A DNA stretch of 64,000 nt from an uncultured archaeon (GCA_938042195.1 CALIRQ010000009.1:1443-65442), one strand, 5' to 3'. Shown: positions 1 through 64,000, counted from the stretch's first letter. Notes: generated from the sequence alone by a model not told the origin. Made by a program: numbers and translations.

Positions 1-312
1 TTCATCGTTCACCAATACGAGGTTGCCTAGGGCCGTCCTCTTCGATCGGATCACCTCAACCCTTGGGAAATACGCCTCCAGGACCCGGAGCTCCTCCCCC
101 CCTATAGTATGGGGTACTGCTATGCCGTTAGAGTTCGCGGCGACCAAAACCCCATTCAGCCTGGAGCCGCATATATCGACCGAGCATATCTTGACGCCGA
201 GGGCCCCGCTCAGTGTTCTCTTCTTCCCCTCCGGGACTCCCATTGGGATCAGGGCGACCTCCTCATTGGAGAAGCAGTAGATGCCTATATTTGCGTTGCC
301 GAATATATCCAT
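1..312 (-). CDS. eif6: translation initiation factor 6 (aIF6), C-terminal part cut by the window edge
   Basis: Minus-strand frame is open from 381 to position 1 with no stop, so it is absent from the ORF track. Hand translation MDIFGNANIGIYCFSNEEVALIPMGVPEGKKRTLSGALGVKICSVDICGSRLNGVLVAANSNGIAVPHT matches the aIF6 N-terminal consensus. An alternative ATG start is at 357. Confidence 0.65.
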   Translation of the reverse strand, partial: MDIFGNANIGIYCFSNEEVALIPMGVPEGKKRTLSGALGVKICSVDICGSRLNGVLVAANSNGIAVPHTIGGEELRVLEAYFPRVEVIRSKRTALGNLVLVNDE

Positions 313-395
313 GCGCTCTATCGGCAAACTCGCCCCATCACCTTCCCGGCGTGGCATCCCTCGTATCGATCGGGAATGGCCTCAAAAGCTTTTTG

Positions 396-1220
396 ATGCC
401 TTGGGGGGATGTTGGAACGGAGGCGGTGAAAACGATCGAGATATACGCCATTGAAACGGGCCTGATCAAGCCGGGGGACGATGTCCTCGGGATCGTATTG
501 GATGCCATGGGGAGGGTCGGATTGGAGGTCCGCGATGGCGATATCCTTGCCTTGGCGACTAAGGCCGTCTCGACGGCGATGGGGGCGATCGTCGATCTGA
601 GCGAGGTGAGGCCATCAAAGAACGCGAGGGATCTGGCCGAGGCAGCATCGCTGGAAGCCGAGTTCGTGGAGCTGGTCCTGAGGGAAGCGGATGAGATATA
701 CGGGGGGGTGGAGGGGGCCCTGCTGACCCTGAAATCGGGCATAATGGCGATAAACGCCGGCGTCGATCATAAAAACGTCGGCATCGGGAGGGCCGCCCTC
801 TGGCCCCCAGATCCCCAAGCCGTTGCCGATAGCCTCAGGAGGGGAGCGTTCGAAAGGACCGGAAAAAGGATCGGAGTGATCCTCGTCGATAGCAGGATAA
901 CGCCGTTGAGGAGGGGGACCGTGGGGTTGGCCGTGGCCGCCTCCGGGTTTGAGCCGGTTGAGGATTGCAGGGGGAGGCCGGATATATACGGGAGGCCTTT
1001 GAGGATGACTTGGATGGCGATAGCGGACGACCTCGCCTGCGCTGCTCATTTGGCGATGGGCGAGACCGATCGGTTGACGCCGGCAGCGCTCATAAGGGGG
1101 GCACCGATCCGCTTGAGCGAATCGGCCGATGGGGGATCTATCAAGATAGGGCCGGAGGATTGCGTCTTCATGAGGGCCATCTTGGGGCAGGGCCCAAGGC
1201 CTAGGCCGGATAGACCATGA
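396..1220 (+). CDS. cofE: F420-0:gamma-glutamyl ligase family protein (CofE-like)
   Basis: Internal ATG of ORF 213..1220. Motifs GDILALATKAVS, MAINAGVDHKNV, RTGKRIGVILVDS, RGTVGLAVAASG, GRPDIYGRPL and AAHLAMGE align to CofE. The upstream part of the listed ORF overlaps the eif6 region and is probably not coding. Confidence 0.65.
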   Translation: MPWGDVGTEAVKTIEIYAIETGLIKPGDDVLGIVLDAMGRVGLEVRDGDILALATKAVSTAMGAIVDLSEVRPSKNARDLAEAASLEAEFVELVLREADEIYGGVEGALLTLKSGIMAINAGVDHKNVGIGRAALWPPDPQAVADSLRRGAFERTGKRIGVILVDSRITPLRRGTVGLAVAASGFEPVEDCRGRPDIYGRPLRMTWMAIADDLACAAHLAMGETDRLTPAALIRGAPIRLSESADGGSIKIGPEDCVFMRAILGQGPRPRPDRP

Positions 1221-1491
1221 CCTTGCCCTCCTTATCCTTAACCAGCCTCACCTTCATCCTCCTCGGCGGATCCCCCGATCCCCTCCGCCATATCGCCTCG
1301 TTCACCTCGCCGCTTATGAGCACCTCATCCGCCTTCATTATCCTCCTGGCATAATCCCTCAGCATCCTCGAAACCCTCGGGGCCCTCCTCCACATTGGGG
1401 CTATCCAAGCCCTCCTGAAGGATAGAGTGCATATCCTCTCCTCCGCGACCTCGACCTCCCCCTCCTTCGAGCGGGATTCCCTTTCGCTCAT
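1201..1491 (-). CDS. rpl31e: 50S ribosomal protein L31e
   Basis: APRVSRMLRDYARRIMKADEVLISGEVNEAIWRRGSGDPPRRMKVRL matches the eL31 family. The gene overlaps the 3' end of the cofE-like gene by 20 nt, convergently. Confidence 0.85.
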   Translation of the reverse strand: MSERESRSKEGEVEVAEERICTLSFRRAWIAPMWRRAPRVSRMLRDYARRIMKADEVLISGEVNEAIWRRGSGDPPRRMKVRLVKDKEGKVMVYPA

Positions 1492-1502
1492 GGAAAAGCC
1501 CC

Positions 1503-1658
1503 CTAAACCTTAAGCCTATCCCTCCTCCAATTCCTCCTCTTGGGATTCGTCCTGATCCTGCCCGAGGTCCGCGCGACCACCCATGCGGGCACGGCCCTGT
1601 TACCCTTCAAGGCCCTGGCGAGCCTTCGCTTCCTAGCGGTGGGCTTGTTATTGGCCAA
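1503..1658 (-). CDS. rpl39e: 50S ribosomal protein L39e (51 aa, TTG start)
   Basis: Not in the ORF track because it is under 60 aa. Hand translation of the minus strand gives (M)[50 protein letters not shown], a close match to the eL39 consensus (KPLAKKLRLAKA...PVWV...HPKRRHWRR). The TTG start lies 3 nt after the stop of the PDCD5-like gene. Confidence 0.7.
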
Positions 1659-1661
1659 GGC

Positions 1662-1991
1662 TCAAACCCTCCTTATCCTTATATCCCTCTTGAGCGATTG
1701 CAAGCTCTTTAGGGCCCCCTTCAATTGTTCATCCGTTATAGGGATCCTGACCCTGCCCGATTGGGCGAGCTGTATCAATTGGAGCTCGAGCTGGGCGGCG
1801 AACTCCGGCTTGACCATTTTTATGTTCGCGAGCCTTTGCCTAGCCTCGGGGGATAATATTTGGAAGAGCAGGGCCTGCCTCTCCTCCTCGAGCCTCCTCC
1901 TGAGCTGGGCCCTTATTCGCTCTTCCTCCGCCGCCCCTTGGAGCTCGGCCATCCTCCTCCTGCGCAGCTCCTCCAACTCCTCGTCGCTCAA
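1662..1991 (-). CDS. PDCD5-like dsDNA-binding protein (PF01984 family)
   Basis: SDEELEELRRRRMAELQ N-terminus, then PEARQRLANIKMVKPEFAAQLELQLIQLAQSGRV and a basic C-terminus. It sits in the conserved position between S19e and L39e. Confidence 0.8.
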   Translation of the reverse strand: MSDEELEELRRRRMAELQGAAEEERIRAQLRRRLEEERQALLFQILSPEARQRLANIKMVKPEFAAQLELQLIQLAQSGRVRIPITDEQLKGALKSLQSLKRDIRIRRV

Positions 1992-2431
1992 TCCCCGTTC
2001 CCCTTCTTTAGCTCCTTAAGGATCTGGGCAGCGATCCTATCCAGTAGGCTCCGCCCCTCGCTGGTCAACCCCCTCCCCCTCTTCCCAATTTTCTCGACCA
2101 AGCCGGCGGCCTCGAGTTGTTGAAGGGGCTCCCTTATGGCGGATCCGCCGCCCTTAAGGACCCTTTCCGCCCTCCTCCCGCTCCTCTTCCTCCCGCCGTA
2201 TTCGGACCTGAGCCTCGAAACCCCTATCGGGCCCTTCATGTAGAGCTTCCTGAGGAGGGAGGCGCATCTTATATACCACCAATCTGGATCCCTTGGGGGG
2301 TGCTCCGCATGGGCCCCGGTCTTCGCCGTTAGGGCCCAATGGGGAGGGGATACCTCGCCCACCTCTTCCTTTATGTACTTGGCTAGCCTCTCGATGAGCA
2401 GATCGGGCGGTACGTCGAATGGCGTGGGCAA
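1988..2431 (-). CDS. rps19e: 30S ribosomal protein S19e
   Basis: WWYIRCASLLRKLYMKGPIGVSRLRSEYGG and LQQLEAAGLVE are eS19 signatures. Confidence 0.85.
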   Translation of the reverse strand: MPTPFDVPPDLLIERLAKYIKEEVGEVSPPHWALTAKTGAHAEHPPRDPDWWYIRCASLLRKLYMKGPIGVSRLRSEYGGRKRSGRRAERVLKGGGSAIREPLQQLEAAGLVEKIGKRGRGLTSEGRSLLDRIAAQILKELKKGNGD

Positions 2432-2454
2432 ATCTCAATCACTTTGCTGGCGGA

Positions 2455-2500
2455 TCATCCCATCCCTTTTCTTATAGAGCTCGAGATCCCCTACATATAT
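2455..2500 (-). promoter_or_regulatory. AT-rich TATA-like element upstream of the S19e-PDCD5-L39e-L31e operon
   Basis: ctacatatatattattcc sits about 30 nt upstream of the S19e start in an otherwise GC-rich context. Confidence 0.35.
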
Positions 2501-2587
2501 ATTATTCCTCCGGCCCCTCCATCCGGAGCCCTTCGCGCATCGGCCGCCGAACCCGCGATGGGGCCGACGATTGATTCCGCGTTGGGT

Positions 2588-2908
2588 TCATCGCCCCTTG
2601 CGACCGATCGGGAACCTTTTGATCCGCCCGCAATCCAAACAAGTGAGGACGACCCGCGAGCCCCCCCTCGATATGACCCTGACTCTGCAATTCTCGGGGG
2701 GGACCAAGAGGGAGCCGCACCCCTTGCAAACGAACAACTTCAGCTCCTTTGGGATATGAGTCCTGGACCTCATCCCTATCTGCTTCGCTAGGGCTATGTA
2801 GCGCCTCGAGAGCTCCCTATTCTCCGGGAAGGCCTCCCTCGCCAAGCGGAATAGGATCTCGATCCTCTCCCTTGCGATCTCCCTCTCCACCTCCCTATGT
2901 CGCCTCAT
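2588..2908 (-). CDS. rnp4: RNase P protein component 4 (Rpp21/Rpr2)
   Basis: N-terminal helical ARERIEILFRLA and C-terminal zinc ribbon CKGCGSLLVPPENCRVRV...CLDCGRIKRFP. Confidence 0.75.
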   Translation of the reverse strand: MRRHREVEREIARERIEILFRLAREAFPENRELSRRYIALAKQIGMRSRTHIPKELKLFVCKGCGSLLVPPENCRVRVISRGGSRVVLTCLDCGRIKRFPIGRKGR

Positions 2909-3021
2909 TCAAACAGGGCCTCGAAGGCCATCCCGGCCTTGGATCCCCTATTGAAGATCGATCAAGATATGTTTATATTGTCCAAAGCCCCTTCGCCTTG
3001 GTATCCAAAGGGGATCTAGCC

Positions 3022-3267
3022 TTGAAAAGGCTGGGCCATGTCCTGCACCAGTCGAATAACCGAAACCTCATCCTGAGATCGGAATCGAACGCTCCTCCCG
3101 AGCTCGGAGCCAAAGTCTACGATGCGAAGCGAAGGCCCTTGGGCATCGTGGTTGACGTCTTCGGGCCCGTAAAGTCCCCCTATATCGAGGTCAAGCCACT
3201 CCTTACCGATGGGGGGAAATTGGTCGGGAGATCCGTTTACCTAAGGACCGAAAGGGATCGAGCGTGA
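3022..3267 (+). CDS. gar1: H/ACA ribonucleoprotein subunit Gar1 (TTG start inside longer ORF 2749..3267)
   Basis: (M)KRLGHVLHQSNNRNLILRS...KVYDAKRRPLGIVVDVFGPVKSPYIEVKP matches the Gar1 core. The 5' part of the listed ORF looks non-coding and overlaps the Rpp21 region. Confidence 0.7.
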   Translation: MKRLGHVLHQSNNRNLILRSESNAPPELGAKVYDAKRRPLGIVVDVFGPVKSPYIEVKPLLTDGGKLVGRSVYLRTERDRA

Positions 3268-3274
3268 ATCCGCC

Positions 3275-4225
3275 TTGGAAGAAGAGGGAGATTCCGATAC
3301 CGTAATCGAGGTTGGACAAAGGGCCAAGGCCTGCCCGGAATGCGGCGGCGCCAATATAATAGTGGATTACGAATCCGCCGAGGTCGTGTGCAGAGATTGC
3401 GGCTTCGTAATGGATGAGAAGATAGCGGATACGAGGCCCGAATGGAGGGCCTTCGATGAGGAGCAAAGGGAGAAGAGGGCTCGGGTGGGCGCACCGATAA
3501 CCTATGCCCTCCACGACAAGGGCCTCTCCACGATGATAGATTGGCAGGACAATAAGGTCTTGGGGAAGAGGGATAACCCATCGAAGCAGATGGAGCTCTA
3601 CAAGTTGAGGAAATGGCAGAGGAGGATAAGGGTCTCCGATTCGATCGAGAGGAACTTGGCCGCGGCCCTCGCGGAGATGACCAAGATAGCTGAGGCGCTT
3701 AACCTACCGAAGAACATCGTGGAGACGTCCTCGATCCTTTATCGGAGGGCCATAAAGAAGAGGTTGATAAGGGGTAGATCCATACATACGATGAGCGCCG
3801 CGGCCATATACTTGAGCTGCAGGCAATGCGGGATCCCGAGGACGCTGGATGAAGTAGCGGCGGCATCCAACGTGAGCAAGAAGGAAATAGGGAGGTCCTA
3901 TCGCCTGATATTGAAGGAGATGAGCACCCCCGTTCCGCCCTCGATGGGCGGGAATTACGCGGCTAGGTTCTCGAACAAGCTGGCGATCTCCGGTATGGCC
4001 GAGGCGATAGCGATAAAGATACTCGAGGCGGCGAGGGCCATAAGGCTCACCGGCGGGAGGGGGCCGACCGGGATAGCGGCCGCGGCCACATATATAGCCA
4101 CAGTCCTGACTAACGAGAGGAGGACGCAAAGGGAGGTGGCCGAGGTAGCCAACGTAACCGAGGTAACGATAAGGAATAGATATAAGGAGTTGCTAGAGAG
4201 GATATACATAGAAGTATACGTGTGA
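3275..4225 (+). CDS. tfb: transcription initiation factor IIB (TFB)
   Basis: N-terminal zinc ribbon CPECGGANIIVDYESAEVVCRDCGFV followed by two cyclin-like repeats. TTG start 8 nt after the Gar1 stop, which is a conserved Gar1-TFB adjacency. Confidence 0.9.
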   Translation: MEEEGDSDTVIEVGQRAKACPECGGANIIVDYESAEVVCRDCGFVMDEKIADTRPEWRAFDEEQREKRARVGAPITYALHDKGLSTMIDWQDNKVLGKRDNPSKQMELYKLRKWQRRIRVSDSIERNLAAALAEMTKIAEALNLPKNIVETSSILYRRAIKKRLIRGRSIHTMSAAAIYLSCRQCGIPRTLDEVAAASNVSKKEIGRSYRLILKEMSTPVPPSMGGNYAARFSNKLAISGMAEAIAIKILEAARAIRLTGGRGPTGIAAAATYIATVLTNERRTQREVAEVANVTEVTIRNRYKELLERIYIEVYV

Positions 4226-4274
4226 TGAGGGAATTTATGGCTGGTGAAGCCAGCCGCAGATCGCCGCTTTGGAT

Positions 4275-4988
4275 ATGAAGCTGTTTTTGATATTGGCCGA
4301 GTCGTCCCTTGAGCCAGTGCCGGATGAGATAAGGGACCATCCGGCGGTTCGGAAGAGCGCTAGGAGGAGGGGGAGGGATCCGGGCGAGTTGATATTGGAT
4401 AGGAGCCTCCATCATTTCGCCATGAGGGGCCTCCCGAACTCGGGGAAGAGGGGAAGGCCGGATATAGTGCACATGGCCCTGCTGGGAGCCCTGGGGACCC
4501 CCTTGAACTGGGAAGGGCTGCTCTCCATCCACGTGCACACAATAGGGGATATGATAATTGATGTGAACCCCGGCGTGAGGTTGCCCAGGAATTATAACAG
4601 GTTCTTGGGACTCATGGAGCAACTCTTCGCCAAAGGCTCCATAACCTCCACCTCCGGGGAGGTGTTGCTGAGGGCGCGCCCCGGCCGGATGCAGGACCTC
4701 CTCGAAGCCCTGAACCCCTCGATTGTATTGGCCTTCACGAGGGCCGGCTCCCCGAGGACGATGAAGGATTGCGTCGGGGAGCTCATGGGCCGCGATAGGC
4801 CGGCCGCCATAATTGGTGGATTCCCTCACGGGGGATTCTCCGAGGGGACATTGGAGCTCGCGGACGCATTGGTCAGGATCGATCGCGAATCGCTCGATGC
4901 CTCCGTAGTCGTTTCGAGGCTGATATACGAGTTTGAGGAAGCCCTCGGCCTGCCGGAGAGGCGGGTGCGGGGCCCGGATCAAACTTAA
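4275..4988 (+). CDS. nep1: ribosomal RNA small subunit methyltransferase Nep1 (Emg1, SPOUT)
   Basis: ESSLEPVP, KRGRPDIVHMALL, LSIHVHT and PRNYNRFLGLMEQL motifs. ATG at 4275 preferred over the listed TTG at 4269. Confidence 0.85.
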   Translation: MKLFLILAESSLEPVPDEIRDHPAVRKSARRRGRDPGELILDRSLHHFAMRGLPNSGKRGRPDIVHMALLGALGTPLNWEGLLSIHVHTIGDMIIDVNPGVRLPRNYNRFLGLMEQLFAKGSITSTSGEVLLRARPGRMQDLLEALNPSIVLAFTRAGSPRTMKDCVGELMGRDRPAAIIGGFPHGGFSEGTLELADALVRIDRESLDASVVVSRLIYEFEEALGLPERRVRGPDQT

Positions 4989-5014
4989 TAAAAGCGCCCC
5001 ATATCGGAGCACGG

Positions 5015-5401
5015 GTGCTTCATTTGCCGGAGGACGAAGAACTGGAGCTCCTGAAGAGGAGGAAGCTCCAAGAGATCCAAAGAAGGCTCGCGATGGGGCA
5101 GGAGACCATCGAGGGGCCTAGGGGCGAGGACCGGGGGGCGGCGTTGAGGGGGGTCCTCGTCGGGAGGGCTTGGGAGGTGCTCGCGGCGGCTAGGAGGCAA
5201 TACCCGAGGGCTGCGGAGAGTGTGGAAGCAGCTTTGGCGAAGGCGATCTCCGAGGGGAAGATCAGGGGCCCAATAACGGGGGAGCAGCTCTTATGGCTGT
5301 TCAGATACTTGGGGCTGAATGTGAGGTTGGAGACGAGGATCAGGATCTACGAGCATGGGGAGCTCAAATCGATAGCGGAGAAGCTGAGGGAAGGGGATTA
5401 G
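5015..5401 (+). CDS. second PDCD5-like dsDNA-binding family protein (paralog)
   Basis: EDEELELLKRRKLQEIQRRL N-terminus, then AAESVEAALAKAISEGKIRGPITGEQLLWLF and a basic tail. Same architecture as 1662..1991. Confidence 0.55.
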   Translation: MLHLPEDEELELLKRRKLQEIQRRLAMGQETIEGPRGEDRGAALRGVLVGRAWEVLAAARRQYPRAAESVEAALAKAISEGKIRGPITGEQLLWLFRYLGLNVRLETRIRIYEHGELKSIAEKLREGD

Positions 5402-5435
5402 GCTCGGAAAGGGGCCCAGGCGGGCGGATCGGCCC

Positions 5436-6869
5436 CTATCCAGCCCCGCGGCCATATCTTCTCAGGACCCCATCCAGATGGGATAGGAAATCTAGGCAAC
5501 GCTCCGCGCAATCCCCAATGTGGCCCCTCGCGTCGAGGAGCTCTTCGATCTCCTCGGGGCCAAGCCTTTTGGATATCTCCTCATCCCCCTTCAGAAGATC
5601 CGGCAATGGATTCTCGAGACCCTCCATCACGGCCCTCCATGCCCTTTGGGAATGGGCCCTCAGCCTCTCGTGGGCCTCCTGCCGATCCATTCCCCTTTCC
5701 ACGAGCTTCATCAAAACCCTCTCCAAGCCGGCCCATGGGCCGAACCTCCTCAAATTCTCCTCCACGGCCCTCTCGTTAACCACCAAGCCTTTAAGTATCT
5801 CCAAGTAGAGCCTCAAGCACTCATCGATTGCCAGGAACGCCTCCGGCAGGATCACCCTCCTGTTCGCGGAATCGTCCAGGGTCCTCTCGAATATCGCGCA
5901 GGCGGCATTATCCCAAGCGACCTTCGGGAGGGCGCTGACGTATCTGGCTAGGGAGCACATCCTCTCCGATTTGATCGGGTTCCTCTTGAACGGCATGGCC
6001 GAGGATCCTACTTGCCTCTCTGAGAACGGCTCCTGGAGCTCCCCGAGGGTCGGGGATTGGAAATGCCTCAAATCCATCCCGAACTTATGGGCGCTCTGGG
6101 CGATGGAGGACAAGGCCGATAGAACTAGGAAATCCACCTTCCTCGGATAAGTTTGGGTCGAAACCGGGAAGCTCTCAATCCCGAGCCCTTCCATAACTCT
6201 CTTCTCCATATCCTTCGGTTTGCCCTTGCCCGATAATATGGCCGCGAAGCTGGCAGATGAGCCGACGGCGCCCTTGATCCCCTTGCCCTTGAGGGCCTCG
6301 GTCATTACGTATTCGATTAGCCCCAAGTCCAAGATCAAATCTTGGGCATAGTTGGCGAACCTATAGCCCAGGGTCATGGGCTCTGCGGGTTGGAGATGCG
6401 TCCATCCCAAGCACGGGAGGTCCCTATAGCGCGCTATCAGGCCCAAGAGGGCCTCCAAACAATCCAATAGCCTTTCGATTACTATCCCCATAGCCCCCCT
6501 CATTCTTAGGATGTCCGCGTTATCCTCTATATCCGCGGACGTTGCTCCCCAATGGAGCTTCCCCCCGCCGATCGGGCATCGCTCGGAGTAGGATTTCAGC
6601 TCGGCCATGAGGTCATGCTTTATCTCGCGTTCTATCTCCAGCGCCCTCTCCATGTCGATGTTCTCGGCGCCCATCTTGGATTTGATGTCCTCCAATTCCT
6701 TCGGGGATACCAGGCCGTACTCCGCTTGGGCCTCGGCCAACTCGACCCAGATCCGCCTCCATAGGGCCCTGTAGTGGATCTCCGAGAAGATCCTCCTCAT
6801 CTCATCGCTCCCATAGCGCCAAGTGAAGGGGGATTTGAAGGAACCATAGCCTTGGTTCGATCGCTTCAT
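5436..6869 (-). CDS. purB: adenylosuccinate lyase
   Basis: Fumarate-lyase signature GSSAMPFKRNP; 477 aa; adjacent to the pur operon. Confidence 0.85.
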   Translation of the reverse strand: MKRSNQGYGSFKSPFTWRYGSDEMRRIFSEIHYRALWRRIWVELAEAQAEYGLVSPKELEDIKSKMGAENIDMERALEIEREIKHDLMAELKSYSERCPIGGGKLHWGATSADIEDNADILRMRGAMGIVIERLLDCLEALLGLIARYRDLPCLGWTHLQPAEPMTLGYRFANYAQDLILDLGLIEYVMTEALKGKGIKGAVGSSASFAAILSGKGKPKDMEKRVMEGLGIESFPVSTQTYPRKVDFLVLSALSSIAQSAHKFGMDLRHFQSPTLGELQEPFSERQVGSSAMPFKRNPIKSERMCSLARYVSALPKVAWDNAACAIFERTLDDSANRRVILPEAFLAIDECLRLYLEILKGLVVNERAVEENLRRFGPWAGLERVLMKLVERGMDRQEAHERLRAHSQRAWRAVMEGLENPLPDLLKGDEEISKRLGPEEIEELLDARGHIGDCAERCLDFLSHLDGVLRRYGRGAG

Positions 6870-6899
6870 CCATCCTCACACATCCAAGCAAGGGTGCAT

Positions 6900-7012
6900 C
6901 AACTAACTTGGCATCCGAATTTAAATACCCCGAGGGGCGGCACTCCTCAAGGGATCGCCAAAGATTTACAAAAATATGTTAAATTTTTAAGTTTTTAAAC
7001 CCCTTTATATGC
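6900..7012. promoter_or_regulatory. divergent AT-rich promoter region (purB leftward, purS operon rightward)
   Basis: tttaaata at 6921-6929 faces purB. aaatttttaagtttttaaacccctttatat at 6975-7010 faces purS. Confidence 0.4.
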
Positions 7013-7268
7013 AACATTAATTGAGATTGGGCGTGGAGAGAGCGATGGGCGCTTGGCGGAGGGGGAAGGGGATCAAGGAGGGCCTCTGGGATCTCATATG
7101 CCGTAGCGATTTCGAATCGAACCCCCTTGGCGATCGGCTACTGGGGCGGCCTTCCCCGCGGGCTCTCAGGCCGCTTTATGAGATCGCTTGGAGCCCGGCT
7201 TTGCTGAGCGCGCGCATGGGAATCGCGGCGCCTTTGGGGTTTGACAGGGGAACGGCTGGGGAGGGACC

Positions 7269-7547
7269 ATGAGGGAATATTTGGTCGAGGTAATCATACA
7301 GAACAAGGAGATGGCGAAGGATCCGGAGGGGGAAACGATAGAGAGGGACCTCATCCATAGGGGGGGATACGATTCCATAAGGGCCGTGAGATCGGGCAAA
7401 TACCTTCGAATGCTCGTCAAGGCGGATGGCCCCGAGAGGGCAAGGGAGATTGTGGTTAAGATGTGCAACGAATTGAGGTTGTTCAACCCGGTCGTTCATT
7501 CCTGCTCCGTGAAGGTCAGGGCGAGCGGGAGGAAGGGTGGGGATTGA
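7269..7547 (+). CDS. purS: phosphoribosylformylglycinamidine synthase subunit PurS
   Basis: About 90 aa PurS fold sequence MREYLVEVIIQNKEMAKDPEGETIERDL. GGAGG lies upstream of the ATG. Confidence 0.85.
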   Translation: MREYLVEVIIQNKEMAKDPEGETIERDLIHRGGYDSIRAVRSGKYLRMLVKADGPERAREIVVKMCNELRLFNPVVHSCSVKVRASGRKGGD

Positions 7548-8269
7548 GGATCGCGGTCCTCAACTTCCCGGGATCGAACTGCGAGCTGGACACCATCTAC
7601 GTCCTCCGCCGGCTCCTGAACTTGGATGCGGAGCTCGTATGGCATGAGGCCTTCGATCGATCCGGGTATGACGCCGCCATATTGCCGGGCGGCTTCTCAT
7701 ATGGGGATTACCTCAGGGCCGGGACGATAGCGGCCCATAGCCCGGCCATGAAACACGTGAGGGCCATGGCGGATGAGGGGAAGCCCGTGATAGGCATATG
7801 CAATGGGTTCCAGATGCTGACTGAGGCAGGTTTGCTCCCCGGGGCCCTCCTCAGGAACGAAGGGTTGAGCTTCGTCTGCCGATGGGTTTCGCTGAGGGTG
7901 GAATCCAATAGGAGCGCTTTGACTTGGCTATTGCCCAAGGGGGCGATCATCAGGTTGCCCATCGCCCACGCGGAGGGGCGATACGTTAACGAGAGGCGCG
8001 CGATCCGGGAGCTTTGGAGGAACGGGCAAGTGATCTTGACGTACGTTGACGAGCTGGGCAACCCGACCCCGGATGCCAATCCAAATGGCTCGATGGATAA
8101 CATAGCCGGGATATGCAATGAGCGGGGCAACGTCGTTGGGCTGATGCCACATCCGGAGAGGGGGGCCGAGGGGGTGTTGAGCCCCTTCGGCAGCGAGGAC
8201 GGCCTCATGCTGTTCGAATCGTTGCTCTATTTCATGAATGGGGGGGATCGGATCTGCGGGGCGGGCTGA
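7544..8269 (+). CDS. purQ: phosphoribosylformylglycinamidine synthase glutaminase subunit PurQ
   Basis: [27 protein letters not shown] and HPER motifs. TTG at 7544 overlaps the purS TGA (TTGA). The listed ATG at 7463 would give an atypical 27-aa N-terminal extension. Confidence 0.8.
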
Positions 8270-8286
8270 AGGCGAGGACATCCCTT

Positions 8287-10473
8287 TTGCCGGAGGAGTT
8301 GGATTACGTAATCGGCCAGCTGGGCAGGGAGCCGAACCGCATCGAGCTCGGCATGCTCGAGCTGATGTATTCGGAGCATTGTTCCTACAAGAGCAGCAGG
8401 CCGATCCTGAAGATCCTCCCGAGGGAGGGGCCGAGGGTCCTCGTCGGCCCGGGCTACGACGCCGGTATAGTGGATATAGGAAATGGCTACGTCGTCGCCT
8501 TCAAGATCGAGAGCCACAACCACCCTTCCGCCATAGACCCGTACAACGGCGCCGCCACCGGTATCGGTGGGATCGTTCGCGATATCCTATGCACCAACTG
8601 CAGGCCCGTCGCCCTCTTGGACTCCCTGAGGTTTGGCCCGCCGAGGAAGGGCAGGACCAAATGGTTGTTGAAGTACGTCGTGAAGGGCATATCGGATTAT
8701 GGCAATAGGATCGGCGTCCCCACGGTCGCTGGAGAGGTCGAGTTCGATGAGAGCTTCGAGACCAACTGCTTGGTCAACGTGGCATGCGTCGGCATAGGGA
8801 GGAGGGACTCGATAGTGCTCGCGAAGATGGAGAGCCCCGGGGATTACATAGTATTGATGGGCAGCTCCACTGGGAGGGACGGCATACATGGCGTCACCTT
8901 CGCATCAAAGACCATAACCGCTGAATCGGAGGAGGAGAGGCCCTCCGTCCAGATCGGGGACCCCTTCATGAAGAAGATGATAATCGAGGCCACCTTGGAG
9001 GCGGTCGCGACGGGCTTCGTGGCGGGCTTGAAGGACCTCGGGGGCGCGGGGTTGACGTGCGCGCTGTCCGAGATGTCCTTCAAGGGCGGCACGGGCGTAG
9101 AGGTGGAACTGGAGAGAGTGCACTTGCGGGAGGAGGACATGACGCCCTATGAGATAATGCTATCAGAATCCCAGGAGAGGATGCTTTTCGTCGTAAAGCC
9201 CGAGGGCCTTGAAAGGGTCCTCGGGGTATTCAGGAAATGGGGCCTGCCCCATTCGGTGATCGGGAGGGTCACGGATACCGGGGAGATCTTGGTTAAGTAT
9301 AGGGGCGAAGTGGTCGCTAGGCTGCCCTCCAAGCTATTGGCGGAGGCTCCGGTCCTGCACAGGAGGGCCAAGAGGCCGAGGGATCTCGCCAAGGCGCTCA
9401 AGGTCCCGAAGCCCAGGGAGCCCAAGGACCTCGGGAGGGCATTGGTAAGGTTGCTCTCCTCCCCGAACATAGCGAGCAAGGAGCCCATCTATTCCCAATA
9501 CGACTATGAGGTCGGCATCAGGACGATCGTGAAGCCGGGCGATGGGGACGCGGCGGTCCTGAGGCTGCTCGAGGAGCCGAGGGCGATAGCCGTGAAGGCC
9601 GATTGCAATAGCCGGCATTGCCGCCTCGATCCATTCAACGGCCACGCCGGAGCCGTCGCGGAATCTGCTAGGAACGTCGTGGCGGTCGGCGCCGAGCCGA
9701 TCGCGGCCGTCGATTGTTGCAACTTCGGGAACCCGGAGAGGCCCGAGGTCTTTTGGCAATTCTCGGAGGGGATCAGGGGCCTCTCCTACATGCTCGAGGG
9801 CCTCGGGATCCCATGCGTTGGCGGCAATGTGAGCTTCTACAACGAGGACGAGAGGACCGGTAGGGCGGTGAACCCCACGACCGTCGTAGTGACTTTAGGC
9901 CTCGTTGAGGAACTGGATTGGGTGACGACTATGGCCTTCAAGGAGCACGGCGATGAGATATTCGCCGTCGGGAGGACCTACGCGGAGATGGGGGGATCCG
10001 AGTATTATCATTGGATCCACGGCATTAGCGGCGGCAGGCCCCCGCGCGCATCGCCGGGGAGGGAGAGGTCATCCATGGCGATCGTCAAGGAGGCGATCAG
10101 GAGGGGCTTGATCGACGCGGCCCACGATTGCTCCAAGGGCGGAATCGCGGTGGCTTTGGCCATAATGGCCATAAAGGGGGGATTGGGGATCGATGTGGAT
10201 TTGGGGCGCATACCCCGCTCGGGGGTGGGGCGATTGGACGAGCTATTGTTCTCCGAATCCTACGCGAGGTTCGTCATCTCCGCCCGGCCCGGCTCCGCGC
10301 GCGAGCTCAGGGCCATAGCCGAGAGGCATGGGGGCGCGATCTCGAGGCTGGGGAGGGTGGTCGATTCCTCCGAGCTCTTCATGAGATACGGCGGGAGGGC
10401 GATCCGATGCGGGCTTGGGGAATTGAGGGAGGCGTGGAATGGATCCATGAGGAGGTACTTGGGGGAGCTTTGA
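8287..10473 (+). CDS. purL: phosphoribosylformylglycinamidine synthase II PurL
   Basis: 728 aa. SEHCSYKSS near the N-terminus; duplicated AIR-synthase-like domains. Confidence 0.9.
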   Translation: MPEELDYVIGQLGREPNRIELGMLELMYSEHCSYKSSRPILKILPREGPRVLVGPGYDAGIVDIGNGYVVAFKIESHNHPSAIDPYNGAATGIGGIVRDILCTNCRPVALLDSLRFGPPRKGRTKWLLKYVVKGISDYGNRIGVPTVAGEVEFDESFETNCLVNVACVGIGRRDSIVLAKMESPGDYIVLMGSSTGRDGIHGVTFASKTITAESEEERPSVQIGDPFMKKMIIEATLEAVATGFVAGLKDLGGAGLTCALSEMSFKGGTGVEVELERVHLREEDMTPYEIMLSESQERMLFVVKPEGLERVLGVFRKWGLPHSVIGRVTDTGEILVKYRGEVVARLPSKLLAEAPVLHRRAKRPRDLAKALKVPKPREPKDLGRALVRLLSSPNIASKEPIYSQYDYEVGIRTIVKPGDGDAAVLRLLEEPRAIAVKADCNSRHCRLDPFNGHAGAVAESARNVVAVGAEPIAAVDCCNFGNPERPEVFWQFSEGIRGLSYMLEGLGIPCVGGNVSFYNEDERTGRAVNPTTVVVTLGLVEELDWVTTMAFKEHGDEIFAVGRTYAEMGGSEYYHWIHGISGGRPPRASPGRERSSMAIVKEAIRRGLIDAAHDCSKGGIAVALAIMAIKGGLGIDVDLGRIPRSGVGRLDELLFSESYARFVISARPGSARELRAIAERHGGAISRLGRVVDSSELFMRYGGRAIRCGLGELREAWNGSMRRYLGEL

Positions 10474-11915
10474 GGCCGGGGAAGCGCGAGGCCTGCGGCG
10501 TGATGGGCATCTCCTTGGAGCGCGGGAACATATCCCCGCTCATATATTACGGCCTGATGGCCCTGCAGCATAGGGGCCAGGAATCCTGTGGGATCTCCGT
10601 ATACGATGGAAGGGCGCTCAGGACCGTGCGTAGATATGGGCTCGTGGGCGAGGAACTCCAGCGCGTGGCGAGGGCTTTAGGGGGGAGGGTGGGCATAGGC
10701 CACGTGAGATACTCCACCCTTGGGGGGCCCTCATTGATCAACGCGCAGCCCGTCCCCATAAGGATGGGCGGGGAGACGTTCTCGATAGCCCATAACGGCA
10801 CCATAGTCAATTATGAGCAACTGAGGGACTACCTCGCGGGAAAGGGCATCGGGCTGAGGACCAAATCGGACTCGGAGGCGATCTTGAGGATCTTCCTCGA
10901 CTCCTACAGGAGGGGCTGCGATGTATTCGGGAGCTTGGAATCCTGCTCCGAGAGGATCGAGGGCGGCTATTCCATGGTTATGGCGAACTCCAAAGGGGAG
11001 CTGATAGCGGCCAGGGATCCGCTCGGCCTCAGGCCGCTTTGCATGGGAAATTCGGGGAACTCGATCGCCATAGCATCGGAGAGCGTCGCCCTCGATATAA
11101 ACTCCCTAACCCTAATCGGAGACGTCGAGCCGGGGACAGCCGTCTTCGTTGGGGGGAACGATGTGGAGGTCGAGAGGTTCGCCAGCTGCCCGCGGAGGGC
11201 CTATTGCATGTTCGAATACGTATACTTCAGCAGGCCGGACTCGATCTTGGAGGGGAGGAGCGTATACGACGTGAGGTTGCGCCTCGGGAGGAACTTGGCG
11301 GATACGATCGATGGCGATATCGACAGCATAGTCCCGGTCCCCGATACGTCGAGGACGGCGGCCGAGGGATTGTCCAGGATGACGGGGATCCCGGTCGCGG
11401 AGGGCCTGATAAAGAACAGGTACGTCCACAGGACGTTCATAATGCCGACCCAAGAAGCGAGGGAGGGCGCCGTAAGGATGAAGCTGAACCCGCTCAAATC
11501 CGTAATAAAGGGGAAAAGGATAGTCTTGGTCGATGATAGCATAGTGAGGGGCACCACTTTGAAGAACATAGTGGCCATGCTTAAATCCTCGGGGGCGAAG
11601 GAGGTCCACGTGAGGATCACCTGCCCTCCGATAATATCCCCGTGCTTCTACGGGATAGACATATCGAGCCGCTCCGAGCTCATAGCCGCCAATAACTCCG
11701 TTGAAGCGATCGAGAGGATCCTCGGCGCCGATAGCTTGGTATATCAAAGCTTGGAGGGTCTGATAGACGCGATAGGGCTGCCGAGGGGGGACCTCTGCAA
11801 CGCCTGCTTGACGGGCGAGTACCCGACCCCGATGGCCCAGGAGAGGGCCGAGGAGGACGCCCGGAGGCCCCCGAGTCAGATCCCGAGTGGGATGGAGGGC
11901 ATATGGCGGGCATAA
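10470..11915 (+). CDS. purF: amidophosphoribosyltransferase PurF (with short propeptide)
   Basis: CGVMGIS...YYGLMALQHRGQESCGISVYDG Ntn-glutaminase N-terminus, PRTase motif VLVDDSIVRGTT and C-terminal Cys cluster. TTG at 10470 overlaps the purL stop (TTGA) and gives a 7-aa propeptide before Cys1. The listed upstream part of the ORF (from 10128) overlaps purL. Confidence 0.8.
   Translation: MRPGKREACGVMGISLERGNISPLIYYGLMALQHRGQESCGISVYDGRALRTVRRYGLVGEELQRVARALGGRVGIGHVRYSTLGGPSLINAQPVPIRMGGETFSIAHNGTIVNYEQLRDYLAGKGIGLRTKSDSEAILRIFLDSYRRGCDVFGSLESCSERIEGGYSMVMANSKGELIAARDPLGLRPLCMGNSGNSIAIASESVALDINSLTLIGDVEPGTAVFVGGNDVEVERFASCPRRAYCMFEYVYFSRPDSILEGRSVYDVRLRLGRNLADTIDGDIDSIVPVPDTSRTAAEGLSRMTGIPVAEGLIKNRYVHRTFIMPTQEAREGAVRMKLNPLKSVIKGKRIVLVDDSIVRGTTLKNIVAMLKSSGAKEVHVRITCPPIISPCFYGIDISSRSELIAANNSVEAIERILGADSLVYQSLEGLIDAIGLPRGDLCNACLTGEYPTPMAQERAEEDARRPPSQIPSGMEGIWRA
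10540..10609 (+). repeat. 70-nt segment identical to 11958..12027 (copy A, inside purF)
   Basis: Direct comparison: tcatatattacggcctgatggccctgcagcataggggccaggaatcctgtgggatctccgtatacgatgg is identical in both paralogs, while flanking sequence diverges. Confidence 0.85.
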
Positions 11916-13246
11916 TAGGGCTATACGGCTACGATCCCGTTTGGAAGATGGCCAGGTTCATATATTACGGCCTGATGGCCCTGCAGCATAGGGGCCAGGA
12001 ATCCTGTGGGATCTCCGTATACGATGGGGAGCGCATCCTTTGCGATGGCCGCGCCGGCATGGTCGATCAGGCCTTCGGGGAGGCGGAGCTCGAGGCTTTG
12101 AGGGGATGGATCGGGATTGGCCAAGTAGACCCCGAGCCGCCGAAGGGGCGCATCGTCTCCAAGCCCTTCTTCGCCAAATGCCCGATTGGGGTGTCGCTGG
12201 TTTGCGATGGCTCGGCGGCCGGCGCGGTCGAGGCTGCGAGGGAGCGCGGCTTTGCGGCCGAGGATCCGCAGGGCGCCTTGGCGGCCCTCCTCTCCAAGGA
12301 GCTGGCCGATGGGGACCCCTTCGGCGCCGTTGAGAGGATCACGGGGAGGCTTGGGGGCGCTTGCAATTTCATAGCCCTCACCGAGCGCGGGGAGATGATC
12401 GCCTATAGGGGCGAGCTTGGCATAAAGCCCATGGTCGTTGGGAACTTCGGGTTCGATTACGGGGCCATCGCGTCGGAGAGCTGCGCCTTGGACGTCATCG
12501 GCGCGGAACTGAAGGCCGACCTATCGCCCGGGGAGGTGTATCTCTTCACGCCCTGGAGCATAGAGAGGAGGAGGATCGGGGAGGCGGATCCGAAATATTG
12601 CGCCTTCGAATACGTATACTTGGCTAGGCCCGATTCCATAATAAACGGGAAGAGCGTTTATGAGGTGAGGAGGAGGATCGGGGAGAGGTTGGCCTTGGAG
12701 AGCGACGTTAGGGATGCGGACTCCGTCTTGGCGGTGCCCGAAACGGCCATCCCATTCGCCTTATCCTTCGCGAACTTTACTAAGAAGCCGATCGAGATGG
12801 GGTTCGTCCAAACCGGAAGGAGGGTCCGGAGCGCGATAAGGCCGACCCAGTTTGAAAGGCTTGTGGGCGTACAGCTGAAATTGAACCCAATAAGGGCCGC
12901 AATGGCCGGGAGGAGGGTCATCCTGGTGGACGATAGCGTCGTTAGGGGCACGACGACCAAGAACACGGTGAAGATAATGAGGAACAGGATGGGGGCCAAG
13001 GAGGTCCATGTGAGGATAGGCAGCCCCAGGATAATCTCCCAATGCCCCTTCGGGATGGAGGTGCCAGATAAGGACGAGCTCATAGCGGCTCATCTCAACG
13101 AGGAGGAGGTGGGCAAGGTAGTCGAGGCGGATACGTTCCATTGGCTCAGCTTGGAGGGCCTGGTGGAGGCCATAGGGCTGCCGAGGGAGAGCCTCTGCCT
13201 CGGTTGCTTCACTGGGGAATATCCGGGGCGTGGTGATCGAAATTGA
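11903..13246 (+). CDS. PurF-like amidophosphoribosyltransferase paralog lacking the N-terminal Cys nucleophile
   Basis: Begins MAGIIGLYG (Ala where Cys1 is expected). Retains YYGLMALQHRGQESCGISVYDG, VILVDDSVVRGTT and the C-terminal CxxC region. 447 aa. Confidence 0.8.
   Translation: MAGIIGLYGYDPVWKMARFIYYGLMALQHRGQESCGISVYDGERILCDGRAGMVDQAFGEAELEALRGWIGIGQVDPEPPKGRIVSKPFFAKCPIGVSLVCDGSAAGAVEAARERGFAAEDPQGALAALLSKELADGDPFGAVERITGRLGGACNFIALTERGEMIAYRGELGIKPMVVGNFGFDYGAIASESCALDVIGAELKADLSPGEVYLFTPWSIERRRIGEADPKYCAFEYVYLARPDSIINGKSVYEVRRRIGERLALESDVRDADSVLAVPETAIPFALSFANFTKKPIEMGFVQTGRRVRSAIRPTQFERLVGVQLKLNPIRAAMAGRRVILVDDSVVRGTTTKNTVKIMRNRMGAKEVHVRIGSPRIISQCPFGMEVPDKDELIAAHLNEEEVGKVVEADTFHWLSLEGLVEAIGLPRESLCLGCFTGEYPGRGDRN
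11958..12027 (+). repeat. 70-nt segment identical to 10540..10609 (copy B, inside purF paralog)
   Basis: See copy A. Confidence 0.85.
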
Positions 13247-14724
13247 AGGTGCTTCTGGTCGGGGAGGGGGCTAGAGAGCACGCGATAGCCAGCGCCATAT
13301 GCAGGAGCCCACAAGGCCCCAGGCTCTACGCGGCGATGAGATCGATGAACCCCGGGATCCGAGAGCTTTGCCTCAGAAGCGGCGGGGATGTGGCCCTAGG
13401 GGATTCGATGGACCCCGAGTTCATCTCCAAGGCGGCCGATAGGTTCTCGGTCGATTTCGTCTTCATTGGCCCGGAGGAGCCCCTTTTCAGAGGGGCCGCC
13501 AACGCGGTCGAGGATATGGGCATACCGTGCATAGGGGCGAGGCGCGAGGCCGCGGAGATAGAGATGTCCAAGGCTTTCATGAGGAGGCTGATGTGGAGGC
13601 ATAAAATACCAGGGAGGCTCAGGTTCCAAGCCTTCAGGAGCATCGAGGATGCGATCGCCTACATAGAGGAATACGCAGAAAGCGTGGCGATAAAGCCAGC
13701 TAGGCAGGCCGGTGGGAAGGGCGTCAAGGTGATAGCGGATTTCCAAGCCTATCTCAGCAAGGAGAAGGGCCATGTGAAGGCGGAGCACGCAAAGGCCATA
13801 GAGGCGAAGTATATGAAGGGGTATGCCGATATAGAGGATAGGATATTGATCGAGGAACGGGTCGAGGGCCCGGAGTACACAATACAGATGTTCACGGATG
13901 GCGATTCGGTCGCCCCGTTCCCATTGGTCCAGGACAATAAGAACGCCTACGATATGGATATAGGACCAGAAACGGGTGGGATGGGCTCGATCTCCGGGAA
14001 TGGGATGCTCCTCCCCTTCATAACGCGGGAGGAGTACGATGCCTCGGTCGATATCGTGAGGAGATGCGTGAAGGCCATCGAATCCGAGCTCGGCGTGAAA
14101 TACAAGGGGGTCATATCGGGGCAGATGATGCTCACCCCGATATGGGGGCCGACGATAATAGAGTTCTACAGCCGATTCGGGGATCCTGAAGGCGTCAACG
14201 TCCTTCCGCTTTTAAGGACCGATATGGTGGAGATAATGGAGGCGATCGCCTCGGCCAAGTTGCATAAGGTGAAGATGGAGTTCGAGGAGGCGGCGACGGT
14301 CGTCAAATGCTTCGCGCCCAAGGGATATCCGGAGCGCAGGGACCTAGCGGCCGGGCATCCAGTTCGGATAGATGCGGAGGCCATAAGGGCCATGGGATGC
14401 GAGGTCTTCTATGGCTCGGTGGATCTGGCGCAAGATGGGGGGCTGATCACCGGCGGATCCCGGATCTGCGAGATATTCGCGAAGGGCGAGGAAATCCCGG
14501 AGATAAGCGATAGGATAGAGCGCTGCTCGCCCCTCATATATTGCTTGGATGGTTGGGGGGTATTCCACAGGAGCGATATAGGATCGGCGGCGCTCCTTAG
14601 TAGGAGGATCGAGCAATCGAACTTGATAAGGGACGTATACAAGTATAGGATGGGGAAGGGACTGATCGGGATGGATATCGATTGGATCCCCGGGAAGGGG
14701 AAGATAGTCCATTCGGTGTGGTGA
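13243..14724 (+). CDS. purD: phosphoribosylamine--glycine ligase PurD
   Basis: MKVLLVGEGAREHAIA N-terminus and ATP-grasp core; 493 aa with C-terminal extension. Confidence 0.85.
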   Translation: MKVLLVGEGAREHAIASAICRSPQGPRLYAAMRSMNPGIRELCLRSGGDVALGDSMDPEFISKAADRFSVDFVFIGPEEPLFRGAANAVEDMGIPCIGARREAAEIEMSKAFMRRLMWRHKIPGRLRFQAFRSIEDAIAYIEEYAESVAIKPARQAGGKGVKVIADFQAYLSKEKGHVKAEHAKAIEAKYMKGYADIEDRILIEERVEGPEYTIQMFTDGDSVAPFPLVQDNKNAYDMDIGPETGGMGSISGNGMLLPFITREEYDASVDIVRRCVKAIESELGVKYKGVISGQMMLTPIWGPTIIEFYSRFGDPEGVNVLPLLRTDMVEIMEAIASAKLHKVKMEFEEAATVVKCFAPKGYPERRDLAAGHPVRIDAEAIRAMGCEVFYGSVDLAQDGGLITGGSRICEIFAKGEEIPEISDRIERCSPLIYCLDGWGVFHRSDIGSAALLSRRIEQSNLIRDVYKYRMGKGLIGMDIDWIPGKGKIVHSVW

Positions 14725-14730
14725 TTCGCA

Positions 14731-16134
14731 ATGGCCTTGTTAATGCCCTTCAGGGATTCCCTCGGGACGCCGCTCTACGAGGGCTCCACTAAGGTCCTGC
14801 TCTTAGGGGCAGGGGAATTGGGGAAGGAGATAGCCATCGAGGCCCAAAGGCTGGGCGTTGAAACGGTCACTGTGGATAGATACGATAACCCGCCAGCCGC
14901 CCAAGTAGCCCATAGGCATTATACGATCGATATGAGGGACGGGGCGGCCCTGAAGGCCGTGGTCCGTAGGGAGCGGCCGGATGCCATAATCCCGGAGGTG
15001 GAGGCCATAAACACCGATGCCCTCCTAGAGCTCGAGGAGGAGGGGTTCTTCGTCGTTCCGAGGGCAAGGGCCACGAAGATAACCATGGATAGGATCGCGC
15101 TGAGGAGGCTGGCGGCCGAAGAGGCTGGCGTTCCAACGACGCCTTATAAATTCGCGAGCGATCCGGAGGAGCTGGAGGCGGCTTGCGAGGAGATAGGCTT
15201 CCCCTGCATAGTCAAGGCTAGAATGAGCTCCGGCGGGCTGGGCTCGAGCGTAGTCTTCCGCAGGGATCAGGTCCGGGATGCTTATGAAACGGCCAGGAGG
15301 AAGGCCAGGGGTTATGGGGGCGAGGTCATAGTGGAGGGCCTCTGCCGATTCGATTTCGAGATAACCGAGCTGGCCCTAGCCCATTACGATCCGAACGGCG
15401 AGGTTGGGATATCTTTCCCGAAGCCTGTTGGGCACCTGAGGTCGGGCAGCCATTACCACGTCAGCTGGCAGCCGTTCGTTTTGATCGATGAGGAAACTGG
15501 CGCGAGCAAGTCCCCGCTCCAAGCCTTCGGGGGCCAGCTCCATATGTCCGAGGACGTCACCACTCGCGACCTCCTTTGGAGATCGGAACACGATGGCGAG
15601 GTGCTCTCGGCCGAGACCGCGAGGGAGGTCGAGGAGCAATGCTACGAGATAGCTGGAAAGGTTGTGAGGAAGCTGATAGGGGAGGGAGGCGCGATTGAGG
15701 GCCTTGGGATATTCGGCTGCGAGCTCTTCGTCAAGGTCGATGAAGGGGGCAAGCCAAAGGTATACTTCAACGAGATATCGCCCAGGCCGCACGATACCGG
15801 GATGGTGACCATAGCGACCCAGGACCTCTCAGAGGCAGCGCTCCACGTAAGGGCCGTTCTGGGCCTTCCGATAGCTGGGATCAAGGTCCTAACGCCCGGT
15901 GCGGCGCACGTCATCCTATCCAGCGAGGATTCTAAATGGGCCCCCGGCTATGGGCGCTTGAGCAGGGCGCTTGGGATCCCGGGCGTCAGGGTCCTGCTCT
16001 TCGGGAAGCCATCCACTTATAAGGAAAGAAGGCTAGGCTTGGCGTTGGCGATATCCGACGATATACTCGACGCTAGGAGGAAGGCCATGGAGGCGGCCCA
16101 TTTGATAGAAGGGGGCATAAGATATGGCCGATGA
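14731..16134 (+). CDS. purT: formate-dependent phosphoribosylglycinamide formyltransferase PurT
   Basis: [24 protein letters not shown]...[23 protein letters not shown]...IIPEVEAI...[15 protein letters not shown] matches PurT rather than PurK. Confidence 0.75.
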
Positions 16135-16534
16135 GGCACCGATCGTGGAGGTGATCCTCGGCAGCGAGAGCGATAGGCCCGTGGGAGAGAGGGTGGCGAA
16201 GGAGCTTGAGAGGCTCGGGATACCATACGCCCTATCGATCCTATCGGCCCATAGGGATCCGGACGCGTTAGAGGAGCGCATTCGGACATCTAAGGCGAAG
16301 GTATTCATAGCCGTCGCGGGCCTCGCCGCGCATCTCCCGGGCTTCATCGCCTCTAGGACCCGGAGGCCCGTCATCGGGGTCCCGGTCAGCGCCAAGCTCG
16401 GGGGACTTGACGCCCTCCTATCCATAGCTCAAATGCCCAAGGGCGTCCCCGTGGCTTGCGTCGGGATCGATAACGGCGAGAACGCGGCGATATTGGCAGC
16501 TAGGATATTGGGGATTGAGGAGCGCGGTCCATGA
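16124..16534 (+). CDS. purE: phosphoribosylaminoimidazole carboxylase catalytic subunit / mutase PurE
   Basis: [10 protein letters not shown]...[27 protein letters not shown]. No purK in the window. Confidence 0.85.
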
Positions 16535-17283
16535 GGCTCGCCGGAAAGGTCGCGATAATAACGGGCGCGAGCTCGGGGATAGGCGCGGCCGCGGCCAAGC
16601 TCTTCGCCTCGGAGGGCGCAAGGGTCGTCGTCAATTATTCCAAGTCCGAGGGGAAGGCCCTTGAGGTCGTTGGGGCGATAAGGGAATCGGGCGGGGAGGC
16701 GATCGCCGTCAGGGCCGATGTCTCGAGGCCCGATGAGGTCGATTCGATGATCCGATCCTGCGTGGAGCATTTCTCCGGGCTCGATGTATTGGTCAACAAC
16801 GCCGGGCGCATCGTCAGGGCCCCCGATCCCTTTGGCTTGGACGAGGCCTCTTGGCGATCGATGCTGGATGTGAACCTAATGGGCGCCTTCCTCTGCTCGA
16901 GGGCCGCGGCCCCGATCATGCTCGAGCGAGGAGGGGGGAGCATAATAAACGTCTCCTCGATCAACAACGTCATGGGGACGGGCAGCAATATGGCCTACGG
17001 TTGCGCCAAGGCCGGCCAGATCGTATTGACCAGATGGCTTGCGAGGAGGCTCGCGCCGAGGATCAGGGTCAATTGCATAGCGCTCGGCGTAATAGAGACG
17101 CCGATGATAGCCGATATGCCCGATGCCAGGAGGGCCGAGCTCGTGCGGTCCATATTGCTCGGCAGGCTCGGGAGGCCCGAGGAGGTGGCGAGGGTGATGC
17201 TCTTCCTGGCATCGGAGGACTCGAGCTTCATAACCGGTCAGACGATAATCGTCGATGGCGGGCAATTCCTGATCTCGCCCTGA
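16531..17283 (+). CDS. short-chain dehydrogenase/reductase (SDR) family oxidoreductase
   Basis: [10 protein letters not shown] Rossmann motif, NNAG, and a Ser...YxxxK catalytic arrangement (YGCAKAG). Confidence 0.8.
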
Positions 17284-17304
17284 ACACCTTTGGGCATGGT
17301 GGGC

Positions 17305-17697
17305 TCAGCCCTCCTGCTCCTCCCCGAACTCCCTCCGCAACTCCATGTCCAATCTTTCCTTAAGGGAGAAATACCTCCTGAACCTTTCATCCCATTTCCT
17401 GAAGAACCTGAACTCCCTTATGCCGATCGCCAGCCATAGCGATGCGACCACGAGGTTAACGATCACGTAGATCAACATCAACATCCCGAAGGATGGGCCC
17501 GCGAACCTCCCGAATCCAATCACTATGAGCAATAGCCTTGGGTGAAGGAGGAAGAATAGCGTTATCAGGAGCGATATCGGGGCCATCGCCAATGAAACTA
17601 TTAGGATTATCTGGAACCAAATCCTCTCGGAGTTTATGCGATAGATCAAATCGTCTATCATCTTGAGCAGGGAAACGTCCTCCTCTTCCGAGCCCAA
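17305..17697 (-). CDS. hypothetical small membrane protein (2-3 TM helices)
   Basis: Hydrophobic segments ILIVSLAMAPISLLITLFFLL and LMLIYVIVNLVVASLWLAIGI. No recognisable family. Confidence 0.4.
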   Translation of the reverse strand: MGSEEEDVSLLKMIDDLIYRINSERIWFQIILIVSLAMAPISLLITLFFLLHPRLLLIVIGFGRFAGPSFGMLMLIYVIVNLVVASLWLAIGIREFRFFRKWDERFRRYFSLKERLDMELRREFGEEQEG

Positions 17698-17751
17698 TGG
17701 GGATCCTCGAATCGATCCAGATCGCGGATATAAATCGATTCCTAAACAAAG

Positions 17752-18066
17752 TTAACCAGATCCCCTCCTGGGGAACATGGCCTCGTAGGGCTCCAATATC
17801 TTCCTCAGGAAATCTTGGCCTTTCTGGGTTATGGAGTACAGGGTGATCCTCCTCTTCCCCCGCAACCCCTCCCTCTTCTCTATGAGGCCCTTCTCCTCCA
17901 TCTCGTCCAAGATGGACTTATGCTTCTGGAGGTTCAAGCCGCAATAGCTGAGGAGGGCCGTTTGGTTGAGCTCCCCATGTTGGACCAACTTGAGCAATAT
18001 GTCCTTCCTCATATAGATCCTGTCCCTATACTCCTTCGCGGCCGACATGACCGCCTGCACGACCAT
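17752..18066 (-). CDS. winged-helix DNA-binding protein (PadR/MarR-like wHTH)
   Basis: LLKLVQHGELNQTALLSYCGLNLQKHKSILDEMEEKGLIEKREGLRGKRRITLYSITQKG is a wHTH pattern. Confidence 0.5.
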   Translation of the reverse strand: MVVQAVMSAAKEYRDRIYMRKDILLKLVQHGELNQTALLSYCGLNLQKHKSILDEMEEKGLIEKREGLRGKRRITLYSITQKGQDFLRKILEPYEAMFPRRGSG

Positions 18067-18117
18067 ATGCCCTTCGAGGCCATCTTGCCCAGTAAGGGCT
18101 TGCGATCATTTTAAATT

Positions 18118-18921
18118 TTGGCCCGATATCCAATGGCCCCATCGGCCGATCGGTTGGGGAGCGCCATGGCGCTGGGGTATTCCATGCGCATCCTCTATAG
18201 CGAGGAGGCCCCCTATCGGGATCTGCTCGATGCCTTGAGGGAGACATCGAAAAGGATAAGGGCCAAGTGGGGGATGGAGGTCGAGGAGCTGGAGGCATCG
18301 AGGCTCGGGCCGGATGAGGCGGAGAGGATCAAATCCGATATGCGCTCGATCCCGCCCCAGATTAGGGGGAGGATCGTCAGCTCGGGTGGGCGACCGCTAC
18401 CGCTCTCCGGGAAGAAGAATTTGAATTTGCGGAACACTCCGATCCTTTTGCTCTATCGGGAAGGGGAACCGATCGACGTCTATCCCCACCTCCTCGGCGC
18501 GAGCTATTTCGGCGTAATCGAGGCCGCCAATAGGATCTTGGAGCTCGGCCCCAGGTTCTACGTCGAATCCAGGGGGCTCTTTGAGGATCCGATTTTGAGG
18601 ATCTTGAGGGATCACCCGGGGATCGTTGAGGAGGGCCTGAAGTTCAAGGGTTCGAACGTGGACGTTGGAACGGGAACGGCGGACTTGATAATGGAGGATC
18701 GAGATGGGAACCCAATCGTGATCGAGATCGAAACGATCGCCGGGGAAGGGGCGGTAGCCCAGGTTTCCAGATTGGGATTCGGTTACGCCGAATGCTTAGG
18801 GATCCCCAAGGGCGCCGTGAGGATGGCCATAATATGCGCGGGCTTCGATGCCAAGGCCCGAAGGGCTTGCGAGTCCTTTGGCATCGAACTATACCAAATG
18901 GTTGCTAAGAGGATAGTTTGA
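18118..18921 (+). CDS. protein with C-terminal NucS/DUF91-like PD-(D/E)xK nuclease domain and uncharacterised N-terminal domain
   Basis: TGTADLIMEDRDGNPIVIEIETIAGEGAVAQVSRLGFGY resembles the NucS C-terminal motif (GRIDLLA.D.DGN.VVIE.K). N-terminal 150 aa unassigned. True start may be an internal Met. Confidence 0.45.
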   Translation: MARYPMAPSADRLGSAMALGYSMRILYSEEAPYRDLLDALRETSKRIRAKWGMEVEELEASRLGPDEAERIKSDMRSIPPQIRGRIVSSGGRPLPLSGKKNLNLRNTPILLLYREGEPIDVYPHLLGASYFGVIEAANRILELGPRFYVESRGLFEDPILRILRDHPGIVEEGLKFKGSNVDVGTGTADLIMEDRDGNPIVIEIETIAGEGAVAQVSRLGFGYAECLGIPKGAVRMAIICAGFDAKARRACESFGIELYQMVAKRIV

Positions 18922-18999
18922 TCATGGGTCAGTTTTGAGAGGTTGGTCTCGGATGCGCAACGCGGCCGCGAAGGGGAGCGCCTTTGAACGGCGGCCATT

Positions 19000-19536
19000 T
19001 CAGCCGCTCCCCAGTTTGGCTTTGGCCATCCTCAACAGGGCGATTTGATCGGCGGGCTTTATGCTCTTGGATGCTATGGAGGTCGCCAGGCCCGCCGTCA
19101 AGGGCTCCAGCGGAGAGCCGACGCTCTCCCTCAGATCATGGGGATCGACGGCGACCGCTTGAATGACGTATTCGTACGCCCCAATCGTGGAATCGGCGCA
19201 AAGGACCCTGGGCTCTTCCTGGAAGAACCTCACGAGCTTATCCTTAACGTTCGGGACGGCTGAGGTCCTGGTGCATATGTATGCCATCGTGTTCAACCCC
19301 AACTTGCTCCAATCGATCTCGACCGTGAACCTCTTTATCACCCCAAGCTTGGCGAGCCTATCGACCCTTCTAGAAACCTTCCTCTCATCCACCCCTAATG
19401 CCTTGGCGACTTCCTTGAACTTGGCCCTTCCGTTGATCGCCAACGCTTCCAAGATCCCGAAATCCAAATCATCCAACGCGCCCCTGGCTATAGCCAACTT
19501 CGGGCACCCAATGCGTGTTAATGGCATCGAATCCAA
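19000..19536 (-). CDS. lrp: Lrp/AsnC family transcriptional regulator
   Basis: HTH segment DDLDFGILEALAINGRAKFKEVAKALGVDERKVSRRVDRLAKLGVI followed by a RAM-like domain. Confidence 0.75.
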   Translation of the reverse strand: MDSMPLTRIGCPKLAIARGALDDLDFGILEALAINGRAKFKEVAKALGVDERKVSRRVDRLAKLGVIKRFTVEIDWSKLGLNTMAYICTRTSAVPNVKDKLVRFFQEEPRVLCADSTIGAYEYVIQAVAVDPHDLRESVGSPLEPLTAGLATSIASKSIKPADQIALLRMAKAKLGSG

Positions 19537-19602
19537 TATTTATGCCTTTTAAATCAAAATGCTTGGCCCTCACCCCCACGAAATGGAGAAACTTTATATG
19601 AG

Positions 19603-19758
19603 ATGAAGTCCGCGCCGCACCCGGTGCCAATAACAATGGCGGGCGCGGAAAAGACCGAGCGATCGGCTAAGGGGTTCTTTCGCTGGGTCATAATCGCCAT
19701 GGCCGTCCTAGCCATCCTAATGTTGCTCGACGCGGTCTACTTCAGGATCGGGCAATAA
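19603..19758 (+). CDS. candidate 51-aa single-pass membrane micro-protein
   Basis: Hand translation MKSAPHPVPITMAGAEKTERSAKGFFRWVIIAMAVLAILMLLDAVYFRIGQ. One TM helix. Under the ORF-track size cut-off. Lies in an AT-rich island. Confidence 0.3.
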   Translation: MKSAPHPVPITMAGAEKTERSAKGFFRWVIIAMAVLAILMLLDAVYFRIGQ

Positions 19759-19934
19759 AAGCTAAAAGGGCTCGGCGGGACGAACCCCTCCATTTTTATA
19801 CGATCGCGCGGAAAAGCCGTTGCGATAAAATGACTTCCTAATAGGCCCTCTGGGATCGCCCTTGCCCGAGGACAATCTGGCTCTTCGTTGCGCCCTTGGG
19901 ACCTTCACTCGGCTCGAGGAGCCCTCCGATTTTT

Positions 19935-19962
19935 ATGACATTTTTTAAAATAAAAAAGTCAT
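19935..19962 (+). promoter_or_regulatory. near-perfect AT-rich inverted repeat inside a strong TATA-like region
   Basis: atgacattttttaaaataaaaaagtcat has arms ATGAC(A)TTTTTT and AAAAAAGTCAT. It is about 80 nt upstream of the 20040 ATG. Confidence 0.4.
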
Positions 19963-20039
19963 TTTATAGCATTAAGATCGCTCAATTCCATCTTCCCATG
20001 AAAAATTTATATGAAAAATTTTCAAAAACCCCAAAAGGG

Positions 20040-20357
20040 ATGTCTGAGGAAGTTGAGGTAGAACTAACTTACTACGCGGGCGACGTAAAGCGCCAGAAGG
20101 GGATCGAGATAAGCGAGGACGAGGTGAGGAGGATTTGCGGAGAGAGAGGGACAGCGCTCAAGGCATTTAAAGTGAGCACAGAATTCACGATAAAGAAGAT
20201 ATCGATGCTGATCTCGGGCGAGGAGGATAAGCTCCGCGAGACCGTCAAGTCCATCGCGGGGCTTTACGGCAAGCCGAACCTCCCTGGACTGGCCTTCGGA
20301 AAGATGAAGAGGGGCAAGCAGATAGCGGAATCGGTCATAAGGGAACTCGGGGCCTGA
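20040..20357 (+). CDS. hypothetical 105-aa protein
   Basis: Internal ATG of ORF 19896..20357. The upstream part of that ORF is just translation of the AT-rich promoter. MSEEVEVELTYYAGDVKRQKGIEISEDEVRRICGERG has no family I can assign. Confidence 0.45.
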   Translation: MSEEVEVELTYYAGDVKRQKGIEISEDEVRRICGERGTALKAFKVSTEFTIKKISMLISGEEDKLRETVKSIAGLYGKPNLPGLAFGKMKRGKQIAESVIRELGA

Positions 20358-20435
20358 GTGGATTGAGCGGCCCGCCTTCATGGGCATTGGCTTACGAGAG
20401 AAGCTTTAAAAGCCCCGGGCACCCCTTCAAAACGC

Positions 20436-20624
20436 CATGCGTTTGAGGCGCTGGATATTGCTCCTGTTTTTCATCTTAATAATCGCAAATTACGCCATCC
20501 CATATTTGGCCCTATCATCCGCGAGGGGGCTCTCGGGGGCCTTCATGTTCTGGATATTAATATCCCTCATCGCAATAGCCTTGGTTATGGCGGCCTCATG
20601 GGGATGGAGGGAGTGAGCCCATGA
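20436..20624 (+). CDS. candidate 62-aa two-TM membrane protein, putative small partner of the SSS transporter
   Basis: Hand translation MRLRRWILLLFFILIIANYAIPYLALSSARGLSGAFMFWILISLIAIAFGYGGLMGMEGVSP. Its stop overlaps the transporter ATG (ATGA at 20621-20624). Not in the ORF track. Confidence 0.4.
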   Translation, partial: HAFEALDIAPVFHLNNRKLRHPIFGPIIREGALGGLHVLDINIPHRNSLGYGGLMGMEGVSP

Positions 20625-22105
20625 TAAGATCGGCCCATATGTACTTCGGCGTTGCCCTCTTCTTCGCGATCATGCTCGCGATTGCCCATTACGGGAGGAG
20701 GAGGACCGGGGCGGGCGTCGAGGAATATTACCTGGCCGGGAGGAGGATGGGGGGATTGGTGGCAGCGCTGACGTACAGCGCCACCACCTATAGCGCATTC
20801 ATGATGGTCGGGCTCGTGGGCTACGCTTGGGCTGGGGGCGTCGGGGCGATGGGCTTCGAATTGACCTATCTCATCGGGACGGGCCTATTGCTCCTGATAT
20901 TCGCCCCCAGGATGCTGCTCGCCGGGAGGATCTGGGGCCTCGTGAGCCCATCCGAGCTCCTCGCCAAGAGATATGGCAGCCCGGCGGTCGGGGCCCTCGC
21001 CTCCCTAATATGCCTCCTCTTCCTGGTGCCATATACCTCGGTCCAAGCCCAAGGCTCCGCATACCTCCTCACCACGCTCACGGGCGGGGAGATATCCTAC
21101 GAGGCCGGGTTGGCGTTCATGATAGCCATCATTGCGGCTTTGGCTTGGTGGGGCGGGATGAGGGGCGTCGCTTGGTCCGATGCCATACAAGCGCTAGTAA
21201 TGATTATTACGGCTACGGCGTTGCTCGCCCTAATGATCCAATCGATATTCGGCGGGCTTGGCGCATTCGTTTCAAGGATCGAGGCGGAGGCCCCGGAGTT
21301 GCTAAGCGTACCAGGACCAAACGCCTTCTTCAACTTCCCCAGGTTCCTGGGCCTCACGATCCCGTGGTTCTTCTTCGCGATTACGAACCCCCAAGTTTCG
21401 CAAAGGCTCCTCGCGCCAAGGTCCATGGCCTCCCTCAAATGGATGCTTAGGGGGTTCTTGATCTTCGGGCTCCTTTACACGGTGATATGCACCCTGTTTG
21501 GGCTATCCTCTCGATTGATATACCCATCCCTCCCATCGCCCGACTTGGCGATGCCGAAGCTCCTTTCGGAGAAGGTGCCCCCGCCCATCTCCATAGTGAC
21601 GTTGATGGGGATACTCTCGGCCGCGGTGACCACAGCAGATTCCATCCTTCTCTCCTTGGGCTCGATGGTTGGGAGGGATATATATAGGGCCATCAGGCCC
21701 GGGGCCTCGGACGTGGAGGAGTTGAGGGTCGGTAAGGCTGTTATAATCCTCATGGCCCTGGCCTTGCTCGCTTTCTCCTGGAGCCCCAGGGGCCTTATAG
21801 TGGAATTGTCGGTCCTCTCCTCGGCCGGCCTATTGGCGCTCGTGCCGCCATTCGTTGGGGCCTTCTTTTGGCGAAGGGGGACCGCGCTCGGCGCCATCCT
21901 CAGCATGGCGGCCGGCGCGTTGGCAGCGGGGTCCCTCCACTTCTCTAGGGCCTACCCGCTGGGGCAGTGGCCTGGGGTCTGGGCCCTCCCGGTGTCCACA
22001 ATGGCCTTCCTAATCGCGAGCGCGTTGAGCAAGCAGCCGGGGGGCGTTGATGAGTTCTTCAGGGCCTTGGATGGGGCTTTGGCGAAGAAGAACGTGGCCA
22101 TCTAG
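20621..22105 (+). CDS. sodium:solute symporter (SSS) family transporter
   Basis: 494 aa and about 13 TM helices. N-terminal YYLAGRRMGG...YSATTYSAFMMVGLVGYAWAGG is SSS-like. Confidence 0.85.
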   Translation: MIRSAHMYFGVALFFAIMLAIAHYGRRRTGAGVEEYYLAGRRMGGLVAALTYSATTYSAFMMVGLVGYAWAGGVGAMGFELTYLIGTGLLLLIFAPRMLLAGRIWGLVSPSELLAKRYGSPAVGALASLICLLFLVPYTSVQAQGSAYLLTTLTGGEISYEAGLAFMIAIIAALAWWGGMRGVAWSDAIQALVMIITATALLALMIQSIFGGLGAFVSRIEAEAPELLSVPGPNAFFNFPRFLGLTIPWFFFAITNPQVSQRLLAPRSMASLKWMLRGFLIFGLLYTVICTLFGLSSRLIYPSLPSPDLAMPKLLSEKVPPPISIVTLMGILSAAVTTADSILLSLGSMVGRDIYRAIRPGASDVEELRVGKAVIILMALALLAFSWSPRGLIVELSVLSSAGLLALVPPFVGAFFWRRGTALGAILSMAAGALAAGSLHFSRAYPLGQWPGVWALPVSTMAFLIASALSKQPGGVDEFFRALDGALAKKNVAI

Positions 22106-22184
22106 GGCCCCTCGGAGGGGAGGGAGGCCGTTCGACGTCCAATTGCGGATTCTATTGAAAACGACCTATCGGGTTTGCGGGGCC

Positions 22185-22484
22185 TCATTGGGGCCTCCCG
22201 CAAACGGTGCAGAACTTGGCGGCGCCCTGGATCTTCGCGCCGCAATGGATGCAGAACTTCCCCCACCCCTCCGGATCCGGCTCACCGGCTTTAATGCGCC
22301 GCTTGACAGCCCCCCTTCTCCGTTCGGCCGCTTGGGCCGTTGGGGCCATGGCCCCGGCCCCCGGCTCCGCCTTGGAGCCCTCCGGTCGATCCCCCTCATC
22401 GGATCGCATCGGGATCCCGCGCCCATTTTGGGCGGATCCGGATAAAAATGTCCCCCCAGCCCCGGCGGCCCTCGCGATTCCCAT
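22185..22484 (-). CDS. small protein with C-terminal double-CxxC zinc ribbon (start uncertain)
   Basis: C-terminus KFCIHCGAKIQGAAKFCTVCGRPQ matches the FCxxCG...FCxxCG zinc-ribbon pattern. The Gly/Ala-rich N-terminus may be a GC artefact. A shorter product from MAPTAQ... is possible. Confidence 0.35.
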   Translation of the reverse strand: MGIARAAGAGGTFLSGSAQNGRGIPMRSDEGDRPEGSKAEPGAGAMAPTAQAAERRRGAVKRRIKAGEPDPEGWGKFCIHCGAKIQGAAKFCTVCGRPQ

Positions 22485-22579
22485 AGGTTTATATTCATGG
22501 AGCCCTCCTCGGGACTTGTATACGGGATTTCTGCGAGCAGCGAAATCGCGTATAACCAGTCGAAAAGGTGAGAAGAGGA

Positions 22580-22729
22580 ATGGGTTACGAAAGGCGTGGA
22601 TTCGGCCCTAGGACCATGTACAAGATAAGGTGCTCCGATTGCGGCGCCGAAGCCGAAGTTCCGTTCAAGCCAACTGAGGGAAGGCCGGTCTACTGCAGGG
22701 AATGTTATCAAAAGCATAGGAAGTATTGA
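22580..22729 (+). CDS. 49-aa CxxC-x17-CxxC zinc-ribbon protein
   Basis: Hand translation MGYERRGFGPRTMYKIRCSDCGAEAEVPFKPTEGRPVYCRECYQKHRKY. aaggtgagaagaggaATG has an SD-like GGTGA. Under the ORF-track cut-off. Confidence 0.55.
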   Translation: MGYERRGFGPRTMYKIRCSDCGAEAEVPFKPTEGRPVYCRECYQKHRKY

Positions 22730-22842
22730 TCCTTCCCAATTGGCGATTATCCGATCACCCCATTTTTTCATCTAAACGACTTGGCTGCGCGGGCCCCGCT
22801 CCGCTCAGCCGGGATGCAGCAACCTTCCCGCCCTTCAGATCC

Positions 22843-23463
22843 TCAATCAACGCGGCCCGGCTCAGGGATCGAATCCCCCGGGCCCGCGAATCGGCTCAGG
22901 AGGGATATTTTGGCGCTCTCCTCGAGCAATTCGGCCAAATCCTCCGCGCTCCTAAGGTTCGATCCGGCGGCGATGATCCCGTGGCCGGATAATATGGCTA
23001 CGCGGACCTCCGGATCGGAGAACGCCCCCTTAACCAAGCTGGCCATGGCATCGCTCCCATCCTCCGCCGGAGGTATGACCGGGATCCTTTTGAGAATCCT
23101 TTTCGAATGGAAGGTCTTGAGCGGTATCGCCTCGCCCCTGACGGCATAGGCCGTGGCGAAGGGAGAATGGTAATGGACGATCCCGCTGACGTCCTCCCGG
23201 ATCCCATATATCCCCAAATGGGCCCTCAAATCCCTCGTTGGCCTCCCGATCCCCTCCACCGGGCTCCCGGAGCAGTCGAAGACCAAGAGGTCCTCGCCCC
23301 TCAGCTCGAATAGGGGGATCCCGCTTGGCTTCACCAAGAAGAGCCCGCCTCCCAGCCGCATGCTTATGTTCCCGCCGGAGGAGGTCTGCATGCCCGATAG
23401 GAACGCCCTTCGGCAAATCCTTATGAACTCTCTCCGCTCGCTGGCCCAAGTCGCCATCTCCAT
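22843..23463 (-). CDS. class II aldolase/adducin family protein
   Basis: Internal Met of ORF 22843..23658; the rest overlaps the MBL gene. TSGGNISMRL and HYHSPFATAYAV (zinc-binding His region). Confidence 0.7.
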   Translation of the reverse strand: MEMATWASERREFIRICRRAFLSGMQTSSGGNISMRLGGGLFLVKPSGIPLFELRGEDLLVFDCSGSPVEGIGRPTRDLRAHLGIYGIREDVSGIVHYHSPFATAYAVRGEAIPLKTFHSKRILKRIPVIPPAEDGSDAMASLVKGAFSDPEVRVAILSGHGIIAAGSNLRSAEDLAELLEESAKISLLSRFAGPGDSIPEPGRVD

Positions 23464-23470
23464 CGCCCCG

Positions 23471-24319
23471 CTATGGATAAACCGGCCTTCGGCCAACGCA
23501 TCTCCCGTGGCCCGGGAATATCCGATCCCGGTCCGCCATTCCGAATATGCGCTCCATGCTATCGAACATATCGAATACGTCGACATATCTTCCCATCGGA
23601 GTGAACGACAGGCCCCTATGCTCATCCGGCTCCAGGTTCTCGTCCGAGAAGACGGCATCCCCCGCGATCACGTAGACGCCCTTATCCGTTTCGACGGCGA
23701 CCGATTGATGGCCCGGGGAATGGCCGGGCGTTGGGAAGATCAGCATCGATGGGCCGAGCCGATATTCGCCCGAGATCTCCTCGAAATCCGCCCCGTCGAA
23801 GGGGGGCGTAACCCCGAGCCTCTTGGATTCGTAGGATTTTAGGTATAGGGGGTGGGGATCGAGGGCGAACCGGAGCTCTCTTCGATGAGCGTAGAACTTC
23901 GCATTCCTGAAGAGCTTCATATTGGAGCAATGATCCCAATGGAGATGCGTGAATACGACCGCATTTATATCCTCCGGCTTAATGCCGAGCTCCCCCAAGC
24001 GCTCATCGATCCGATGCCCCTCGGGCTGGCGGGAGCCCGGATGATGCCAATCGGCCCTTTCGGTTTCGCACATCCCAGTATCGATCAGGATCCTCTCCGA
24101 TTCATCCGCCACCAGGAACGCCCAATCCGGGACATCGACCTCCCTTCCATAATCCCTCCCCATCGTTATATAGGCCCCCTTGTCGACCCTTATGAAGCCC
24201 GTGTTCATCGGATAGATCCTCGCGCCCATCCGCTTTATCGCCTCGTTATGGGCCCTCGGGACCATCCGCATTAAAAACTTCCCGCGGATCCGGGGATCAT
24301 TCCCAGAGCCTCCGCCCAA
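23471..24319 (-). CDS. metallo-beta-lactamase fold hydrolase (lactonase-like)
   Basis: VVFTHLHWDHCSN HxHxDH motif and distal TPGHSPGH. Confidence 0.8.
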   Translation of the reverse strand: MGGGSGNDPRIRGKFLMRMVPRAHNEAIKRMGARIYPMNTGFIRVDKGAYITMGRDYGREVDVPDWAFLVADESERILIDTGMCETERADWHHPGSRQPEGHRIDERLGELGIKPEDINAVVFTHLHWDHCSNMKLFRNAKFYAHRRELRFALDPHPLYLKSYESKRLGVTPPFDGADFEEISGEYRLGPSMLIFPTPGHSPGHQSVAVETDKGVYVIAGDAVFSDENLEPDEHRGLSFTPMGRYVDVFDMFDSMERIFGMADRDRIFPGHGRCVGRRPVYP

Positions 24320-25148
24320 TGCGCTCCTCGAAGAGCCCCATGACCTCCTTCGTTATCGGCCCGGGCCTCCCGTCGCCTATCCTGGTGCCGTCTATGGCCA
24401 CTATCGGCATGACCCCGTGGCCCGATGATGTTAGGAACGCCTCCTCTAGGTTCGGTATCTCCGAAGCCCTGACGAACCTATATTCGACCGGTATCCTCCC
24501 GCGAACGAGCTCCAGGACCGTCCTCCGCGTTATCCCGTCCAGGACTTCGCTCCCAGCGGTCATTATCTGGCCACCCCTCACGGCGAAGAAGCTGCAAACC
24601 GTGCATTCGTATAGGAGGCCCCCGTGGGAGTAAATGGCCTCATGAGCCCCTTGGAGCCTGGCCCTCCTCAGCGCCCTGACGGCGGTGGCGTAGTTCAGGG
24701 TCTTGGCCTCCGGGAGATCCCTCTTGGCCGGATAAGTGATGGCCTTGATGCCCTTCGTGAAGAACTCCTTCGGATAGGTATCGATCGGCTTGACAATCAC
24801 CAGGAGGCTAGGCCGGCCCAAGGGGGAGAGCGAATCGGGGCTATCGCCGCCGGTGGCCACGATCCTTATGCCCCTCTCGCCGCCCGGGTTCCTATCCAAC
24901 GCCTCATGGACGATCCCCTCCAACTCCTCCAAGCCCCAAGGCAGCTCCAGCTCGATGAGCCTCGCCGAGTTCAGAAACCTCTCCAAATGATCCCTCAACC
25001 TGAATGGCTCCCGGCCGTAGGTCCTAGTGAAATCGAAGACGCCGTATCCCCGGAGGAGGCCCAAGTCCGAGACGGCCAGCTTGGCTTGGCTCTGCGGGAG
25101 GAACTCGCCGTTCACGTAGAAGATGGGCTCCTTCGTCTCATGGCCCAA
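24297..25148 (-). CDS. ilvE: branched-chain/D-amino-acid aminotransferase (PLP fold type IV)
   Basis: YVNGEFLPQSQAKLAVSDLGLLRGYGVFDFTRTYGREPFRLRDHLERF...EAFLTSSGHGVMPI. Confidence 0.8.
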   Translation of the reverse strand: MGHETKEPIFYVNGEFLPQSQAKLAVSDLGLLRGYGVFDFTRTYGREPFRLRDHLERFLNSARLIELELPWGLEELEGIVHEALDRNPGGERGIRIVATGGDSPDSLSPLGRPSLLVIVKPIDTYPKEFFTKGIKAITYPAKRDLPEAKTLNYATAVRALRRARLQGAHEAIYSHGGLLYECTVCSFFAVRGGQIMTAGSEVLDGITRRTVLELVRGRIPVEYRFVRASEIPNLEEAFLTSSGHGVMPIVAIDGTRIGDGRPGPITKEVMGLFEERIGRRLWE

Positions 25149-25250
25149 ACCCGATCGGATCCAAATCCCCGGCCCGCAAGATAAGCTTGTGGGATGTGAC
25201 CCCCTTAGGAGGGGTTTGAGCTCATCCAGCTTGGGGCTCCCCTAACTTCG

Positions 25251-25273
25251 GGCCTCGAGGCCTTAAAGGCCTC
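25251..25273. repeat. nested perfect palindromes in a 395-nt intergenic region
   Basis: ggcctcgaggcc (12-nt palindrome) overlaps gaggccttaaaggcctc (8-nt arms). Confidence 0.6.
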
Positions 25274-25543
25274 AATGCGGTTCGCCCTCCCAAGCGCCTC
25301 CACCTTCATTGAGGATTAAGTAATCGGGTTTCCTTTTGTTCCCTTAAGCGACCCCTCAGCTCGTTAGGGCCGAGCTTGTGGGCGCATATTTTCTCCCGCG
25401 CCCATAGAGGATCCAAATAGGCCCGGCCCGAGCTGACGCCCTTCAGGATCTTCCCCCGACGTATCCACCGCCCTTCCCTCGAGGATCCTCGAGGTGGGCG
25501 GAGCCGATATAGCCGTCCCCAAAGCTGCCCTTTCAAGCGCATT

Positions 25544-26068
25544 TCATTGGAATCTCTCATGGCATATTATCTCCCCCAAGGGCTTCCTGTCGGAGGTCTC
25601 CTTGAAGGCATCTCGGGCGGGATACCCTATCGGGATTACGGCGACCACGTTGTAATCCTCCGGGATCCCCAAGAACTCCTTCAGGGCGGAGTTATTGAAG
25701 GCGCCGATCCAGCAGCTGCCCAACCCTTCGGCCCTAGCTGCGAGCACCAAATGGTCGACGGCTATCGAAACGTCCACCAGCATGCTCATATCCCCCATGT
25801 AATCCCCTCTGTTGAAATCAATCCTCCTCCCGCAGGCCACTATGACCAGCGGGGCCTCGGCAATGAAGCCCTGCCCATGGCAGAGCTTGGCGACCTCTTC
25901 CTTCGCCGACCTCTCCTTGATCAGTATGAACTTCCAAGGCTGGCGATTGGAGCCCGAGGGAGCGATCCTCGCGGCCTCGAGTACCCTTTTTATAACGTCC
26001 TCCGGTATCGGATCGGGCTTGAAGGAGCGCACGCTCCTCCTGGTCCTTATGACCTCGTAAAAATCCAT
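25544..26068 (-). CDS. nitroreductase family protein
   Basis: Internal Met of ORF 25544..26221. MDFYEVIRTRRSVRSFKPDPIPEDVIKRVLEAARIAPSGSNRQPWKF. Confidence 0.8.
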   Translation of the reverse strand: MDFYEVIRTRRSVRSFKPDPIPEDVIKRVLEAARIAPSGSNRQPWKFILIKERSAKEEVAKLCHGQGFIAEAPLVIVACGRRIDFNRGDYMGDMSMLVDVSIAVDHLVLAARAEGLGSCWIGAFNNSALKEFLGIPEDYNVVAVIPIGYPARDAFKETSDRKPLGEIICHERFQ

Positions 26069-26289
26069 GGACCATCCTCGCCCGATGGCCCATATGCCAA
26101 ATAAAAGCCTACCGGCCCATTCGGGCGGCACGGGAACTATTCCCCATTCAAAAAGCGCGCATAGAGTTAGACAGGGGGCCTTGGGAATAACTCCTATATA
26201 TGGGATGGCACCGTATCTCAAGCGTCGATCGCGGAGGAGCGGGCCCCGATCTCAGACGTTCCCGAAAGCTATTTTGAGACCCATCCTTC

Positions 26290-26350
26290 AAAAGGCTTAT
26301 TAAACTTTATACGATTTTAAACATTTTTGTTAAAAAATAATAAAATAAAA
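26290..26350 (+). promoter_or_regulatory. AT-rich BRE/TATA region upstream of the TBP gene
   Basis: aaactttatacgattttaaacatttttgttaaaaaataataaaataaaaa. Confidence 0.5.
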
Positions 26351-26397
26351 AGGGGCCTCTGGAGCTCTCCAAATCACGCTAATCGGGTTGATGCGAC

Positions 26398-27285
26398 TTG
26401 GCGGGATTAAAGGACTCTTTCATCCAACCATCCCTTTCCGAGATGGGAGCCGAATTGCTCGCAATATTCCAAAAGCGCCCATATGAACCCCGTTCTTTGG
26501 AATCCTTGGCCAGGGATGTGGGAAGGAACGCTGAGGAGGTGGAGGCGGGGCTTAGGGAGCTTGAGAAATTGGGCCTACTCAGGAGCCCGGAAGGCTATGC
26601 GCTCGATTTGGCCAAAGCTAAGGCGATCGGGATCAAATACGCCCCCGGTGAGGGGCGGATCCAAAGGCCGGACATATCGATAAGGGTGGAGAACGTAGTC
26701 GCGTCCGGCAAGCTCGATCATGAGCTGGACCTCCAATTCATAAGCAGGATCGCCCCGTCGGCGGAATACAGGCCCGAGGTATTCCCAGGCTTGGTCTATA
26801 GGCTGAGGAAGCCGAAATCCGTATCGCTGATATTCTCATCGGGGAAGATCGTCTGCGCCGGGGCCAAGTCGGAGCGCCAAGCCAAGATGGCCATAAATAA
26901 GATCGTGGAGGAGCTGAAGATGAAGGGGATAGTGATCGCCGGGAACCCGGCCGTCCGCATAGACAATATAGTGGCATCGGCCGACTTCAGAGGGCAAATC
27001 GACCTTGAGGGGATGGCCGAATCAAAGCCCAGGACCATTTACGAGCCCGAGCAATTCCCGGCCCTAATATATAGGTCTGACGATCCGAAGGCCGTGATGC
27101 TCGTATTCTCCAGCGGAAGGGTGATTTGCTCCGGGGCCAAGAAGGAGAGGGATGCCAAGCGGGCGCTGTATAAGCTATTCTATGATTTGGCGGAGAGCAA
27201 TTTGATATTCAGGACGGAGCCAACTTATGGAATGATGCCCTCGATAGGGATCCCATCCCCAATGAGGGATGTTCCCCAATTGTAG
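26398..27285 (+). CDS. tbp: TATA-box binding protein with about 95-aa N-terminal winged-helix-like extension
   Basis: Two TBP repeats (IRVENVVASGKLDHELDL...SGKIVCAGAKSERQAKMAI / RIDNIVASADFRGQIDLEG...SGRVICSGAKKERDAKRAL). They are preceded in-frame, with no stop, by LLAIFQKRPYEPRSLESLARDVGRNAEEVEAGLRELEKLGLLRSPEGYALD. Start is TTG at 26398 or ATG at 26443. A minimal TBP from GTG near 26687 cannot be excluded. Confidence 0.8.
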   Translation: MAGLKDSFIQPSLSEMGAELLAIFQKRPYEPRSLESLARDVGRNAEEVEAGLRELEKLGLLRSPEGYALDLAKAKAIGIKYAPGEGRIQRPDISIRVENVVASGKLDHELDLQFISRIAPSAEYRPEVFPGLVYRLRKPKSVSLIFSSGKIVCAGAKSERQAKMAINKIVEELKMKGIVIAGNPAVRIDNIVASADFRGQIDLEGMAESKPRTIYEPEQFPALIYRSDDPKAVMLVFSSGRVICSGAKKERDAKRALYKLFYDLAESNLIFRTEPTYGMMPSIGIPSPMRDVPQL

Positions 27286-27289
27286 AGCC

Positions 27290-28615
27290 TTAGACGCGGT
27301 CCCCATCGGCCCTCTTGACTAAGAAGAGCGGCCCCTCCTTCTTAATTATAATAACCTTATCGCCCCTTTTGGCGGCATCTTTGAACCTTGCCTTCCAAAC
27401 CTCGCCCCTCCACATCAGGAACCCCTCCCCCTCGGCTTGGACGTCGTCCAAGGCCTCCGCGATCTCCCCTACGCCCTCGCTATGAATGGGAGGCTTCCTG
27501 CGGGCCCTGAGGACCTTGAAGGCGACGAAGGCGACGAAGGCCAAGAAGACCCCCGCCGTCGCCCCTATGGCCATTAGGAAAGATATGATCCATTCCTGCG
27601 ACACGGCCCATTTCTCCGGGCTGAGCGAGAGGAATAGGAAGCTCCCCAACAACACGCATATGATGCCTGATGTCCCGAAAAGCCCGAAGCCGGGGGTCAA
27701 GGCCTCGACCAGCAGTAATACGAAGCCTAGCGAGAGGAGGAGGATCGCGCCCAGATCGACTTGGGCCATCCCGAGGCCTATGAGGCCCAATATCGTCAAT
27801 ATAGTCCCGGCTATAATCATCGGGTACACGGCCGTCATCAGGCCGAAGAATATGGCCATGAAGCCGAAAGTGAAGAGCATATAGCCCACCATGGGCTCGG
27901 ATACCACCCTCAGGACCTTCACCCTAAGGCTCGGGGAGAACTCCAGCACCGACGCGCCCCTGGTGCTCAACTTTACCTCGCCCAAGGCCGTCCTGACGGC
28001 CCTGCCGTCCGCCGCTTCCAAGAGCTCCGGCAGGGTCCTAGCCAATATCTCCACGACCCCTTGCCTATGGGCTTCCTCGGCCCCAAGGTTCAGGTTCTTC
28101 CTCACAAAGAGTTCGGCGGCCGTTTCGTTCCGGCCGTGCATCCTCGCCCGCTCGGTCGCGAGCTTCGCGAGCGCGTTTATTACCTTCGTATCGTTCACCG
28201 GGACGCCGGTCGAGGTCACGGGTTGCGCCGACCCAATGACCGTGTGGGGGGCCATTGCCGCCAAATGCGTCGCCAATAGGATATAGGTCCCGGCCGACCA
28301 AGCCTTCGCCCCCTCCGGGTACACATATCCAATGAAGGGCGTATTCGATGCGGCTATCGCATCCATTATGCCCATCATGGAGTCCACGAGCCCCCCAGCC
28401 GTGTTCAATTGAAGGACTATCGCCCCAGCCCCAACTTGGGATGAGTACGATATGGCCTCCTTCACGGCCTCATAGCTCGCCGGCGTTATGGTCTCCTCCA
28501 GCCTCACGAGGAGGACCCTAGAGCCATAGGGAGCGGCGAGGGGATGGGGAACGCGCGCCGCCGAGATGAATGCCAAGAACAGGAGTATGGCTATTGGCTT
28601 GGCCTTACCATTCAT
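27290..28615 (-). CDS. NfeD-family membrane-bound ClpP-class serine protease (stomatin operon partner)
   Basis: Signal/TM, ClpP-like domain, multi-TM middle and C-terminal OB-like domain. The neighbouring stomatin gene overlaps its start region (28612..28615). Confidence 0.8.
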   Translation of the reverse strand: MNGKAKPIAILLFLAFISAARVPHPLAAPYGSRVLLVRLEETITPASYEAVKEAISYSSQVGAGAIVLQLNTAGGLVDSMMGIMDAIAASNTPFIGYVYPEGAKAWSAGTYILLATHLAAMAPHTVIGSAQPVTSTGVPVNDTKVINALAKLATERARMHGRNETAAELFVRKNLNLGAEEAHRQGVVEILARTLPELLEAADGRAVRTALGEVKLSTRGASVLEFSPSLRVKVLRVVSEPMVGYMLFTFGFMAIFFGLMTAVYPMIIAGTILTILGLIGLGMAQVDLGAILLLSLGFVLLLVEALTPGFGLFGTSGIICVLLGSFLFLSLSPEKWAVSQEWIISFLMAIGATAGVFLAFVAFVAFKVLRARRKPPIHSEGVGEIAEALDDVQAEGEGFLMWRGEVWKARFKDAAKRGDKVIIIKKEGPLFLVKRADGDRV

Positions 28616-29526
28616 CGCTTGACCTCCCCCTCCTCCTTCGGCTTCGCGGGCGCCAGCGCCACCTGCTTAGCTATGCCCAAGGCGGCCGCGATATCCGAGA
28701 AGGTCGAGGGGGCTATCACTATCATGTTCCTCTCCCTGGCTATTTCGGTGAGCGTTTGGAACTCCCTCAGCCTGATGGCCAAGCTGGGATCCCCATACGC
28801 CTTCGCGGCCTCCGCCAGGATCCTCGAGGCTTGCTCCTCGGCTTGAGCCACTATTATCCTGGCCCTCCTCTCCCTCTCGGCCTCCGCCTGCTTGGCTATT
28901 GCCCTAAGCATCGCCTCGGGGAGGCTGACGGCCTTTATGGTTACGTTGGCGACCTTTATGCCCCAAGGATCTGTCAATATGTCCAGTATGGAGGTGAGCC
29001 TCTTGCTCAGTTCCTCCCTCTTCGAGAGCAACTCATCCAGCTCCGATTGGCCCAATACGTCCCTGAGGGTCGTCTGGCTGAGCAGGTTCGTCGCGAGCAT
29101 ATAGTTTTCGACGTTCACTATGGCCTTTGTGGCATCCAGGACCCTATAGTATACAACGGCATCGACATCCACGGTGACGTTATCCCTCGTCACGATCCTT
29201 TGAACGGGGACATCAATCGACTTTATCCTCAAATCGACCTTCACCAGCCTATCGGCCAAGGGGATCCTCAATATCAAGCCGGGCCCCTTGACCCCGGCGA
29301 GCCTCCCGACCCTGAATAGGACGACCCTTTCGTATTCCCTAACGACCTTCACGGAAGCGAGAATCAACATGAGCGCGACTGCGAAAGCCGACATCCATGG
29401 TAGGTATTCTAGGACCGGGGTGAAGCGGAGGGGCATCAGGGATGCCAATACTATCAATAGCAATATCAATAGGACTATCGCCCACCCTACTACTGCCCCG
29501 GAGGGCTCCCTCCTAATGCTCTCCAT
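28612..29526 (-). CDS. stomatin/prohibitin (SPFH, band 7) family protein
   Basis: N-terminal TM helix followed by an SPFH domain (EYERVVLFRVGRLAGVKGPGL...) and coiled-coil tail (ARIIVAQAEEQASRILAEAA). Confidence 0.85.
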   Translation of the reverse strand: MESIRREPSGAVVGWAIVLLILLLIVLASLMPLRFTPVLEYLPWMSAFAVALMLILASVKVVREYERVVLFRVGRLAGVKGPGLILRIPLADRLVKVDLRIKSIDVPVQRIVTRDNVTVDVDAVVYYRVLDATKAIVNVENYMLATNLLSQTTLRDVLGQSELDELLSKREELSKRLTSILDILTDPWGIKVANVTIKAVSLPEAMLRAIAKQAEAERERRARIIVAQAEEQASRILAEAAKAYGDPSLAIRLREFQTLTEIARERNMIVIAPSTFSDIAAALGIAKQVALAPAKPKEEGEVKR

Positions 29527-29616
29527 AAGAACTCCCTTTTTCCCTTAAAGACTTTGCATACCTCTATAAAAACCCGATGGGAGGGCTTTTATAATGGTCT
29601 TTTGGAAGTAAAGGCC

Positions 29617-29967
29617 ATGTCGGTTGTTAGGGAACGCGAAGTCGATTTTTGGGAGGTCCAGCCTGGGCTGAGGGGGAAGGTCCTCGCGATTGGGGAGAGA
29701 TCCATGATGCTATATGGCGTCTTGGAGGAGGGTGCAAGCTTCCCCGAGCATAGCCACCCCCATGAGCAGATCGGGTTCTGCCTTAGGGGGAGGGCCGAGT
29801 TCAAGATAGGGGAGGAGATCGAGCTGGTTGAGGAGGGATCCTCATATTGGATACCGCCGAACTCGCCCCATTACGTTAAGAACGCTGGTAGGGGCGAGTT
29901 CGTGGAGGTCTTCACGCCGCTTAGGGAAGACCTTCTAAGAAGGGGGTTCGATTATCTGAGGCGGTGA
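29617..29967 (+). CDS. cupin domain protein
   Basis: HSHPHEQIGFCLRG...GSSYWIPPNSPHYVKN cupin motifs. Internal ATG of ORF 29554. Confidence 0.6.
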   Translation: MSVVREREVDFWEVQPGLRGKVLAIGERSMMLYGVLEEGASFPEHSHPHEQIGFCLRGRAEFKIGEEIELVEEGSSYWIPPNSPHYVKNAGRGEFVEVFTPLREDLLRRGFDYLRR

Positions 29968-29980
29968 AAGGGGGAGGGGG

Positions 29981-30349
29981 ATGGTGCTGGTCTTCCATGC
30001 CGAGGAGGCGAGGGCGAAGACCTCGGAGGATAAGAGGCGCTCCGAGAGGGAATTGGCTTCTGAGGAGCATGGGGTGAAGAATTTCTTTATCCACCTCGAA
30101 AGCCTAAGCCCAGGGGCGGGCCCCACAGGATATCATTACCATAAGGTCAAGGAAACCGTCTTCTTCGTCCTGAGGGGGAGGGGGAAACTCCTCTTGGAGG
30201 GCGCCGAATACGAGGTGGGGCCGAATCACGTGATCGTTATGAGGCCCGGGGAGAGGCATGGGATCTTGGAGGTATTGGGAGAGGAGGAGTTCGAGTTCTT
30301 GGAGGTAGGTGCCCCTCCTGTGGAGGATAGGGTCCCTGTTGAACCCTAG
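29981..30349 (+). CDS. cupin domain protein (tandem paralog)
   Basis: GYHYHKVKETVFFVLRGRG...VIVMRPGERHGI. Confidence 0.6.
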   Translation: MVLVFHAEEARAKTSEDKRRSERELASEEHGVKNFFIHLESLSPGAGPTGYHYHKVKETVFFVLRGRGKLLLEGAEYEVGPNHVIVMRPGERHGILEVLGEEEFEFLEVGAPPVEDRVPVEP

Positions 30350-30669
30350 GGGGCGGATCGGAGGTGCGGGGAAACCCTCTCCTTCAATAGCCTTTTCAGC
30401 TCGGGATCGTTTCGGAAATAGATGTCCGGTATCCCAAGTACCACGACCTTATGGATGGCCCAAGGGAATTTCTTGGCGATGTACTCCTTATGCATTTCCT
30501 CCATGACGAATATCTTGTCCGCCCAAGCCGCCAAATCTTCCGTCAGGAATCTTGGCGCGCTGGGCGATATCCCGGCCGATTTGGCCTCTAGGCCATCCTC
30601 GTTCCTGAAGAGCTCCTCGGCCGTCGGGCTCCTCTCCATATTCCCGGTGCAGACGAAAAGCACCCTCAA
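30346..30669 (-). CDS. low-molecular-weight protein-tyrosine phosphatase / ArsC-type reductase family
   Basis: VLFVCTGNMERS is a CX5R P-loop. 107 aa. Confidence 0.8.
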   Translation of the reverse strand: MRVLFVCTGNMERSPTAEELFRNEDGLEAKSAGISPSAPRFLTEDLAAWADKIFVMEEMHKEYIAKKFPWAIHKVVVLGIPDIYFRNDPELKRLLKERVSPHLRSAP

Positions 30670-30719
30670 CTCGATCCCTCAGCCCCGATCGCTTCGATCC
30701 CCCCTTAAATTCTCCACTA

Positions 30720-31349
30720 TTAACGATAAAGAGAGGGGCGTGTCCCTACAAATCGGCCTTCAGAGCGATCTTTTTTGAAGTACAGCCCTTCGTTCAAGAA
30801 GGGTATCAGTGCCATCAGGACGGCGCTCTCGGTGAGCTCCTCCCTATCCATCAGCCCCTTGGATAACAACCCTATCGCCCCCTCCCCCCTCCCGATTCCC
30901 TTGATCCCGAAGATCGCGTCGATCGCGCCCTCCACATCCCTTCCCTTCTCGAGCACCTCCTCGATTATGGCCGGCGGCTGCTCGAACCCGGGCCCGCATC
31001 CGAGGGAGGCCCTCCCCGCTCTATCCCTTAGGGCGCACCATTGGAGTTCCAAGTAGCCCGTCAGGGCATTTGGGAAGTGGAATAAGCCGGCCTCTATGCC
31101 CACACCGAAGTCCGCCCCCGACGCCTCCAAGGCCCTAGCGGCGCGGTTCATCGCCCCCCTTATGGTCTCCTCGCCAATCGGTTGCGGGGGCACCCCGGAT
31201 TCTACATCCATCCCGAAGACCACCACCCCAAGTCCTTGGAAGGCCCTCGAAAATGCCCTCTCCGCGGCTCTGATCTTCACGGGATTCGTCGAGCCCACCG
31301 CGACCCGCAGGGGAGGGCCGCGGCGCTCGGGAACAGTGCTATCCTCCAA
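30720..31349 (-). CDS. yjjX: inosine/xanthosine triphosphatase (YjjX/DUF84 family)
   Basis: GSTNPVKIRAA, ESGVPPQPIGEETIRGAMNRA, GIEAG and GRGEGAIGLLSKGLMDREELT align to E. coli YjjX. Confidence 0.75.
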   Translation of the reverse strand: MEDSTVPERRGPPLRVAVGSTNPVKIRAAERAFSRAFQGLGVVVFGMDVESGVPPQPIGEETIRGAMNRAARALEASGADFGVGIEAGLFHFPNALTGYLELQWCALRDRAGRASLGCGPGFEQPPAIIEEVLEKGRDVEGAIDAIFGIKGIGRGEGAIGLLSKGLMDREELTESAVLMALIPFLNEGLYFKKDRSEGRFVGTRPSLYR

Positions 31350-31352
31350 CGC

Positions 31353-32135
31353 TCAAATCCCCAAGTAATCCACCCTAGCTCTCTTCAATTCCTTGAAGTC
31401 TAGTTCTTCTCCGCCCACGACCTTCAGCCTGATCCTAGCTTCGCCGCCCTTTAGATCGATCACGTTATAGGAATTGGCGAAGAAACCCCTCAGCCTTGCT
31501 GAGGATAAGCTCCCGGCGTGGACGATCTCCATTCCCTCAATGCTCCACCTCCAAGGCCTGTGCCTATGGCCGCAAAGGAGGAGGTCAACCCCGCCCTCTA
31601 TCAGGGTTTGGAGGACGTCTCCAGCATCTATTATCGTCAGCCTATCGGGCCCCGTATCCGGTATCGGGAGGAGGTGGTGATGCATCGCGACTATCTTCCT
31701 AATGCCACGGCGCTTGGACAGCTCCCTCTCCAGCCAAAGGCCCTGCCTGTAGCCGACCTCGCCCTCATCCCGATCCGGCCTAGCGGTGCTCAGGGAGATG
31801 AGGACGAATCCATCCCCCTCCAAGATCCGCCTGAAGCCAAAGAACCTCTTGAAAGGCAAGTAGCCGGTCGATCGATAATCGTGGTTTCCGCTCAAAACCA
31901 CGAGCTCCTCGGCCGAGAACCTCTTAATGGCATCCCTGGCCCCCCTCAGCTGGGATATGAGCCCATCCTCGCTCAGATCCCCGGTTATAACCACCAGATC
32001 TGGATCTAGAGAGTTTATCTCCTCCACGGCCAAGTCGAATGCATCGCGTTGGAATTGTGGTCCAAAGTGTAAATCAGAGGCATGGACGATCCTAGTCATC
32101 CCGATTCGGCCCACCGGTCGCCATTGTTCGATCAT
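31353..32135 (-). CDS. metallophosphoesterase (calcineurin-like)
   Basis: IVHASDLHFG, VVITGDLSEDG and GNHDYR motifs. Confidence 0.75.
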   Translation of the reverse strand: MIEQWRPVGRIGMTRIVHASDLHFGPQFQRDAFDLAVEEINSLDPDLVVITGDLSEDGLISQLRGARDAIKRFSAEELVVLSGNHDYRSTGYLPFKRFFGFRRILEGDGFVLISLSTARPDRDEGEVGYRQGLWLERELSKRRGIRKIVAMHHHLLPIPDTGPDRLTIIDAGDVLQTLIEGGVDLLLCGHRHRPWRWSIEGMEIVHAGSLSSARLRGFFANSYNVIDLKGGEARIRLKVVGGEELDFKELKRARVDYLGI

Positions 32136-32162
32136 CGGGCCCCATTCGATCGATCGCCCAGC

Positions 32163-32948
32163 CTAAAGCTTGGAAACCAACCTCAGGATCTGATCGTGGA
32201 TCTTCCCGTTTGAGAAGACCATGTCGCTCCTCCTCGGGACCCATTCCCTCCCCTTGAAATCCGTCGCCATCCCGCCCGCCTCTTTCACGAAGAGGACCCC
32301 AGCCGCTACATCCCACGGATCTATTTGCTCCGTCACATAGGCCTCCGCCCTGCCGCAGGCGACCCATGCACATTCCAATGATCCTGACCCCAATTTCCTG
32401 ACGTCCCTAGCCCTTAAGAGGAGGGCCGCGTTAATGCTGCTTACCCTAGATGCCCTCCTCTCCCCTCCCTCGCAGGCGACCAAATAGCAATCCTTCAACT
32501 TTGAGATGTCCGTAACCTCGGCTGTCCTCCCGTTCACGGTGCACCCGCCTCCCTCCTCGGCCAAGAAGAGCTCCCGGAGGAATGGGGCATATGCTGCGCC
32601 GAATACCGGATCATCGAGATGAAGCAATGCAACCGATATTGAGAAGAAGGGATTCCCAATGGCGTAGTTGCTGCTGCCGTCCAATGAATCAACGACCCAC
32701 GTGAACTCCGATCCCCTATCGATGAAGCCGCTCTCCTCGGTCAATATGTTATGATCCGGAAACCTCTTGGAAAGGGCGGATATCAGCATCTCGTCGATCA
32801 TCTTATCGTACTTTGTCGTTATTTCCTTCGACCTCCCCCTCAGCCTTATCAATGAGTAGTCTTTACAATAATGCCTCATCAGCTCCCTTCCAGCCCTCTT
32901 CACCAATCCAACGATGAACCTTTGCATGGATGTGGAATGGTAGCCCAT
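32163..32948 (-). CDS. suhB: inositol monophosphatase / fructose-1,6-bisphosphatase family (SuhB-like)
   Basis: LTEESGFI, WVVDSLDGSSNYAIGNPFFSISVAL and WDVAAG motifs. Start taken at an internal Met (alternative 32927). Confidence 0.8.
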   Translation of the reverse strand: MGYHSTSMQRFIVGLVKRAGRELMRHYCKDYSLIRLRGRSKEITTKYDKMIDEMLISALSKRFPDHNILTEESGFIDRGSEFTWVVDSLDGSSNYAIGNPFFSISVALLHLDDPVFGAAYAPFLRELFLAEEGGGCTVNGRTAEVTDISKLKDCYLVACEGGERRASRVSSINAALLLRARDVRKLGSGSLECAWVACGRAEAYVTEQIDPWDVAAGVLFVKEAGGMATDFKGREWVPRRSDMVFSNGKIHDQILRLVSKL

Positions 32949-33084
32949 TCGATTAATGTCTTTCGATCCCCGGGCCGTGCCGGGGAGGGTTCCCGCCTCA
33001 TTTGTCAAAGGCCTGCGGGGCGTTCAAAAAAGCTTTTAGATGGGTTATCCCAAAAACTTGAACGGGTGTCGTCTTTTGGAGCTT

Positions 33085-33588
33085 ATGGAAGCGATAAGGA
33101 ATAGGAGGTCGATCCGGAGGTATAAGCCGGATCCGGTTCCCGAGGATAAATTGAAGGCCGTTTTGGAGGCCGCGATCTGGGCCCCGAGGGCTTGGGAGCG
33201 GTGGGAGTTCATTGTCGTCAGGGATGCCGAGACCAGAGGGGAGCTTGCGAAGGCTGCGAAGGGCAGCGAGCACGTTGGGGAAGCCCCGGTCGACATAGTC
33301 GTCTGCTCCAACCTCAAGGGGGCTAAGGCGAGGGATAGGGAGCTATATTCGATCCAAGAGGCAGCGGCCGCCATCCAGAACCTTATGCTGAAGGCCCACG
33401 AAGAGGGGCTCGGGACCTGCTGGGTCTCGGAGTTCAGGGAGGCGGCCGTGGCCAAGGCCTTGGGCATCCCGAGGGGGGTTAGGCCCTTGTCAATAATCTC
33501 ATTGGGCTATCCGGACGAGGCCCCCTCCGCCCCTAGCAGGAAGGATTTGGGCGAAGTGGTCCATTGGGAGAAGTACGGGGCCCGCTGA
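33085..33588 (+). CDS. nitroreductase family protein
   Basis: MEAIRNRRSIRRYKPDPVPEDKLKAVLEAAIWAPRAWERWEFIVV. Internal ATG of ORF 33040. Confidence 0.8.
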   Translation: MEAIRNRRSIRRYKPDPVPEDKLKAVLEAAIWAPRAWERWEFIVVRDAETRGELAKAAKGSEHVGEAPVDIVVCSNLKGAKARDRELYSIQEAAAAIQNLMLKAHEEGLGTCWVSEFREAAVAKALGIPRGVRPLSIISLGYPDEAPSAPSRKDLGEVVHWEKYGAR

Positions 33589-33609
33589 GCGCGCTGGGAG
33601 GGGAAATCC

Positions 33610-34164
33610 TTGGAGCTACGCATCGGCGGGGCTAAGGTAGTCCTTGTGCGGGGCGATATAACCGAGCAGGATGCGGAGGCGATCGTCAATGCCGCGAACC
33701 CAAGCCTCATGGGGGGCGGGGGCGTGGACGGCGCGATCCATCGAAAGGGCGGGCCGAAGATATTGGAGGAATGCAAGCGGATAAGGGCAATGGAATGGCC
33801 CGAAGGCTTGCCAACCGGGAAGGCCGTCATAACGTCGGGGGGAGATTTGAAGGCCCGCTACGTGATCCACACGGTCGGGCCGATATGGCAAGGTGGCGGG
33901 AGGGGCGAGCCGGGGCTCCTCAGGGAGGCCTATTTGAACTCCCTCAAGCTGGCGGTCTCGAGGGGCATAAGGACCATAGCCTTTCCCTCCATAAGCACGG
34001 GCGCCTACGGATATCCAATCGAAGAGGCCAGCCGAATCGCCCTGAGGGCAATCAAGGATTTCCTCGAAGTCGAGGACGGGCTGGATGAGGTGAGACTCGT
34101 CCTGTTCACCGAGGGGGACCTGAAGGTATACGAAGAGGCCGCCAGGGAGGTCCTTAAACCCTGA
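33610..34164 (+). CDS. macro domain protein (ADP-ribose / O-acetyl-ADP-ribose processing)
   Basis: VLVRGDITEQDAEAIVNAANPSLMGGGGVDGAIHRKGGP...ITSGG...IHTVGP...SISTGAYGYP. Confidence 0.85.
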   Translation: MELRIGGAKVVLVRGDITEQDAEAIVNAANPSLMGGGGVDGAIHRKGGPKILEECKRIRAMEWPEGLPTGKAVITSGGDLKARYVIHTVGPIWQGGGRGEPGLLREAYLNSLKLAVSRGIRTIAFPSISTGAYGYPIEEASRIALRAIKDFLEVEDGLDEVRLVLFTEGDLKVYEEAAREVLKP

Positions 34165-34203
34165 TCCTCGGAAGGAATTGGGGCCTCCCTATACCCTTAG
34201 GGC

Positions 34204-35775
34204 TCAGTTATTCCGCATTAAAGTCGAATTTATCGCCTCCAATCGATGGCCAAGGTTTTCCAAAACGATCCTATATATGTGGATCGCAACCGACCTATCC
34301 ACGAATCGATGGACCTTGCTATATTCGACGAAATATCCTATTGGGATCCTTGGATCCGTCAAATCGATCTTATCCCTTCCCCCGGATAGCTCCGGGTAAA
34401 GCCACCAAAGGCTTGAATATGAAGCGTTCTGCCAGACCATGTAACGGATGTTATTATTCAGATACCATTCCCTGAGCCTCTCCCTGCTCCAGCCTTGGGC
34501 GTACCAATGGATCCGGGTGCTCGAGTGGAACCTCCTCGGGTCTATCTTGCTATAGTATATGACCGTGGGGCTGTCTGAGATCACGCCGCCGCCCTCGTAT
34601 ATCGTTGTTAAGGCAAGACCGGCCTCCAATTCCGGCTTGACAACATAGGTCTTAAGCGGGAATATCCAAGCATCTCTCAAGGGCAGAAGCACGATCAACA
34701 GAAGGAGGGCCATGAATAGTGCCTTCTTTATATGCGAGCGTTTCAAGCTCATATCTCCCAAGGGCGATATTGAAAGGATCGAGGTCAGGGGAAAGACGTA
34801 TATCGAATATTTTGGTTCGGGAAGCGAGCCGCCCAATAGGATCTGGGCCCCAAGGTACGCCAAGAATGCCGACTCCAAGATCGCGAGGGTCCTTATTTCG
34901 ATCCTTTTTTTCAGGAGCCCGGCCGCTAGGCCGATCGGGAGGAGCCAAGAAGTCATATTGAGCATTGAGTTGATAAAATTCGTGAGCCTTCGAAAACTAG
35001 GCCCAGCCCTCCCGTAGAAATACCTGATGTCCCACCCTGTCATGGTCGTTTGGATCTTATACCAAGCCAGTGGGTCATTTGTGTTTGCATAGCTCCAAAG
35101 GCACCAACATATTGCAACGGCTCCGACGCAGAGGGCGAAGGCCAATAGCTTCCTAACCCTGAACCTCCGCTGGATGGCCAAGAGAGCCAGCAACGCGACT
35201 GCAAAAAACCACGCATCATATCGAGTCAACATGGCCAAGGCTATGGAGGCGAGGAACGGCACATGCTTCCCTAGCAAGTAAAAGCGGATGGACGAAATTA
35301 CGAGAAGGCAGGATAGGGTTTCGGTCAAGGCTAAGGTATTGAGGTCCACGAACCATGGTTGAAGCGAAAGGGCAGAGGCGGCGGCGATCCCGAGGTCTTC
35401 CCGGCCGCTTAAATTTTTCATGATCGAATAAGCGATCGCGCAAGTTAAAGATCCGAAGACGATGTTCACGGCATGTGGCGCGGTCAGGTCATAGATGCCG
35501 GTCAAATTCATGAGGAATGCGTTTATGTAATGGTATAATGGCAACCAGACTATGCGCATCTCCTCTTTGAAGGAGGTATAGATATAGCCATTTGTGGCCG
35601 TCAAGTAGCTGACCAACCAATGGTGGTAGCTATCGCCATAGTAATCCAATCTCCTGTTGATAATATGCCAAATCCTGATAGAGAGGGCCGAACCGAATAT
35701 GGCGATCGGAATCGCGGCTCGAATAGGGGCCGTCCAACGAAACAAGCTTGCCCTTATTCCCTCATAGGTGCTCAA
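34204..35775 (-). CDS. GT-C fold membrane glycosyltransferase-like protein (PMT/ArnT-like) with C-terminal soluble domain
   Basis: About 11 TM helices. First extracytoplasmic loop RRLDYYGDSYHHW has the acidic pair typical of GT-C enzymes. Confidence 0.5.
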   Translation of the reverse strand: MSTYEGIRASLFRWTAPIRAAIPIAIFGSALSIRIWHIINRRLDYYGDSYHHWLVSYLTATNGYIYTSFKEEMRIVWLPLYHYINAFLMNLTGIYDLTAPHAVNIVFGSLTCAIAYSIMKNLSGREDLGIAAASALSLQPWFVDLNTLALTETLSCLLVISSIRFYLLGKHVPFLASIALAMLTRYDAWFFAVALLALLAIQRRFRVRKLLAFALCVGAVAICWCLWSYANTNDPLAWYKIQTTMTGWDIRYFYGRAGPSFRRLTNFINSMLNMTSWLLPIGLAAGLLKKRIEIRTLAILESAFLAYLGAQILLGGSLPEPKYSIYVFPLTSILSISPLGDMSLKRSHIKKALFMALLLLIVLLPLRDAWIFPLKTYVVKPELEAGLALTTIYEGGGVISDSPTVIYYSKIDPRRFHSSTRIHWYAQGWSRERLREWYLNNNIRYMVWQNASYSSLWWLYPELSGGRDKIDLTDPRIPIGYFVEYSKVHRFVDRSVAIHIYRIVLENLGHRLEAINSTLMRNN

Positions 35776-36404
35776 TGTTCAAGGCCCTCCTTGGCGCATT
35801 TCGCAACCAAGCTCATCCAGGTGGGCTCCTCTACCGCTACCATCCTCAAATCCGCGTACTTCAAAAGAAGCTCGAACTCATTCAGGGAGAAAAGTCGCAC
35901 ATTCACTCCATGCGATAAATGGTAGAGCTTGTATAGAATGCCAATCGGGGAGAGCTTGGGTATAAGAAAGACCATGTAGCCATTATCCTTCAGATGGAGG
36001 CGCAAATTCTCAATTATGGCCAAAGGATCCTCGGAGAACTCCAAAACCCCAGCGCATAGGATCTTATCGAACCTCGCCTTGAGGCTGAAGGAGCTGAGGT
36101 CCGCAACTATTATATCCGCTCCGCTAGCGCTCGCCACCGCTGCCATCCCCCTCGAAAGATCCACCCCTAGGGCATTCGCGCCGAGGGCCTTGAGGGGGAT
36201 TAAATAATAGCCGGCACCGCAACCCGCATCCAATATCAAATCTCCATGCGTTGGCGAGAGCATTTTGAATATGCTCTCCATCTCCCTTCTCCTTATTTGG
36301 TTCAGGATGGGAGATGAGGTCATCTTGGAATATCTCTCAGCGATCCTATCGAAATGTTTTCTGACCTTAAGCTTTTTCCCGAGCCCTTTATCGCGCCTAG
36401 ACAT
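35772..36404 (-). CDS. class I SAM-dependent methyltransferase
   Basis: Motif I LILDAGCGAGYY. Confidence 0.7.
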   Translation of the reverse strand: MSRRDKGLGKKLKVRKHFDRIAERYSKMTSSPILNQIRRREMESIFKMLSPTHGDLILDAGCGAGYYLIPLKALGANALGVDLSRGMAAVASASGADIIVADLSSFSLKARFDKILCAGVLEFSEDPLAIIENLRLHLKDNGYMVFLIPKLSPIGILYKLYHLSHGVNVRLFSLNEFELLLKYADLRMVAVEEPTWMSLVAKCAKEGLEH

Positions 36405-36463
36405 CGGAATGCTTTCTAAGCCTAACGCTTTTAAGCAATTCGGTCAATCTAAGATGCAGCGCC

Positions 36464-37177
36464 TTGAGCATATCAGTAGTAGTTCCTATGAGGAACGAGG
36501 GCGAGAATGTCCGCCCCCTAGCGGACGAGATCCACGAGTTCATTCGAAGCAATTATTGGATGAACCTCATTGAGGTGATATTTGTAGGCGATAATAGCGA
36601 GGACTGTACTTATGAGGAGATCAAGCCTTCCTCGACCAAATTCCCCCTCATCAGGGCTATTCGCCTAAATGGGGAGGGGGGAAAGGGCGCGGCCATAAAG
36701 GCGGGGATCAGGGCGGCAAAGGGCGACATAGTGGTCATGATGGATGGGGATCTGCAACATTCCCCGCGATGGATTCCGAACATTGTGAGGGGGATTACGG
36801 ATGACGGGTTGGATCTGGTCGTTGCCGCTAGAGTGGATGGGAATTACTCCCCCTATAGGAGGACGCTTTCGAGGGCGTTCAGCGGGATCTTCAATGCCCT
36901 CTTTGGGCTACGCCTAACCACACCCAATGAAGGATTTAAGGCTTTCAGGAAGGACGCCATTTCCAACTTGAACGTAAGCGCGAATGATTTTGATTTCGAT
37001 ATAGAGCTGTTGGTTAAGGCCAAGAGGGCCGATCTGAGGATCGGCGAGGTACCTATCCCCTTAAGGAGCAGGCTTCATGGATCCTCGAAGGTCCGCATGC
37101 TTAAGGTCATCCCCCTATTCATATATAGGATGGTCAGGCTATGGCTGGATCGAGGAGGGTGTTCTGCCTCACGATAG
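36464..37177 (+). CDS. family 2 glycosyltransferase (dolichyl-phosphate sugar synthase-like)
   Basis: ISVVVPMRNE...VIFVGDNSEDCT...GKGAAIKAG...VVMMDGDLQH (DxD). Confidence 0.8.
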   Translation: MSISVVVPMRNEGENVRPLADEIHEFIRSNYWMNLIEVIFVGDNSEDCTYEEIKPSSTKFPLIRAIRLNGEGGKGAAIKAGIRAAKGDIVVMMDGDLQHSPRWIPNIVRGITDDGLDLVVAARVDGNYSPYRRTLSRAFSGIFNALFGLRLTTPNEGFKAFRKDAISNLNVSANDFDFDIELLVKAKRADLRIGEVPIPLRSRLHGSSKVRMLKVIPLFIYRMVRLWLDRGGCSASR

Positions 37178-38037
37178 ATCTTGAGGAATGTACCCTACCC
37201 CAAGAGTTTGGAGGGCGACCGCTCGGCGAGGAGGAGTCCTTGGGGCTATCCGAAGCTGGCGCCCATCGATTATTGAAGATCATCGAGTCCGAGGGCATAA
37301 GGGCCACCTTTTTCGTTACCGGCTTCTTCACATCCAAACGGCCAAGGCTTGTGAAGGAGATAGCGGATATGGGGAACGAGGTTGCGAACCATGGGCTTAG
37401 GCATTATGGCCCCGTATTAGGACCCAGCGAGCCGAATGGCCTCTTGAAAAGCGGGGAGATCTTGGAGCGGGTCACGGGGGGGAGGCCGCTTGGATACAGG
37501 GAGCCGCGCTTGAGGATCGGGCCGGGCATGATAGGAGCCTTGAAACGACTTGGCTACGCCTATGATAGCTCGATCCTCCCGGCCTGCGTCCCAGGGAGGT
37601 ATAGTAGGCTGAGGATGAGGCCAGCACCGTTCGCCTGGGATTGCGGGAAAGCTGGGCGGTTGATCGAGATCCCCATCTCCGCGACGCCGATCCTAAGGAT
37701 CCCAGCCGGTTGGTGGTGGTTCCGAAAGAACTTCGGGGATCGCATCTGCAGGATCTGCTTCGACGCCATATGGAGGCTGGGCCTGCCAGTCATTTGCAAC
37801 ATCCATGCTTGGGAGCTCTCCGAATTACCAAGGATGGAACGCGTCCCGGCCCATGTGAGGTTCAACTGCGGGCCTCCATCGGAGGCCCAAGTGAAGGGGA
37901 TTATCGCCCATGGGAAGAGCGCCGGAGTTCCTTACGATGCTCGATCTGGCCGAGAGAATTTCAAGGAATATCGAGAGATTGAATTTGATCGAGCCCATTT
38001 AGGGAGTTGGACCGGGGCCGCTTTACTGGATAGTTAG
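37141..38037 (+). CDS. polysaccharide deacetylase (NodB/CE4 family)
   Basis: VFCLTIDLEE...ATFFVTG...NHGLRH pattern. Confidence 0.7.
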   Translation: MAGSRRVFCLTIDLEECTLPQEFGGRPLGEEESLGLSEAGAHRLLKIIESEGIRATFFVTGFFTSKRPRLVKEIADMGNEVANHGLRHYGPVLGPSEPNGLLKSGEILERVTGGRPLGYREPRLRIGPGMIGALKRLGYAYDSSILPACVPGRYSRLRMRPAPFAWDCGKAGRLIEIPISATPILRIPAGWWWFRKNFGDRICRICFDAIWRLGLPVICNIHAWELSELPRMERVPAHVRFNCGPPSEAQVKGIIAHGKSAGVPYDARSGRENFKEYREIEFDRAHLGSWTGAALLDS

Positions 38038-38154
38038 TTCAGTGGAGGTTGCATCTCGACATCCGGGCCGAGGCCCTTCCGCGCAGGTCAGTCCACATCA
38101 TCTGCCTAACGTTATCGCGTGGGCCCTTATAGCCTTTTGGCCCCCCTTAAACCA

Positions 38155-38742
38155 TCACCGCCAAAAATCCTTGAGAAGGGCCCTCGCGAGCTCCCTTGGG
38201 AAGCCTATCCTCGCCATCTCATCTATGACCTCTTCAAAACCCTTCCCCTCCCCCTTCAACCTCGAGGCCATCTTGGCGATGAACTCCCGCCTCTCATGGG
38301 GATAGACTATCCAATCGCTCGTCTCCTCAACGTAATAATCCGGCACGATCGAGCTCGTCGGCTTATAGTGCAACGTCGCCAACCTCACCTCCCTAGCCCC
38401 CAACCCCTTGGCATGCTCCATCGCCAGCCTCAGGCTGCTACCGGTATCAGCCACATCGTCAACTATCAGAATCGCCTTGCCCTTTATTGAGTCATCCAAG
38501 GGTTGGACTATAGTCGGCTTCTTTTCCGTTCTTCCTATGTCGACGTAGAACTGGATGCGCATGTTCATCACGTTTGGATTGTCCAGTAGGTCGGAGAGAA
38601 CCCTGGCCGGGATCCATCCGCCCCGCGCGATCCCAACGATCACATCCGGGAAGAACCCGCTCCCCCTTATCTTGCTCGCCAAGCGAATGCATAGATCGTA
38701 AACCTCGTCCCAGCTCAATACGAGGAAGCCCATCCGGATCAC
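38155..38742 (-). CDS. purine phosphoribosyltransferase (Gpt/xanthine-guanine PRTase-like)
   Basis: VLSWDEVYDLCIRLASKI...VIVGIARGGWIPARVLSDLL...ILIVDDVADTGSSL parallels E. coli Gpt. Confidence 0.75.
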   Translation of the reverse strand: MIRMGFLVLSWDEVYDLCIRLASKIRGSGFFPDVIVGIARGGWIPARVLSDLLDNPNVMNMRIQFYVDIGRTEKKPTIVQPLDDSIKGKAILIVDDVADTGSSLRLAMEHAKGLGAREVRLATLHYKPTSSIVPDYYVEETSDWIVYPHERREFIAKMASRLKGEGKGFEEVIDEMARIGFPRELARALLKDFWR

Positions 38743-38854
38743 GCTCCTTATTTAAGGCGAGGGGCGACTTATAGCTTATTTTTCCTCCCGGGCGGCTCGG
38801 TGGACCCTTCAGCTCCTCCAAGGCTTAAATAGCTCTTGCTCGTGGGTTCGGCCG

Positions 38855-39421
38855 ATGGCCATAATCGCCAAGCTCAAGGGGCTTGGGCTTTACGCCGCGA
38901 TCATGGGCTTGAAGGGCTTCAGCAACAGGGGCGTCGATGAGACCCTAGCCGCCATAAGGTCCGCGTCGCATTCCAAGTGTGTCCAGGCGTTTGATGCCGA
39001 TTTGATAGCCGGCCCCGAGCATTTGATTTGCGCCGCCACAAATGCCGCGAAGGGCTTTAGGGAGAAGCCCATATCCAAGGCCCTTGAAACGGAGTTATTG
39101 CTTTACGCATCGGGGCAAAGGCAGATCGATGTCGCCATAGAGATGGTTGGCTTGAGCCCCGGAACAAAAAATTTGGCCATTGTTGTCATAGACGGGGAGA
39201 AGGGGCGCCTATTGGAGTCGCTAAAGACCATAGCGGAGGCCGTTGGGGGCCAGGAGAGCGATTCCATCCTATCGATATCCAGCCAGGGGAAATTGGAGCG
39301 AATCGTAAAGGCCTTTGGGATATCGGATGAGGAGATGAGGGGATTCGTCGGAAAGGATCCATCCGAGGCCGTGAAGAAGGCGATCATCGAGAGGTCGGCC
39401 ATATTAACGATTCGATCCTAG
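38855..39421 (+). CDS. cgi121: KEOPS complex subunit Cgi121
   Basis: ELLLYASGQRQIDVAIEMVGLSPGTKNLAIVV matches the Cgi121 ASGQRQI motif. Confidence 0.6.
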   Translation: MAIIAKLKGLGLYAAIMGLKGFSNRGVDETLAAIRSASHSKCVQAFDADLIAGPEHLICAATNAAKGFREKPISKALETELLLYASGQRQIDVAIEMVGLSPGTKNLAIVVIDGEKGRLLESLKTIAEAVGGQESDSILSISSQGKLERIVKAFGISDEEMRGFVGKDPSEAVKKAIIERSAILTIRS

Positions 39422-39954
39422 CGCTTATACATCTCCCTCTTTTCCCTCTCCACGGAGAGGATCTCGTCCGGCCTCAAGATGGACAGGCCAGTAATGTCGC
39501 CTATCACCTCCACCAGCACGATCCAATCGGGATTCTCGAGATCAACCTTCCTATCTATCCTAGACGCCAATGCATCTATTATCTTGCGGGATTCCAAGGG
39601 CGATCGCCTCTTTTCAATGACTATCTTAAACTTCTCGCCATTCCCTATCGTTCCCTTTAGCAAATCTATGGCCTTGATCATCTCATCCAGATCCGTCCTA
39701 ACGACGAGCTCTATCGGCTTTATCTTCAGGATGTATCTGAACTCCCAGGGCCTATTCAAAAGGATCTCCCTGAGCCTCCTTACGGCCTCCTTCGGCTCCA
39801 AACCCGTCTCGGCGGTCAAGAGGCCGGAGATCCCGGTGAAGTCCGCTCGGGGGTCCCCATCGCCGACCTCCTTGAGCAGGTACCAGATTTCGCTTCGGGC
39901 GTTCCCCTCGTTCCCCCTAGAGGTTGAAAGCAATAGGTTAAAATCTTGGCGCAT
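39418..39954 (-). CDS. THUMP domain-containing protein (RNA-modification associated)
   Basis: N-terminal ferredoxin-like plus THUMP pattern PWEFRYILKIKPIELVVRT...FKIVIEKR. Confidence 0.5.
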   Translation of the reverse strand: MRQDFNLLLSTSRGNEGNARSEIWYLLKEVGDGDPRADFTGISGLLTAETGLEPKEAVRRLREILLNRPWEFRYILKIKPIELVVRTDLDEMIKAIDLLKGTIGNGEKFKIVIEKRRSPLESRKIIDALASRIDRKVDLENPDWIVLVEVIGDITGLSILRPDEILSVEREKREMYKR

Positions 39955-40027
39955 GGATCCTTACACCCGAGCCGCATCTTTGAAAAGGTAGCCATTTGGG
40001 ATTTAAAAGATCGACGGAGGGGAGCGA

Positions 40028-40972
40028 TTGAACGCTCCTAAGATCTCGGTGATCGTGACCTGCTTCAATAAAGCCCGAACTTTAGAAGCCTGCATATCTT
40101 CAATTTACGACCAAGCGGTGGATGGCCTCGAGGTCGTGCTCGTTGATGACGGCTCCACCGATGACTCCTTGGAGAGGGTATCGAAGTTCTCCGGCTTGGG
40201 GGGTTTCCGGCTCATCAAGATGCCCCATAATGGCATATCGGCGGCCAAGAATGAGGGCCTCAGGGCCTCGCATGGGGACATAATACTGTTCCTAGATGGG
40301 GATTGCGTCCTCGAGAAGGGAGCCCTCGCGAAGGTCGTGGAGATCTTCGAAGCGGGGGATGGGAGGCTCGGTTGCGTGGGCGGGGAGGTGAGGGCCCTGA
40401 ACGGCTCAAGCGCGATAGCCAAGACCATAGAGCTATTGCAGAACGAATTTGTGAGGAGGTGGCCCTTCGGCGCGAACGTGGCCTTCAGGAGGAGCGTATT
40501 GGAGGAGCTCGGGGGCTTTGATCCCGACATGGAATGGGGGGAGGACGCGGACTTATTCATCAGGATGAGGAAGGCCGGCTATGCCCACATCATGGTGAAG
40601 TCCGTTTCGGCGAGGACCGAGAACCCAGAAAACTTCCTCGATTTGTTCAGGCAACGATATAAATGGGGGAGAGGATTTGGGCAATTGATCGATCGCCATC
40701 CCGAACTCTTCGATCATAGGATCAAGTTCTGCTTCGCCCTGAATTACGCCATGCTGGCATCCCTGATCTCCTCCGCGGTCCACCCGATCTCCCTGCTAGT
40801 CTTCCTCTCCCTAGCGGCCATAAACCTTCTCCGATTCCTGCCCTTGGCCCTTCGGGCCTATCGGATCTCCGGCGAGCGCTCGCATTTGGTGCTTGTCCCC
40901 CTCGTGAAGGCGACGAATGCGCTCGCATATTCCTTAGGCTGGCTTATCCATCTTATCGGTCGATCCCCTTGA
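40028..40972 (+). CDS. family 2 glycosyltransferase with C-terminal TM segments
   Basis: ISVIVTCFNKARTLEACISSIYDQ...VVLVDDGSTDDS...ILFLDGDC. Confidence 0.75.
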   Translation: MNAPKISVIVTCFNKARTLEACISSIYDQAVDGLEVVLVDDGSTDDSLERVSKFSGLGGFRLIKMPHNGISAAKNEGLRASHGDIILFLDGDCVLEKGALAKVVEIFEAGDGRLGCVGGEVRALNGSSAIAKTIELLQNEFVRRWPFGANVAFRRSVLEELGGFDPDMEWGEDADLFIRMRKAGYAHIMVKSVSARTENPENFLDLFRQRYKWGRGFGQLIDRHPELFDHRIKFCFALNYAMLASLISSAVHPISLLVFLSLAAINLLRFLPLALRAYRISGERSHLVLVPLVKATNALAYSLGWLIHLIGRSP

Positions 40973-41623
40973 CCTTATCGCCGCCCTTATGGCCTCCCAA
41001 TCCACGGGGCCGGGCCTCAAGAGCCTTGGCTCTCCCGAGGATAGGTCCACAACGGTCGATCCGACGGCTAGCGCCGCCCTTCCGCCATCTATTATCAGAT
41101 CGACCTCATCCCCCAGCCTTTCAAGGGCCTCCTCCGCCGTGAGGCAAGGGGGACGGCCGCTCCTGTTCGCGCTTGTGCCCACTAAGAACCCCCCGCACTT
41201 GGAGATGAGGGATAAGGCTATCGGATTTTTCGGGATCCTTACTCCCACCGTAGGCCCTCCACAGGTCACCCGGGGCGGAAATCCGATGTTGCGGAGCACA
41301 AGGGTCAACGGGCCGGGCCAGAACCTCTTCATCAATTCCTCGGCCGCTTCATTCACTTCGGCCAAACCGCGAAGCCTTTCGGGACCGTCAACAAGTATCG
41401 GAACCGGTTTGGCCCTCTCCCCCTTGATCCTGAAGACTCTCTCAACGGCCTCTCGCCTGAAGGGATCGCAACCCAGGCCGTAAACCGTATCCGTGGGATA
41501 TATGAGGACTCCACCTTCCCTCAGTATTCGAGCGCCCTCCTCAACAGCCCTTTGTCCCGATAGAATCCTCGCCATGGCAAGGCGGAGGGCACCAAAAGAT
41601 TTAAAAAAAGATTTGGTTGGCAT
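40934..41623 (-). CDS. yrdC: L-threonylcarbamoyladenylate synthase (YrdC/Sua5 family, YrdC-domain only)
   Basis: GGVLIYPTDTVYGLGCDP...GPLTLVL...SANRSG motifs. Confidence 0.85.
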   Translation of the reverse strand: MPTKSFFKSFGALRLAMARILSGQRAVEEGARILREGGVLIYPTDTVYGLGCDPFRREAVERVFRIKGERAKPVPILVDGPERLRGLAEVNEAAEELMKRFWPGPLTLVLRNIGFPPRVTCGGPTVGVRIPKNPIALSLISKCGGFLVGTSANRSGRPPCLTAEEALERLGDEVDLIIDGGRAALAVGSTVVDLSSGEPRLLRPGPVDWEAIRAAIRSRGSTDKMDKPA

Positions 41624-41639
41624 CCAAAACGCTGGTGGA

Positions 41640-41790
41640 TTTCATGGAAGAGGAATGGTCCGAGGAGGATTTCGAAGAGGAAGAGGAGGACTGGGGTGCC
41701 GAGGAGGAAGAGTGGGAGGAAGAGGAAATAGAAGAGGAAGAGGAGTGGGATGAGGAGGGAGCGGAGGAAGAGGAATGAGGAGATAGGCCC
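41640..41790 (+). repeat. GA-rich polypurine low-complexity tract (contains 44-codon acidic ORF 41644..41778)
   Basis: (GAGGAA)n-like sequence. The + frame reads MEEEWSEEDFEEEEEDWGAEEEEWEEEEIEEEEEWDEEGAEEEE. The antisense gives the poly-Ser tail of ORF 41601..42101. Confidence 0.6.
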
Positions 41791-41855
41791 CCCAATCCCC
41801 AGATTTTTAGCTTCGCATCCTTATTTTTGATGAAAATTGGCTCGGATGAGCGGGC

Positions 41856-43640
41856 TTGCCAAGGATAGCGATTCTCGATAGGGAAAGGTGCAAGCCAGAG
41901 GACTGTGGACGCGAATGCATGCGCTTCTGCCCCGAGGTAAGGGGGGGCATCGAGGCCGTCAAGTTCCCTGAGGGTAAGGGATCCCAACCGCTCATAGCGG
42001 AGGCCCTCTGCTCGGGATGCGGGATATGCGTAAAGAAATGCCCGTTCAAGGCCATTTCGATAATCAACCTCCCCGAGAGGCTTGAGGGGGAATGCGTCCA
42101 TAGGTACGGCCCGAACTCATTCGAGCTCCTCCGCCTCCCAGAGCCGGGCGAGGGCGCCATCACGGGATTGATAGGCAGGAACGGGATGGGGAAGAGCACA
42201 GCTCTCAGGATTCTCTCGGGGGAGCTGAAGCCCAACCTTGGGGATTATGAATCCCCCCCAGATTGGGATCGAATAATCAAGAGGTTTAGGGGATCCGTCC
42301 TTCAGGAATACTTCAGGAAATTGAGCGGCGGGGAGTTGAAGGTCATCAGGAAGCCGCAATATGTCGACGGAATAAGGTCCGTTGTGAGGGGTCGCGTCCG
42401 AGAAGTGCTCGAGGGGCTTGATGAAGCGAACAGGTTATCGCGCATCAAGGATGAGTTCCACTTGGGGCCGATATATGAAAGGGAGGTCAAGGATCTAAGC
42501 GGGGGCGAGCTCCAAAGGCTTGCGATAGCGGCGGCTTTGCTCAGGGAGGCGGATGTATATATATTCGATGAGCCCTCGAGTCACCTCGATGTTTATCAAA
42601 GGCTTGAGGTCGCAAAGGGGATCAGGAGGTTGGCGGACGAAGGAAGGACCGTGTTTCTCGCCGAGCACGACCTCGCGATGCTGGATTACCTCTCCGACCA
42701 AGTTTGCATACTCTACGGCGAGCCGGGCGCCTACGGTATAGTATCGCATCCGAAGGGCGTCAGAAATGGCATCAATATTTACTTGGATGGTTACATGCCC
42801 GACGAGAACATGCGCTTCAGGGATGAGCCAATAAAGTTCAGCCCGAAGCCCCCCAGGAGGGCCGAGGATTTAGGCATACCATACCTTCGATGGCCAAGGC
42901 TTGTGAAGGATTACGGCCAATTCCGCCTCGAGGTCAGTCCCGGGCGCATATTCCAAGGGGAGGTGCTTGGGCTGATGGGCCCGAACGGTATAGGGAAGAC
43001 CACCTTCATAGAGCTATTGGCGGGCCTCGAGCGGGCCGATGTCGGCGGAGCCCCTTTGGAGGGATATGAGCTCAGCCTGAAGCCGCAATATATCTCTGGG
43101 CTCTACAGGGGGGTCGTGGGGGAACTCATTAAGGAAGCTTTGGGCGCGGATCCCCTTGAGCTCCCGGAGGCGGTGGAGCTGGTGAAGTCATTGGGCTTGG
43201 ATGGGCTTATGGAGAGGAGGGCTGAGAACCTGAGCGGGGGGGAGCTCCAAAGGCTTGCGATAGCGATTTGCTTGCTCAAGGATGCGCAGATCTACCTCTT
43301 GGATGAGCCGTGCGCCTACTTGGATATTGAGGAAAGGTTCTCCGTAGCGAAGGTCATAAAGAGGAGGGTTATGGAGGCGAGGGCTTTCGGGTTCGTTGTG
43401 GAGCACGACATAATCCTCCAAGACCTCTTGGCGGATCGGCTCATGGTATTCCTAGGGAGGCCCGGGGAGGAGGGCTTTGCCGGAGAGCCCCAAGCGCTCA
43501 AGGATGGTATGAACTCCTTCCTGAAGGATCTGGGCGTGACCTTTCGCAGGGATGCGGATACGGGGAGGCCCAGGGTTAATAAACCCGGCAGCAGGCTCGA
43601 TAGGATCCAGAAGGGATCGGGAGAATACTACTACGCTTGA
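41856..43640 (+). CDS. abce1: ribosome recycling ATPase ABCE1 (RNase L inhibitor homolog)
   Basis: N-terminal FeS domain RIAILDRERCKPEDCGRECMRFCP...CSGCGICVKKCP plus two ABC cassettes (GRNGMGKST / GPNGIGKTT, LSGGELQRLAIA x2). TTG start. Confidence 0.9.
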   Translation: MPRIAILDRERCKPEDCGRECMRFCPEVRGGIEAVKFPEGKGSQPLIAEALCSGCGICVKKCPFKAISIINLPERLEGECVHRYGPNSFELLRLPEPGEGAITGLIGRNGMGKSTALRILSGELKPNLGDYESPPDWDRIIKRFRGSVLQEYFRKLSGGELKVIRKPQYVDGIRSVVRGRVREVLEGLDEANRLSRIKDEFHLGPIYEREVKDLSGGELQRLAIAAALLREADVYIFDEPSSHLDVYQRLEVAKGIRRLADEGRTVFLAEHDLAMLDYLSDQVCILYGEPGAYGIVSHPKGVRNGINIYLDGYMPDENMRFRDEPIKFSPKPPRRAEDLGIPYLRWPRLVKDYGQFRLEVSPGRIFQGEVLGLMGPNGIGKTTFIELLAGLERADVGGAPLEGYELSLKPQYISGLYRGVVGELIKEALGADPLELPEAVELVKSLGLDGLMERRAENLSGGELQRLAIAICLLKDAQIYLLDEPCAYLDIEERFSVAKVIKRRVMEARAFGFVVEHDIILQDLLADRLMVFLGRPGEEGFAGEPQALKDGMNSFLKDLGVTFRRDADTGRPRVNKPGSRLDRIQKGSGEYYYA

Positions 43641-43695
43641 GGCCCATGGGGAAGGTTTACTAATAGCCGGGGACCAAATATACCCGGGTAATGGG

Positions 43696-43890
43696 ATGGC
43701 CAATTATTGCCTCGAATGCGGGGGGATCCTGACTTACGATCCGCTCCTGAAGAACTTCTCATGTAAATCCTGTGGCGCCACGTACACCTACGAGGAGTTG
43801 CTTGAGCGCAAAGAAAGGCTGGATGGCAACGACGAGGATCGGAGGAGGAAACAAAAGGATTATCTCCAATGGTGGCTATCTAAGAAATAG
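43696..43890 (+). CDS. small zinc-ribbon protein (Auto_anti-p27/SSSCA1-like)
   Basis: Internal ATG of ORF 43552. MANYCLECGGILTYDPLLKNFSCKSCGATYTYEELLERKER. Starts 56 nt after the ABCE1 stop. Confidence 0.45.
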   Translation: MANYCLECGGILTYDPLLKNFSCKSCGATYTYEELLERKERLDGNDEDRRRKQKDYLQWWLSKK

Positions 43891-44029
43891 GTGCCAGCGC
43901 TTTAGAAGACGCCGTAAGCGGTTTCCCGTCCCGAATGGTTAATGTGATTGGAGATCGGGGGACGCCTCGCTTCAGGGCGATCCCGGCCAAAAGCGGACGC
44001 CCTTCGCTCGGCCCAATATGGCGCCCCGC

Positions 44030-44050
44030 GAGCAATAGATTTATATTTTA
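44030..44050 (+). promoter_or_regulatory. TATA-like element upstream of rpoK
   Basis: gatttatattttaac, followed by a purine-rich roughly 140-nt leader with duplicated GGGTGAA. Confidence 0.3.
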
Positions 44051-44209
44051 ACTCTTTTGCCCTTCCTTTAACAAAAATTGATTGGTGATGGCCCTATAAA
44101 GCCGGATTTGATGGGGAGATCGCGTTCAACCCGGAAAATCGGCGAGAAGAGAGATCGAAGGGGTGAAGGAGGGAGGGGGGGTGAATCGAGGGAGGGCATC
44201 GCCAGCGAA

Positions 44210-44461
44210 ATGAGCTTGCAAATAATCGGGCCTCCGAGATTGACCCGCTTCGAGAAGGCGAGGATCGTGGGCGCTAGGGCGCTTCAGCTGTCAATGGGAG
44301 CTCGGCCGTTGATAGATGTGCCATCGGAGTCAATGTCCCCAAGGGATATAGCCCTCCTAGAGCTCGAGGAAGGCGTGCTCCCGATCAGCATAAGGAGGAT
44401 GCTGCCCGACGGCACCAGTCAGAACATACCGCTTAAGTGGTTGCTGAAGGGAGGGGGGTGA
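44210..44461 (+). CDS. rpoK: DNA-directed RNA polymerase subunit K (Rpo6/Rpb6 homolog)
   Basis: [27 protein letters not shown]. Internal ATG of ORF 44078, preceded by GGAGG. Confidence 0.8.
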
Positions 44462-44467
44462 ATCGAG

Positions 44468-44776
44468 TCATGGGATCTCTATATCGATTAAGGGCGCATG
44501 TTGCTGGGCACCATATATGTCCGTATCCATCTCATCCCCGCACGGGTATCTCCTCGGTATCGTTATCTTTATCGCCATCGCGAAGTCGTAATTTATTATT
44601 CTTACATCCTCCTCCTTAACCTTGTAGAGCCTCGATATAAGCTTCTCCGTGAGCACTCCGGAGTTCTTGACCCTTTCGTAGTTCTCCTTTTTATCGAACA
44701 TTATGTCGAATGTAAGTTGGAGAACTTTGGCGTTCTTGCTCCTGAGCACGCGCGCAAGTTCTATCAATTTGGCCAA
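44468..44776 (-). CDS. DUF4387-like protein (AtuA C-terminal-module homolog)
   Basis: VLRSKNAKVLQLTFDIMFDKKENYERVKNSGVLT...YGAQQHAPLIDIEIP recalled as DUF4387 consensus. 8 nt downstream of the DUF1446-like gene. Confidence 0.5.
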   Translation of the reverse strand: MAKLIELARVLRSKNAKVLQLTFDIMFDKKENYERVKNSGVLTEKLISRLYKVKEEDVRIINYDFAMAIKITIPRRYPCGDEMDTDIYGAQQHAPLIDIEIP

Positions 44777-44783
44777 GATCCCA

Positions 44784-46145
44784 TCACCTTACATCAACAT
44801 ACTCTATTGGAAACGGCTCGCTGGGGTCCTGGACCTCCATCAGGTGATATATGTTGAATGCGTATGTCGGGCCCATCGATATATCGGAGGGGGAATACGG
44901 GAACGCCAGGTTCCCAGCCGTGGCCTTCCTCCCCTCGTAATGGTAATGTAGCATGGTCGATCTGGCGACGGCGCAAATGGCATCGGCCATCTCCTTAGTC
45001 TTGGCTATTGCCTCTATTATTATGCATAGCTCATGAGCCTTCGCGTCCAAGGGCTCCATTTCACCCATGACCCCGTTCTTCCCGTAGATGCGGAAGTGCA
45101 ACCTATAATCCTCGGGCTGGAACCTTCTCTTCAGGTCCTCCCTCGTTATCTCCTCGACCGCTTTTGTCACCTCCTCTATCCTGGATATCATTATTGGATC
45201 CCTGACGCCGGCGATCGATATGGTCCTATAACCAGACATTTTCACACCCTCCAGCTTTATCCTCCATACGCCCTCCGAGGGAACGAATTTGCTGCCGCTG
45301 ACCTTTACAGTCCTCTCATCATATTGCTCGAACTTGCTTTGGGAGAGGTCCATCATTCCATCGGGCTCGTAGATGTAATACGGATCCGGTTGTTCGTAAA
45401 GCGTATGGGCGGCCACTGAAACCGGGACGCATTTCCTAATGGGGTTCAATGGCTTCAGCAGGAAGTAATCCCTCTCCAAGTACGCCATTATGGAATCGGC
45501 TGCTGAGCCCGGCGTCGCGCACATGGCGCCGCATTCTATTATCTTGGCCATATGCCAAACCAACCCAGGGTCGTAGCCCTTTATCAAGGGCAGCGCGGCG
45601 AATATCGCCGTATCACAGGACCTCCCGGCCAATACGACCTCGGCTCCCCCCCTCAGGGCCTCGATGTAGGGGGTGGATCCCATTTGTCCCACTATCCTGA
45701 CGGCCTCATCGACATCCCTCTCCTCGAGCTCCTTTATCGGCCCCAAGGGTTTCACCTCGCCCATTCTGATCTTCCCCTTGAGGTAATCCTTATTTATCTC
45801 CGAGTGTATAACGGCCATCCTGAACTTCAATCCCTTCTCCTCGGCGATCTCCTCTATTATCCTCCTATTCCATTCGATGTGGGGCTCCCCCCCTGAGCCG
45901 CCAGCGGTGCCTATTATGAAAGGTATCCCCCTCTCCACAGCCTCCGGGAGGGCTAGCTCCAGATCCCTCTTGACGCCGGCCTTGGATGTGAAGGAAACAC
46001 CGGCCCCGAGGTAGTAGGGCCCAGGGTCTGTCGATCCGGCATCGACGCCTATTACGTCCGGATCCTCCTTTAACCCGTTTTCCAGAGACACTTCCGCATA
46101 GCCATATCCCAATATCCCATTTAGTGAAAGGACCCTGAGCCCCAT
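44784..46145 (-). CDS. DUF1446-like protein (AtuA N-terminal-module homolog)
   Basis: 453 aa. My assignment rests on the usual DUF1446-DUF4387 pairing; domain identity needs an HMM check. Confidence 0.5.
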   Translation of the reverse strand: MGLRVLSLNGILGYGYAEVSLENGLKEDPDVIGVDAGSTDPGPYYLGAGVSFTSKAGVKRDLELALPEAVERGIPFIIGTAGGSGGEPHIEWNRRIIEEIAEEKGLKFRMAVIHSEINKDYLKGKIRMGEVKPLGPIKELEERDVDEAVRIVGQMGSTPYIEALRGGAEVVLAGRSCDTAIFAALPLIKGYDPGLVWHMAKIIECGAMCATPGSAADSIMAYLERDYFLLKPLNPIRKCVPVSVAAHTLYEQPDPYYIYEPDGMMDLSQSKFEQYDERTVKVSGSKFVPSEGVWRIKLEGVKMSGYRTISIAGVRDPIMISRIEEVTKAVEEITREDLKRRFQPEDYRLHFRIYGKNGVMGEMEPLDAKAHELCIIIEAIAKTKEMADAICAVARSTMLHYHYEGRKATAGNLAFPYSPSDISMGPTYAFNIYHLMEVQDPSEPFPIEYVDVR

Positions 46146-46159
46146 TGATCGCCGACCTC

Positions 46160-46290
46160 GCGACTTTGGAGTCTTTCGACAATTTAAATTTAATCATCGT
46201 CTGACTACAGTTCAATATCAATTTGACATATATCGGAAGATTTATTTTCAATCCCTTGTAAGGAGCGGGGAATCTTAAAAAAGAAGGGGC
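46160..46290. promoter_or_regulatory. divergent AT-rich promoter region (DUF1446 gene leftward, iorA rightward)
   Basis: caatttaaatttaatc and gatttattttc / tcttaaaaaag. Confidence 0.4.
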
Positions 46291-46295
46291 ACCAA

Positions 46296-48167
46296 ATGGA
46301 AACAGATTACCTCACACTCGATTCCATAGGCAAGAAGGTCCTGATGACGGGGAACGGCGCTGTGGCGCGCGGGGCAATAGAGGCGGGCGTGAAGGTCGCG
46401 ACCTCTTATCCGGGGACCCCAGCTTCGGAGATCCTCAGCTCCATAGCCGCCGTCGCCAAGAAGGCCGGCATCTATGCGGAATGGTCCATAAATGAGAAGG
46501 TCGCCTTCGAGGTCGCGTTCGCCGCATCGCTCTCCGGCCTCAGGGCCCTGATGGCCTGCAAGCACTTGGGTTTCAATTGGATCTCCGATGCCTTTCTAGT
46601 TTCGGCTTATACTGGCGTTAATGGTGGATTGGTCGTGGTCGTCTCCGACGATCCCCACCCCCATAGCTCCCAAAACGCCGAGGACACGAGATATTATTCC
46701 AAGATGGGGAAAGTCCCCTGCCTCGAGCCCTCAGATCCCGGGGAGGCTAGGAAGATAATGCCGATGGCCTTCGATCTCTCCGAGTCCTTACAATTGCCAG
46801 TCGTCGTCAGGCTCACCTCCAGGATATCCCATTCGAGGGGGGATGTGGAGCTCGGGGAAATGCGGAAGGAGGATAGGGATCCCAAGTTTGAGAAGGATCC
46901 AAAGAGATATGCCGTCATAGCGCCGCACGCTAGGGAGAGGCACCTCTGGCTGAACAAGCAATACGCGAAGGCCGCGGAGGCTATGGAGGGCTTTCCGCTC
47001 AATTGGATCGAGGGGCCGAGGGGGGATTTCGGCATAATAGCCAATGGGTTGAACTACTCGTACGTCAAGGAGGCCCTTGGGATTCTCGGGATCGAGGCTC
47101 CGATCCTCAAGCTCTCCTCCGCGAACCCAATCCCGAGGAGGCTTGTGGCGAACTTCCTGAAGGGCCTTAAGGAATGCTTGGTGGTCGAGGAGATAGAGCC
47201 GATAACGGAAGAGAGCGTTAAGGCGATAGCGCAATCGGAGGGGCTCCCCGTTAAGGTGTATGGCAGGTCCACTGGGCATATCCCCCTCCAATGGGAACTT
47301 AACCCGGACATCGTAAACGGCGCGATCTCCAAGATCATCGGCTTGAGCAACCCCGGCCCCGGTCTCCTCGCCAAGGCCGTTCAACTGGAGGTCAGCAGGA
47401 GGACTCCCTTCCTATGCGCCGGTTGCCCCCACAGGGCCAGCTATTATTCGATTAAACAGGCCTTGAGGAGGATCAATAGGGGGGGCATAATCGCTGGGGA
47501 TAGGGGTTGCTATAACCAAGGGATATATCCACCGCTTAATGGATACGATACATGCATATGCATGGGAGCTAGCATAGGGATGGCGTGCGGGTTTTATAAG
47601 GCTGGGATAAAGGAGCCAATAGTCGCAGTTATAGGTGAATCGACCTTCTTCCATGCCGGCATCCCACCGTTGATAAATGCCGTCCATAATAATGCGAACA
47701 TAACGGTCGTGATATTCGATAATAGCTGGACGTCGATGACCGGCTTCCAGCCCAATCCCGCAACGGGGATAAACGCCATGGGGGAGGAAACCAAGAGGTT
47801 GAACGTGGAAGAAATATGCAAGGCCTGCGGGGTCGAGTTCATAAAGGTCATCGATTCCTTCAAGGTTAGGGAGCTGATAGATGCGATAGAATCCGCGATA
47901 AACTTCCCAGGTCCGGCCGTGGTGGTATCGAGGCACGAGTGCGCGGTCAGGGAGACGGCGAGGCTGAGGCGGAGGGGCGAGCGGCCGAGGCCCTACGCGG
48001 TGGACCCGACGAGGTGCACCGCCTGTAAGATCTGCCTATCCCAATTCGGGTGCCCAGCTATCTCGATCGAGAATGGAAAGGTGTCTATAGACAAATACTC
48101 CTGCACGGGCTGTGGCGTATGCGCCCAGATCTGCCCATCTAAGGCCATAGTCCAGGTGGAGGGGTGA
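46296..48167 (+). CDS. iorA: indolepyruvate:ferredoxin oxidoreductase alpha subunit
   Basis: TGNGAVARGAIEAGVKVATSYPGTPASEIL, TPP-binding region and C-terminal 2x[4Fe-4S] CTACKICLSQFGCP...CTGCGVCAQICP. Confidence 0.85.
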   Translation: METDYLTLDSIGKKVLMTGNGAVARGAIEAGVKVATSYPGTPASEILSSIAAVAKKAGIYAEWSINEKVAFEVAFAASLSGLRALMACKHLGFNWISDAFLVSAYTGVNGGLVVVVSDDPHPHSSQNAEDTRYYSKMGKVPCLEPSDPGEARKIMPMAFDLSESLQLPVVVRLTSRISHSRGDVELGEMRKEDRDPKFEKDPKRYAVIAPHARERHLWLNKQYAKAAEAMEGFPLNWIEGPRGDFGIIANGLNYSYVKEALGILGIEAPILKLSSANPIPRRLVANFLKGLKECLVVEEIEPITEESVKAIAQSEGLPVKVYGRSTGHIPLQWELNPDIVNGAISKIIGLSNPGPGLLAKAVQLEVSRRTPFLCAGCPHRASYYSIKQALRRINRGGIIAGDRGCYNQGIYPPLNGYDTCICMGASIGMACGFYKAGIKEPIVAVIGESTFFHAGIPPLINAVHNNANITVVIFDNSWTSMTGFQPNPATGINAMGEETKRLNVEEICKACGVEFIKVIDSFKVRELIDAIESAINFPGPAVVVSRHECAVRETARLRRRGERPRPYAVDPTRCTACKICLSQFGCPAISIENGKVSIDKYSCTGCGVCAQICPSKAIVQVEG

Positions 48168-48769
48168 TGAGGGAGAACCTCAACGTAATACTCGCGGGCG
48201 TCGGCGGACAAGGCGTCATCCTATCATCGACTATTATAGGGGAGGCCGCCGTCGAGGAGGGATTGAGCGTCAGGATAGCCGAATCGAGGGGGTTAGCCCA
48301 AAGGGGGGGCATCGTGACGAGCCATATCAGGATAGGGTGGGGGATCCATTCGCCATTGATACCGAAGGGGATGGCCGACGGAATAGTTGGGTTCGAGCCC
48401 ATGGAGTTCCTGAGGCATTGCGAATACTTGAGGGGGGATGGGGGATTCGGGATCGTCAACGGGAATCCGATACTCCCGGTGACCTCGAGGATCGGATTGG
48501 AGAAGTATCCAGATTACGAGGCCATGATGGAAGCAATAAGGTCCTCGGCCGAGAGGGTCTACATCATAGACGGCTCGGGGATCGCCGAGAGGCTCGGGAA
48601 CCCCAATATGCTCAGCATCGTTATGGTGGGCGCCCTATACGCAGTCGCCGAGCCCCCGATCTCGAGGAGGGCGATGGAGGAATCGATAAGGAGGAACGTC
48701 CCAAAGGGGACCGAGGAAGCCAATTTGAAGGCCTTCGAGGAGGGCATAAGGGCCATCGAGGGATATTAG
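48164..48769 (+). CDS. iorB: indolepyruvate:ferredoxin oxidoreductase beta subunit
   Basis: NVILAGVGGQGVILSSTIIGEAA. Overlaps the iorA stop (ATGA). Confidence 0.85.
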   Translation: MMRENLNVILAGVGGQGVILSSTIIGEAAVEEGLSVRIAESRGLAQRGGIVTSHIRIGWGIHSPLIPKGMADGIVGFEPMEFLRHCEYLRGDGGFGIVNGNPILPVTSRIGLEKYPDYEAMMEAIRSSAERVYIIDGSGIAERLGNPNMLSIVMVGALYAVAEPPISRRAMEESIRRNVPKGTEEANLKAFEEGIRAIEGY

Positions 48770-48770
48770 G

Positions 48771-49808
48771 TTGTTCAGGACCCATGCCCGGATAGGGATC
48801 GAGGGATTTGGGGCCTATCTGCCCAAGTACAGGATAAGGATCCGAGACCTCCCGCTGGCCCATGGGTCCCCCTCACCAGATTTCGAGAAGGCCATCTGTG
48901 GTCCGGATGAGGACGCCGTGACCATGGCAAAGGAGGCGGTCGAGAGGGCTTTGAGGATGGCCGGCGTTGGAAGAGGCAAGATCGGATCGATCCTCTGCGG
49001 GACGTCCTCCAATCCCTATTCGGGAAAGCCCATCGGGACCATTTTATCGAAGGCCTTGGGGATGGAGGGGGCGATCCTCGCGGCCGATATAAACTTCTCG
49101 GGCAAATCCTGCTCCGAGGCCCTTCAGCTATGCTTGGGGCTCGTGGGCAGCGGGATGGTGGATTACGCGATCGCCTCCGGTTCGGACTCGATTCCGGAGC
49201 CTGGGGGGAAGGGCGCAACGTATTCCTCCTGCGGGGCCGCCGCCTTTGTCATCGGGCGCGAAAGCGGGAGCTCGATAGCCTCCATCGAGGGCAGCTCGAC
49301 ATGGGTGATGGACGCGCTCGATACTTGGTCTGTGAGGGGTTCGGCTCAGAGGAGGAACAGTGGGCGCTTCGCTGAGAGGGTCTTGGCTCAATGCGTAATT
49401 GCCTCCGTGAAGGATCTCCTAAGCGGGCTCGGCCTAAGCCCGGGGGACTTCGACCATGTTGTGTTGCCCCAAAGCGATCCCAAGTCCGCATTAGACTTGG
49501 CCAAAAGGCTTGGCTTAAAACCAGAGCAAATGGAGGCTGGGTTCGTCCTCCCTAAGGCGGGTAACGTGGAGTCCCTCTCGGGGCTGCTGGGCCTGATAGC
49601 GGTCTTGGATGTGGCGAAGCCATCCGAGAGGATATTGGTGGCGACCTTCGGGAGCGGAGCCGGGAGCGATTCCTTCAGCCTCTTGGTTAAGGACGCGATA
49701 GAGGGACGCGAGAGGGGGGATTTCCTGAACCAAGTCTCGAAGAAGGCCTACATCGATCATAAGGCCTATTTGAAATTCCTCAACCGCAATTCGGGGGGAT
49801 CGGCTTGA
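48771..49808 (+). CDS. hydroxymethylglutaryl-CoA synthase (archaeal type)
   Basis: IGIEGFGAYLPKYRI...EDAVTMAKEAVERAL. 345 aa. First gene of the HMGCS-thiolase-DUF35 triad. Confidence 0.85.
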   Translation: MFRTHARIGIEGFGAYLPKYRIRIRDLPLAHGSPSPDFEKAICGPDEDAVTMAKEAVERALRMAGVGRGKIGSILCGTSSNPYSGKPIGTILSKALGMEGAILAADINFSGKSCSEALQLCLGLVGSGMVDYAIASGSDSIPEPGGKGATYSSCGAAAFVIGRESGSSIASIEGSSTWVMDALDTWSVRGSAQRRNSGRFAERVLAQCVIASVKDLLSGLGLSPGDFDHVVLPQSDPKSALDLAKRLGLKPEQMEAGFVLPKAGNVESLSGLLGLIAVLDVAKPSERILVATFGSGAGSDSFSLLVKDAIEGRERGDFLNQVSKKAYIDHKAYLKFLNRNSGGSA

Positions 49809-50962
49809 GGGGGGTCGCCATAATCGGCATAGGGTGCACAAAGGTCGGAGAGCATTGGGATAAGTCCCTGAGGGACTTGGCCGTCGAAGCCTCATTGAGG
49901 GCGATGGAGGACGCTGGGCTTTATGATGCGGATTACGTCCTAGTTGGGAATATGATGTCAGGCTACCTTCAGAACCAAGAGCACCTTGGGGCCCTCGTGG
50001 CGGATTCGCTCGGCCTCCAAGGCGCGGGGGCCGCAAAGGTCGAGGCGGCTTGTGCATCCGGCGGGATGGCCGTGCATATGGGATGCCAGTTGATAGCCTC
50101 CGGCGCCGCGGACTCGGTCTTGGTGGTTGGGGCTGAGAAGATGACCGATGCCACTACTCCGGAGGTGACGAAGGCACTTGCCATGGCGGAGGATCAAGAA
50201 TACTCGGCATACACGGGCGCGAGCTTCATTGGGCTGAACGCCCTAGTGGCTAGGGCTTATATGAAAGCCTATGGGGTTGAGCCCGAGGATATGGCGCTCT
50301 TCTCGGTCATATGTCACAAGCATGCGTTGGATAACGAGTTCGCCCAATTCAGATTCCCTATAACGGTCGAGGCCGTTATGAATTCGCCGATCGTCGCCGA
50401 TCCGTTGCACCTGCTCGAATGCGCTGGCATAGGCGATGGGGCGGCCGCCGTATTGCTGGCCTCATTGGATGGGGCGCGCAAGATCGCCGATGCACCTGTG
50501 GAATTGCTCGCCTCCACCGTGAGCACGGATAAGTTCTCGCTGCATCAAAGGGACGACCTTACGAGCTTCAAGGCGGCGAGGGCATCGGCGGAGGCCGCCT
50601 TCAGGAGGGCCGGATTGAGGGCCGAGGACATCGATGTCCTGGAAGTCCACGACGCCTCCTCGGCGCTGGGCTTGATCGCCCTCGAGGATCTCGGTTTCGC
50701 CGAAAGGGGCAAAGCGGCGGAGCTCATAAGGGACGGGGGGATAGAGATCGGCGGGAGGATACCAACGAATACTTTCGGTGGCCTTAAGGCCAGGGGACAT
50801 CCCGTGGGCGCCACCGGGGTATATCAGATCGTGGAGTTGACGAGGCAATTAAGGGGGGAGGCCGGGAAAAATCAAGTGGGGGGCGCAGAAAGGGGATACG
50901 CGCAGAACATCGGCGGGGCCGGGACTACGATCACCGCGCACATACTCGGGAGGGTCGATTGA
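49805..50962 (+). CDS. acetyl-CoA C-acetyltransferase (thiolase)
   Basis: VAIIGIGCTKVGE...CASGGMAV...GHPVGATG thiolase motifs. Confidence 0.85.
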   Translation: MRGVAIIGIGCTKVGEHWDKSLRDLAVEASLRAMEDAGLYDADYVLVGNMMSGYLQNQEHLGALVADSLGLQGAGAAKVEAACASGGMAVHMGCQLIASGAADSVLVVGAEKMTDATTPEVTKALAMAEDQEYSAYTGASFIGLNALVARAYMKAYGVEPEDMALFSVICHKHALDNEFAQFRFPITVEAVMNSPIVADPLHLLECAGIGDGAAAVLLASLDGARKIADAPVELLASTVSTDKFSLHQRDDLTSFKAARASAEAAFRRAGLRAEDIDVLEVHDASSALGLIALEDLGFAERGKAAELIRDGGIEIGGRIPTNTFGGLKARGHPVGATGVYQIVELTRQLRGEAGKNQVGGAERGYAQNIGGAGTTITAHILGRVD

Positions 50963-50963
50963 A

Positions 50964-51347
50964 TTGAGCGTTCCCAATTACCTAAGGGAGGCGCCGCGGA
51001 GGCAGAGGATGGAGGGCACAAGGTGTAAGGGCTGCGGCGCGATCCATTTCCCGCCCAGGGCCGTATGCGATCGCTGCGGTGGGAGGGATTTGGAGAGGGA
51101 GGAGTTGAGCGGGACGGGGGAGTTGGTGGCCTACACGGTCATAATGTATCCACCGAAGGGCTTCGAGAACCAAGCCCCCTATGCGATCGGCATCGTCCAG
51201 CTCAAGGAGGGCGTCAGGATCTTGTCCCAAATAGCGGATTGCGATCCGATGGAGCTCAGGGAGGGCATGAGGGTGGAGATTGTGATAAGGAGGATTAGGG
51301 AGGATGGGGGATTCATCGAATATGGTTATAAGTTCAGGCCCGTTTAA
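50964..51347 (+). CDS. DUF35 OB-fold/zinc-ribbon scaffold protein of the thiolase-HMGCS complex
   Basis: Rubredoxin-like CKGCGAIHFPPRAVCDRCG followed by an OB fold. Confidence 0.8.
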   Translation: MSVPNYLREAPRRQRMEGTRCKGCGAIHFPPRAVCDRCGGRDLEREELSGTGELVAYTVIMYPPKGFENQAPYAIGIVQLKEGVRILSQIADCDPMELREGMRVEIVIRRIREDGGFIEYGYKFRPV

Positions 51348-51353
51348 AGGGCC

Positions 51354-52772
51354 TCATCCGCCGAAGCGCCTCCTTATCCTACCATAGGCCCTGAGGGCGC
51401 TCAGAGCCCTCATCGCCCGCTCAGGCGAAGGGAACGCTGGCACACCTCTTTCCTTCAACCATGAGGCCGCCTCCTCGCATTCGCTCCCGCCGATGAAAGC
51501 CGCCACTATGGGCTTATTGTTCTTCAATTCCGAGTATGGCCCATAAATGGCCTCCGCGACCTTCATCGGGGAGGTTATGGCCGTATGGCAATATAATACG
51601 GCCAAGCCATCGACCCCGGGATGCGCCAAGGCCTCCCTTATGGCCCCCTCGTATTTATCGGCGGTGCCCATCCCGGTCAAATCCACGGGGTTCTTGGCGC
51701 TCCCGAACTCGGGCATATACTTCCTCAAGCTCTTCGCAAGGTCCGGCGGGGAATCGGATATCGGGATCCCGTAGCGCTCCGCCGCGTCGGTCGCGACGAC
51801 CCCGGCACCGCCCCCATTCGTTATTATCAGGGGGAAGTCCCCAAGCATGGGTGGCTGAAGGGAGAGGGCCAGGGCGCTATCGAAGAGCTCTATCAGCGAG
51901 CTGACCTCTATGACCCCGCATTGTTTGAATGCCGCTGAATAGATCAAGGGTGCGCCCGCCAAGGATCCCGTATGGGAGGCCGCGGCCGCCACCCCCCTCT
52001 CCGATTTCCCGGCCTTGAGAGCCACGAGCGGCTTCTTGGGGCTAACCCTCCTGCAGGCCTCTATGAACTCGGGGCCCGCGTCCAAGCCCTCTATGTACAT
52101 GGCTATGCAATTCGTATGCTCGTCCCTCTCCCCAAAATAGAGTATCAGCTCCGAGAAGTCCACATCGGCCTTGTTCCCTATGCTCGCCATCGAGGAGAGC
52201 CCAACCCTATAAAGCCAAGTCCAGCCGATCAGGGCGATAGCCAAGGCCCCGCTTTGGGATATGAAGGCCGTCCTGCCGGCATAGGGCAGGGATTGGCAGA
52301 AGCTGGCATTGCATTTCTTCCAGCTATTGGAGATCCCCACTATATTCGGCCCGAGGAGCGGGATCCCATTCTCCCTGCATATCCTGACTATCTCATCCTC
52401 CTCCTCCTTTTTCCCTATCTCGCTGAAGCCGGCCGTGATCATGGCCACGGCCTTAACGCCCTTCCTCACGCAATCCTCGATCGCGCTCTTCGCTATCCTC
52501 GCCGGGACCACTATGAGCGCGAGGTCGACCTCGCCCGGGACCTCTGATAGGGATGGGAAACACTTCAATCCCATTATCTCGTCGGCGTTCGGGTTTATCG
52601 GATAGATCCTCCCCCCGTAGCCGCCCTCGACGAGGTTCCTCAAGCATTGATAACCTATCTTCCCCGGGTCCCTTGAGGCCCCCACCACCGCGACCGAATT
52701 CGGTTCGAACATGAACCTCAGCTTCTCCACGACCTCCTCCCTTATGCCAGGTATCCTCATTTCGCTCACCAT
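51354..52772 (-). CDS. ADP-forming acyl/acetyl-CoA synthetase alpha subunit
   Basis: CoA-binding VAVVGASRDPGKIGYQCLRNL, succinyl-CoA-synthetase-like domains and phosphohistidine region GKSERGVAAAASHTGSLAG. Confidence 0.8.
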   Translation of the reverse strand: MVSEMRIPGIREEVVEKLRFMFEPNSVAVVGASRDPGKIGYQCLRNLVEGGYGGRIYPINPNADEIMGLKCFPSLSEVPGEVDLALIVVPARIAKSAIEDCVRKGVKAVAMITAGFSEIGKKEEEDEIVRICRENGIPLLGPNIVGISNSWKKCNASFCQSLPYAGRTAFISQSGALAIALIGWTWLYRVGLSSMASIGNKADVDFSELILYFGERDEHTNCIAMYIEGLDAGPEFIEACRRVSPKKPLVALKAGKSERGVAAAASHTGSLAGAPLIYSAAFKQCGVIEVSSLIELFDSALALSLQPPMLGDFPLIITNGGGAGVVATDAAERYGIPISDSPPDLAKSLRKYMPEFGSAKNPVDLTGMGTADKYEGAIREALAHPGVDGLAVLYCHTAITSPMKVAEAIYGPYSELKNNKPIVAAFIGGSECEEAASWLKERGVPAFPSPERAMRALSALRAYGRIRRRFGG

Positions 52773-52837
52773 CCCCCCCCGAATGGCCTAAGAGAAGATT
52801 CATCCGAATCTTATATTGATTTACCCTCGGGACCTTG

Positions 52838-53356
52838 TCAATCCCCGGCCTCGGGCTCGCACCTCTTGGCCATCACATAGGCATCTTCCCCATCGCTATA
52901 ATAATGCCTTATCCTGTTCACTATCTCGAACTTCAGATTCCTATAGAGGCTGATGGCCGGATGGTTCGTGACCCTCACCTCCAAGTATATCTCGCTCGCT
53001 CCATAGTCCCTCAAGGCCCTCATCGCCTCGATCATGAGGGCCCTCCCTACGCCCCTCCTGCGGTGCTCCGGGAGGACCGCGATGGAGATTACGTGCCCCT
53101 TCTTGGCCAGTTTCCATCTATCGAACTCCGATAGGCTCCATTCCACTCGGCACATGACGTAGCCTAGTATCTTCCCGTTGAGCTCCGCGACTACGAAGGA
53201 GTTTGGGAAGCTCTGATGCAGATCCAAGTAGAAGAACGGCGTATAGTTCTCGGGGAGGCATTCCTCATTTATCCTCATCACCTTATCCAGATCGGCCTTG
53301 GAGAACTTCCTAAGGATGTAGTTTCCGAGGGCATATTCCTCGCCCATCCCGCCCAT
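52838..53356 (-). CDS. GNAT family N-acetyltransferase (RimI/Ard1-like)
   Basis: C-terminal 172 aa of ORF 52838..54196. ISIAVLPEHRRRGVGRALM acetyl-CoA motif. The rest of that ORF is antisense to gene 53517..54206. Confidence 0.75.
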   Translation of the reverse strand: MGGMGEEYALGNYILRKFSKADLDKVMRINEECLPENYTPFFYLDLHQSFPNSFVVAELNGKILGYVMCRVEWSLSEFDRWKLAKKGHVISIAVLPEHRRRGVGRALMIEAMRALRDYGASEIYLEVRVTNHPAISLYRNLKFEIVNRIRHYYSDGEDAYVMAKRCEPEAGD

Positions 53357-53516
53357 CACCGATCCTGCCTTACGATGGCGAGCCCACCCGAAGACCTCGG
53401 GAGCGTCTCCCCTCCCCAGAGCGGGGTCCCCGCGCCCCGTAGCCCCCTCCCCGAGGCTACTAAAAACCTTTCCAACCCGAGCGCGGCTTGCGATCGAGAT
53501 ACGCTTTAATCCCCCG

Positions 53517-54206
53517 TTGCCAATTGGAGCGGATGGGTTGAGCGAACGCCCATGGCTCCGGCTCTTGGCCCTCGAGCTCCTGAGGGAGCTCAAGCCCGGG
53601 AAGGGCCCGATCCGAATCCCGGAGCTCGGCTCCAAATATCCGAACGCCGTGCTTAGGGGGAGGCTGGCCGAGATGGCCGAGAGGGGCCTATTGGAATTGG
53701 AGGGGGATCGGGTTTCCGCCAGCGCAGCGCAAAGGCTGAAGCTGGCGCTCTTTGCGGTCGAGAATGGCGCGGAGCTCGATTCCGTGGGGAGGGCCATGGA
53801 TTGGAGGGAGTTCGAGGATTTCGCGGAGGAGATCCTGAGGAATATGGGCTTCAAGTGCGTCAAGCACCTAAGGTTTAAGGGAAAGAGTAGGGCCGAAGTG
53901 GATCTCCTAGCCATCGGCCCCCTCTTCTCGCTCTCCATCGATTGCAAGCGCTGGAGGCGCGCCAACGAGGGTGGGATCTTGAAGGCGGCTGAAGCCCAGA
54001 GGAAGAGGACCGAGGAGCTTGGGGAGTGGCTTGAGAGGACCGGTTTGGGCCGGGCCATGGGGATGCCGAACGGCGCGATCCTATGGCCGGTGGTTTTGAC
54101 GCTCCTGGAGCAAGGAATCGGGGTCAAGGGCGGGGTGGCCATCGTCCCAATCCTAAAATTGAGGGATTTCCTCATGAGGGCAGATCCATCCAGCATGGCC
54201 CCCTAG
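53517..54206 (+). CDS. winged-helix + Mrr-like restriction-endonuclease-fold (Mrr_cat) protein
   Basis: N-terminal wHTH (RIPELGSKYPNAVLRGRLAEMAERGLLELEGDRV). WREFEDFAEEILRNMGFKCVKHLRFKGKSRAEVDLLAIGPLFSLSIDCKRWRR fits Mrr_cat (FE..LV..LL...G..V......GDGGIDL.A......VQCKR). Confidence 0.5.
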   Translation: MPIGADGLSERPWLRLLALELLRELKPGKGPIRIPELGSKYPNAVLRGRLAEMAERGLLELEGDRVSASAAQRLKLALFAVENGAELDSVGRAMDWREFEDFAEEILRNMGFKCVKHLRFKGKSRAEVDLLAIGPLFSLSIDCKRWRRANEGGILKAAEAQRKRTEELGEWLERTGLGRAMGMPNGAILWPVVLTLLEQGIGVKGGVAIVPILKLRDFLMRADPSSMAP

Positions 54207-54239
54207 CCGGGGAGGCACCCCCATGGCCTCGCGGCCGGG

Positions 54240-55304
54240 GTGCCTCAATACGTGGAAAAGTATTTCTATCTTCGCGATGAAAGGATCCAGTCGAGTCGGG
54301 CTGGCTTGACCATATCAGACCTTTATGGGAGGTCCATCACGGGCATCAGGATCGCGCTGACGCAAAGGTGCAATCTCCGCTGCCTCTATTGCCATAGGGA
54401 GGGGGAACGGGGAGAGGGGGCGGAGATGACATCGGAGGAGATCTCGGAGATCGTCAGGTTGGCCAGCGGTTTCGGCATAAGGGCCGTGAAGCTGACGGGC
54501 GGGGAGCCCCTCTTGAGGGAGGACATAGTGGAAGTAGTTGGCGGGATCAAGCGCGGGGCCCAAGTGGAAGACCTCTCGATGACCACCAACGGAACGCTCC
54601 TCGCCGATTTAGCCAGGGACCTGAAGGCCTCTGGGCTGGATCGGGTGAACGTTAGCTTGGATACTTTGGATAGGGGGACCTATGAGCGCATCACCGGGTC
54701 CGACCGCCTCGGGGACGTCATCTCCGGTATAGAGGCGGCGGCGGGGGCAGGGTTGAAACCGATCAAGCTAAACATGGTCGTCATGAGGGGGATAAACGAT
54801 GGAGAGGTTTGGAGCATGGTGGAGTTCGCGAAGAGCGTTGGCGCCATCCTCCAATTGATAGAGCTGGAGGCCCTTTTCGATGATGAGATATATGGGAGAT
54901 ATCACTTGGACCTCCTTGGCGTTGAGAAAGAGCTCGAAAAACGATCGAGCAGTGTGGAGGTCAGGCCGCTTCATCACAGGCGGAGATATCTCCTGAAGGG
55001 GGGCGGGGAGGTGGAGGTGGTTAGGCCGATGCACAACTCGGAGTTTTGTGCCAATTGCAAACGCATGAGGGTCACATCGGACGGCAAGCTCAAGCCCTGC
55101 CTAATGCGGGAAGATAACCTCGTCGACCTGATCGCCCTAATGAGGGAGGGGGCCGACCCGAGAAGGCTCAAGTCGGCGTTCCTAGAAGCGGTCGGCCTCA
55201 GGGCTCCGTTCTTCGGGGAGGCGACTCGCGCGGGGGGCATTGAGAGGCCAACGATGGATCGCCGGCTTGGGGGCCGCGGAGATATGGCCCCTCCGCAAGG
55301 GTAG
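54240..55304 (+). CDS. moaA: GTP 3',8-cyclase MoaA (radical SAM)
   Basis: CNLRCLYCH radical-SAM cluster, GGEPLLR and C-terminal CANCKRMRVTSDGKLKPCL second cluster. Confidence 0.85.
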   Translation: MPQYVEKYFYLRDERIQSSRAGLTISDLYGRSITGIRIALTQRCNLRCLYCHREGERGEGAEMTSEEISEIVRLASGFGIRAVKLTGGEPLLREDIVEVVGGIKRGAQVEDLSMTTNGTLLADLARDLKASGLDRVNVSLDTLDRGTYERITGSDRLGDVISGIEAAAGAGLKPIKLNMVVMRGINDGEVWSMVEFAKSVGAILQLIELEALFDDEIYGRYHLDLLGVEKELEKRSSSVEVRPLHHRRRYLLKGGGEVEVVRPMHNSEFCANCKRMRVTSDGKLKPCLMREDNLVDLIALMREGADPRRLKSAFLEAVGLRAPFFGEATRAGGIERPTMDRRLGGRGDMAPPQG

Positions 55305-55322
55305 TCCCATAATTCGGCCCGA

Positions 55323-57827
55323 TCACTCACGAGGGAGCGGCCATCCATCCCAAAGGAAGAACTCCAAGCGAGTTTCCGACGCCCATTCGACGCGAAGATC
55401 CATCGATTTGGAGCCGTATCCCTCCGCCGCCACACCTATGGCATATTCGCCCTTCGGGAGCCAGAGCTCGAAGCGGCCATCGAGGGAGCAGGTGAAGGCC
55501 TCGGTCCTATGGGCGCTAACCCCGGCCCAAGATATGGGCCTCGGCCTGCCTAGGAAGTCGAGGCCGAAAACCATCCCGCTCACCTTCCCCAGCTTCTCAA
55601 GGCTTACGATGACCGAAACCGATCCGGGGCTGCGAGCCTCGAACTCCACCCTGCGCGTTTGCTCATAGCCGGGGACCAAGACCCTTATGGAGTATTCGCC
55701 CGGTAGCAACCCCCAATCCTTTTGTGGATATCCATCGGTGGTATCGTAGAAGTTTGCCCATCTCATGGCCGGGTTGCCAGCATATCTTTCGAACCCCGAT
55801 ACGATTAAGCTGCATTTATATTCATCATGCCTTATGGTAGTTATCTTCGCGCCCACCATCCCGCCCCTTCGGTCGTAGAGCTCGACCCTTAGGGAGGCTT
55901 TCCTCCCAATATGCTTCGGGATCCCCTCCTCCTTGAGGACCACCGTCAGGTCAACGTCGACCCCCTTCTCCAAGTCTATCTCTACGTGGCTCGTCGAGTT
56001 CAGGTATACGGGAACGAGGACCGGGGCCCGTTGGATGTAGCCCACCGTGTACGCCATCAGCATATAATCCCCGGGTTCCAAGCCCGTGTAAATACCGCCG
56101 TATTCGATATTGACCGCAGAATCGGAGGCGGGCTGGGTGGCGTTCAGGATCGCGACCACCTCGCCGAGCCAATTTACGACCTCGACATTTATCCTAGACC
56201 CGGGGTGGGCCCAAGGCCTCGGGGCCCGCGGCTTCTCCCAATCCATTGAGGTTATCGTTATGTTTAAGCGCCCTCCCTTGACCATCTCGAGGCTTACCTT
56301 CGTCAATGAGCACCCGGTGCCAACGGTGGCTATCAGGGGCTGGAGTTGAAGGTATCCCCCAGCATCCACCTCGATCCAATAGTCGCCCGGTGGCAAGCCG
56401 TAATCGAATGAGCCGCGATAATTGCGCAGGCCCCTCAACTCAATGGATGCTTGGGAGTCCCCGGGATCGGCATGGGAGAAGCTCAGGGCCGAGAGCCGGC
56501 CCCTGGAATCGTAGGCCCTCGCCCTAATCCAAGTGCGCCCGGTTAACTTCGAGACGGCCTTCGCCCCCGGGAGGTCCTTGAAGTTCAACATCACCTCTAA
56601 CCGACCGCTCCTATGGAGGTCCATCTCGAGGTCGATGGACGAGGTCCCGTTATGGGCGCTTATCACGTAATCCCTCGTTTGTATGTATCCCCATACATAG
56701 GCCCTAACGTAGTAATCGCCCGGCGGGATGCCGGAAACATAGGTCGCATAGTCTTGGGGAACGTGTCCCGTGTACTCGGTGGCGTTCAGCGAGAGCTCGT
56801 GGTTATAGGAATCCTCATCCGTGTAATGGAGGGGGGAGGGCACCCCGGGGAAGGAGGTGCTGGCTATGGACCTGAGATTCATATCGAGGAGCTCCACGGC
56901 GATCGGCAATTTCTCGCCCCAGCGGATTGGCCTCCCACAGCATTTCGACCAGACCGTTATGTTCGCGATTAGCCCCTCGCCTATGTAGGCGTCGATGCCC
57001 TCCAGCGATTGGCCCTTATGGACCGATATGGGCCGGTCGAGGGTCATGGGCGGAAAACCGCTGGCGGAGAACGTAAGGTTGTACGTGCCCTCGGCCAAGC
57101 CATAGAGCGTATAGGCGCCATTCGCCAATTCATTGAAGTAAGCAACGGCCTCGACCCTCCTCCCACCCGGGGTCAGGCCGCTCGCTAGGACCTTTCCAGG
57201 CCTAGTCAAGGGCTTACCATAGCGCCCGAGGTCGGGTCCCCCATAGCGCACCGTGCCCGATACATAGGCCGGATTTATGTCCGCCTCCACGACGATCGTT
57301 GGGAAGTTCTCGGCCCCTATCGATATCGTTTCGTTCACGAAGACTTTGAAAAAATATCTCCCAGCCACAGAGGGCGCTGTTAAGTTGAAGAGCCTCAGGG
57401 CGCATCCGTATCCCTCATATCCCATTTTCGGCGATGTTACGTTTAATACCCTCACCCTCCACCAGCCCGGGGCCCTCGCATCCCAAGAGTCCATAGCCCT
57501 CACCGAGATCAGGTTATAGTCGCTAGTGGCATTGGTCCAAACGTTCGATGTATCGCCTTGGTTCAGCCCCTGGAACTCCGGGGGTATGTAGACGTCGATG
57601 GAGCTGTAATTGCCCTTCAGGGTCAGCTCGAAGAGGAGGTCCCCATTTGCACCCACTAGGATCGAGCTATTGGGATAGCTCAGGCGCACGAGGGCCGATG
57701 AGTCCCCGAGGAAGAGGGAATAGCGCCCGGGCGATACCCGAGCAGTTTCGCCTGAGGCATGGGCCCAAGGGGATGGGGCCAGCAAGAGCAAAAGGATGGC
57801 AACGGTCGCCCCTCGTATCCCGGCCAC
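55323..57827 (-). CDS. large secreted surface glycoprotein with at least 6 carboxypeptidase-regulatory-like (transthyretin-fold) repeats
   Basis: Signal peptide (AILLLLLAPSPWAHA). Repeated G(L/I)xPG(D/E)Y...V...GY motif. Many N-x-S/T sequons. No C-terminal anchor. Confidence 0.6.
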   Translation of the reverse strand: MAGIRGATVAILLLLLAPSPWAHASGETARVSPGRYSLFLGDSSALVRLSYPNSSILVGANGDLLFELTLKGNYSSIDVYIPPEFQGLNQGDTSNVWTNATSDYNLISVRAMDSWDARAPGWWRVRVLNVTSPKMGYEGYGCALRLFNLTAPSVAGRYFFKVFVNETISIGAENFPTIVVEADINPAYVSGTVRYGGPDLGRYGKPLTRPGKVLASGLTPGGRRVEAVAYFNELANGAYTLYGLAEGTYNLTFSASGFPPMTLDRPISVHKGQSLEGIDAYIGEGLIANITVWSKCCGRPIRWGEKLPIAVELLDMNLRSIASTSFPGVPSPLHYTDEDSYNHELSLNATEYTGHVPQDYATYVSGIPPGDYYVRAYVWGYIQTRDYVISAHNGTSSIDLEMDLHRSGRLEVMLNFKDLPGAKAVSKLTGRTWIRARAYDSRGRLSALSFSHADPGDSQASIELRGLRNYRGSFDYGLPPGDYWIEVDAGGYLQLQPLIATVGTGCSLTKVSLEMVKGGRLNITITSMDWEKPRAPRPWAHPGSRINVEVVNWLGEVVAILNATQPASDSAVNIEYGGIYTGLEPGDYMLMAYTVGYIQRAPVLVPVYLNSTSHVEIDLEKGVDVDLTVVLKEEGIPKHIGRKASLRVELYDRRGGMVGAKITTIRHDEYKCSLIVSGFERYAGNPAMRWANFYDTTDGYPQKDWGLLPGEYSIRVLVPGYEQTRRVEFEARSPGSVSVIVSLEKLGKVSGMVFGLDFLGRPRPISWAGVSAHRTEAFTCSLDGRFELWLPKGEYAIGVAAEGYGSKSMDLRVEWASETRLEFFLWDGWPLPRE

Positions 57828-57889
57828 GGCTCCCTCGCGCCCCCATGGCTATGGTCAAGTGCCCCCGCTTCCCCGCTCCCGGGAGCCGC

Positions 57890-59131
57890 TCACTCCTTCC
57901 TCAAGGCCACGACGGGCTCCAGCCCGGAGGCCCTCCACGCCGGATACAACCCGGCGCCGATGGATAAGAGCATGGAGAGGCCCCATACCGATGCCAAGTC
58001 TTGGGGGTAGAATATGGGCTTCATGCCGGCGGCGGCCCCGCCGAACCTGAATATGGGCATAGCCCCGAGCCCGAGGTTGGCGATGAGGATCCCGACCACG
58101 ATCCCGATCGTGCCCCCGATCAGGCCTATTATTATGGCCTCGTCCAAGAAGAGCAACAGTATGGAGGAATTATTGAAGCCCAAGGCCTTTAGGAGCCCGA
58201 TCTCCTTTATACGCTCCGTAACGGATGTATAAAGGGTCGTTATTATGCCCACGGCCCCCACCACGAGCGAAACCACGGCGACGCTCTGTATATATGTCGA
58301 AATGCCCGCGAGGAGCGATTGGATATTCTGCGCTATGGCCCTGGGCGATATCACGCCTATATTGCCCCCATATTTATCCCTGATCCTCTTCTCGACATCC
58401 GCGTTTATGGATGGATCCGCCGTTACCACATACAACCCATCATACTTCCCAGATCTCCTGAACAGGGAGTTGGCGGCGGATAACGAAATATAGGCCACCC
58501 TATCCGTTTGCACCCCGTAAGCGGCCAATATCCCCTTCACTTGGAATCCCCTGCTCTCGGTCACGGTCTTTTGTATATTCCCAGAACTTTCCACCCTGGA
58601 ATGTTTCACAACGACGCTCTGCCCAAAGGTGGCGAATGAGCCCGAGAGAGCCGGCGGATGAGCCACCTCATAGCCCAAGACGACCCCTGTCGAATCATGC
58701 TTGCTCAAGAGCGATCCCTCGTCGAGCTGGAGGCCGGGATATACGCTTAGGAGCTTGGATTGATCTATGCCGATCAGGTTGATGCGCCTGCTCCTCCCCC
58801 CGGCGCTTATCTCCACTGAGTCCGAGAAGAACGGGACGACCTCCTTGACACCCGATAACGACTTTATAGTATTAACAGTTTGATCGTTGAAGGTTATGCC
58901 GGTCCCGCCCCCTCCGCCGGGGCCCCGGAACGGCGATGGGTTAACGATCAGGACGTTCGCGGCGAACCTGCTGAACTGCTCGTTGACGTAAGCGGATGTC
59001 CCCGCGTTCATACCGTTGAGGGTTGTCATCAAAGCGGAGCCGACGAGCACCATCAGGATCGTCAAGCCCGACCTGAGCTTCCGCTCCTTTATCGCCTCGA
59101 AGGCCAGCTTAGTCAATTCGAACCCGTTCAT
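57890..59131 (-). CDS. MacB/FtsX-type ABC transporter permease
   Basis: N-terminal TM, large extracytoplasmic domain and C-terminal FtsX 3-TM bundle. Confidence 0.8.
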   Translation of the reverse strand: MNGFELTKLAFEAIKERKLRSGLTILMVLVGSALMTTLNGMNAGTSAYVNEQFSRFAANVLIVNPSPFRGPGGGGGTGITFNDQTVNTIKSLSGVKEVVPFFSDSVEISAGGRSRRINLIGIDQSKLLSVYPGLQLDEGSLLSKHDSTGVVLGYEVAHPPALSGSFATFGQSVVVKHSRVESSGNIQKTVTESRGFQVKGILAAYGVQTDRVAYISLSAANSLFRRSGKYDGLYVVTADPSINADVEKRIRDKYGGNIGVISPRAIAQNIQSLLAGISTYIQSVAVVSLVVGAVGIITTLYTSVTERIKEIGLLKALGFNNSSILLLFLDEAIIIGLIGGTIGIVVGILIANLGLGAMPIFRFGGAAAGMKPIFYPQDLASVWGLSMLLSIGAGLYPAWRASGLEPVVALRKE

Positions 59132-60018
59132 TGGGATCGCCGAACCCTGCGTTTTTTCCTAATATAAAGGATGGCGATTGCGACCACCACCAGGATCGAT
59201 ACGGCAAGCGCGAAGTTCCATTGCAGGTATAAGGGCCCGCTCGATGCCCCGCCGCGGGCCTGCGGGACCTGGGATATTGGAACCTCCACAGGGATCGATA
59301 GGGAATGCCTCTCGGACAGATCGTCCAAGTAGGTCAATACAATCGTCAGGGGATACGTGCCGTTTTGGGTCCTCTCCCTAACCCTTACGTAGAGGGTGAA
59401 TGGGGCGGGCGAGTTCGGATCTATCTGGCCCAAGTAGCTTGTGCTCTCGTCCAAGGGCTCGAAGGGCTGGCGCGGAATTACGCTTACGTTGGCGTACATG
59501 GCAGCAATGTTGCCTTGGTTAAGGACCGTGCCGGCAAGCGCCAGCCTGGCCCCTGGGAAGGCGGGCTTGGGATCGAGCGAGAGGCCGTATACGACCATCT
59601 TTATCCAACCGCGGACGAAGATGTTGAAGGCATAGGTTTCCGTGTAGTAGGATACATAGCCCAATCTCTTATAGCTTATGGTTACCGAGCATGGGTAGGT
59701 ATTTCCAACGGAGCCCGACGGCGCATATATTGTGACAGGCAACGACTCGGAGGAGCCCTTCCTAAGGGATTCCATCCTCCAGCTGCTCGGCCCTATGGCG
59801 ACCAGCGGTGACGGAACGCTCAGGGCTATGGTGAGATCGTAGAGGTCCTCGTAGTTGTTGGATATTTTTATCCAGAGCGATTCATTAAAACCTGCGACCA
59901 CGAAGTTCCTCGAGGCCGTGACCTCCAGCCTGAGCACCGCCGCTGAGCAAGGGATCGATGTCCCCAAGGGGGCCAAGAGCAGGACGATGAGGATGAGTTG
60001 GGGCTTGAGGGATTTCAT
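59128..60018 (-). CDS. extracytoplasmic beta-sandwich protein with C-terminal TM anchor (COG1361-like ABC-associated S-layer-domain protein)
   Basis: Signal peptide; two predicted beta-rich domains; C-terminal NFALAVSILVVVAIAILYIRKKRRVRR. Both ends overlap flanking ABC genes by 4 nt. Confidence 0.5.
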   Translation of the reverse strand: MKSLKPQLILIVLLLAPLGTSIPCSAAVLRLEVTASRNFVVAGFNESLWIKISNNYEDLYDLTIALSVPSPLVAIGPSSWRMESLRKGSSESLPVTIYAPSGSVGNTYPCSVTISYKRLGYVSYYTETYAFNIFVRGWIKMVVYGLSLDPKPAFPGARLALAGTVLNQGNIAAMYANVSVIPRQPFEPLDESTSYLGQIDPNSPAPFTLYVRVRERTQNGTYPLTIVLTYLDDLSERHSLSIPVEVPISQVPQARGGASSGPLYLQWNFALAVSILVVVAIAILYIRKKRRVRRSQ

Positions 60019-61184
60019 CTCCCCCCACCGGTCAAGACTTCTTCCCTCTCGACGAGGCCATCCCTTAAATATATTATCCTATCCGATTTCCTCGCGAGCT
60101 CCAAGTTATGGGTGACGACTATTATGGTGGCGTTCCTCTCCCTATTCGCCTTCCTCAACATCTCCCACACCTCCCTCCCCGCCTTCGAATCCAAATTCCC
60201 GGTCGGCTCATCGGCCAATATGAAGGTTGGGGCGTTCATCAAGGCCCTCGCTATCGCCACCCTCTGCTGCTCCCCACCGCTCAAGGTCGTCGGCTTCTGC
60301 TGAAGCTTGGACCCAATCCCCATCGCCTCCAGCAAATCCCTCGCCCTCCTAGCCCTCTCCGATTTCGGCAAACCCTTCACTATGGAGGGGAGCTCGACGT
60401 TCTGAAGGACATTGGCCCTCTGAACGAGGTTATACGCTTGGAAGACGAACCCTATCTTCTCGTTCCTGAATTTCGCAAGCTCCCCATCGTTCATCCGGGA
60501 GATGTCCACGCCATCTATGTATATCTTACCCCCGGAGGGCTTATCGAGCGCCCCGAGCAGGTTGAGCAATGTGGATTTTCCGCATCCCGAGGGCCCAACT
60601 ATGCATACAAATTCCCCCCTCTTGACCTCTAAGTTCACGCCGCGAAGGGCCGGAATCTCGACCAAGCCCGTCTTATAGACCTTCGTTAGGTCAACTACCT
60701 TGACGGCGAGATCCTCCCTCACGGGCGATCGGGCCTCCGGGCGCTCAAGGATCGGCACCGCCGGCCTCAGCGTGGCCAATGATGCCAAAAGGGCTAAGGA
60801 GTAGAAGAGGAGGGGCATCAGGAACGGAGAGGGGCGGAGGGCGGCGAGGAGGGCCATCAGCTCCGATCCCGTCGGCCCGCCAATCAAATAGGCCAACCCT
60901 AGCGCTGAGGCGAGGGCCATCGCGTAATCGCCCCGGGGGGAGGCCCTAAGGATGCCGTAGATCGCGGCCGCGATGACCATCGCGGGGATCGCCGCCGAAT
61001 AAAGATCGATTTGATTCCTATTCCCGATCAAGGGCAGGCCCATATTGAGCGCGGCGGCGCCAAGCAGCAGGATCGCACCGGTGCCTTGGGCGAAGGATCT
61101 CTGAGATCTCTGCATAACGGCGGAGACCCCTTCCATGGAGAAGCCATCGGCGATAATAATCTTTTTTCTCACCCCACCATCCAC
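60015..61184 (-). CDS. ABC transporter ATP-binding protein (LolD/MacB-like) with about 150-aa N-terminal four-TM extension
   Basis: Walker A GPSGCGKST, LSGGEQQRVAIARAL and Walker B ILADEPTGNLD. The N-terminal hydrophobic region is in-frame. An internal GTG near 60738 preceded by GGAGG could alternatively start a canonical ATPase. Confidence 0.75.
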   Translation of the reverse strand: MDGGVRKKIIIADGFSMEGVSAVMQRSQRSFAQGTGAILLLGAAALNMGLPLIGNRNQIDLYSAAIPAMVIAAAIYGILRASPRGDYAMALASALGLAYLIGGPTGSELMALLAALRPSPFLMPLLFYSLALLASLATLRPAVPILERPEARSPVREDLAVKVVDLTKVYKTGLVEIPALRGVNLEVKRGEFVCIVGPSGCGKSTLLNLLGALDKPSGGKIYIDGVDISRMNDGELAKFRNEKIGFVFQAYNLVQRANVLQNVELPSIVKGLPKSERARRARDLLEAMGIGSKLQQKPTTLSGGEQQRVAIARALMNAPTFILADEPTGNLDSKAGREVWEMLRKANRERNATIIVVTHNLELARKSDRIIYLRDGLVEREEVLTGGGR

Positions 61185-61404
61185 CCCCTTCCATATCCAG
61201 AATGTCTAGAAGTTGCTGCCCTGACCAACTCCCTCGCCTCCCGCTTTCCAAACCTGCCCATATAATAAGATTGTGCAACATTGTTACAGAATGGAGGAGG
61301 CGCCATTAGCTGCAGTAATCTCTAGCGATCCGGCATCGATCAAAGGCTTCGGTCCGATCCGTGTCGGCGATCATTTCCAAATCGTCATTGGAGAAGCTCA
61401 GATA

Positions 61405-61416
61405 TGTTTATAACTA
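61405..61416 (+). promoter_or_regulatory. TATA-like box upstream of the rubredoxin gene
   Basis: tgtttataacta sits about 35 nt upstream of the GTG start. Confidence 0.3.
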
Positions 61417-61448
61417 TGAGATAAAGATGGGATACCAGGTGACAGTTC

Positions 61449-61610
61449 GTGGAGAGGTATAGGTGCACGATTTGCGGATATATTTATGATCCCGAGAAGG
61501 GGGATCCTGAGTCTGGAGTTATCCCCGGAACTCCATTCAATGATTTGCCGGACGACTGGGTTTGCCCGCTCTGCGGGGCAGGGAAGGATTCATTCGAAAG
61601 GTTGGATTGA
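61449..61610 (+). CDS. rub: rubredoxin (53 aa, GTG start)
   Basis: Hand translation (M)[52 protein letters not shown] with two CxxCG knuckles. Absent from the ORF track. Its stop TGA sits 1 nt before the FprA ATG. Confidence 0.8.
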
Positions 61611-61611
61611 T

Positions 61612-62802
61612 ATGGTCGTCAGGAAATTGGGGGATGGCGTATACTCGGTTGGCGCGATCCATTGGGATAGGAGGCTCTTCGATGAGCTCATACCTTTGCC
61701 GGATGGCACCAGCTATAATGCCTACTTGGTGAGGGGCAGCGAGAGGACCGCATTGATAGATGCCGTCGATCCGACGAAGGCTCGCGAGCTCATCGATAAC
61801 CTAAAAGGGCTCGGGGTTAAGGAGATCGATTATATAATCTCCAATCACGCCGAGCAGGATCACTCCGGGGCCATACCAGATGTCCTGAGGGCGTTCCCGG
61901 GCGCGAGGGTCGTGACGAATCCGAAATGTAAGGAGATGTTAATGCAACTCCTCCTCATACCGGAGGGCGAGTTCATGACTGTGGTGGATGGAGAGGAGGT
62001 TTCGCTTGGGGATAGGACCCTCAAGTTCATCTATGCTCCATGGGTCCATTGGCCCGAAACCATGCTGACCTACCTGGAAGAAGACGGCATATTATTCACC
62101 TGCGATCTATTCGGCTCCCACCTGGCCACCTCGGATCTCTACGCCACCGATGAGGAGAGGGTCTACGAAGCCGCTAAGCGCTATTATGCGGAGATCATGA
62201 TGCCCTTCAGGGCTACCATAAGGAGGCATTTGGAGAAGATAAAGGGCTTTAGGCTCGAAATGATAGCAACGAGCCATGGCCCGATTTACAATGAGCCCGA
62301 TTTCATCCTGAAGGCCTACGGGGATTGGGTTTCGGATTACGTGAAGAACGAGGTCGTCATAGCCTATGTTTCCATGCATGGCAGCACGGGCAAGATGGTC
62401 GATTATTTCATCGATGCCTTGATCGAGAGGGGGATAACCGCGAAGCCCTTCAATTTGACGAAGACGGACATAGGGGAGCTGGCCATGGCCCTGGTCGATG
62501 CCGCCACGATCGTTATCGGCTCCCCAACGGTCCTAGCGGGGCCACATCCCAGCGCCCTTTACGCTACCTATTTGGCGAGCGCGCTCAGGCCGAAGCTGAG
62601 GTACGCCTCCGTGATAAGCTCCTACGGATGGGGGGAGAGGGCCATTGAGTATTTGAAGGGCATGTTGACCCATCTGAAGGCGGAGGTCCTCGAGCCGGTC
62701 GTCGCGATGGGACATCCGAAAGAGGGGGACTTCAAAGCCTTGGATAGGCTGGCTGATGAGATCCTGAAGAGGCATCAGGAGGATGCCCTAGTGAGGAAAT
62801 AG
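61612..62802 (+). CDS. fprA: flavodiiron protein (FprA; MBL-like diiron + flavodoxin domains)
   Basis: HAEQDHSG diiron motif and C-terminal flavodoxin fold (VIAYVSMHGSTGKM). Internal ATG of ORF 61486. Confidence 0.85.
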   Translation: MVVRKLGDGVYSVGAIHWDRRLFDELIPLPDGTSYNAYLVRGSERTALIDAVDPTKARELIDNLKGLGVKEIDYIISNHAEQDHSGAIPDVLRAFPGARVVTNPKCKEMLMQLLLIPEGEFMTVVDGEEVSLGDRTLKFIYAPWVHWPETMLTYLEEDGILFTCDLFGSHLATSDLYATDEERVYEAAKRYYAEIMMPFRATIRRHLEKIKGFRLEMIATSHGPIYNEPDFILKAYGDWVSDYVKNEVVIAYVSMHGSTGKMVDYFIDALIERGITAKPFNLTKTDIGELAMALVDAATIVIGSPTVLAGPHPSALYATYLASALRPKLRYASVISSYGWGERAIEYLKGMLTHLKAEVLEPVVAMGHPKEGDFKALDRLADEILKRHQEDALVRK

Positions 62803-62863
62803 GACTGCAAATTAAACCCTCAAGGTTGGGGCGTCCAAAAAAGTGGAAAAAAGAGTGGGGAAA

Positions 62864-63310
62864 TCAGTAGCTGCTCCCTTGTATCCCAAGCAGGAGCTCC
62901 AGTTCCGTTATGTGCTCTTGCTCCTCCATCAATATGTGCCTCACTTCGTGTTCGAGCAAGAAGTCGTAATATCCCCGCCCCCTATCCTTCGAGAGCTCCT
63001 CCAGGATCTTCCTGTAAGTGTCCACGGCTATCTTCTCGTCCTTCAGGTTCACCCTGAGGATCTCGTCCAGGCTCTTCGCCGGATGGGTCTCGGCCATCCC
63101 CATGCTCGGCACTCCTCCAAGGAGGCCTATTAGGGTCCTGAACTTCTCCTGGTGCTTATTTTCGTCATCGGCGATCTCCTTCAGCCTCTCGATTATTGGC
63201 TCCGCATTTATTCCATCCACGACCTCGGCATGGCTCAGGTATTGGACGAAGGCCGCATGCTCCAATTCCAGCGCGTGGTTCAGCAGCTCCAGAATCTTCT
63301 CCTTCGCCAA
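62864..63310 (-). CDS. ferritin-like diiron protein (rubrerythrin/bacterioferritin superfamily)
   Basis: Four ExxH-type motifs (LELEH, ENKHQE, EHEVRH, EEQEH) in a four-helix arrangement. Confidence 0.6.
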   Translation of the reverse strand: MAKEKILELLNHALELEHAAFVQYLSHAEVVDGINAEPIIERLKEIADDENKHQEKFRTLIGLLGGVPSMGMAETHPAKSLDEILRVNLKDEKIAVDTYRKILEELSKDRGRGYYDFLLEHEVRHILMEEQEHITELELLLGIQGSSY

Positions 63311-63456
63311 GCCATATCCCTTATTACCATTGGGCTGAGCTCTTTTTATGTTTTATCTTTATCGGTTAATTCCAATTAATTCTCAGATGCAGGGGCTAAT
63401 GGAGCGAATGGGGCACCCGGCAGTTTTATTTTGGTCACGGAATAGGATTGGTCCCA

Positions 63457-64000
63457 ATGCCGGGTGGATCGATCGAGGAGGACGTCGTCGAGAAATTCCA
63501 AAAGCGATATGGCGGAGGGCCCTCCATAAGGCTGCGATCCTCGGGGGAAAGGGTCTTGAAGGTGGAGCTCCAGTTGGATCGACATCGTGAAATTGGTCAC
63601 CATTTCTTGGAAGAATTGGCCTCGGATTTGGAGGAGGCGACGGGCATACCTTACGCGGTTTGGGATTTCTGCGGCGCCATCGGCCCCGGAGCGATCCTCG
63701 TGGCAAAGCTCGTCCGGCTGGATTTCTTGAACGAATTGAAGGAAGCCATTGGGGAGGTCGGCGATCTCGTAAGGGGCCGAATGAAGGAATTCGAGAGGGT
63801 CGGGGGGAGCGAGGAAGGATTATTCGGGGAATTATGCTTTTGCATATTAACCGCGAATTTCTCGGCCGAGGGAGGGGTCAAGATCCAAGGGGCCATAGGG
63901 GACGGATTCCTTAGGCTGAGCGAGGGGGAGCTCTTCAAAAGGCTTAGGGAGTTGGGCCACAGGTATCCGAGGGCGAGGACCAAGTACATCGTGGAGGCCA
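63457..64000 (+). CDS. ogg: N-glycosylase/DNA lyase (archaeal Ogg2-type 8-oxoguanine glycosylase), 3' end cut by the window edge
   Basis: Hand translation MPGGSIEEDVVEKFQKRYGG...EEGLFGELCFCILTANFSAEGGVKIQGAI matches the Ogg2 LF.EL.FCILTAN.SA motif. No stop within the window. Confidence 0.65.
   Translation, partial: MPGGSIEEDVVEKFQKRYGGGPSIRLRSSGERVLKVELQLDRHREIGHHFLEELASDLEEATGIPYAVWDFCGAIGPGAILVAKLVRLDFLNELKEAIGEVGDLVRGRMKEFERVGGSEEGLFGELCFCILTANFSAEGGVKIQGAIGDGFLRLSEGELFKRLRELGHRYPRARTKYIVEA

Follow-up and report, generated by a model that had tools for sequence, protein, structure and literature searches.

A type VII ABC transporter gene cluster of Bathyarchaeia with an anchored β-sandwich partner, a recurrent large surface protein and, in one clade, a four-helix extension of the ATPase

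In bacteria, type VII ABC transporters such as MacB, LolCDE, FtsEX and BceAB have been studied in depth, and transporters of the MacB/Lol/FtsX type are known to perform work outside the membrane rather than protein translocation. The MacB-like transporter YknWXYZ of Bacillus has, beside its FtsX-type permease, an additional subunit, YknW, that crosses the membrane several times. For the surface layer (S-layer) of the Sulfolobales, a large secreted, multi-domain and heavily glycosylated protein (SlaA) is encoded beside a smaller β-sandwich protein with a signal peptide and a C-terminal transmembrane (TM) helix (SlaB). A literature search found no functional study of an archaeal type VII ABC transporter and no paper on the system described here.

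We analyzed a 64,000-nucleotide stretch of DNA (herein the window) from an uncultured Bathyarchaeia archaeon. Positions 55323 through 61184 hold a four-gene cell-envelope cluster, all on the minus strand, whose products are a LolD/MacB-type ATPase, an anchored protein with two β-sandwiches (herein the partner), a permease with MacB_PCD and FtsX domains, and an 834-residue secreted protein. The features, with the basis for each, are as follows.

60015..61184, minus strand: ABC ATPase gene, longest open reading frame (ORF) from GTG 61184 (389 residues); ORF reading, Pfam, alignment.
60750..61094, minus strand: four-helix membrane domain of the ATPase, an orphan; hydropathy, AlphaFold2, alignment.
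60705..60749, minus strand: Pro/Arg/Glu-rich linker from the membrane domain to the nucleotide-binding domain (NBD); poorly conserved.
60018..60704, minus strand: LolD/MacB-type NBD; Pfam, NCBIfam, alignment; pLDDT mostly 80 to 93.
59128..60018, minus strand: anchored partner protein, 296 residues; AlphaFold2, pLDDT 84.6.
57890..59131, minus strand: type VII ABC permease, 413 residues; Pfam, PDB sequence matches, TM segments.
57828..57889, minus strand: spacer between the permease gene and the gene of the large protein, 62 nt; read directly.
55323..57827, minus strand: secreted 834-residue protein, a predicted glycoprotein; Pfam, profile-profile comparison, sequon count.

All four ORFs of the surface module proposed in the initial annotation are present, and the two 4-nt overlaps that it reported (ATPase/partner and partner/permease) both read ATGA directly in the sequence. 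“Intergenic,” its word for the 834-residue gene, needs correcting, since the gene is the fourth of the cluster and follows that of the permease. The 62-nt spacer contains a GGGAG element 3 nt upstream of the GTG start of the 834-residue gene and no terminator-like site, and we infer that the two genes are co-transcribed across it. Each of the four genes is under purifying selection (ω of 0.09 to 0.17).

The permease consists of TM1, a MacB-type extracytoplasmic core domain and three TM helices of an FtsX domain. Both domains score well above their Pfam cut-offs (MacB_PCD, PF12704, residues 21 through 252: 67.4 bits against 27, E = 2.7e-18; FtsX, PF02687, residues 284 through 406: 63.7 bits against 25.5, E = 2.2e-17), and the hydrophobic segments, at residues 19 through 41 and then from 272 onward, place the core domain between TM1 and TM2. 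Against PDB sequences the permease matches Spr0695 (5xu1; 3e-19), MacB (4e-18), LolF (9e-14), YtrF (8e-11) and LolC (4e-9), with LolE also among the relatives matched. On the evidence of the FtsX and MacB_PCD domains, the NBD motifs and the matches to solved structures, the module belongs to the type VII ABC transporters (MacB/FtsX family). It shares with MacB, LolCDE and FtsEX a LolD/MacB-type NBD and a permease of four TM helices, the first two of which flank a large extracytoplasmic core domain; it differs from them in being archaeal, in lacking an adaptor for membrane fusion, a carrier like LolA and a partner like EnvC, and in that its constant partner is a TM-anchored protein with tandem CARDB-like domains. 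Whereas MacB has its NBD fused to the FtsX-type permease, the ATPase here is separate and, in the clade of the window, has a four-helix membrane domain of its own. The FtsEX models are not reached (FtsE, TIGR02673: 207.2 against 264.85; FtsX, NF038346: 36.3 against 250). PADLOC returned no defense-system identity; only generic ABC-ATPase and LolE-TM similarity came up, and neither the partner nor the large protein had a match.

The NBD of the ATPase matches ABC_tran (Pfam; 1.9e-35, 122.9 bits), and the top NCBIfam models are LolD, MacB, DarD and FtsE. Walker A (GPSGCGKST), the Q-loop, the signature (LSGGEQQR), Walker B (ILADEPT) and the H-loop (H359) are all intact. The motif residues are invariant in the ortholog alignment, among them the Walker A, signature and Walker B motifs already recognized in the initial annotation; judged by these motifs, the ATPase is a catalytically complete, LolD-type enzyme. 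The first start codon of the ORF is GTG 61184, and the Met conserved among orthologs is M24, at 61115; the latter is the probable start, giving a protein of 366 residues, with ATG 61136 as the alternative. NCBI gene models of the orthologs span 326 to 386 residues and therefore include the segment upstream of the NBD.

This segment is an N-terminal extension of ∼140 residues, in frame with the NBD. A hydrophobic extension with four predicted helices had been proposed previously; hydropathy (segments at residues 34 through 55, 59 through 83 and 109 through 143) and AlphaFold2 (long helices at residues 31 through 53, 61 through 80, 83 through 101 and 122 through 145, numbered from GTG 61184, plus a short helix at 108 through 114) agree with it, at low AlphaFold2 confidence for the membrane domain (pLDDT 41 to 66). 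The linker that follows differs in length and sequence between clades and has a pLDDT below 50 in the AlphaFold2 model. From the positive-inside pattern and the even number of helices, the NBD side is predicted to be cytoplasmic. The best-conserved element of the extension in a five-clade alignment is an IYGxLRxSxxGxY turn between helices 2 and 3.

Could the extension be an artefact of ORF calling, with the ATPase starting at an internal GTG and the upstream frame untranslated? In-frame GTG codons do exist at 60758 (V143) and 60722 (V155), and related Bathyarchaeia ATPases are mostly short. Against this, the frame is open (0 stops, versus 1 to 8 in the other frames) and aligns without indels at dS 0.43 to 0.65, with dN/dS of 0.36 and 0.46. 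Orthologs keep the upstream frame rather than starting uniformly at the internal site; the single close ortholog that looks short is truncated at the edge of its contig. Homologous four-helix extensions are found in close orthologs and in three further clades, whose full-length proteins are 45 to 49% identical to that of the window, and a profile of the extension alone retrieves homologous extensions with E down to 1e-43. The artefact reading is thus largely refuted, and we regard it as extremely improbable; by the same sequence comparisons, the extension is translated and conserved.

The extension is rare, with only 12 clusters in a profile search of 1.84 billion proteins, and it is atypical for LolD/MacB-type ATPases, as the initial annotation had supposed. 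Extension-bearing ATPases fall into five sequence clades, which group together on a single branch in a tree of the NBD. In most of the related systems of Bathyarchaeia the ATPase is of the ordinary short kind and the frame upstream of it is closed, so the extension is to be read as a clade-specific add-on, not as a feature of the whole system. A stand-alone homolog of 149 residues suggests that it is an independent folding unit. Searches against Pfam matched no family, Yip1-type domains included, and gave sub-threshold or isolated matches only; squalene epoxidase (22.8 bits, one sequence only) and DUF2127 (E of 0.013, one sequence) were rejected on this basis. A PDB profile search with the extension returned nothing below an E of 0.1. 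Nor is the extension a degenerate FtsX half, the hhalign probability against an alignment of 19 permeases being 0.9%. Matches of 459 to 492 residues proved to be tandem-NBD bacterial proteins rather than extension bearers. The idea that relatives with a short ATPase encode the four TM helices in a gene of their own, upstream, was likewise discarded, the product of the 272-residue gene upstream in locus L007 being soluble.

The YknWXYZ system, which is named in PMC8277102, offers a comparison. It is similar in layout, as a type VII ABC transporter with an additional small polytopic membrane component. This resemblance may be one of layout only; in the window the additional module is part of the ATPase chain and not a separate protein, and there is no YknX-type adaptor.

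The partner comprises a signal peptide, β-sandwich 1 (residues 31 through 136), β-sandwich 2 (residues 141 through 248), a flexible linker, a TM helix (residues 268 through 294) and a basic tail. Both β-sandwiches are confidently predicted by AlphaFold2, and the second carries a conserved ESxSYLGQIDPNSPAPF motif. The description of this protein as an anchored β-sandwich protein therefore holds, and the models indicate a type I membrane protein whose two β-sandwiches are CARDB-like. PDB matches are to generic tandem-Ig proteins only. Across the partner family, at E up to 0.1, NPCBM_assoc is matched weakly by 15 of 16 members (best E of 7e-7) and CARDB by 12 of 16 (best E of 4e-6); the partner in the window falls below the Pfam threshold (15.6 bits against 24.4). 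The two β-sandwiches and these weak family-wide matches suggest a likeness to the COG1361/CARDB/NPCBM_assoc “S-layer domain” surface proteins of archaea, a family whose definition does not include a constant association with ABC genes for an ATPase and a permease. Some relatives have partners enlarged to 535 to 660 residues by extra domains of this kind.

The 834-residue protein has a signal peptide (residues ∼1 through 24), an orphan N-terminal domain (residues 26 through 185) and six CarboxypepD_reg-type β-sandwich repeats (residues 186 through 834). The match to CarboxypepD_reg (PF13620), at 76.7 bits, lies above the cut-off of 32.3 bits. The repeats, first noticed as at least six transthyretin-like units, are six homologous CarboxypepD_reg repeats by profile-profile comparison. 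Most pairs align with an hhalign probability of 65 to 99.6% (15.8% for the R2-R6 pair), and there are two subtypes; BLAST of the protein against itself found no internal repeats, which surfaced only with family profiles. The dense N-glycosylation sequons noted earlier are also statistically real (13 N-x-S/T versus 3.8 expected; 0 of 2,000 shuffles reach 13), and their enrichment is a trait of the whole protein family; the protein is predicted to be a glycoprotein. This family is large, is found in Bathyarchaeia and has members of ∼850 to 1,000 residues. Many distant homologs end in a TM anchor, which argues that the partner is not simply their anchor; no archaeosortase-type sorting-signal model matched these anchored homologs.

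The arrangement of a large and a small protein recalls SlaA and SlaB, and one reading would make the large protein and the partner the lattice and stalk of a Bathyarchaeia S-layer or sheath, with the ABC machine powering insertion, turnover or anchoring. The large protein suits a lattice role in being secreted, multi-β-sandwich, sequon-enriched and, in this clade, anchorless, and the partner has the signal peptide, β-sandwiches and C-terminal TM helix of a stalk. One cultured member of the Bathyarchaeia bears an S-layer and an outer sheath, the constituent proteins of which are unnamed in the paper (PMC10477458). Relatives of the large protein also match the model of the anammox S-layer glycoprotein (Kustd1514, NF052345), albeit locally and at the level of domains, with 21 to 60 bits against a cut-off of 1400. 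Weighing against the reading, the linkage of the partner to the ABC genes is tighter than its linkage to the large protein, and many homologs of the large protein bear their own anchor. The likeness to SlaA/SlaB may itself be one of layout rather than of sequence; the partner has no coiled-coil stalk and sits inside an ABC operon. We consider a lattice-and-stalk pair unlikely.

Extraction of the Lol kind, in which the permease would draw surface proteins held by a lipid or a TM anchor from the membrane and pass them on to the outer envelope, is less probable still. Its appeal is that LolD and LolC/E are the top models of the two subunits, that solved LolF, LolC and LolE structures are matched, and that distant homologs of the large protein are TM-anchored. 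The scores are nonetheless far below the LolCDE equivalog cut-offs (TIGR02211, 245.2 against 307.75; TIGR02212, 104.8 against 362.45). A lipobox-like Cys occurs in the signal peptide of the partner in two clades (SPAC/PPAC/SIPC and LTAC), yet it is absent in other clades, and the large protein of the window has neither a Cys in its signal peptide nor a C-terminal anchor. No gene for a LolA-type carrier was seen in the loci examined, and no LolB-like carrier is present.

Comparison of related loci defines which genes travel together. Counting loci whose contig reaches far enough, the partner adjoins the ATPase and permease in L001, L003 through L005, L007, L009 through L011 and L013 through L022; the partners of L001, L003 through L005, L007, L009 and L010 are homologous to one another and to that of the window, at 30 to 35% identity. 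Ten loci have a gene for the large glycoprotein next to these genes (the window, L001, L012, L015, L016, L017, L020, L022, L009 and L010), at 32 to 41% identity in the divergent ones and in three gene orders in all. It is absent from the 4.5- to 8-kb flank downstream of the trio in L003, L004, L005, L014, L019 and L021, the first three of which bear the extension; the link is thus frequent but facultative, unless these genomes carry the gene at another site. The ATPase, permease and partner therefore form an invariant trio, with the large sequon-rich protein as a recurrent neighbor. A functional link among all four genes is supported by the constant position of the partner beside the ATPase and permease and by the recurrence of the large glycoprotein in three gene orders. 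Such adjacency would fit both a machine that acts on the glycoprotein and a set of co-regulated envelope genes.

The same comparison bears on an alternative in which the module would be a conventional pump for the efflux of, or resistance to, antimicrobial peptides or other toxic compounds, with the β-sandwich protein as an accessory and the glycoprotein unrelated or co-regulated. Homologs are named “ABC-type antimicrobial peptide transport system” or “putative ABC transport system,” the best-scoring models include MacB, bacteriocin export and DarD, several loci have the trio without the large protein, and L008 has the ATPase and permease only. All NCBIfam scores are, however, under the curated cut-offs and hence specify no substrate class. 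There is also no nearby gene for an adaptor, a regulator or peptide biosynthesis; no HlyD-type membrane-fusion adaptor lies within 6 to 8 kb in the window-like and related loci, and these accordingly do not have the tripartite MacAB organization. The recurrence of the glycoprotein by the trio in divergent, rearranged loci is hard to explain by chance. A pump of this kind is a possible but secondary explanation.

Our preferred reading, which we hold with evenly balanced confidence, is that the module is a Bathyarchaeia envelope machine based on a type VII (MacB/Lol/FtsX-type) ABC mechanotransducer that acts on a surface glycoprotein. The large protein and the anchored partner would both cross the membrane via Sec, each with a signal peptide of its own. 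Cytoplasmic ATP hydrolysis would drive movement of the outer domain of the permease, and these movements, through or with the partner, may release, position or remodel the glycoprotein or a ligand held by it, much as LolCDE extracts lipoproteins or FtsEX switches on extracellular partners. The initial annotation had proposed a dedicated export or assembly system for a cell-surface structure; export is unlikely because both extracytoplasmic proteins carry their own Sec-type signal peptides and because transporters of this type are not known to move proteins across the membrane. In the clade of the window, the ATPase appears to have gained a four-helix domain with its N and C termini inside the cell and a flexible linker to the NBD. 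Most likely the domain tethers each ATPase subunit to the membrane, and it probably packs, through a putative contact, against the permease or the TM helix of the partner as an accessory or regulatory subunit; the conserved motif between helices 2 and 3 would lie on a cytoplasmic turn, near the expected position of the NBD. A more specific version, which we put forward as a speculative and rather doubtful proposal, is that the trio and the glycoprotein form an unrecognized ATP-driven envelope-assembly machine of archaea that installs or remodels an S-layer or sheath glycoprotein of Bathyarchaeia, with the motor coupled via the CARDB-like subunit and, in this clade, the four-helix domain.

The analysis defines a lineage-wide Bathyarchaeia module of an ATPase, an FtsX-type permease and an invariant CARDB-like partner, often with a large glycosylated surface protein, and thereby offers a testable handle on how the surface is built or maintained in an uncultured, globally abundant class of archaea. 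We found no description in this family of a four-helix domain on a soluble-type NBD with a separate permease, and the domain may reveal a new way to tether or regulate the motor subunit. If the module does install or remodel an S-layer or sheath glycoprotein, it would be the first energized system of archaeal S-layer biogenesis to be described, and a structural protein of the envelope would thereby be identified for an archaeal group that ranks among the most abundant on Earth.

The module occupies the minus strand of the window from 55323 to 61184 and comprises four consecutive genes, from the 5' to the 3' end of that strand:

60015-61184, minus strand: LolD/MacB-type ATPase, 389 aa counted from the first GTG
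59128-60018, minus strand: anchored partner protein, 296 aa
57890-59131, minus strand: MacB_PCD/FtsX permease, 413 aa
55323-57827, minus strand: large secreted glycoprotein, 834 aa

Read directly from the sequence, the ATPase/partner and partner/permease junctions are ATGA overlaps; the fourth gene follows a 62-nt spacer in which no terminator-like site occurs. Purifying selection acts on all four genes (omega 0.09-0.17), and NCBI MAGs of uncultured Bathyarchaeia archaeon contain identical or near-identical proteins. A candidate archaeal TATA box (TTATTATA; 61262-61270, minus strand) lies ∼80 nt 5' of the GTG at 61184 and ∼150 nt 5' of a conserved Met at 61115 (M24; residues are numbered from the GTG). 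On the upstream side, an oxygen-detoxification set diverges from the module; it consists of a metallo-beta-lactamase/ODP-type flavodiiron-like protein and a ferritin/rubrerythrin-like protein (61486-62802, plus strand; 62864-63310, minus strand). This set is syntenic with the module in the window's close relatives; in one of them (L001, 5640-7478) a rubredoxin lies alongside.

The ATPase matches ABC_tran (1.9e-35), and Walker A, Q-loop, signature, Walker B, and H-loop are invariant in its alignment. The permease contains MacB_PCD (residues 21 through 252) and FtsX (residues 284 through 406) domains, and its sequence matches among solved structures are Spr0695, MacB, LolF, YtrF, and LolC/E. Based on these domain matches and structural relatives, we assign the pair, at the level of sequence, to the type VII (MacB/Lol/FtsX-type) ABC systems; every feature of that family tested was present. 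The top NCBIfam models for the ATPase are LolD, MacB, DarD, and FtsE, each scoring below its equivalog cut-off. The system is not assigned to LolCDE, MacAB-TolC, or FtsEX specifically: scores are subthreshold, and neither an adaptor nor a carrier gene is seen in the loci. PADLOC reports nothing specific for the module proteins. Elsewhere in the window, a 594-aa ORF (41856-43640, plus strand) has two ABC nucleotide-binding domains (tblastn matches 42141-42713 and 42948-43457) and is possibly an ABCE1/RLI-type protein; it is unconnected to the module. The listed 452-aa ORF at 52838-54196 (minus strand) is over-extended, being GNAT acetyltransferase-like only in its C-terminal ∼170 aa; the syntenic region of L001 (15670-16179) holds a 169-aa Acetyltransf_1 gene. 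No tRNA genes or Rfam families above gathering score were found in the whole 64 kb (1-64000).

The N terminus of the ATPase carries a membrane domain ahead of the nucleotide-binding domain (NBD). Hydropathy identifies hydrophobic segments at residues 34 through 55, 59 through 83, and 109 through 143, and a low-confidence AlphaFold2 model (pLDDT 41-66) has four long helices plus a short helix, followed by a disordered linker. In the sequence, basic residues are grouped ahead of helix 1, in the turn joining helices 2 and 3, and beyond helix 4; given this distribution and the even helix count, the NBD is predicted to be cytoplasmic. The initial annotation regarded this extension as atypical and allowed that orthologs might uniformly start internally, the upstream frame being unconserved. 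Four close orthologs (80-86% identity) instead align across the whole extension and share the Met equivalent to M24. Relative to L001, the 136 codons of the extension align with zero indels and give dS 0.65 and omega 0.36 (NBD omega, 0.087); the comparison with L011, another close relative, gives omega 0.46 in the extension and 0.10 in the NBD. The coding frame contains no stops, compared with 1-8 in the other frames. Homologous four-helix extensions also occur in sequences with an overall identity of only 45-49% (groups P0014/P0012/P0013; P0036/P0038/P0107/P0118; P0053/P0120/P0139; and P0141/P0146/P0116), and an IYGxLRxSxxGxY turn is conserved across these distant groups. An artefactual extension, as a spurious upstream frame would be, is thus essentially excluded; this is a genuine, rare feature specific to its clade. 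Its profile alone recovers only 12 clusters from 1.84 billion representatives, and it has no family match in Pfam or the PDB. A relationship to the FtsX transmembrane domain was ruled out by comparison. Long gene models are already in public annotation, named "ABC transporter ATP-binding protein."

In a neighbor-joining tree built on NBDs alone, all extension bearers cluster. Two short ATPases are nested among them: a contig end truncates P0005, and P0016, on a 1,087-bp contig, is presumably truncated too. Because the bearers group and the exceptions can be accounted for in this way, a single acquisition of the extension is the simplest reading. In most homologous Bathyarchaeia modules (L007-L010, L013-L022), the ATPase is short and the frame upstream of it is closed. 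A stand-alone 149-aa homolog of the four-helix domain (L024, 254-703, plus strand; profile E 1.3e-7) may represent a free-standing ancestor of the fused domain; on its 1,052-bp contig the next gene (710-1033) encodes a TFS/RpoM-like zinc ribbon, and no ATPase domain comes after the homolog. In several short database proteins (P0137, P0143, P0145, and P0138) the four-helix ATPase domain is attached straight to the C terminus of an FtsX permease (for example, ...YPAWRASQLDPVVALRHE); these look like internal deletions of the entire ATPase-partner-permease operon or assembly chimeras.

The 296-aa partner protein has no above-threshold Pfam match, but its AlphaFold2 model, based on a 16-sequence alignment, is confident (pLDDT 84.6). 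From N to C terminus it comprises a signal peptide, two β-sandwiches (31 through 136 and 141 through 248), a flexible linker, a transmembrane helix (268 through 294), and a basic tail. A Foldseek search of the PDB finds nothing beyond generic tandem Ig-like modules, among them integrin calf domains and transglutaminase C-terminal barrels. Weak matches to NPCBM_assoc (15 of 16 sequences) and CARDB (12 of 16) run through the family, making the earlier label "COG1361-like" a reasonable, if provisional, one. A Cys at a lipobox-like position of the signal peptide (59941-60018) occurs as SIPC/SPAC/PPAC in the window's clade and as LTAC in a second, and is missing from the remaining clades; the protein is possibly lipid-modified in some lineages.

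The 834-aa protein has a signal peptide and a CarboxypepD_reg match (76.7 bits; cut-off, 32.3). Self-BLAST detects no internal repeats; an alignment of 97 family members contains a six-fold G-x-Y...GY-x-Q motif, and hhalign of segment profiles links the six units (R2-R5 mutually, 97-99.6%; R1-R6, 96.8%; R1-R3/R5, ∼93%), to which the N-terminal segment, 26 through 185, is unrelated. It contains 13 N-x-S/T sequons against 3.8 expected, a count reached in 0 of 2000 shuffles; the window's cytoplasmic proteins have no such excess, and enrichment is family-wide (median, 17 versus 6.5 expected). Many distant homologs (P0154-P0156, P0188-P0190, and others) end in a P-E-L-(S/P)-A-T motif, a transmembrane helix, and a basic tail, an arrangement reminiscent of C-terminal sorting signals. 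The sorting-domain models of NCBIfam gave no match to these tails, and the window's clade lacks them.

Homologous loci (12 from the partner-protein profile, more via the ATPase and the large protein) were all scanned with the window's proteins. A partner homolog adjoins the ATPase and permease in every locus whose contig is long enough, and its gene takes three positions: between the two, past the permease, or on the other strand. Among the first eight partner proteins, between-clade pairwise identity is 30-35%. Full-length homologs of the large glycoprotein (32-41% identity) neighbor the trio in L015, L016, L017, L020, L022, L009, and L010, as does the glycoprotein in the close relatives L001 and L012; in L003-L005, L014, L019, and L021, the 4.5-8 kb of available sequence downstream of the trio contains none. 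We read the trio as the core and the large glycoprotein as a frequent associate. That their association persists through gene rearrangement argues for a functional link. We found no publication describing the trio, its association with the glycoprotein, or a LolD-type subunit that bears a membrane domain.

In type VII systems, cytoplasmic ATP hydrolysis drives movement of outer domains, and substrates are acted on outside the membrane (PMC8277102). The module had been proposed to export or assemble a surface structure; export by the ABC system is unlikely, since the partner and the glycoprotein carry their own signal peptides. One rival is a plain efflux or resistance pump; another is a Lol-like extractor. 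The extracytoplasmic proteins could also be the lattice and stalk of an S-layer, with the motor serving them; one cultured Bathyarchaeia possesses both an S-layer and an outer sheath, and the paper describing it does not name their proteins (PMC10477458). We consider an S-layer assembly machine improbable. Most plausibly, the four-helix domain would tether the NBD to the membrane and act as an accessory or regulatory transmembrane module; its flexible, variable linker and the predicted cytoplasmic location of its most conserved motif are consistent with this. The best-supported reading is that the motor, with its anchored CARDB-like subunit, would release, position, or remodel the surface glycoprotein or a molecule bound to it.
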